From the NCBI GenBank assembly GCA_018985225.1, contig JADGIF010000026.1:1951-33950 (forward strand): 32,000 nt of DNA, given 5' to 3'. A model generated the notes under the pieces. It was not told the origin of the DNA and searched no databases. It worked only from the letters and a program-made list of their open reading frames with translations. The DNA comes from Amoeboradix gromovi X-113 (Eukaryota; Fungi; Sanchytriomycota). Positions 1 to 32,000 of the stretch are shown one piece after another; positions within the stretch are counted from its first letter, which is position 1; every line of letters begins with the position of its first letter. Made by a program: the position numbers and the translations under genes.

Positions 1-2
1 TA

Positions 3-248
3 TTTCGTCAGATAATGAGTGATTTTGAGCTCTCTCAGCAATTGCACTACAATGTTGAACTGGATTTGAATATTTCTGGCTTGATAACGAAAACGATTAG
101 AGTAATATGTCAACCAGACGATGCCATGGACTTGCTGACAACTGTTAAATTCACATCAATTGAGTTAACCAACAATAAGCAAGACTACGTAAATGCACAT
201 CAGGCGCAATACCTAGTTAAAAGGCTAATGGATGCACTGGAAGAATAA
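3..248 (+). CDS. 3' end of an unidentified protein-coding gene running in from the left edge (partial)
   Basis: The frame is open from position 3 (FRQIMSDFEL...) to TAA at 246-248, with AATAAA overlapping the stop as in other genes here. Product not recognised. Confidence 0.5.
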   Translation, partial: FRQIMSDFELSQQLHYNVELDLNISGLITKTIRVICQPDDAMDLLTTVKFTSIELTNNKQDYVNAHQAQYLVKRLMDALEE

Positions 249-279
249 AATACTAATGCTACTGTGTTTATTTGCTCTT

Positions 280-2228
280 TTAGTCATATCTTCGCTTGTG
301 CGCCTCATTGTTTACATACCAAGTGCTAGCAAAGTATCCTAACAACAATATCAGCATTCCAATTTGTACGCTATTTCTATCAAATGAGTCAGGTATTTCA
401 TCAAAGCTGCCACTCGGGTGTGTCTTTGTATAAAACAGATCACCACCATGTGCAATAATATGAGACTGCGATTCCCTTGCTGCACTGTTGCTGTTTATAA
501 ACCTAATTCCAAAAAGCCTCTTCGAATTGAGTGCATTAGCAGAAGAATAATAAAACGCATCTGGCTCATTAGGCTTATAGCTAGATAAATCTACCATTGC
601 TTTCTGTATTTTAGTCAATAAACCAGTATAACAAGAATAAACTAAATTAAGAATGGAATACCTATAATGTCTCGATAAGCAACACCAAGAGTAGTTTGAG
701 TAACTGTACTGGCGCTAAATGGACCTTTGTCGATGATTGTCTGCCTCATTTTCACCTTTGGAGATTCAATTGTATCATAAGACCAATTTAACGGCGGAGT
801 ACTTGCAAATATCATCTCGTAAACAACTCCAACAGACTGAATATTATTCAGCATATAAGTAACGTACACAAAGTTCTCCGACATTGTGATTGTGAACGGT
901 TTAAACGCATTATTTAAAACACCATAAATATATGATCTGCCGTTTATAGCATCGATGCCCCAAACAGCCAAGATAGAATCTTTAGCATTGTACCATAGAT
1001 ATGCTTTTAAATTAGGTGCAAACTTTATTTCATCGCCAATAACATATTTGGCCACATTTTCTAAAGGTTTATTAACGGAACCAACTAGAACGAAATCCTT
1101 TGGAATTGGTATCTTGTATTTAGATTTCCATTCTCCGCTCTGTAGTTCTAGACCGTGGATCATCGAATCGTTGGTCAGTACCTTATGGCCAACCACTGGT
1201 GACTTAATGATTTGAGGCTTATTCTTGTTTTTAATTACATTTGTGTTAAACAATATTGTATCCATGACCAAAGAATCTTTAAATGTACTGAATTTAATTA
1301 AAGTGGGGCTACTATTGATCAGTCCGCTGATGTAAACAAAACTGTCAATGTAGTACAACTTTTTGGATTTAAATAATTCTAACCCTTTGATGTCGAATAA
1401 CATAATCTTTCTATTAAGAGTGCCATTTTGATTCACTATATAAAGAGAAGGATCCGTAGGACCACTCAATACCAGTAGCAACTCAAGGTTCTTTGGTTTA
1501 ATTGTTTCCTCAAAAGATAACTGATTCAATAAAATCCTTAAATGAGTGGTGTATCTATCAATCAGAGCTGAAAATATATCCTCGTGCTCTATTCTATTCT
1601 TCATTTGTTTAACCGCAGGCTGTTCAAAATAAAGAGCATCAATAGATCTTGTCATTCCTTGTTCAATAATCCACTCAACAGCACCCTGATTGTTTACGTA
1701 GCTCATAGCTCCACATTGTTTAATTGCCAAGTATCCGTTAGAGAGCTGAAAGGCTTTTTTAATTTCACAGTGAGATTTGATTTTGACATTGCCAAACTGG
1801 TAGCCATGTGTAAGCGATTCTATTTTTAAAGGGCTAGGTTTCGCAGAAAATTGTAAACCGGATGCAGAGGAGCAAGAGCTAGTGCAAATATATTGGGATT
1901 TAGATATCTGAATTGACAATTTGTTTTCGATAGTTTGGACCATCAAGTCAAGACAACCGTTTTTGACAGGAATTGTGTATGGACTAGAGTCCACACCAGA
2001 GCCTAGGGTGACAAAATTTGGGGTACCGATCGCCCATGAGCCATCTCTGTTGATTGAAGAACTACATGCATCATGTACATGTTGACGGTTAACAAGATTA
2101 CCTAGTTCATCATACCATGCTACCATATTAAGATGTGATCTAAGCAGTATTAGTTTCTGAACTTGAACTGCATCTTCTGGGACACCCGCTAATTGTATTG
2201 TTAAACTAAAAGCAAATGATAGGAGCAT
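280..2228 (-). CDS. EMC1: ER membrane protein complex subunit 1-like; exons 2228-662 and 641-280
   Basis: Hydrophobic N-terminus from ATG 2228. EMC1 C-terminal-type motifs: ITMSENFVYVTY, VTQTTLGVAYRDII, AHGGDLFYTKTHPSGSFDEIPDSFD, then one TM helix. The 543-aa and 112-aa ORFs join in frame after removing intron 642-661. Confidence 0.75.
642..661 (-). other. 20-nt GT-AG spliceosomal intron in EMC1 (GTATTCCATTCTTAATTTAG)
   Basis: Removal gives ...ATA G|TT TAT TCT... = RDIIVYSCYTGLLTKIQ, in frame with ORF 280-618. Confidence 0.85.
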
Positions 2229-2544
2229 GTTTAAAAAAATAGATATTAAAAATAACTGAAGAGGCGCTGACAAGTAGAAGAGGAATAGCCAAAAAGAATA
2301 ACTTTTATCTTACATAATATGCTAGAGCTGTTCCATGAAAAGTATTTTGGTGTGTTAAAGGGATGACAAGAGTGAAAGAGTTGAATAATTAGGCAAAAAA
2401 TATCCCTTAAAAAGGTTAAAAAAATATAATGTATACACTTTATCAGACTACTTTACAATCACTAGATCATCGCTAGACTCAAATAATACAGAAAGTTGAT
2501 TGATGCATAAAGAACTCTGCTGGGAAAGATTTGGCTATGGGCAT

Positions 2545-3219
2545 GAAAGATAATCATAGCTAGACTCCGGAATTTAGAAAATCAAAGGGTGGCTCTATAT
2601 TTCACTGACATGATAGAAAGAATTAGGGCTTCCAACTATACCATGAGGTTTAAGGTTGTGCCAAAGTGCCTCTGTGATGTAGCTGAGGGTCTGAACGTGA
2701 ATGCGTACGAGGAAAAGCTTCAAGTCATTGAGAGTATAGTGAGTAGCGTAGAAAGACCGCTGGCGTGAAAGTGAAAAAGACAAAAAATAAACAAGTCTCA
2801 ATATCATAGCACTTCTTTTTATTCGTGCTGCTATTTTGTCACCATTCAAAACTTTGCAGATCTACGACTTGGAGCAATTTTTTCGCATCAGAATATGCGA
2901 AATGAAAAGAACTCAAATTTCGTTAGAGTTGCGACCATTCAAAAACAATATGATGTGTCCAACACTTGTAGTAGCTGCAATCGTTGCGTCAATTGTCAGC
3001 AATGCGGTCACCAAGACCATAGAGATATCAATCCAGGTACTTCAAAATAATGTAGGCAAGAACATGCTCAAATGGTATCTCCCCAAGTTGTCTAGACTTG
3101 AGAAGTGTGGGTTTGAAATCTTCATGATTTTCGAATTCTTCACATTTAACGTAGGCGAACCGGCAAACAAGAGAATTTGGTACCGAATTTTCACCATAAT
3201 AATAGGTGATAAACCTTGA
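2545..3219 (+). pseudogene. Degenerate Fanzor/TnpB-like nuclease relic (element E) containing a 19-nt intron
   Basis: RuvC-I-like LDSGI at 2560. Open frame 2775-3036 with zinc ribbon SNTCSSC..VNCQQCGHQDHRDINP. Splicing 3037-3055 yields HRDINPGKNML (cf. DRDxNAAxNIL). Stops and frameshifts upstream. Confidence 0.7.
3037..3055 (+). other. 19-nt GT-AG intron within the Fanzor relic (GTACTTCAAAATAATGTAG)
   Basis: Same length and TAAY-N-TAG geometry as the host introns. Removal deletes the in-frame TAA at 3048 and restores the RuvC-III motif. Confidence 0.7.
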
Positions 3220-3287
3220 AATTGATACTTGCTGGTTCTAACTTTTTGAGACAGTTGTTTAAAGATTAAATCTAGCTTTTGTAGAGC

Positions 3288-6200
3288 ATGTTGAGTGTGG
3301 CTTATCTAAAACTTCAAATGACCGATCAAGTAAATTTTTGGGAACTTTCCCAAATCGAATTAGAGGATCAGTTAGCACCATCAGAAATACCATGTGAGCC
3401 CTTGACTATTGAACGTGTTCGTAGGGAAGAAGAGCATGAGCTAGACATTTTTAAAAGTGAAGTAAATGGAGAATATCAGCTTATTTTAAGTTTGAGAAAG
3501 TTATATCAACTAGGCTTGCCTTTCAGAGCATTTTTATACGCGTACAGATGTAGCGCATTAAGTGTTCCCCAAGTTAAATCGCACGATCAAGAAAACAAAG
3601 GAGACTTGTACCAAGTAACTTATGAAGTACTGAAGCCTCAAGTTGAAGAAATGAAAAAATTTATGCGATTTTGTTTAACAGTGGTGTCTACCCTAAAGGA
3701 AGTTATCGAGAAGTCAACTAAAATGGATTCCTCACCAGATTTACTGAAAGAAATTGGGGTCTGCTTGGATATGGTTTTAAGCTTGGACTGTTTAAAAAAC
3801 ATGAAGGCATCATTAAACAATGATTTTTCCCTGTACAAGAGATGTCTTTCTAATCTTGGTCCTATGGTAGGACAAGAAGAAATGATGGAAAACAATCAGC
3901 TGTATTTTTTCCTAGGTAATAAGGACTCCTTTATGCTGGCGCTAAAAGAAGAGATTTTTAAAATACCCGGTTTTGAAGACGTTGTCATGGATGTTGCTAA
4001 CATTCAAGTTGAAAACTTAGAAAAGGGAATGTATTTATCACCAAGTGAAAAGTATGTGTTATTAAGATCCATTATTGCTGCAACTGTCATTGTTCACACT
4101 GACAGAAAAGAGAATGCTAAAGATTTTGCACTCAAGGTAAAAAGATTAAAAGCTGAGAAAATATTTAGGGAACTACGAGTTAATCAATTTATTCCTTTAT
4201 TTGGAGAAATGACATTGCAGACTTCATTACTTTTTAAAAAAACATTAATTGCTGACCAATTCAAAGAAACTATTGTTGACAACAACATAAATTTACTCAG
4301 TCAACTTGAAAAGACACAATCCGATTTCCAAAATATTGCAATGAAATTGAAGATTTTTATGAATGTTTATGACCATACAACAGCTGCCTCCACTCTTAAC
4401 GCAGAAACTGTCAGAAATATGTCCAACACCATGGTAGAAGGCCTAAAATTAGTCGTGGAATGGAATTCTGTTATTTTAGAACATAATGCATCTAAAATTG
4501 TAAATCCCGCAGACCCCGAGAAGAAACAATGCCCTCCAGATGCCAAGGAGTACGAAAGAGCGGTAAGATACAATTATAGTGATGCAGAAAAGGAAACTTT
4601 AATTCACTACATTTATATGGTGAAAACGCTGAGCCAACTATTAAGTGAGGTCGAGTTAAAATATTCTGACGTAATTCGTAAAACCGTCTATATAACATAT
4701 CAAGAATTCACTAGAAATACCGTGGATGGCTTAATTTCATTTGCTCAAAAAAAGAAGAAACAATATGCAAATATTTTGTTAAGCATACAGAACTTGGGAA
4801 GCGACATACTAAATCGAGGGCAGGCATACAGAACTGTAGGTCCTAGTAATACTCAAGTAGTATTAACTCGCATGTTGGTACATAGATGTTTGACAGAGAA
4901 CAATAAAGTTCAAGGTGGTCTTTTTACCAAAAATTCTAATTTTTCAGATCTTCAAATGGAAGAGATTGAAGCCTTTATTGATGCCTCTTATTATTTTGAA
5001 GCCATGCTGGATTATAAACATCATTTAAGATCGGCTTCTGACTTATCAGCATTGTGGTTCAAAGAATTTTACTTGGAATTAAGCAAAGAGGTGCAATTCC
5101 CGATAGAGTGCTCTCTGCCTTGGATTTTAATGAACTTTATGCTAAATCATCCGTCCCCTGAATATACAGAGTTCCTTCTGGTCCCCTTTTCTATTTACAA
5201 TGATGCGGCCCATGAAGCACTATATAATTTGAACCTAAGCTACTTATTTGATGAGGTTGAAGCAGAAGCTAATCTAGTGTTTGACCAGTTAATATTTAAA
5301 TACTCGGAAATGGTCTTTTCCCATTTTAAAACTAGATCTACCAGAATGTTAATTGAACAAGAAATCGAGTCTTTAGATAAGCAAAAGCAGCAATCTGCTA
5401 ATAAGAGGTCACTGGATCAAGCAGATTTGAAAGCATTTCATAGTTTGCACGAGTCTATCTTAAAACAAAACAGATTTTATTTATTAGGTCGATTCATTGA
5501 TATCAGAAGAGTGATGGGACAATGCATGAATCAGTATTTTAGGAAAGCATTAGAAGTAGCCATTAATAGATACGAGTCAAGTGACCTGACATTCGCAGTG
5601 CAACTAGGGTTCTTAATCAGATCCAACAAACTAGCTCATAGGCTAGCATCGGAAATACTTCCAATTGATTCATTTGATGACATGTTGAAAGAAGTTGACG
5701 AGAGTACTGTTTTAGGTAGCATGGGTGGTAGATTGTTGTCCCATACATTTGCTGAAATAGTTAATGACATAATGCCGAATTATTGCTTCAGTACCGTTAC
5801 AGAGAGATTTGTGAAATCAATTATGACCAAAAACAAGCAAAGACCTAGTGCCAAGGCGCCTGTCATATACTTATTTGGTACCAAAGCATTAAATTTATAT
5901 GTTAACAAGCAATTTGCTGGATACAAAGGATTTTTAGGTGGATCACCGCATTTTGCAGCTATTTCGAGGATTATAGGTAAACGTCAAACTATTTCATTAA
6001 TTTCAGAGGTGGGAAACGTTGTTGTGCAGATTATCGAATCACACATAACTCCGTACATGAAAATATTAATCAAAGGCTTCCCACAGATTAAACTACCTTC
6101 AGTGGAATACAAGACACAAGGTGTTTATCAATTTTTTATTTCAGCGCTGGCCCCGTTATTAAAATACCAGGATTTACCATTAGTTATGAGCGCGTTTAAA

Positions 6201-6966
6201 GAGATAGGTAATGGCATTATATGCTGCAAGTTACTAGAAGAATGTTTGGTATTTTTTGTTAATCTAGGCCGTTGATTCTGTGCTTAAGGGTTTGGTTAAC
6301 TTTGATAAAATCGATTCTACAAAATTAAGCTTTGGTAATGAGATTTCGATGAGTCCTAAAGATATTGATGAGATAGCTATTTCCTCACTAAAAGGTGCAA
6401 ACAGTTTAAGTTTGAGTGCTAAGCGTCTAAGCATATTGACCAGTAAGCAAAAGTTATCAGTTTTGCCAACAGTTTTTATTAAAGTAAAGGGCGCAATCGA
6501 GCAAGCAGCATTGGAGTGTAGCTCGCTATTGATAAAAACTGCGGGAATGACAAAGTTCGATATTCCGAATGATTTTGCTCACATTTGGTGCTTTGTAGAA
6601 TTCGTTTACGCGTTGCCAGCGATTGGGCAGACAATGGCACATCGACAGATTAGCGGAGATGGCGTGGTGTGGGCTGGGTGCACGTTAATGAAACTGCTAG
6701 GGTATTCTGAAAAACATGCCATTTGCTCTTTTTTGACACATTTATCATATACAAGAAGTATAGAAATACACAAGGATGAGATCTCGCAGCTACCGGATGA
6801 GACAGACGGTGTAGTAAGTATGAGCAATTATGTTAAGAACATAAATGATGAAATTTACAGATTCCTAGATCTAAATATCGAGGAACCAGAAATTAAAGGA
6901 AACGTGTATCCATTGCCGGAAAAGCGCAATTTTGATCAAGTAGTTGATAAGGTAAATAAACAGTAA
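3288..6966 (+). CDS. CYFIP: CYFIP/Sra1/PIR121 (WAVE regulatory complex subunit); exons 3288-6248 and 6268-6966; start may be ATG 3318
   Basis: Family motifs LKNMKASLNNDFSLYKR, CPPDAKEYERAVRYNYS, DLSALWFKEFYLEL, QFPIECSLPWIL, LFDEVEAEANLVFDQ, GDGVVWAGCTLMKLLG. The two ORFs join in frame via intron 6249-6267. Confidence 0.93.
6249..6267 (+). other. 19-nt GT-AG intron in CYFIP (GTATTTTTTGTTAATCTAG)
   Basis: Phase-0 intron; removal gives LEECL|AVDSVLKG, in frame with ORF 6280-6966. Confidence 0.9.
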
Positions 6967-7186
6967 TTTTTAACTTCAAGTCAATCAGTAAAGAAAGTTA
7001 GCTTGCTCGTGCCACTTGCGATAATTACGGCTTTGCACAATACAGCGCATCAATACTTTTATAGGCTTGCTGGATTTATACATTGTTTCCATCCGAGGAT
7101 TTGAAATGGCTTTATTATCCAACGAAATTACAAAGCATCCCGGAGTTTAGCCAATTGAATATTAAAAAACAATCATAAAAAGACGC

Positions 7187-7490
7187 GTGCTAGATTCCGC
7201 ATTGCTGCTGTTTCTTACATGCGTGTTTTCTGTCTCAATTGATTGCTCAAATGTGATCAAGTTTGTAGAAGGAATGCGTCTTGATGTGAAGCAACCAAGT
7301 ATAACGAGTGCTATAAATACAGACTGCTGTGGGATCGGGAAGTTAGTGGGGTGTAACCAAAATATACTGGAATACCTTGGCTTTCAATGGAGTCTTGAAT
7401 AGCACGCAATTGGCATTTATGACCATGATTAATTCTTTAATTGTCAACTACGATCAAATAACTGGCGCGTTCCATTTAGAAGGCACTTGA
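7187..7490 (+). pseudogene. Frameshifted relic of a secreted leucine-rich-repeat protein with a Cys-containing N-cap
   Basis: Signal-peptide-like start and DC...DCC...GC cap. In a shifted frame it continues WNTLAFNGVLNSTQL...LIVNYDQITGAF (LxxNxITG, LRR-like). No ATG; early stop at 7488. Confidence 0.5.
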
Positions 7491-7988
7491 AGATACACGC
7501 AAGAGAATCTAATGATCAACAAATAATGTCGTCGTTCTAAGTCAGTAAATTCTATTAACCTAAAGTAATCACGCTTGCCAATGTACGCATAACTTCAGCT
7601 TCTCTGAGAAAATGATGCCTTCACCTCATGAATTTTGTTTGACAAACATCACTCCTCTTTGGCTATATCCACTATGGCTACCTGTGAAAAGTCTTAATTA
7701 CCAGAAATTATGAAATTTCCAAAGAGAAATGCAAAACATCCTATAATTATTATTAATGTTCTAAAAACGCAGCGCCGAATGTATCTCTATTTGGGCCACT
7801 ACAAAAATAAGTAGTAAAGTAACCAAATATCACAAAATGCAGAGCCAGCAGTTAGAAAACAAGAAATCAATGCGGACCATCAGTATAACCACAACTGAAG
7901 GTCTGAAAAAATTGATTTAGTTTTGCTATATTATATTCTCAAGTACATGTAGAGCTCAATTCATATTCTACATAGTTTATTTATTTTA

Positions 7989-10694
7989 CTATAACAAGTA
8001 ATCCATTACATGCATGTAATACAATTGCTTATCTTCGTTCTCTATTTTTGGATAATAGGGTACCATACTGTCCTGCCCGCTTATGTATATGCCATTGTAT
8101 ATCTTCCAGTACACCTGTCTAACTCTTCTCGCAGGATGAAATAGACCTTGCAATAAATATTGCAATATCAGTCCGGAACCAAGTGACAAGCTAAGCGCTT
8201 CTATGGCCTCAAACACACTTTCCAAGACATGACTTGATTCGAATAGGTTGGGCCATGTTAGATTCAACATATGTATCAATTGCTCGTCTAACCCGCAGCC
8301 ATAAACATTGCTAGCTAGATTCTTAATTATCTGGCACCCGATTTGCCTATGAATTACATCTCTATCAACCAGTGCATCTTCGATTAATGTAGTAGCCACA
8401 TTGGTGTAATCAATTGCATCTGGGCCTATGTACTCAAATATATATGAAATGCTTTTTAATACTCCATTTTGTACATTAACCTCAGGGTACCTATACTCGT
8501 TCAACAGCTGTGCTAGTATAGTATATGCTCCACACTTTTGTGCTATGATACCTATACTTACCGCTGTACATAGTCGTATTTGCCGTTCCTGAACTTTTAG
8601 GTTATTTATTAACGTAGCTAATACTTCTTGTGGCCCGATAGCCTGAGCAATGCATCCCAGACACACTGTACTTGCCTTGCGAATACCCTTTCTTTGTGCT
8701 CTCATTAATTCCACAAGCTCAAATGATATTCTAATCCATTCTCTTGGGTTTATATGATCCGCACCATGTTCTGCTATGTATCCTACTAGAGATATGCAAT
8801 TCTCCTGTACCTGCTCATGCCTATTTCTCAATATAGGAGTTAGCCTAGGCAATAGATCTTTAATTGGTGGAGTCATTGTGTCCATTCCAATGGCAACCAC
8901 TACGCTGTTTAGCCCAGCTATAATGCTAGCAAGAGTATCTGGATACTCCTCGCCTAGATATTCATACAAGACCACACCAAGGTTGTTTAGTTGCTTTAAT
9001 TCATTGCAATCTTTTAACACCATAGTTATCTTAGATATCAATTCAGCAGTCAATTGCCTTACTTTAGGGGTCTTTGAATTCAGTCTAAACAATATGGTGC
9101 TCATTATTTGCTCAATATATGGCTTAGCATTCAAACGTAAATGTTCCAGAAAAGTGCTAAAAGCATTTAAAGTAACCGGCTCATCCATAGACTGATGTTG
9201 AAAAGCGTACAGAAGACCGTCTACTATCTCCTGCTGCAATCTCAAGTCTAATTCATCGACTGATTGGATTTCGATCAGTTTTAGTAAACATTCGCACGAC
9301 ATCTTTCTTAAAGGTTCACTTTCATCCTTCAGATTAAATTTTAAATGGCTCAGTATCTCTGATGACTTCAACTTGCTAGCTAGAGCTACAGTAGCATCAA
9401 TTATTGGTTTGACCATCCTTCTATCCAATGCCATTCTCCTATTCCAAAACGACTCCAGGAAAGGGTTCAATATTGTGGGTTCCATTTTTATCTCACTCTG
9501 ACAGCATTTACATAGTACCAGTAATATAGTCCTTTTGACATCTGCATCAAAGGATCCAAATTCGCGAACTAGTAATGGAATAATCTGACGAGTGTAATAA
9601 CTGGCATCTTCAGTATCCATTAATGGTATAATACATCCAACTGCTTTTAGTGCTGCCACCAATGCTTTACCACGATGTTGCTTAACATTCTTCCATAAGT
9701 TAAGTACTATTGGTTCAAATTTCTCTATTCCATAAGGATGGCAAGATTCAGCCAAAGCGCTAATAGCCAGGAATGTTATAGTTCGTACCTGAATATTTTT
9801 ATCATCTAATCTGTCTTTCAACGCATCAATAAAGTATCCCAACTGAGGTAGCAAGGATATACCCAGCCTCTGAGCGCTAAAATACAATGTACGCACACCT
9901 GTATGTCTCTCATCTGGATTTTCGCTCGCGCAAATGGCTTTCACAAATGGCATAACAGAACTGATACCAACAGTAGATAAAATAACACTTAGCGCTTTTG
10001 AACAGCATTGGCGCATGAATTCGTCTTCGTTAGCCGTGTCCTGCTTAAGTCTGTTTAATAAAATGAACGCACCAACAGCCTTGGTCAAGTTGCCAAACAG
10101 TTGAAAACCAAATCTACGAGTCATGTAATCTTCACTCACCAATAATGGCAATATGATAACCAACAGCTCATTGACATACAGTCTAAGTTTATCGCCGTGT
10201 TTAATCATCATCTTGTCTATCAGTTTCAATATCGCTAATCGTTCACTATCACTAAGTTGTTCCTGAATCATTAAAGTCAGAAGGTTTTTCATGACAAGAT
10301 CTAAATCAGCAAATTCCAAATGTCTAGATGCAGTCTTACGTTGATACTGTTGGCCTTTTACTAGGTGCAAAAGATGGTAAGCGACTTTTTTTTGCTTCAA
10401 CTCTGCCGTGGATAAAACTTCATCCGGTTGCTTCAATAATGGGAACAGCTGCAAATAGGGTTTCGTAAGTTGCTCTTCTTGTAAATCAACAACAGGTGCC
10501 GAAAATGTTAATTGATTATATACAATAGCGTAACCTTGAGACGGCAAAATAGAATCAATATGAGCTAGGACGTAATCTACATCATTGCCAACTAATTGTG
10601 GTGGACTGTTATCTTGAATATCCCATCTTGATTTGCGTTTAACTTGAGCTGGTTGAATATTTTCTGTATTTCTAGCTCTATCCCAGCGGCTCAT
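7989..10694 (-). CDS. SF3B1: Splicing factor 3B subunit 1 (SF3B1/Hsh155), about 901 aa from ATG 10694
   Basis: Two SRWD ULM motifs; HEAT-repeat motifs RHTG, PYGIEKF, LYEYLGEEYPDTL, PPIKDLLPRLTPILRNRHEQVQENCI, LQGLFHPARRVR. Confidence 0.96.
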   Translation of the reverse strand: MSRWDRARNTENIQPAQVKRKSRWDIQDNSPPQLVGNDVDYVLAHIDSILPSQGYAIVYNQLTFSAPVVDLQEEQLTKPYLQLFPLLKQPDEVLSTAELKQKKVAYHLLHLVKGQQYQRKTASRHLEFADLDLVMKNLLTLMIQEQLSDSERLAILKLIDKMMIKHGDKLRLYVNELLVIILPLLVSEDYMTRRFGFQLFGNLTKAVGAFILLNRLKQDTANEDEFMRQCCSKALSVILSTVGISSVMPFVKAICASENPDERHTGVRTLYFSAQRLGISLLPQLGYFIDALKDRLDDKNIQVRTITFLAISALAESCHPYGIEKFEPIVLNLWKNVKQHRGKALVAALKAVGCIIPLMDTEDASYYTRQIIPLLVREFGSFDADVKRTILLVLCKCCQSEIKMEPTILNPFLESFWNRRMALDRRMVKPIIDATVALASKLKSSEILSHLKFNLKDESEPLRKMSCECLLKLIEIQSVDELDLRLQQEIVDGLLYAFQHQSMDEPVTLNAFSTFLEHLRLNAKPYIEQIMSTILFRLNSKTPKVRQLTAELISKITMVLKDCNELKQLNNLGVVLYEYLGEEYPDTLASIIAGLNSVVVAIGMDTMTPPIKDLLPRLTPILRNRHEQVQENCISLVGYIAEHGADHINPREWIRISFELVELMRAQRKGIRKASTVCLGCIAQAIGPQEVLATLINNLKVQERQIRLCTAVSIGIIAQKCGAYTILAQLLNEYRYPEVNVQNGVLKSISYIFEYIGPDAIDYTNVATTLIEDALVDRDVIHRQIGCQIIKNLASNVYGCGLDEQLIHMLNLTWPNLFESSHVLESVFEAIEALSLSLGSGLILQYLLQGLFHPARRVRQVYWKIYNGIYISGQDSMVPYYPKIENEDKQLYYMHVMDYLL

Positions 10695-10804
10695 GTGACG
10701 GAGAGATTTCAAAAATATTAAAACAAATTTAAACACCAACAAAATCATTGCAATTAAAAAAGAGTTGCTTACTAGTTTTCAGCAAGAGCACCAGAAATGA
10801 GTAT

Positions 10805-11228
10805 ATCATCGTTAAAATTTATGATTTCCGAGAAAACCAAGAATTTTAACAAAGAAACTGAACGCCACTCGATTTGCTATGGTGATAGCTCATGCCTCTA
10901 CTCCATTCAGCCGGGACTTGATAAGAATGCATATAAGTGCATCTTCCTTGCCGCTATAGCCTCTATCTACTTTCGGATGACAGTTTGTGATGTGTATGTC
11001 TTCAGGTTTATTTTCTTCAGAGTACTGCGTATGATGCACCTCTGTGTGGTTAATGCAGTAGAGTATTTACTCCAATGCAGTTCCTCCTTATGTGCACTTC
11101 CACTGCATTTTTAGACAATTATCGGAATTCACTCCTTTGTACAGTAAGACAAATCTAGAAAGAGATTACATTGGAACTTTTTATCTCATTTGATCAAAAT
11201 AAATGGTTTATTTAATTAAATTCGATAG
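10805..11228 (-). mobile_element. Degenerate non-autonomous Fanzor2-derived element (copy D)
   Basis: Minus strand reads TTQRCIIRSTLKKINLKTY..TNCHPKVDR, matching copy A TSQTCTRCGTLKKTNLQSYSCTKCHLQIDR. Identical TTTTCTCGGAAATCA near the right end. Left end CAG|15 nt|AAATAAACCATTTAT. Confidence 0.75.
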
Positions 11229-11263
11229 CTGTGTTCAAAACTGAATCAAGGGAGTAACTTCAA

Positions 11264-13414
11264 ATGTCGAATCACTGTGCTTTACATTCGAAATTTAGCT
11301 CAGTATGTTTTTATTGCATCATGAGGCTAAATGATCCAGAAAAAACCAGTCAATTAACATCTAATTTACAGCAATTACATACTCAAAGTTCAGATCTGCA
11401 GTTAAGTTGGTTAAATGCGATTAAACAGTCTATTGAATCCATGCATTCGACTGTTTTCATGAAATGGTTGACAACTTGCTACTTGTTAGAGTCCTGCTTT
11501 GAAATGTTCAAATTTAACAGATCAACCTGTTTTGCACTGGATATTTTAGATGATTTTGTAGTCCTGCTTCCTTGCTCAAGAGTCACCAGGCTTTGCATTA
11601 CCAATTTCTCAATGATTACACAACTCACTAGTAGCGAGAATGTAACCATACGCGCAAGTGTTTGTAGATTGCTATACTCAATTGGTATCCATTTGCCTGT
11701 GTTTACTAGTATAGACACTGTCAAGTTAACCTTGTCGCTGCTTGCAGTTATGAATAAACAAGCCAGCCAATATAAATTGAAGTCTTTCGAGCGCGATGTC
11801 ATATTACCAATGAGTACAGATGAAGAAATGGCAAGATATATTCCTAGATATGTCCAAATTATGCAGGAAAACTGTATGATGACCTTAGGTATGGTTATTT
11901 ATGGTCGTGTCCATGATATTCCACACAACCACCTGCTAATTAGTTCAATCCCTCATTTAGGAAACCAACTACTTAAGCATGTACAAGAGCGACGACCTTC
12001 ATGTTATCCAGAGTCTCAGAAATCAGATGTCGCTGCGTCTGCATTGGCTGCACTGCTGCAGTTGCCTTTGTATGATGAAGTCGAAGACTTTGATGATGAG
12101 GATTGGAGCAATGCATTTAGTAATTTGGAAAAAACTTGCACAACCGAGTTCATTCAGAAAATTCAAGTAGCTATCAAGTCTCTGCTGTTAGATACGCCCG
12201 AAAATATTGAGAAGATGTTGAAGAAACAGATTAAAAAGAAGCACAAGATACCTAGGCCCCCAAATGAAGAAGACCATGCTAAGGCAGTTGAATCCACTCA
12301 CCGTGCTCTAATATCTCTAGTTTCTATCTTGTGCAATCTATCATTCTTTAGCGATTTAACTACTCGTATCCTAAGCACGATTCCCACTTTGTTGTACATC
12401 GTAAAAGAGAAACACATTCCAAAACCACAAGCTCCATTCTACCGCAATATATTGAATGATTTGTGCCTAGCTAAAGGTGTTCATCGCGATCCTAATTTTC
12501 ATCCAAGTCGGTTTTTACTAAATTCATTTTCAGCTCCTTTGCGTGACACTACAATACTCGCATTATTGCGAATACGCAGATGGTTGGTCAGTGTATCTCC
12601 AGATTCTGCAGAGAGTGGCGTTCCTGTAGCTGAGGTTTCTCAATCCCCATTTTCTGATATTCCATTAGAAATGTGGTCCCCAGACACCGCTTATCTTCTG
12701 TATCAACAAGCAAAACAGCTCTCCATGACATGTAGAAGAAGAGGTAACTTTGCGTTTGCAGACAAGGACTGCAAATATGCGGCTTGCCAATACACCAGCG
12801 CTTTACTTCTAACGTCATTCGAAGAAGAGGACTTGCTTATTAGATTACCACCTGTAAAATCCTCTGAACCGGCTCTCGAATTTCTACCTCCAATGCTATA
12901 TTTTAAATCTAAAAGGGTCGCTGATAGATTTATATTTAAAAGTAATCGTGCAGAATGCTGGTTAAGAGTTCAAGGGATGCATGACAGAGCCAATCTAGAT
13001 GCTAGCAACGCCATCGAAGAAATGAATATGATGGTGTTCGAACTAGCAGAAATGTTCCCCTTAGAGCAGAATCACGATAAATCAGATCAGTTAGCTTATA
13101 GATCACTGCTAGTAGGTGATGACCTTTGGGAAAAGAATGAAAGGAGAATAAAAAGAGCAGACGAGTGCTTTTTAGCTGAAAAGAGACAAGAGCAAGACTA
13201 CTACAACGAAATAAATGCGCGAGAAGAAATGGTTAACGGTGACGAAAATGAAGAGTATATAGAAGAAGACAGTGATCTAGATGAGGTCCATAAAGTCAAG
13301 GGACAAGAAGAGACTGATTACAGTAGTGATGAATTTTTTGAAGATGAAAAAACTAGAGAAATCCAACAGATTATAGCTGCGTCAAACGGTAATAAGCTTG
13401 GAAGACTAGAATAG
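11264..13414 (+). CDS. Uncharacterised helical-repeat (ARM/HEAT-like) protein with C-terminal TPR motifs and an acidic tail
   Basis: 716-aa ORF with TPR-clamp-like RRRGNFAF...QYTSAL and KSNRAECWL. AATAAA lies just after the stop. Confidence 0.7.
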   Translation: MSNHCALHSKFSSVCFYCIMRLNDPEKTSQLTSNLQQLHTQSSDLQLSWLNAIKQSIESMHSTVFMKWLTTCYLLESCFEMFKFNRSTCFALDILDDFVVLLPCSRVTRLCITNFSMITQLTSSENVTIRASVCRLLYSIGIHLPVFTSIDTVKLTLSLLAVMNKQASQYKLKSFERDVILPMSTDEEMARYIPRYVQIMQENCMMTLGMVIYGRVHDIPHNHLLISSIPHLGNQLLKHVQERRPSCYPESQKSDVAASALAALLQLPLYDEVEDFDDEDWSNAFSNLEKTCTTEFIQKIQVAIKSLLLDTPENIEKMLKKQIKKKHKIPRPPNEEDHAKAVESTHRALISLVSILCNLSFFSDLTTRILSTIPTLLYIVKEKHIPKPQAPFYRNILNDLCLAKGVHRDPNFHPSRFLLNSFSAPLRDTTILALLRIRRWLVSVSPDSAESGVPVAEVSQSPFSDIPLEMWSPDTAYLLYQQAKQLSMTCRRRGNFAFADKDCKYAACQYTSALLLTSFEEEDLLIRLPPVKSSEPALEFLPPMLYFKSKRVADRFIFKSNRAECWLRVQGMHDRANLDASNAIEEMNMMVFELAEMFPLEQNHDKSDQLAYRSLLVGDDLWEKNERRIKRADECFLAEKRQEQDYYNEINAREEMVNGDENEEYIEEDSDLDEVHKVKGQEETDYSSDEFFEDEKTREIQQIIAASNGNKLGRLE

Positions 13415-13461
13415 TGAATAAATTATTGATTGTTATTAATAAAGTACTCTTGATTAAGCAG

Positions 13462-14070
13462 CTTGACTATTTTCTTGAATAAATCATTTATCGCGAATTT
13501 GTATACATCTTTGTATCATTTCAAGACTTTTCCAATAGCTTAAACACTCGATATTCTTCCTTTTCGCAAATGGTTAATGGAATAAATAGAAGTAATCCCG
13601 AATATGTCAAATCTAAAGAAATAACTAACAGGTACAGCATACAAAGACATATGATCTTATATTCTTATCATCGTTCAATACTAGCCAAATGATAAGTAGC
13701 TTGTCGAGCAAAGTCGCAACAAACATGGCCACAATGTCTCATCACGCATTCAAGGAACGCTTGTAGTTCAAGCGTAAGCAAAGAGGAAAGACGATGGTCG
13801 AATGCAATGAATCATTTACTAGTCAGACATGTACAAGGTGTGGTACTCTAAAGAAAACCAACTTACAAAGCTACAGCTGTACAAAGTGTCATTTGCAGAT
13901 AGATAGAGACCATATGGCTGCAAGGAACATATACATCAAGTATCTGCATCCTTATTCAATTCCGCCTCAGGGTAGTGCAAGCGTGAGCAATCACTGTAAC
14001 GGAGCATCTAGCATTAGTTTGTCTGTGGAAATTCTCGATTTTCTCGGAAATCAGGACTTTTAGCGAGGAG
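13462..14070 (+). mobile_element. Non-autonomous, internally deleted Fanzor2/IS607-TnpB-derived element (copy A)
   Basis: Encodes YDLIFLSSFNTSQMISSLSSKVATNMATMSHHAFKERL*FKRKQRGKTMVECNESFTSQTCTRCG...CTKC..IDRDHMAARNI. Shares about 170 bp of left end and about 320 bp of right end with copy B. Confidence 0.9.
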
Positions 14071-14228
14071 ACAAGGTGATGTTGAAAACAACAGAATTCA
14101 AGAAAATCCTTTATAAACCAACAACGACATGTAACCTTAATGGAAATGAAAATTGTAATAAATTGTCGTGCCATGACCCAACATCAACATGAAGATTCGT
14201 AGTCCAGGGTCCTAATAGAAAGAAAGCG

Positions 14229-14355
14229 ATGAGGTAAGGGGCACGTCTTTGATGTGCCCTTCTGGGTCAGTTCTAAGCGGTATTGATATCCACACTCCCA
14301 TTAACCTCTTCCAAAAGAGGTTGATCTTAGAAAAGCGCCCGTTTCTTTGCCTCAT
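14229..14355 (+). ncRNA. Candidate structured RNA of unknown family
   Basis: Nested stems: 14229-37/14347-55, 14237-47/14251-61, 14271-77/14326-32, 14300-10/14315-25. G-U wobbles favour the + strand. Confidence 0.4.
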
Positions 14356-14677
14356 ATTCCAACTATTTAAGGATGGCTGCAAAAATTATAGAATATAAAC
14401 CGTGTTCTTGACGCTATTGAAGGCGCCTTCGATAGAAAACCCGTCTACAACCTTATTTCCATTAATATCATCTTCGTTAGTACAAGCACTGGACCGAGGG
14501 TTGAGTAAGAACTTACCGGCAGATAGAAGGAATTGGAAACCAGCTGCCGCCTAGAGCATATGTAATGAAATACGGGAAATCTCTAGTTTACTTGATCTAC
14601 CTTATTTGAGACTCATCTTAGAAGCTCATCTAGTTTTCCCTGATTGTTCCGCTAACATTTTTGTAACAGGTTTAAAA

Positions 14678-15037
14678 ATGAGTCAGTCTCTAATGAAGTT
14701 GGTAGGATTATCCTTGGGTTTAGCAACTGGAACCCTACTTGTTGTTTTATCCTGCGCTATATACGAAAACTGGATACCGCTATTATCAGTATTGTTCTTT
14801 TTAATGGCTCCACTTTGCCAATGTTTTAATAGAGATGATTTGAGTGGTAACAATCAAATTGTGCAATTTCTGTCATCTGTTTTCGTCTGCTCTGGAGTGT
14901 TTTTACCAATTGTGTTATTCAATAACTCAATACTAACGATTGGAGCAACTGCTATGGTTATTGTCGGCGGCAGTATAGTATATGGATCCATTATGCTATA
15001 TGGGTTTATGTTCAATGACAGTAGCATGATGTACTAA
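14678..15037 (+). CDS. VPS55: Vps55/LEPROT family membrane protein
   Basis: Four hydrophobic segments with LVVLSCAIYENWIPLLSVLFFLMAPL and FLSSVFVCSGVFLPIVL. ATG at 14678. Confidence 0.88.
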   Translation: MSQSLMKLVGLSLGLATGTLLVVLSCAIYENWIPLLSVLFFLMAPLCQCFNRDDLSGNNQIVQFLSSVFVCSGVFLPIVLFNNSILTIGATAMVIVGGSIVYGSIMLYGFMFNDSSMMY

Positions 15038-15097
15038 TAAATGTTGAGACCAATTAATTATTTTGTTTTCGTATTACATTTTTTAAAACATTGCATT

Positions 15098-16586
15098 ATG
15101 GTTTGCTTGGGTATTTCTGTTTGCAGTCTGACTGGTCAAGTATTAGTTTCCCGCCATTTTATTCCAATGTCACGTGCCAGGGTAGAAGGTTTACTCTCTT
15201 CTTTCCCTAAATTACTGGAAAGCAATGCGCAACATACTTATTTAGATACTGATCAAGTTAGATTAGTATTTCAACCTTTAGACAAAGTTTATTTGATTAT
15301 GATGACAAATAAAAAATCTAATATTTTGCAAGACTTAAATACGCTGAATTTATTCGCCAAAATTGTTCAAGATACCTGTAGTTGCACTGATCAGGGCGTA
15401 ACCGAGAAGGGATTTGAGTTGATTCATGCATTTGATGAAGTGATATCTGGAGGGCAACCTGAAAACTTAGATCTTGGTCAAATCAAAACTATTTTGGAAA
15501 TGGACAGCCATGAAGAAAAGATTCATGAAATGATAGAGAAGAACAAGGAGCTAGAAGCCAAGGCCGAATTGAAGCGCAAAGCTAAAGAGATGGATCAGTT
15601 AAAGCGAGCTACATCTAAGACTTCTGTTCCCACAATGGCTGCAAATACCAATTACAACGCACCTGTGTCGACAATTAATGTACCTTCTGTTTCTGCTCAA
15701 CCTGTGTATAATCAACCCACTGGTAGAGGTATGAAGTTGGGTGCATCCAACCCAAACGATGACTTTCTTTCGTCCTTGCAGCAACAAGTGCAGACTCAGT
15801 TGCAGCAGCAGGAAGCTGCCAAACCTGTTATTAAGGCTAAATCTCCTGCTAAATCTAAAGTAGAGGAAAAAGACGTTCATGTCACGTTGGAGGAGCATTT
15901 GACTGCCCAAATACTTCATGACGGAGGAATTTCTAATTGTGAATTAAAGGGTGAAATCATAATTAAAATTAATAATGAGTCATATAACCAGTGCATAATT
16001 GAATACCTACCTGGTAATAGCAACGTGCAGTTTAAATCACATCCATTAGTCGATAAGAAATCATTTGCTTCTAATTTAATTTCATCAAGGTCTAAGCCAT
16101 TTCCAACTAAACAGCCGCTTAGTCTAGTTAAGTATAGATGCACGATAGCTGATGATGACGCATTGCCGCTTCACATAGAATGCTGGCCTAATCCTAATGG
16201 AGATGGAACGTCAGATGTAAATTTAGAATACGAATTGCCCGCAGGATCACAAACGAGACTAACAGATGTTATAATATCTATAAACATTCCGTATTTGTTA
16301 TTAACATAGGACTTCAATTCAACCACAAGTAGGCGTTTGTGATGGAAAGCACGAGTTTAGCAATAAAGTATTAAGCTGGCATATCCCAATGATTAATAGT
16401 AAAGATCCATCAGGACTATTTGAATTTAAAATGCAGAGCGAGTCGAGTATATTTCCAGTACAGGTGGACTTCAAAAGTGAAAACTCATTATTTGGGATAG
16501 GAATAAAATCTGTACAACAAGATGAGCAGAATGTTCCGTACTCATTTGAATGTAACTGTATGGCAGATCAGTATTTTATAAATTAA
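15098..16586 (+). CDS. RET2: Coatomer subunit delta (Ret2/ARCN1); exons 15098-16290 and 16310-16586
   Basis: Motifs MSRARVEGLLSSFPKL, SNILQDLNTL, LEMDSHEEKI and mu-homology FKSHPLVDK, CWP. Joined to ORF 16389-16586 by intron 16291-16309. Confidence 0.95.
16291..16309 (+). other. 19-nt GT-AG intron in delta-COP (GTATTTGTTATTAACATAG)
   Basis: Removal gives NIP|TSIQPQVGVCDGKHEFSNKVLSWHIPMINSKDPSGLFEF, the expected delta-COP C-terminus, in frame with ATG 16389. Confidence 0.92.
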
Positions 16587-16854
16587 TTCAATAAATCCAT
16601 TACATGAAGAATATTGCTCTAACGCTGTTCAATTGAGAACAGTTTTAACCGCAATTAGAATATGCGTTTAAGCACTTCTGTAACTTATACGTAGTACCTG
16701 GGTTCGGCGTCAGATACTCTATGTCCATTACAAGGTGCGCGTAAAAATCAGCACAAAAATTACACGATTACTTAAAGAATCGTTTATTTTTGCAATCTTT
16801 AAACAAACTTAAACGGGAAAAACAAATAAAATAATGAAGTTCATTTATTTGTAT

Positions 16855-19800
16855 CTAACTCTTTTTGCCATCATACGCCGGGCTTGAGGGGCTATATTGA
16901 GGGCTTGAAGGGCTGTACTGCGGGCTAGTTGGACTGTACTGCGGGCTAGTTGGACTATATTGTGGACTAGTTGGTGAATAAGTTGGCGAAGTAGGGCTGT
17001 ACTGTGGACTTGTAGGTGAGTAACTGGGGCTGGTTGGTGAGTAACTTGGGCTGGTTGGTGAATAACTGGGGCTGGTTGGTGAGTAACTTGGACTAGTTGG
17101 TGAATAACTAGGGCTGGTTGGTGAGTAACTTGGACTAGTTGGTGAATAACTGGGGCTGGTTGGCGAGTAGCTTGGACTAGTTGGTGAATAACTAGGGCTG
17201 GTTGGCGAGTAACTTGGACTTGTAGGACTATATCCTGGACTAGTGGGACTATATCCTGGACTATTAGGATTGTATCCCGGACTGCTAGGTGAGTATCCTC
17301 CATATCCTGGTGACTGCGGTGCATATCCTGGTGACTGGCTATACTTAGGACTGTTGCTATAGCCTGGACTACTATGGAATGGACTAGCTATGTTATTGTA
17401 CCCTGGTGATTGTGGGTTCTGATTAATTGGACTGAACTGACTGTCATTTGGTAGCATATCTTTTAAATGTACATTTGGGGTCATTTGTCCGTTAATAAAA
17501 GGTGTTTGCGCTCCTAGGTAGTTAAACTGCATAGGTGTAGTTGCTGTACTAAATGCACTACTTGTAATGCTTCCTGGTGTGTTCATTCCGCAGTGCATTC
17601 TATCTAGCTCTTCTTCGTTTAACACTACGTCAAAGCTACCTGTTCCTAGTGGCGCTAATTGACCAAGAATTATATTCTCACTTATTCCGTTGCATGCGTC
17701 TGTCTCCCCGAACGCTGCAGCTTCCAACAGTATTTCAACAGTTTCCTCAAACGAGCACCTCATCAAAGCTCCGCTTTCCGTTCTGTTAATACCATGTCTA
17801 GTTATGGCCATTATGCTACCTTTGCATGTCATTACATCAACAAGTAATGTCAAATGTCTATAGTTGACATAGGATCCATCAAACTCGATCACGTTTCTCA
17901 GCTCCTTCAATAATGCCATTCTACATGCTTCGACTCCCAAAACTTGCATTATTTCTATGCAATAGTTGCTGTATGCTTGAGTATAGTCGATTTTAGGATG
18001 GCTTAATATCTCTAATAGATTGGTTCCGTCTGTGTCCAGTGCCCACTCTTCTACATCCTTGAAATCCCCATCACTAGTAATTACTGATTGCTTCTTTCTG
18101 GTTAAAAATACTTTGTTTAATCCTTTAATTCCCCGTAGATCTATCATTTCCAGCAAGTTGGACTCTAATTCCCTTAGTGATGTCTCGTTTACAATATCGT
18201 TGATAATTCGAATACGAACGACAGGATTTATTGCATTGTCGTCACTTCCTATCACCAGTAGCTCATCTTGAAACGCATACTTAATTTTACGCACTATTTC
18301 ACCAACAGTTAACCCTTTGTCAATTAAAACAGGTCTATTCAACAGTATCCTTAACAGCCATGGACTAGGTATATTTGTACTGTCTTCTAATTCAAAATAA
18401 GCTTGTACAAAATCCAAATCTTCAGCGACGCTCGTATTTAATGGATCTGGGTCATAGTGTATCTCTGTTTTTAAAACGCACTTACGCAGGGGACAATGTT
18501 CTATATCCACCAATATCTGTTTAGCCTGATCCTTGCTGTTTTTATCCTTGAGGTAGAGAGTCATTGAAGGTGTTTTGATGTTCTTTGCTACATTTATTAT
18601 CTCTTTCAATCTAGGCACTCCCAACGTGACATTCTTGCTACTAACACCTGCAAAATGGAATGTATTCAAGGTCATTTGAGTAGCTGGCTCGCCAATGCTT
18701 TGAGCAGCAACAGTTCCAATCATCTCTCCAGGATCTACCAGTGATCTAGAAAACTTGTATTTGATTTCACCTATTAACCAGTCATATGCTTGTTCAGTCA
18801 GACGATATTCTTGCAACACTCTAACCACGCTCAAATAACTACGCAGTACAATTCTAAATAACAGAGTAGCGTTATCCTGTGCTTCCTTGCTAATATAATC
18901 ATTACCCTTTACTATAGTCAGCGACTGCTCCAGTTCCTTTCTCTTTTGTATAATGTACGAGGGCAACAGAGTAACTAGGACAGAATCATCGATACTGAAT
19001 AACTGACGAGCATTCCAGATTAATCTACGCAGGTGAACAGGCAAGGGCCATTGGTTCTGGCCGCTAGTAAAAATATATGATCGAAGCAGCTTATAATCCG
19101 TCTGTAACTGAGCATACTCTTCCTGTAACAGCTCCTGCTCCGTTGGGCTTGCCATTATGGCATCATGTGTAGTCTTACATTGTCCAATTAAAAGTCCTCT
19201 GTACTTGTACTTTAGTTCAAATTGTTCGTAATTCATTCTTATACAATCTATTGATTGTTTTTCTACCTTTAATGCATCCAGGCCGTCTTCACCATAAATA
19301 AACTCTATTATATCACCTAAAGAGTTCCTAACTGTACCATCATTTTTAACCATCACATCTTCCAAAGCTTTAACTAATCTACGTTGAATATAACCAGTTT
19401 CAGCAGTTTTAACAGCAGTATCAATCAGTCCTTCTCTGCCACCCATAGCATGAAAATAAAACTCGCTAGGCGTAACTCCTCTCAAATAACTATTTTCTAC
19501 AAACCCTCTAGCATCTGGGCTGTTGTCGTCTTTTGTGAAATGAGGCAAGGCCCTGTACCTAAATCCAAATGATATACGTTTACCTTCCACATTCTGCTGA
19601 CCTACAACCGCACTCATTTGAGATATGTTAATAAAACTACCCTTGCTACCCGCCACTACCATTTGCTTTACGTTGTTGTGATCCTTTAATGCAGACTGCG
19701 CTAGCTTACCCGTTAAATCTCTACACGCATTCAATTCTTTATTCACATCTGCTTCGAATGATTCCCTCAATGTCATACCCGGCTTCTGCGTTAAATTACC

Positions 19801-21819
19801 TAGCTGGGCTTCTTGTATAATAACATCAACATTATCCTTACTGGTTGCAATTTGGTCATTAATACGCATCATAGTTTGGGTATCCACGATTGTATCACCT
19901 ATTCCTATGCTGAACCCATCATGTAACAACCAATGGTTCACAATAGTTTGGCAACCATTTAAAAACAACTTGGCATCTTCGGTACCACACTCATTCACTA
20001 TAACGTGTATTAGACCACCTGCACTAGTTCCTACTGTCTTTTTACATATAATTCCGCTTAGTAATACACCGTTTTGTATAAATACTCGGGTATCTCCTAC
20101 CGAGCACTCGTTATGTTCATTATCAGGATGTTGGCTATGAAGAGTAGTTAAATTAATTTGCCTAGGAATTATTAATGATATTATTTGCTTCCCACTCCAC
20201 AAAGGAACTGGCTTTAGGATACAAGGCAAGGGGACGTTACCATCCCAATTGGGGACCCACATCAATATACCATGCACGAATGCCTTGTCCATGAAGGCAT
20301 CCCTTAGTGACATTTTTCGAATACCACATAAAGTGTCTTGGACTATACCCATGCATGGTCTATTGCTTTGCGGTGTAATTATCTGTTTTGGGACCATGCA
20401 CAGTTGTTCAACCTCTGCACGAGCACCAAGGGATTGAGGAACATGCATATTCATTTCATCACCGTCAAAGTCAGCGTTATAAGGCGATGTAACTGAAAGA
20501 TTCAGTCTAAAAGTACTACCAGATGGCATAACCTTTACTTTATGACCCATCATACTCATTTTATGTAGACTGGGCTGTCTGTTAAATATAACAACATCTC
20601 CATCTGTTAAATGCCTTTCAATGATGTATCCATACTGCAGTATAATATCACCGCTGTTGCGAGTGTATCTTAGATCTATACGCTCACCAGTGTCTTTAAT
20701 GACATAGCTGGCACCAGGGTGGGTATGCGGACCCTTTCTGACTAGCTCTTGTAACTTGTCTATGTTGTAGCTCATTACCAATTCTGGAAAAGTTAAATTT
20801 TTTGCAATAGACAATGGAACTCCAACTTCATCAATACTGAGATTAGGATCACCAGTTATGACAGTACGAGCACTGAAGTCCACACGTTTCCCCATCAAGT
20901 TACCACGTAATCTACCTTCTTTACCTTTTAATCTAGCTCGAATAGACTTCAGAGGTCTGCCTGACTTCTGCAACGCCTGAGGTTGACCACTAATATCATT
21001 ATCCATATAAGTTGCAACATGATACTGAAGAAGCTGAATGAATTCTAATACGACATGATTAGGAGCACCTTCAGCTTCACATTTCTTTAAGTTGTCGTTT
21101 GCTTTGATGATATCTGCAAGTTTATGAGTTAGATCATCCTCACCTCTGCCCATATCCATAGTGATAGAAGGCCTAACTTGAGGAGGAGGACAAGGAAGGG
21201 TAGTTAAAAGCAATTGCTCAGGCCTTGTATACTTAGGATTCATTCCAAGAATGTAAACATCTAGATCTGATATTTTGTTCAAAATATTAATGACATGTTG
21301 AGCAGTTAAAGAAGTTTTCTCTTGATCTGCCTGTTTAAACCAAGTTTGTAGACTTAAACCATCTCTACGATATACAGGCTGCTTACGTTCACAATGTTCA
21401 CAAAGAGTTTTGGATTTGAGTATTTCATGTATTTTTTTAAACCTATACTTATTGCTTTTGATTTTTTTAGGAATTGAAGTAATTTTATCAGTTACACCGA
21501 CGATTTCCTTTAATTTCAATTTGGAACAGTAATAGCAAACACATTCCAGTACTTTTTTTACATGAGTTATGAAGCCCACATGGTATACTGGCTGATGAAG
21601 ATCTATATGCCCAAAATGACCAGTACAGTTAGTCATTGACGATTGACAAGTCATGCATTGGGATGATTTGTCAATAGTGCCTAGATATGGATCCAACAAG
21701 CCTTTTATCTGGTAATTATTGTTATCCATCGTCTGAGGTAATGTTATTTCTTGAACCGACGCCTTTTGGATTTCTTTTGCAGAAAATACTCCAAACTGCA
21801 CTGAGAGTGGAACAGTCAT
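16855..21819 (-). CDS. RPB1: RNA polymerase II largest subunit
   Basis: NADFDGDEMN catalytic motif, LMGKRVDFSAR, TAVKTAETGYIQRRL, EPATQMTLNTFH and a heptad CTD. Uninterrupted 1654-aa ORF. Confidence 0.99.
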   Translation of the reverse strand: MTVPLSVQFGVFSAKEIQKASVQEITLPQTMDNNNYQIKGLLDPYLGTIDKSSQCMTCQSSMTNCTGHFGHIDLHQPVYHVGFITHVKKVLECVCYYCSKLKLKEIVGVTDKITSIPKKIKSNKYRFKKIHEILKSKTLCEHCERKQPVYRRDGLSLQTWFKQADQEKTSLTAQHVINILNKISDLDVYILGMNPKYTRPEQLLLTTLPCPPPQVRPSITMDMGRGEDDLTHKLADIIKANDNLKKCEAEGAPNHVVLEFIQLLQYHVATYMDNDISGQPQALQKSGRPLKSIRARLKGKEGRLRGNLMGKRVDFSARTVITGDPNLSIDEVGVPLSIAKNLTFPELVMSYNIDKLQELVRKGPHTHPGASYVIKDTGERIDLRYTRNSGDIILQYGYIIERHLTDGDVVIFNRQPSLHKMSMMGHKVKVMPSGSTFRLNLSVTSPYNADFDGDEMNMHVPQSLGARAEVEQLCMVPKQIITPQSNRPCMGIVQDTLCGIRKMSLRDAFMDKAFVHGILMWVPNWDGNVPLPCILKPVPLWSGKQIISLIIPRQINLTTLHSQHPDNEHNECSVGDTRVFIQNGVLLSGIICKKTVGTSAGGLIHVIVNECGTEDAKLFLNGCQTIVNHWLLHDGFSIGIGDTIVDTQTMMRINDQIATSKDNVDVIIQEAQLGNLTQKPGMTLRESFEADVNKELNACRDLTGKLAQSALKDHNNVKQMVVAGSKGSFINISQMSAVVGQQNVEGKRISFGFRYRALPHFTKDDNSPDARGFVENSYLRGVTPSEFYFHAMGGREGLIDTAVKTAETGYIQRRLVKALEDVMVKNDGTVRNSLGDIIEFIYGEDGLDALKVEKQSIDCIRMNYEQFELKYKYRGLLIGQCKTTHDAIMASPTEQELLQEEYAQLQTDYKLLRSYIFTSGQNQWPLPVHLRRLIWNARQLFSIDDSVLVTLLPSYIIQKRKELEQSLTIVKGNDYISKEAQDNATLLFRIVLRSYLSVVRVLQEYRLTEQAYDWLIGEIKYKFSRSLVDPGEMIGTVAAQSIGEPATQMTLNTFHFAGVSSKNVTLGVPRLKEIINVAKNIKTPSMTLYLKDKNSKDQAKQILVDIEHCPLRKCVLKTEIHYDPDPLNTSVAEDLDFVQAYFELEDSTNIPSPWLLRILLNRPVLIDKGLTVGEIVRKIKYAFQDELLVIGSDDNAINPVVRIRIINDIVNETSLRELESNLLEMIDLRGIKGLNKVFLTRKKQSVITSDGDFKDVEEWALDTDGTNLLEILSHPKIDYTQAYSNYCIEIMQVLGVEACRMALLKELRNVIEFDGSYVNYRHLTLLVDVMTCKGSIMAITRHGINRTESGALMRCSFEETVEILLEAAAFGETDACNGISENIILGQLAPLGTGSFDVVLNEEELDRMHCGMNTPGSITSSAFSTATTPMQFNYLGAQTPFINGQMTPNVHLKDMLPNDSQFSPINQNPQSPGYNNIASPFHSSPGYSNSPKYSQSPGYAPQSPGYGGYSPSSPGYNPNSPGYSPTSPGYSPTSPSYSPTSPSYSPTSPSYSPTSPSYSPTSPSYSPTSPSYSPTSPSYSPTSPSYSPTSPSYSPTSPSYSPTSPQYSPTSPTYSPTSPQYSPTSPQYSPTSPQYSPSSPQYSPSSPAYDGKKS
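16876..17295 (-). repeat. RPB1 CTD: 20 tandem 21-nt heptad repeats
   Basis: Three proximal G7 heptads, ten consensus YSPTSPS, then seven distal repeats with Q/T/A at position 7. Confidence 0.97.
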
Positions 21820-21996
21820 GATGTGACAAGATTACTCCTAGAATAAGAGGAACATCGAAATTTCAGGAAAATAGTTTAGTATACAATCAAAAACGGATGC
21901 ATTCAGTTCAGAAAACCTTCAGATCTGTGTAGCTAATGGATGGACCGAAGGATCATATCCTGGAAGTTCTCTTTCATGAGAGTTAGGGTTTAGATG

Positions 21997-22338
21997 CGCT
22001 GCACAGACAGCTCACAGCTTGCTATTTTGCAAACGCGTTGGCGTCAAAACACCATAGCGAGGAAATGTGTGCATAGAACGGAGCATATTGCTTGGAAATA
22101 TAGGATTATATTTCAAGAGAGCGTGGAGATCGAATCTCGGCGTGGTAGGGACTCCGGCTTTCTCAAATCCGGAATGAGAGGTGCTTGTCTACAACTAGTG
22201 TATTTAATGGCACCAGCTCTACAATACCGCTGTCCCAATAAATACCATTCTTACTAAGATCTTCAAATTGGAATGTAAGGTAGCTTTTTTATGCTGTTCG
22301 TAAGAACCGGATGTCCCTACTGATAAGACAACGCAGCG
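21997..22338 (+). ncRNA. Candidate structured RNA of about 340 nt, unknown family
   Basis: Long-range stems 22145-57/22307-20, 22248-54/22300-06 and 21997-22002/22333-38; hairpins 22018-61 and 22091-117. Confidence 0.4.
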
Positions 22339-22744
22339 GCAACCGATTAGCAACAATCTTTTGAGTGTTGTGATGTGTATTGCGTAACAAAATGCAATTT
22401 TTCCTATAGATATTTATTTATTAACAGTTGCTATTTTGACAGAGAGACAGCAAGGTGCCTTTGTCATAATGTCTTTCATTTGTTTAATGGAACGCATCTA
22501 AAAAACAAAGGCTCGTGGAAAGAGACAAGAAAGGACTTTTTATCTTGGCAAAAATATCACATACATGATCACCTATGCTTTAAGCGACACTTCGCATCAA
22601 TAATATTAAAGTTGGAGCGTTAGTTTAGTGAGACCTCTATACATAGTTTTAGATACCATTTTGTAATCCTCTTTTACCCTATCTACTTTCATAGAGCAAG
22701 CCACCAATGTGTGTTTGACACAATTTGAGCCTATTTTTTGTGAC

Positions 22745-25249
22745 ATGATCTCCATTCCATTGGCAAATAGCCAAACATTAGAAATTGAAGAGTCCAACGT
22801 TGTTGAACATTACTCTCAGTTGATTCCAGTGCTTATTGAGAACAATGTTGAAGATTTTTACTTTGGTATGATTCTTCAATGTTTGTCTAAGTTATCAGTG
22901 TTTGAATCCGTCCATCTTCCGGATTCTCTTCACGGGCAGTTATGGCAAGGAGCAATTCATTTAACTAACAGAGATACCACCTTGCTGCAGTTTACTTTAG
23001 ATAATATGGAGCGTATCGATATGCTTCACCCATTTTCAGAATTTGTCAAACTGGCTCTAATGTACTCCAACAATGAATTCAAGGAATGTTTGTCAACTTG
23101 TGATGCTTTGCTCAAGCTATCAAACCAGAACTCTGCTATCTTTCTTGTTCCCAGCATTCTGTATATTAAAGCAATGTCACTTCGTCATTTACAATTTTAC
23201 AAGCGCTCATTGTCCGCTTTACAACAGCTGCTAAGATGCTGCTATCATTATGATTTAGATGTGCTAAACGTGCAATTGTATATTGCCAGCACTTTTGAGT
23301 TACTGAATATGAATCGCGAGGCAGAACTTGCTACTTTGTCCATTTTATCTAAATATCCAATGAATCCAAGAGCTATTCATATTCTTAGTATTGTTTATCT
23401 TAAATTAAATAGACCAAATGCTATAGCTCTCTTTAAAACTGCATTATACAAGTTGCCCAAAGATATATATGTTCTTGCAAAGTTGGCTGAATTACTGCTA
23501 TTGAAATCCCCTGGTAAAGCTATCCCGTTGTTCAATCATGTCTATTCAAGATCTACGTCATTGTTACATCAATTGGCTAGCAAAGCACTGGGATTGCATT
23601 ATCACTGTAACAACCAATTTACAAAAGCATTCAAACACTACAAGATTGCTCAACATCACCTAGGCACCTTACAATTATCTGTTTTAAATGAAAAGAATCC
23701 AATACAGTATTATCACAAACTGTCAAAAACGCAATTAAACCATCCGATTCTGTCAATGCTCAAGTGTTTTACTCTTGCGATGATCAACAAGCAGCTTATC
23801 AAATCAATGATTCCCAATTGCAAGATCGAAATAAAGAACAAATACATTCAGGAGTACAAGTCAAATGTAGCTAAAATCAAGTTGCTATATCAGCAAGCAA
23901 TTGCATCGACTAGTATTTCAGAAAATGACTCATACACACTCATAATGACTATATTGGGTGGTTTAAGCGGTAATACAGACCAATATGAGTATTTTGTTGC
24001 AAAGGCTCCTAATTTGCTAAATTGTAAATATCTGTTAGTTTACACTGCTCATCTGTTTATGAACAAAGATTATTATAAATGTGTCAAACTGAACGAATTA
24101 ATATGCAAAAATCTGCTGACTTTAAAAATGCAAGCTCACATAATGTTCGATATTGTGCAATATAATAGAATAAGGTTGCTAGAAGTGAATGACTTGGACT
24201 CGGCACTGGCAGAATACAACGCTTTCTCTAGCAAGAATCATTATATACAACAAAAGGTTAAGTCAAGAATAGATTGTATACATTTTATGCTCAAGATGGA
24301 TATCGACCCGGAAAGTATATACGGTGCCATATCAATAGACTCTCCTGCTAACTGGCATAAGCTGAATCAAATAGACAAGTGCGATATTTACAATATTGCA
24401 CAAATGGCCCACTGCTTTGTAAAACAGTCAAATAGTAAAAACCTGCAAACTGCCTTTAAATGGCTAAAGGTAGCACATTATATGGACCATCACCACTTGT
24501 TGACTGCTCACATGCTACTGTATATACTATATAAGCTTAACAAGCCCTTATCCTTGTACTATCTAAAGTTGATAAACTACCCGTTGATGATGCACAATTA
24601 TGTCATGGTCTTGTTTGAATGTAATAGAATAACCGAATGCATCCCTGTTTTGAGGCAATTGATATCACTGAGGACTACTAGCTTGGACGATAAAGTGCTT
24701 TATATGCATCTATTGGGCAAGACGGGAAACTTGGTAATGCTTAACAGAGCGGCTTTTATGAAAATGGACAGAAACATGATTAAAGATGTATACACACAGA
24801 TGTGCAATGAGCCGAAGCTATTTAAGGACGGTTTACGAATGCTGAAAGGATTAGCCGAAAATAAGCAGCTACGAGACACATTTGATGAAGAGATTATAGG
24901 AAAGGTATATGATTTAGAAATGCAAGTACAATTAAAAGAAAAGATCGTAGCACCATCTACTATAATTCATAAAGTGGATGAAATGAACGTGGACGTTGTA
25001 GATGACAACGAGGAAGAAAGAGAAATTGAGTTACAGCGATTACAGTTGCTAAACAAAATGAAGGGCATGATGAGTGTTAGAGAAGCGGAGGATGAAAGAC
25101 CTAAGAAAAAGCAAAAACTCGGCAAAAGAAAAAGAAAGGCTACTAATGAACCTGGAGTAGAGCAACAAGTAGAGCAAGAGCAACAAGTAGAGCAAGAGCA
25201 ACAAGTTAAACAACGCGCTAATTTGGCAATAGAGAGCGATGCTGAGTAA
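22745..25249 (+). CDS. CTR9: TPR-repeat protein, divergent CTR9-like (Paf1 complex)
   Basis: N-terminus MISIPLANSQTLEIE...LIPVLIENNV resembles CTR9 IEIPLxxxxEVIE...ILxxE. TPR-like helices throughout and a basic/acidic tail (RPKKKQKLGKRKRK). Confidence 0.6.
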   Translation: MISIPLANSQTLEIEESNVVEHYSQLIPVLIENNVEDFYFGMILQCLSKLSVFESVHLPDSLHGQLWQGAIHLTNRDTTLLQFTLDNMERIDMLHPFSEFVKLALMYSNNEFKECLSTCDALLKLSNQNSAIFLVPSILYIKAMSLRHLQFYKRSLSALQQLLRCCYHYDLDVLNVQLYIASTFELLNMNREAELATLSILSKYPMNPRAIHILSIVYLKLNRPNAIALFKTALYKLPKDIYVLAKLAELLLLKSPGKAIPLFNHVYSRSTSLLHQLASKALGLHYHCNNQFTKAFKHYKIAQHHLGTLQLSVLNEKNPIQYYHKLSKTQLNHPILSMLKCFTLAMINKQLIKSMIPNCKIEIKNKYIQEYKSNVAKIKLLYQQAIASTSISENDSYTLIMTILGGLSGNTDQYEYFVAKAPNLLNCKYLLVYTAHLFMNKDYYKCVKLNELICKNLLTLKMQAHIMFDIVQYNRIRLLEVNDLDSALAEYNAFSSKNHYIQQKVKSRIDCIHFMLKMDIDPESIYGAISIDSPANWHKLNQIDKCDIYNIAQMAHCFVKQSNSKNLQTAFKWLKVAHYMDHHHLLTAHMLLYILYKLNKPLSLYYLKLINYPLMMHNYVMVLFECNRITECIPVLRQLISLRTTSLDDKVLYMHLLGKTGNLVMLNRAAFMKMDRNMIKDVYTQMCNEPKLFKDGLRMLKGLAENKQLRDTFDEEIIGKVYDLEMQVQLKEKIVAPSTIIHKVDEMNVDVVDDNEEEREIELQRLQLLNKMKGMMSVREAEDERPKKKQKLGKRKRKATNEPGVEQQVEQEQQVEQEQQVKQRANLAIESDAE
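25157..25206 (+). repeat. Short coding tandem repeat (18-nt unit GAGCAACAAGTAGAGCAA; EQQVEQ)
   Basis: About 2.5 copies visible near the 3' end of the CTR9-like gene. Confidence 0.8.
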
Positions 25250-25451
25250 GTTGAATAAATATTCACTTTCCGGATTACCATTTTGGCTTTTTTCTCTTAA
25301 CATATGGGGTGTATTCATCTAGTAAACCATTCTTGTTCTTTCCTATAGGCATCCACTCTTGTCTCGGTCTATTTCTCATCGAGCATATCCATTATTCAAG
25401 ATTTGAGTCTTATTCCTCTCGTCTTCTCATTAGTTTTCTCAACAGTGGGGG

Positions 25452-27197
25452 ATGTCTACAACTATTGGTGGGCTAACTTCAAAACTTACTGATGATCCCA
25501 AAAGAATTATGAAGGAAATAAACAATGTCAAGAAGAATAAGCAATATAACAAACTTTCGGGATTGTATAACATGCTTTCCCAAGTGAACCAGGGTCCTTC
25601 AAGTGTTTCTGCGTTAGAGAAAGCAAAAAAGTATCATGGTTATTGCGACCCATTAGATGCTATTAACACATATTTAAACTATGCCGATTTAAATATATGT
25701 GATAACACTTTGCAGGCCAAGATTGACTTGGACCTGGCTCAAGGATACTTGGGTAAGCTAGACAAAAAGACAAGAGTAGAAAAAATAATTGACTTGTGCG
25801 ATTTATATCTTAAAATCGGATCCCCCTTGGATGTTTTAGATTTAACCAGAATGGTGAAACGAGCAGATGATGCCAGCATGTTCTCTCTGTTGCTACTGAA
25901 ATCAAGAGCATACAGACAAGAACAGAGATTTCAAAATGCGCTCGAAGTTATATCTGAGATGGATTCTTTGATTTCCATCAGTAGACAGGCAGTTAATCGA
26001 TGTAAAATTCTTGGTGAGATGGCCAAAATTTATTGTATGATGGGAGATTACGATAATGAGTCCAGGTTAAAAACACAGTACTATGACTTGAAAAACAAAG
26101 AAGAAGTACACATATCAGATGATTCTCTCAGTAGTTTGAGTGTAGCTGAAAACCAAACAGTTACAGAGTTTAATATCATAGTGAAAATTCATCACAAGTG
26201 TGTGTTCTTACAAATAGATGAAATCTTAATCGCAGTCGATAGCAATATGAGTCATTCTGCTATAAAAGAGAGAGTGCTTCATGAACTGACTGCTAAGTTA
26301 AAAATACCACGTCTGGTTATAAAAAAGTTCATTCTACCAAAGTCGCTCATCAGTAATAATAAAGCAGAGGTATGGCTGTCAAACTCCTCATTGCCTACGC
26401 TATCTTCTCTATACAAATCTGTTGCGAATCCAGTTAATAAAACATTTGCAAGTATTCTTGGAAACATCAACAACTCATTAACAAAAGTTGACTTGTCTTA
26501 TCTCCGCCTAAAAGATAGCGATTACACATTTGTGCACGAATATTTACCTGCGAACCTTTCAACTTTAAATATTTCTCACAATTTTCTAACTGGTGTGTCT
26601 GGAATTTTTGACAAGTTTAAACAGCTACGAGAATTGGATGTGTCTAACAACTGCTTATCCGGACCTTTGAATATATCCTCTGTTTCTGCAAACATAACTT
26701 GCTGGAAAAGTGCCAACATCTTGGAAATTAGTGATAAAACTATGCAAATCGTAATGGATTTAGCAACATTTGTATTACCTAGTGCATTGGATGCACTAGG
26801 CGACTCAAACATAGTCAAGCTAAGTGCAAGAGAGTCTAAGTTCACGCGAGAGTCTTATTTTAACTTGAAAAGTGGATTGAGAAGAATGAGGCACTTGAAA
26901 GATTTAGACCTGAGTGGACTGATCATAGATGACCCGATAGCTTTGGATTGCATTCCTTGCACAGTTACAAACTTAGCATTGGATTTAACTGTTTTTACTG
27001 ATATTTGTGATTATCACTTGAGAAGCGAGAACTTATCAGTTTTGTCATTAAAAACTTGTGTGTTTTATGGCAACAGCGAGAGCCTATTAGTTTCTCAGAT
27101 CATGAACTTGAATGTAAGATGTGTATTGTTGAATGATTCAGCGTTATCAAAACCTAACTTAGAATTGCTGGAAAAAAGAATGCTTGTTATACGCTAG
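25452..27197 (+). CDS. TPR + LRR protein, Tonsoku-like (TONSL) architecture
   Basis: N-terminal TPR-like helices, a central beta-rich segment, SLPTLSSLYKS (cf. TONSL LPPLxxRY), then LRRs (LSTLNISHNFLT, LRELDVSNNCLS, LKDLDLSG). Confidence 0.55.
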   Translation: MSTTIGGLTSKLTDDPKRIMKEINNVKKNKQYNKLSGLYNMLSQVNQGPSSVSALEKAKKYHGYCDPLDAINTYLNYADLNICDNTLQAKIDLDLAQGYLGKLDKKTRVEKIIDLCDLYLKIGSPLDVLDLTRMVKRADDASMFSLLLLKSRAYRQEQRFQNALEVISEMDSLISISRQAVNRCKILGEMAKIYCMMGDYDNESRLKTQYYDLKNKEEVHISDDSLSSLSVAENQTVTEFNIIVKIHHKCVFLQIDEILIAVDSNMSHSAIKERVLHELTAKLKIPRLVIKKFILPKSLISNNKAEVWLSNSSLPTLSSLYKSVANPVNKTFASILGNINNSLTKVDLSYLRLKDSDYTFVHEYLPANLSTLNISHNFLTGVSGIFDKFKQLRELDVSNNCLSGPLNISSVSANITCWKSANILEISDKTMQIVMDLATFVLPSALDALGDSNIVKLSARESKFTRESYFNLKSGLRRMRHLKDLDLSGLIIDDPIALDCIPCTVTNLALDLTVFTDICDYHLRSENLSVLSLKTCVFYGNSESLLVSQIMNLNVRCVLLNDSALSKPNLELLEKRMLVIR

Positions 27198-27549
27198 AGT
27201 CTTTCATTATTTAATGCAGAACTTATGCAAAAACCCACGAGTGTAGCTCATCGCCAGCCGCTTATATAATTGTTAAAAGTGAGATGCCTCGTATCTCCAG
27301 TCGTTAGATATATTGGTTGAGCCTCGGAAGGTTAGGCTAAGTAATTTTTGCGAAACATTTTCCTATTGTATCGCTTGCAAGTTAACAAAATACTTAGATT
27401 TCGTTTCCTTTTTGCTTTCCAGTCTTCACCATTTTGTAACTGCACTTCCATGAGTTGCAGTTCTGGCTCGCTATCTCTATAATATTTTGGAAGATACCTC
27501 GGCGCAGTAATTGCTTAAGCGCAACTGAAATAGTCTAAAAGGACCCAGT

Positions 27550-28515
27550 CTCCTCATTGAATGACCTGATCTCAGAGAAAATCAAAAATTTCCAGAAAGA
27601 AAATAATTTCTCCATCACAGTAATTGCTCACGCTTCCACGCTCTGAGGCGGAACTGAATAAGGATATATACAAGTTCATGCCACCTGCTGCCATACGGTC
27701 TTTATCCACTTTCGAATCACAGTTTACACAGCCCGATTGTTTTCTTGAATAAATTATTTATCGCGAATTTGTATGCATTTTTGTATAATTTCAAGACTTT
27801 TCCAGATTTTTCTAATAGCCTAAATACTCGATATTCTTCTTTTTCGCAAATGGTAAATGGAATCTAAAGAAATAACTAGCAGGTACAGCATATATTCATC
27901 TCAGACTGATAAGCTGGTCCAAAGATGGAAGAATTAGATGTCTTTCAATGCCTAGACAGCAATATCTGTACAATTTATTCAAGGAACGCTTGAAGTTCAA
28001 ATGTAGACAAAGAGGAGAGACTATAATCGAATGTAATGAATCATTTACTAGTCAGACATGGACAAGGTATGGCAATCTAAAAAGAACCAACTTAGAAACT
28101 TACGCCTGTACCAATTGTCATTTGGAGATAGATAGAGACCGTATGGCAGCAAGGAACATATACATCAAGTATATGCATCGTTATTCAATCCCGCCTCAGG
28201 GTAGTGAAAGCGTGAGCTATCCCTATAACGGAGCATCTAGCATTGCTAGTTTCTCTGTGGAAATTCTCAATTTTCTCGGAAATCAGGACTTTTAATGAGG
28301 AGCTAACTCTCCTGATTACTTTACCTCAGAGCGCCACGTCTAACATCCTGGCTCTTTAATTGGTTCATTGGATTGTACCAATGTCTTTCCAGTTATTTCT
28401 CAGATGAGGAAACAAATTGCCCTGCTTTTATACAGTTAGAAATTATAATCTGAACATTTTGAGCGATAACTTTCATGTAGTAACAATAAACGATTTATTC
28501 AAGAAAAATCATCAG
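27550..28515 (-). mobile_element. Older degenerate Fanzor2-derived element (copy C), split by insertion of copy B
   Basis: Left end TAG|CTGATGATTTTTCTTGAATAAATCGTTTAT at 28515. GKTLVQSNEP... in 28303-28390 continues across copy B into CVNCDSKVDKDRMAA at 27731 and below. Right end ...TCAATGAGGAG at 27550. Confidence 0.85.
27732..28302 (+). mobile_element. Non-autonomous, internally deleted Fanzor2-derived element (copy B), nested in copy C
   Basis: FKERLKFKCRQRGETIIECNESFTSQT...CTNCHLEIDRDRMAARNI. Ends match copy A; AG at both junctions (27730-31 and 28301-02). Confidence 0.9.
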
Positions 28516-29693
28516 CTACTTCCAAACTTCTTTGTCCATTCTAAGTATCGCTTTACATCTTCTTTAGATACTGAAGGTTTAATTTTGGCAATTGCGTCAT
28601 AAAAGTCTTTCAATACTACAGGTTCATTGAATTCGGCAGGATTCATATTTTTAATATCTTCCATTGCCATTCCCTTGATTTTCCTTCTTAAAACCATAAG
28701 AGCGGCATCTCTACAGATATTTGCAATATCGGCGCCACTATATCCATCAAGCTCTTCTATAATCTTGTTAAAGTCTACATTGTGACTGAGTTCGACGTCT
28801 CTTAATGAACTTTTCAACAACTCCAATCTACCCACTGGTCCTGGTAAGGGTATATACACTCTCTTCTCTAATCTTCGCCTTAACGCTTCGTCTAAATCCC
28901 AAGGAAAATTAGTGGCAGCAATTACAACTACAAATTTTTCATGATCAGAAGATAAACCATCCATTTGAACCAGAATTTCTGTTTTCATACGTCTACTGGA
29001 TTCATGCTCTCCTGACCCACCTCTGCTACTACATAAACTATCAATTTCATCAATAAATATTACGCTTGGTGCCTTTTCTCTAGCCGTTTCAAACAATATT
29101 CGAACTAATTTCTCGGAGTCTCCTTTCCATTTACTTGCTAAGGTTGAAGCGCTCACATTGAAAAATGTTGTCCCTATCTCACAGGATAGCGCTTTTGCAA
29201 GCAGCGTTTTGCCTGTTCCTGGAGGTCCATATAAGCACACTCCTTTCCAAGGCCTTCGTATTCCTTTGAAAAAGTTCGGAATTATCAAAGGTAGCACTAC
29301 TGCTTCTCTCAGTAATTCTTTGGCATCATTTAGTCCCGCTATGTCTTCCCATTTTACTTTTCCTTCCTTTGTCATTATATCATTAAGTACAATGTCATAA
29401 AGCTCCGAATCTCCAACTAACCCTTGCTTTTCAGCCTTTGGTTTTTCTTTGACTTTTGATTTATGGGTATTTTTCAAGTCATTGGATGATTTAGCCTTGA
29501 ACGTTATCTTGGGTTTGTAGTCTAAAGCGCTTGATGTACTTGATTTTTTCAATTTTTTAACAGCAATGGGCATGTCAATTATGAAATACTTCTCAATTTC
29601 CTCAATCTCACTGACAACCTTTGCATACTTTGATTCCTTCTTGATTTTCACATACTTTCCTAACAGCAAATCTTCCATCTCTTGGTTGTTCAT
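28512..29693 (-). CDS. KATNA1: Katanin p60 catalytic subunit (AAA ATPase)
   Basis: WEDIAGL, FFKGIRRPWKGV, GPPGTGKT, IFIDEIDS, EHESSRRMKTEILVQMDG, AATNFPWDLDEALRRRLEKRVYIPLP and terminal FGS. Confidence 0.92.
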   Translation of the reverse strand: MNNQEMEDLLLGKYVKIKKESKYAKVVSEIEEIEKYFIIDMPIAVKKLKKSSTSSALDYKPKITFKAKSSNDLKNTHKSKVKEKPKAEKQGLVGDSELYDIVLNDIMTKEGKVKWEDIAGLNDAKELLREAVVLPLIIPNFFKGIRRPWKGVCLYGPPGTGKTLLAKALSCEIGTTFFNVSASTLASKWKGDSEKLVRILFETAREKAPSVIFIDEIDSLCSSRGGSGEHESSRRMKTEILVQMDGLSSDHEKFVVVIAATNFPWDLDEALRRRLEKRVYIPLPGPVGRLELLKSSLRDVELSHNVDFNKIIEELDGYSGADIANICRDAALMVLRRKIKGMAMEDIKNMNPAEFNEPVVLKDFYDAIAKIKPSVSKEDVKRYLEWTKKFGSS

Positions 29694-29722
29694 GGTTCAA
29701 CTGTTTCAATACTTTTCCAAAC

Positions 29723-30802
29723 ATGATTTATCAGCTAATTATGTGCCGTGATGGTAAATCTATCTTCGACTTGGGTACGAAAATATTTGATGTAAAGGAT
29801 GTGCCTTTGCTGTTTTCCTTGCATCATTCCAATAAAATTAAGATGATAAAAGGCGAAAGTACCGCAATATATTTTAACGACATAGAGAATGTACTTTATA
29901 TATCAACCCACCCAATTAATGAGCTAAGCCGTCTAATTCACAGTTACTGTATAGCTCTCCATCGGACATTTCCTAATCATTTATCCGATATTTTGGGGCT
30001 TGTAAGTTCCAATATACAACAATTAAGATTGTTTTCTAGCATAAATGCACATACCGTTACTAAAACAAAGTCTTTGGATAAATCTATTCGTCATTCTAAT
30101 GAGCATTTGCTTGCTACTTTAGTTTTCACAAGCCACAAGTATTTATTTGCCACACTTCGGGCATTTTATAAGAGGCAGTCATTTAATCTGAGTGCGGCTG
30201 ATATTTTAATCATTCAGATAGTAATAAGTCGTAGATCTGAGGGGCATAAATGGATTCCTGTTCAGTTAGATAGCCTTGTGTTCTTATTGATTACAAGTGA
30301 AGCAGATATTCATTATGTTCATGTGTCTAACAAATACGACAAGTTTGATGATATAATGCTTATTCATAACAGGTGTAGAAACAGTTTCCCTTCTCATTTG
30401 TCACATTATAATTTCAAATTAGAAAACTCGTTGTTTGGCTTATTCTGTCACAACACACAAGCAATACCTGTATACAATGAGAGGCTACTGAAGCTAAAAT
30501 TCCAAAAATTCAATTTAAAGAACAAATCTGACTCATTTGAACAGTTTATGAATTACTTTACAAATGAAGTTGCTGTAAAGCTAATTTTAAAGGTGCAAGG
30601 ATATATTGAAAGCAAGGATAGACCCCTAGAGACCTGCCAAGTTACTGCTGTAATTGATGATATAAATTACTCTTGTTCAGGATGGTGCAAAGGCGACCGG
30701 TTGTATTTGATCAGTTCATATGAGAAAGCAAACTTGATTGAAAGAGAGAAGAACTTCTTGCTTAAACAAATAGAATCAAAAGAAGATTTGTTCTTGTATT
30801 AG
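29723..30802 (+). CDS. Putative longin-domain protein of the Mon1/Fuzzy/HPS1 type
   Basis: 359-aa ORF. N-terminal LIMCRDGKSIF (cf. Mon1 ILSxAGKPI) and DILIIQIVI...WIPVQL (cf. DLxLLxN...WxPICL). Weak motif recall only. Confidence 0.45.
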   Translation: MIYQLIMCRDGKSIFDLGTKIFDVKDVPLLFSLHHSNKIKMIKGESTAIYFNDIENVLYISTHPINELSRLIHSYCIALHRTFPNHLSDILGLVSSNIQQLRLFSSINAHTVTKTKSLDKSIRHSNEHLLATLVFTSHKYLFATLRAFYKRQSFNLSAADILIIQIVISRRSEGHKWIPVQLDSLVFLLITSEADIHYVHVSNKYDKFDDIMLIHNRCRNSFPSHLSHYNFKLENSLFGLFCHNTQAIPVYNERLLKLKFQKFNLKNKSDSFEQFMNYFTNEVAVKLILKVQGYIESKDRPLETCQVTAVIDDINYSCSGWCKGDRLYLISSYEKANLIEREKNFLLKQIESKEDLFLY

Positions 30803-30814
30803 TAAATATTTTAT

Positions 30815-31360
30815 TTAAGGAGTCGGATTTGCTGCTTTTTGTGGGGCCCAATCCTGTTCAGGAGCTACGCTCTTGCTCGAAGTGCTAGATGCAATCGCAG
30901 AAGCTAGTATGGCACCAACGGTTGCAGCCTGAGCAATCATTCGTCCTTGAACTATCTTTTCCGAAAATTTCATGGTTTTTTGAGTAGACAAGTATGCCAT
31001 AGCACCAAGCATAGAAATGGCCCAGACGCTACCAACAATTTTGTATTTGTTTTGCTCCAAAGAGTCTCTCCAGCTAGATGAATTCACCGATGTTCCAGTA
31101 GTATAATGTGAACTACCACTGGAAATAAATGCAGCCCTTTCACTACCTAGTACAAATCCAGCAATTCCTGCAGCGCTGATCAAAAAAGTTTTTGGCCCAA
31201 TAGATATGCTTTTCCAAGCAGGACTGTATCTAGTTCCAATGAAGTTCCCACCTAAACCCAACCCAAGACCAATTAGTCCAAATCTTAAACCCAATTTCTT
31301 TGCATTATGTGTATACTCTTCTAATGCTTTTTCAGAGTTACTTTTTTTGCTAAAAGACAT
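30815..31360 (-). CDS. RCF2: HIG1-domain mitochondrial respiratory supercomplex factor (Rcf2-like)
   Basis: N-terminal TM hairpin plus HIG1-type NKYKIVGSVWAISM...KIVQGRMIAQAATVGAIL. Confidence 0.8.
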   Translation of the reverse strand: MSFSKKSNSEKALEEYTHNAKKLGLRFGLIGLGLGLGGNFIGTRYSPAWKSISIGPKTFLISAAGIAGFVLGSERAAFISSGSSHYTTGTSVNSSSWRDSLEQNKYKIVGSVWAISMLGAMAYLSTQKTMKFSEKIVQGRMIAQAATVGAILASAIASSTSSKSVAPEQDWAPQKAANPTP

Positions 31361-31534
31361 TTAGTGGTCCGTGTTCCAGACTGCTCGTGAAATCGGATCT
31401 AAAATATTCAGAAAATTAATTCAACAGGTAAATTTGATGAGATAGAATTGAATTATTCTGACTTCAACTCTACGTGTATTCCGACTCTTTTTAAAAACAT
31501 AAGGTGAAAGCAAAACTTAAAGATTTATTGATTT

Positions 31535-31774
31535 TTACTTCTTGGTGTTGTCCATGCCAGTCAAGTAGCCTAGTAATCCCATTCCAGCGACAAGTGCAAC
31601 TTTCGGTCCATTGCTTAGGACTTTCCAAGGTTGATAATATTGATTCATCAACATATTTGCTGCACCGCCCGCTCCTAAGCCAAATATCCCATACGTCAAT
31701 CCCGTTGATTTGTCTCCATTTGCCAATCCTTTTTTAACTCTTTCGGTTGCTGGAACTGTAGCTTGTTCTCCCAT
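31535..31774 (-). CDS. Small membrane protein paralogous to the Rcf2 N-terminal half (Rcf3-like)
   Basis: GLTYGIFGLGAGGAAN...YYQPWKVLSNGPKVALV aligns with neighbouring GLRFGLIGLGLGLGGN...YSPAWKSISIGPKTFLI. ATG at 31774; AATAAA after the stop. Confidence 0.65.
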   Translation of the reverse strand: MGEQATVPATERVKKGLANGDKSTGLTYGIFGLGAGGAANMLMNQYYQPWKVLSNGPKVALVAGMGLLGYLTGMDNTKK

Positions 31775-32000
31775 TGTCACACTAAAAAGTTTAGCCAAAT
31801 AATTTAAAAATAGCAATGTGGCCCCAACTCTCAATCGATTCGCACACAAATTTTATACTTGGGACATCAAATATAAAAACTGGACTAACTTTCTGTAACA
31901 ACTTGGAACATTATTCAAGAGGCGAGTGGACATTCAGCTAGTTGCGGAGTTGACCAGTATAAAAGGAAAATAAATAACTTTTTGTATCGAAATTTCAAAA

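What the first reader, a model, noticed from the sequence alone, without database searches (positions are those of the whole stretch)
2545..3219. A second Fanzor lineage with a host-type 19-nt intron inside the RuvC-III motif
Seen: a zinc ribbon and HRDINP absent from the ORF track, interrupted by a 19-nt GT-AG segment whose removal gives HRDINPGKNML. An LDSGI RuvC-I-like remnant lies at 2560, and 3115-3154 loosely resembles the right end of the A-D family. Established: Fanzors can acquire introns. Inference: this element gained a micro-intron in this host lineage, implying long vertical residence and de novo gain of micro-introns. The intron lies near the expected omegaRNA region, so spliced mRNA and omegaRNA could differ.
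Basis: partly seen in the sequence, partly recalled or inferred. Interest (0 to 1): 0.75.

Follow-up and report, generated by a model that had tools for sequence, protein, structure and literature searches.

The report
Guide-RNA transposon gained tiny fungal intron
A 400-base broken copy of an RNA-guided nuclease (Fanzor2) transposon carries a 19-base insert that its relatives lack and that matches the host's own tiny introns, so it is likely an intron gained after the element entered this, probably fungal, host.

Summary
The 19-nt GT-AG segment (3037-3055) is real. It has the length and GTA..TAA..YAG signature of three host introns in the window. Removing it restores a C-terminus 16/18 identical to an uninterrupted relative. 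The unit is smaller than the finding: a non-autonomous IS607-Fanzor2 deletion derivative at 2758-3157 (left end, 24 codons of IS607 tnpA, the Fanzor2 3' end, right end). It is about 100-fold deeper than its flanks in DNA run X1. A complete intronless relative (L006) has the same CCG target and right end. Three longer copies from Amoeboradix gromovi also stop inside the insert. That lineage nests among four intronless clusters, so the intron was probably gained once, before the family spread in the host. Corrections: LDSGI at 2560 lies outside the element and has no profile match, and the first CxxC is a deletion junction. The conserved hairpin/pseudoknot omegaRNA core (3084-3157) lies 28 nt downstream of the intron, so the intron is probably outside the guide scaffold. 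No RNA run was listed, so splicing is inferred. Fanzor introns and ghost copies are known; a polarised gain of a 19-nt intron in an IS607-Fanzor2 was not found in my searches.

The parts
2757..2759 (+). Target motif CCG; its CG is the likely crossover dinucleotide, repeated at 3156-3157; predicted TAM
   Evidence: Loose ends begin at 2757 in run X1; the L006 element is also preceded by CCG and ends in CG; CCG is the TAM measured for NlovFz2 (PMC10432273)
2760..2894 (+). Left end of the element; imperfect inverted repeat with the right end
   Evidence: Depth jumps in the 2712-2812 bin and loose ends at 2757; 2758-2790 vs reverse complement of 3125-3157, 0 of 2000 shuffles; similarity to the first 45 nt of the L006 left end is not significant (324 of 2000)
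2895..2966 (+). First 24 codons of an IS607 TnpA (serine recombinase) gene, the rest deleted
   Evidence: 14/24 identical to the N-terminus of L006 TnpA, E=2e-8 pairwise; L006 TnpA hits NF033518 at 6e-44; ATG lies 135 nt from the left boundary here and 151 nt in L006
2967..2991 (+). Deletion junctions; the CSSC here is not the Fanzor zinc-finger pair
   Evidence: P0001/P0002 carry 53 more residues, including the true first CxxC; a 165-nt loose end joins at 2992
2992..3036 (+). Fanzor2 3' coding remnant: second CxxC and the RuvC-III HRDINP motif
3037..3055 (+). 19-nt GT-AG micro-intron (inferred), phase 1, with an AGG direct repeat at its junctions; the in-frame TAA at 3048-3050 is also the branch-like motif
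   Evidence: kept with 3 internal substitutions in an 86%-identical contig
3056..3113 (+). Last coding exon. This copy differs from the family at 3095 and lacks one G after 3108, which removes the nearby stop codon
   Evidence: 16/18 identical to P0008; family alleles; effect computed
3084..3157 (+). Predicted omegaRNA core and right end: short hairpin 3084-3100, whose loop pairs with 3151-3156 (pseudoknot), then a long hairpin 3103-3148
   Evidence: 21 of 22 cells paired against L006, 2 double-sided changes; with only two sequences this is not significant (144 of 500 shuffles)
3158..3177 (+). Predicted guide segment (flanking host DNA)
   Evidence: Inference from TnpB/Fanzor2 biology (PMC10432273, PMC10711439); loose ends at 3157-3159; not tested

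Best explanation
2758-3157 is one copy of a repeated, non-autonomous deletion derivative of an IS607-type Fanzor2 transposon, and its 19-nt insert is likely a spliceosomal micro-intron gained once in the intact parent gene after the element entered this host lineage. Shown: the boundaries, the tnpA and Fanzor2 remnants, the insert, its match to host introns, its presence in other host-family copies and its absence from relatives. Inferred steps: (1) an intronless IS607-Fanzor2, of a clade also found on a virus-like contig, reached a sanchytrid-like fungus. (2) 19 nt were inserted at an AG|G site just after the catalytic RuvC-III aspartate. The gene would have survived because the host spliceosome removes such introns; unspliced RNA would give a protein cut 7 residues after the aspartate and lacking the following helix. 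(3) Internal deletions produced 'ghost' copies that keep both ends. A TnpA supplied in trans would insert them at CCG sites by crossover at CG. (4) Each copy could still give an omegaRNA (scaffold about 3080-3157 plus flanking guide) for an intact Fanzor2 elsewhere. In this copy the intron is a passenger: the copy cannot encode a nuclease, and it carries a private change that breaks one pseudoknot pair.
For: Host introns of 19, 19 and 20 nt with GTA..TAAnnTAG lie at frame breaks of CYFIP, delta-COP and EMC1. A random 19-mer fits that pattern at 9e-6 (pattern set after seeing the introns). Profile of 14 intronless proteins: spliced 44.4 bits, unspliced 20.9. 4 of 4 close clusters (P0004-7, P0008/21, P0009, P0010/22) are uninterrupted, and L006 shows this in DNA. 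3 of 3 A. gromovi proteins stop at the intron's TAA, including P0003, which still has the DPG and LPEF motifs. P0003 is sister to intronless P0008 (100/96) inside a 100/100 clade whose other members are intronless. A contig with 14 differences in 97 nt keeps GT, TAA and TAG and changes 3 middle intron bases; its two listed exon changes are synonymous in the spliced frame (5 of the 14 differences were listed). No joint skipping the 19 nt among 203 and 92 laid contigs. L006 holds TnpA, Fanzor2, the CCG target and an almost identical right end.
Against: Splicing was not observed. Only 1 of the 4 intronless clusters was seen as DNA; the others are predicted proteins from 1-4 kb contigs that could come from transcript assemblies, including the sister P0008. 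Conservation after the intron is partly explained by overlap with the omegaRNA. P0003 fills only 40% of the tree columns. No full-length host copy and no intact host TnpA were seen. Contig depth is not copy number. The virus-like nature of L006 is my reading (26% G+C, DUF4116, no bacterial marker among its ORFs); its record is labelled Flavobacterium MAG. The omegaRNA folds are no more stable than shuffles (z from -1.8 to 0.0), and the pseudoknot helix alone is reached by 21-60% of shuffles.
Confidence: 0.8

Rival explanations
1. The 19 nt are a chance insertion that killed one copy, whose descendants were then amplified in trans; it is never spliced.
For: No spliced reads are available; the AGG direct repeat at the junctions fits repair-type insertion; all host copies seen are defective or partial.
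Against: Exact host length and signals (9e-6 for a random 19-mer); a diverged copy keeps all three signals while the middle changes; the longest host copy, P0003, has it too.
Confidence: 0.07
2. The intron is older than the host lineage: it was present in an ancestor of the clade and was lost, or is hidden by splicing, in the relatives.
For: The DNA of P0004, P0008 and P0009 was not seen, and their contigs are short.
Against: L006 is intronless genomic DNA. Loss would be needed on at least three branches. The 11 more distant relatives aligned or read (P0011-P0020, L007) are also uninterrupted at this motif.
Confidence: 0.08
3. The intron lies inside a longer omegaRNA, so splicing changes the guide scaffold. 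This is compatible with intron gain and differs only in consequence.
For: A 9-bp stem (3022-3030 with 3073-3081) is predicted around the intron, and the spliced form folds 2.4 kcal/mol lower although it is 19 nt shorter. Fanzor2 scaffolds reach 205 nt (PMC11832414).
Against: That stem is not predicted in L006. In ApmFz2 the pseudoknot strand is 13-14 nt from the scaffold's 5' end, and in ISXfa1 it is at -130 of a roughly 150-nt RNA, which here would put the start near 3077. MmeFz2 has just S1, S2 and the pseudoknot (PMC12923547), the parts found at 3084-3157.
Confidence: 0.2

Closest known systems
IS607-type Fanzor2 transposons (ApmFz2/ISvMimi, ACa-1/-2; PMC3627910, PMC10711439, PMC11832414)
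   Same: tnpA serine recombinase upstream of a DPG/alternative-glutamate nuclease gene; insertion at a dinucleotide core; pseudoknotted right-end RNA; best solved-structure hit of P0004 is 9b0l (E=1.7e-19)
   Different: Core is CG rather than the GG described for IS607; nuclear element of a probable fungus; host-type micro-intron in RuvC-III; this copy is non-autonomous
NlovFz2 and MmeFz2 (PMC10432273, PMC12923547)
   Same: CCG at the left flank equals the NlovFz2 TAM; hairpin + long hairpin + pseudoknot layout as predicted for MmeFz2
   Different: No transposase was found for those loci, whereas this family carries a tnpA remnant; TAM and activity are not measured here
Ghost Spu-1 loci of Spizellomyces (PMC10432273)
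   Same: Many nuclease-less copies keeping both ends and the omegaRNA region
   Different: Those are Fanzor1 elements with 30-nt inverted repeats; this is IS607-Fanzor2 and keeps part of the coding 3' end with its intron
Intron-containing Fanzors such as CrFNuc (PMC10530073)
   Same: Spliceosomal introns acquired by a Fanzor gene
   Different: The example in the text is a Helitron-borne Fanzor1c; introns were predicted with AUGUSTUS/Spaln and no single gain was polarised in the passages I read; the per-family figure (Fig. 1D) was not visible to me
IStrons (PMC10690162; search listing only)
   Same: An intron and a guide RNA in one TnpB-family element
   Different: [quoted passage not shown]

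Membership tests
Fanzor2 (family level) | DPG motif in RuvC-I | tested here: met
   ALDPG in host copy P0003 and in P0004, P0008-P0010; deleted from the window copy
Fanzor2 (family level) | Alternative RuvC-II glutamate | tested here: met
   LLPEF in P0003 and the four close relatives; my assignment by alignment position; deleted from the window copy
Fanzor2 (family level) | C4 zinc finger followed by RD | tested here: met
   Both CxxC pairs in P0002/P0003, PF07282 above cut-off; the window copy keeps only the second pair
Fanzor2 (family level) | N-terminal HTH (PF12323) | tested here: inconclusive
   Present in P0004, P0008 and L006; no host copy long enough was found
Fanzor2 (family level) | Eukaryotic or giant-virus host | tested here: met
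   Flanked by EMC1 and CYFIP genes with introns; family proteins in EukProt A. gromovi
Fanzor2 (family level) | Pseudoknotted omegaRNA at the right end | tested here: inconclusive
   Same hairpin and loop pairing in two sequences with covariation, but 144 of 500 shuffles reach it
Fanzor2 (family level) | RNA-guided DNA cleavage next to a TAM | not testable with these tools
   Needs a biochemical assay
Intact Fanzor2 gene (this copy) | Complete RuvC triad in one frame | tested here: not met
   Only RuvC-III is left; no match upstream
IS607 transposon | TnpA serine recombinase with MerR-like HTH | tested here: met
   Whole in L006 (NF033518 6e-44); 24-codon remnant in the window
IS607 transposon | Insertion at a dinucleotide core without a longer duplication | tested here: met
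   CG at both boundaries in the window and in L006; two sites only, and no natural empty allele was read
Spliceosomal (U2-type) intron | GT donor, AG acceptor, host-like branch motif and length | tested here: met
Spliceosomal (U2-type) intron | Removal restores a conserved reading frame | tested here: met
Spliceosomal (U2-type) intron | Excised from RNA | not testable with these tools
   No RNA holder listed

The most novel reading that the evidence does not exclude
The gained micro-intron is a switch in a selfish RNA-guided element. Splicing is needed both to complete the RuvC-III helix and to close a 5' stem (3022-3030 with 3073-3081) of a longer omegaRNA, while retention gives a truncated, catalytically dead Fanzor2. 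The host spliceosome would then gate nuclease and guide production from the parent gene and from its many ghost copies.
Probability: 0.15. Interest if true: 0.78.

Novelty: new variant of a known kind. Interest (0 to 1): 0.52.

Why it matters
Intron gain is rarely caught with a known direction. Here a gene of prokaryotic or viral type, intronless in all close relatives, carries one intron of the host's own extreme size, which shows that a reduced parasite genome can still create 19-nt introns. It also extends IS607-Fanzor2 elements, with a CG core and a predicted CCG TAM, to a probable early-diverging fungus where they have multiplied. Practically, 19-20-nt introns break gene predictions: all three EukProt proteins of this family end inside the intron, so such Fanzors are missed or truncated in surveys. 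The intact relatives (P0007, P0021, P0009, P0022) are uncharacterised compact nucleases with a predicted TAM and a roughly 80-nt scaffold.

Tried and rejected
No whole genome is held for the window, so copies could not be read directly. Sequencing runs: no RNA holder listed; this is no evidence on expression. Run X2 covers the stretch only in scattered 150-220-nt pieces without differences; one piece reaches 3052; not used. A homologue search with the window's unspliced 91-aa frame found nothing (6 candidates). The metagenome pattern scan gave 5 matches, all unrelated on translation. Viral contigs: nothing with P0004 or with the RuvC-III pattern; the clade alignment gave 4 distant loci at 25-43% identity. 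LDSGI as RuvC-I: rejected. The frame at 2547-2756 has no usable Atlas hit and only E=0.11 family hits. The 142-codon stop-free frame 2791-3216 has no family hit; it is the last exon's frame extended. Intron as a tandem duplicate of its flanks: 7/19 and 4/19 identity, not supported. My first idea of a TIR/TSD miniature element was replaced by IS607 after L006. The intron signature gave 9 hits on both strands against 4.2 expected; 4 lie at real frame breaks, 2 of the other 5 were spliced in a script and restored no frame, and 3 lie antisense to long ORFs. Fold energies of the omegaRNA region are not better than shuffles. Earlier-findings look-ups by sequence and place were empty.

Full report
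Setting. The finding lies between two divergent host genes, EMC1 (minus strand, 280-2309) and CYFIP (plus strand, 3285-6966), in a compact eukaryotic genome of about 37% G+C. No whole genome is held. The closest proteins of the element's family are EukProt entries of Amoeboradix gromovi, nearly identical to the window where they overlap. The host is therefore probably that sanchytrid fungus or a close relative; this is an inference.

The insert. 3037-3055 is a 19-nt GT..AG segment after the HRDINP codons. Read-through ends at TAA 3048-3050, and removal gives HRDINPGKNML. Host genes in the window break frame at introns of 19 nt (CYFIP 6249-6267; PF05994 split into profile parts 3-672 and 742-883), 19 nt (delta-COP 16291-16309; PF00928 ends at 153 of 259 at the break, and the second exon had no hit of its own) and 20 nt (EMC1 642-661; only the second piece hit Pfam). 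All three read GTA..TAAnnTAG, as does the insert. A random 19-mer of this composition fits at 9e-6; the pattern was set after seeing these introns, and its looser form gives 9 hits against 4.2 expected.

Relatives decide the frame. A search of 1.84 billion representatives gave one hit, P0001, which led to P0002, P0003 and P0004 and then to 14 proteins. Four clusters form a clade with the host family (43-65% identity to P0003), and 4 of 4 read uninterrupted through the motif. P0008 has the same G after the proline and matches the spliced window at 16 of the next 18 residues. A profile built only from 14 intronless proteins scores the spliced frame 44.4 bits and the unspliced 20.9. Among 1,880 possible excisions the 19-nt ones are best, and one register is GT..AG. 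All 3 A. gromovi proteins end four residues after HRDINP, at the intron's stop. This includes P0003, which still has RuvC-I (DPG) and the alternative glutamate, so the intron belongs to the parent gene and not only to short copies. In the tree P0003 is sister to P0008 (100/96), then P0004 (93/91), within a 100/100 clade with P0009 and P0010 (P0003 fills 40% of columns). One gain is simpler than at least three losses. Caveat: only P0010's DNA was seen.

The unit is a 400-nt repeat. In DNA run X1, summed contig depth is 18-34 over most of the flanks (range 6-53) and 2,300-14,000 over the bins from 2712 to 3216, with loose ends at 2757 and 3157-3159. A 92-nt unitig identical to 2992-3083, spanning the intron, has depth 2408 against 18-23 for the flanking unique contigs. 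The tool warns that depth is not copy number, so 'about a hundred-fold' is only a guide. No joint skipping the 19 nt was listed among 203 and 92 laid contigs; contigs show presence, not absence. A 1,133-nt contig matches 2991-3087 with 14 differences. The 5 listed are three mid-intron changes that leave GT, TAA and TAG intact and two exon changes that are synonymous after splicing. The window copy has private defects: all covering depth reads C at 3095, which gives the threonine seen in P0004/P0008, and 9,083 of 14,265 has one more G after 3108, which closes the frame a few codons later. A diverged second haplotype joins 2243 to 3316, so the stretch is not fixed in the sample.

What the parent looked like. 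A pattern scan of GTDB genomes found L006 (JAYTPS010000196.1), labelled as a Flavobacterium MAG but 26% G+C with a DUF4116 gene and otherwise unassigned ORFs; I read it as virus-like. It holds a complete intronless element at 1163-3123: an IS607 TnpA (NF033518, 6e-44) overlapping a 575-codon Fanzor2 frame. The window's 2895-2966 is the N-terminus of that TnpA (14/24). The last 15 bases of the two right ends, with the first two flanking bases, differ at one position. Both elements follow CCG and end in CG; in L006 this is the only CG in 264 nt, and the element interrupts a reading frame there. IS607 elements cross over at a dinucleotide (PMC10711439, passages), and CCG is the measured TAM of NlovFz2 (PMC10432273, passages). 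The window copy is thus left end + tnpA start + Fanzor2 3' end + right end. LDSGI at 2560 is outside the element and unmatched.

Intron and omegaRNA. The window and L006 share a short hairpin (3084-3100) whose loop can pair with the last bases of the element, followed by a long hairpin. Of 22 cells 21 pair; the stem has two double-sided changes, and the one broken pair is the window's private base at 3095. With two sequences this is not significant (144 of 500 shuffles), the helix alone is reached by 21-60% of shuffles, and fold energies match shuffles. The layout is, however, the one described for MmeFz2 (PMC12923547, passages). In ApmFz2 the pseudoknot strand is 13-14 nt from the 5' end of a 205-nt scaffold (PMC11832414, passages). 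By analogy the RNA starts near 3077, about 20 nt past the intron.

Comparison with print. Intron capture by Fanzors is reported (PMC10530073: passages, section 6, two supplement files searched as text, with no mention of Amoeboradix or Sanchytrium). Ghost loci are reported (PMC10432273, section 7), and so are Fanzor2 in IS607-like elements (PMC3627910, passages and section 13). Ten searches, seen mostly as listings, showed no paper on Fanzors or on intron length in sanchytrids; the one 'intron' in PMC8371127 is in a reference title (passages). The library lacks most subscription papers, so this is weak. One earlier AI note (e1-7175743) describes introns upstream of guide RNAs in Fanzor1 ghost elements of another chytrid; I did not test it.

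Verdict. The boundaries, the RuvC-I remnant and the first zinc pair are corrected, the element is identified as a non-autonomous IS607-Fanzor2, and splicing remains unobserved. It is a new variant of known kinds; interest 0.52.

Noticed in passing
window 6249-6267 (+), 16291-16309 (+), 642-661 (-): Host introns are only 19-20 nt with a GTA..TAAnnTAG signature, while SF3B1 and RPB1 are single long ORFs. I found no paper on such introns in sanchytrids.
   Followed up: partly
window 13459-14070, 27729-28302, 27548-27730 (-), 10803-11056 (-), 28300-28507 (-): The A-D family is another set of decayed TnpB/Fanzor2-like elements (PF07282 4e-16 and 9e-15), uninterrupted at RuvC-III, with right ends related to this family's; copy A has AG at both boundaries.
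   Followed up: partly
window 2244-3315 and 3326-4408: Run X1 holds a second haplotype or sister organism, about 84-91% identical in EMC1 and CYFIP at half depth, that skips 1,072 nt of this intergenic stretch.
   Followed up: no
window 2547-2759 and 3158-3197: The element sits inside a stop-free frame of about 84 codons with no recognised homologue; it may be a disrupted small gene or chance.
   Followed up: partly
L006 1163-3123: Complete IS607-Fanzor2 element on an AT-rich, virus-like contig filed in a Flavobacterium MAG; probably mis-binned. tnpA overlaps the 5' third of the Fanzor2 frame.
   Followed up: partly
window 3093-3157 and 2758-2812: Summed depth is several times higher at the element's ends than in its middle, and one contig skips 3040-3137, which suggests still shorter ghost forms; unitig overlaps inflate these sums.
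   Followed up: no
P0001-P0003: EukProt proteins of this species appear to be unspliced ORF calls on genomic contigs, so genes with micro-introns are truncated there.
   Followed up: no
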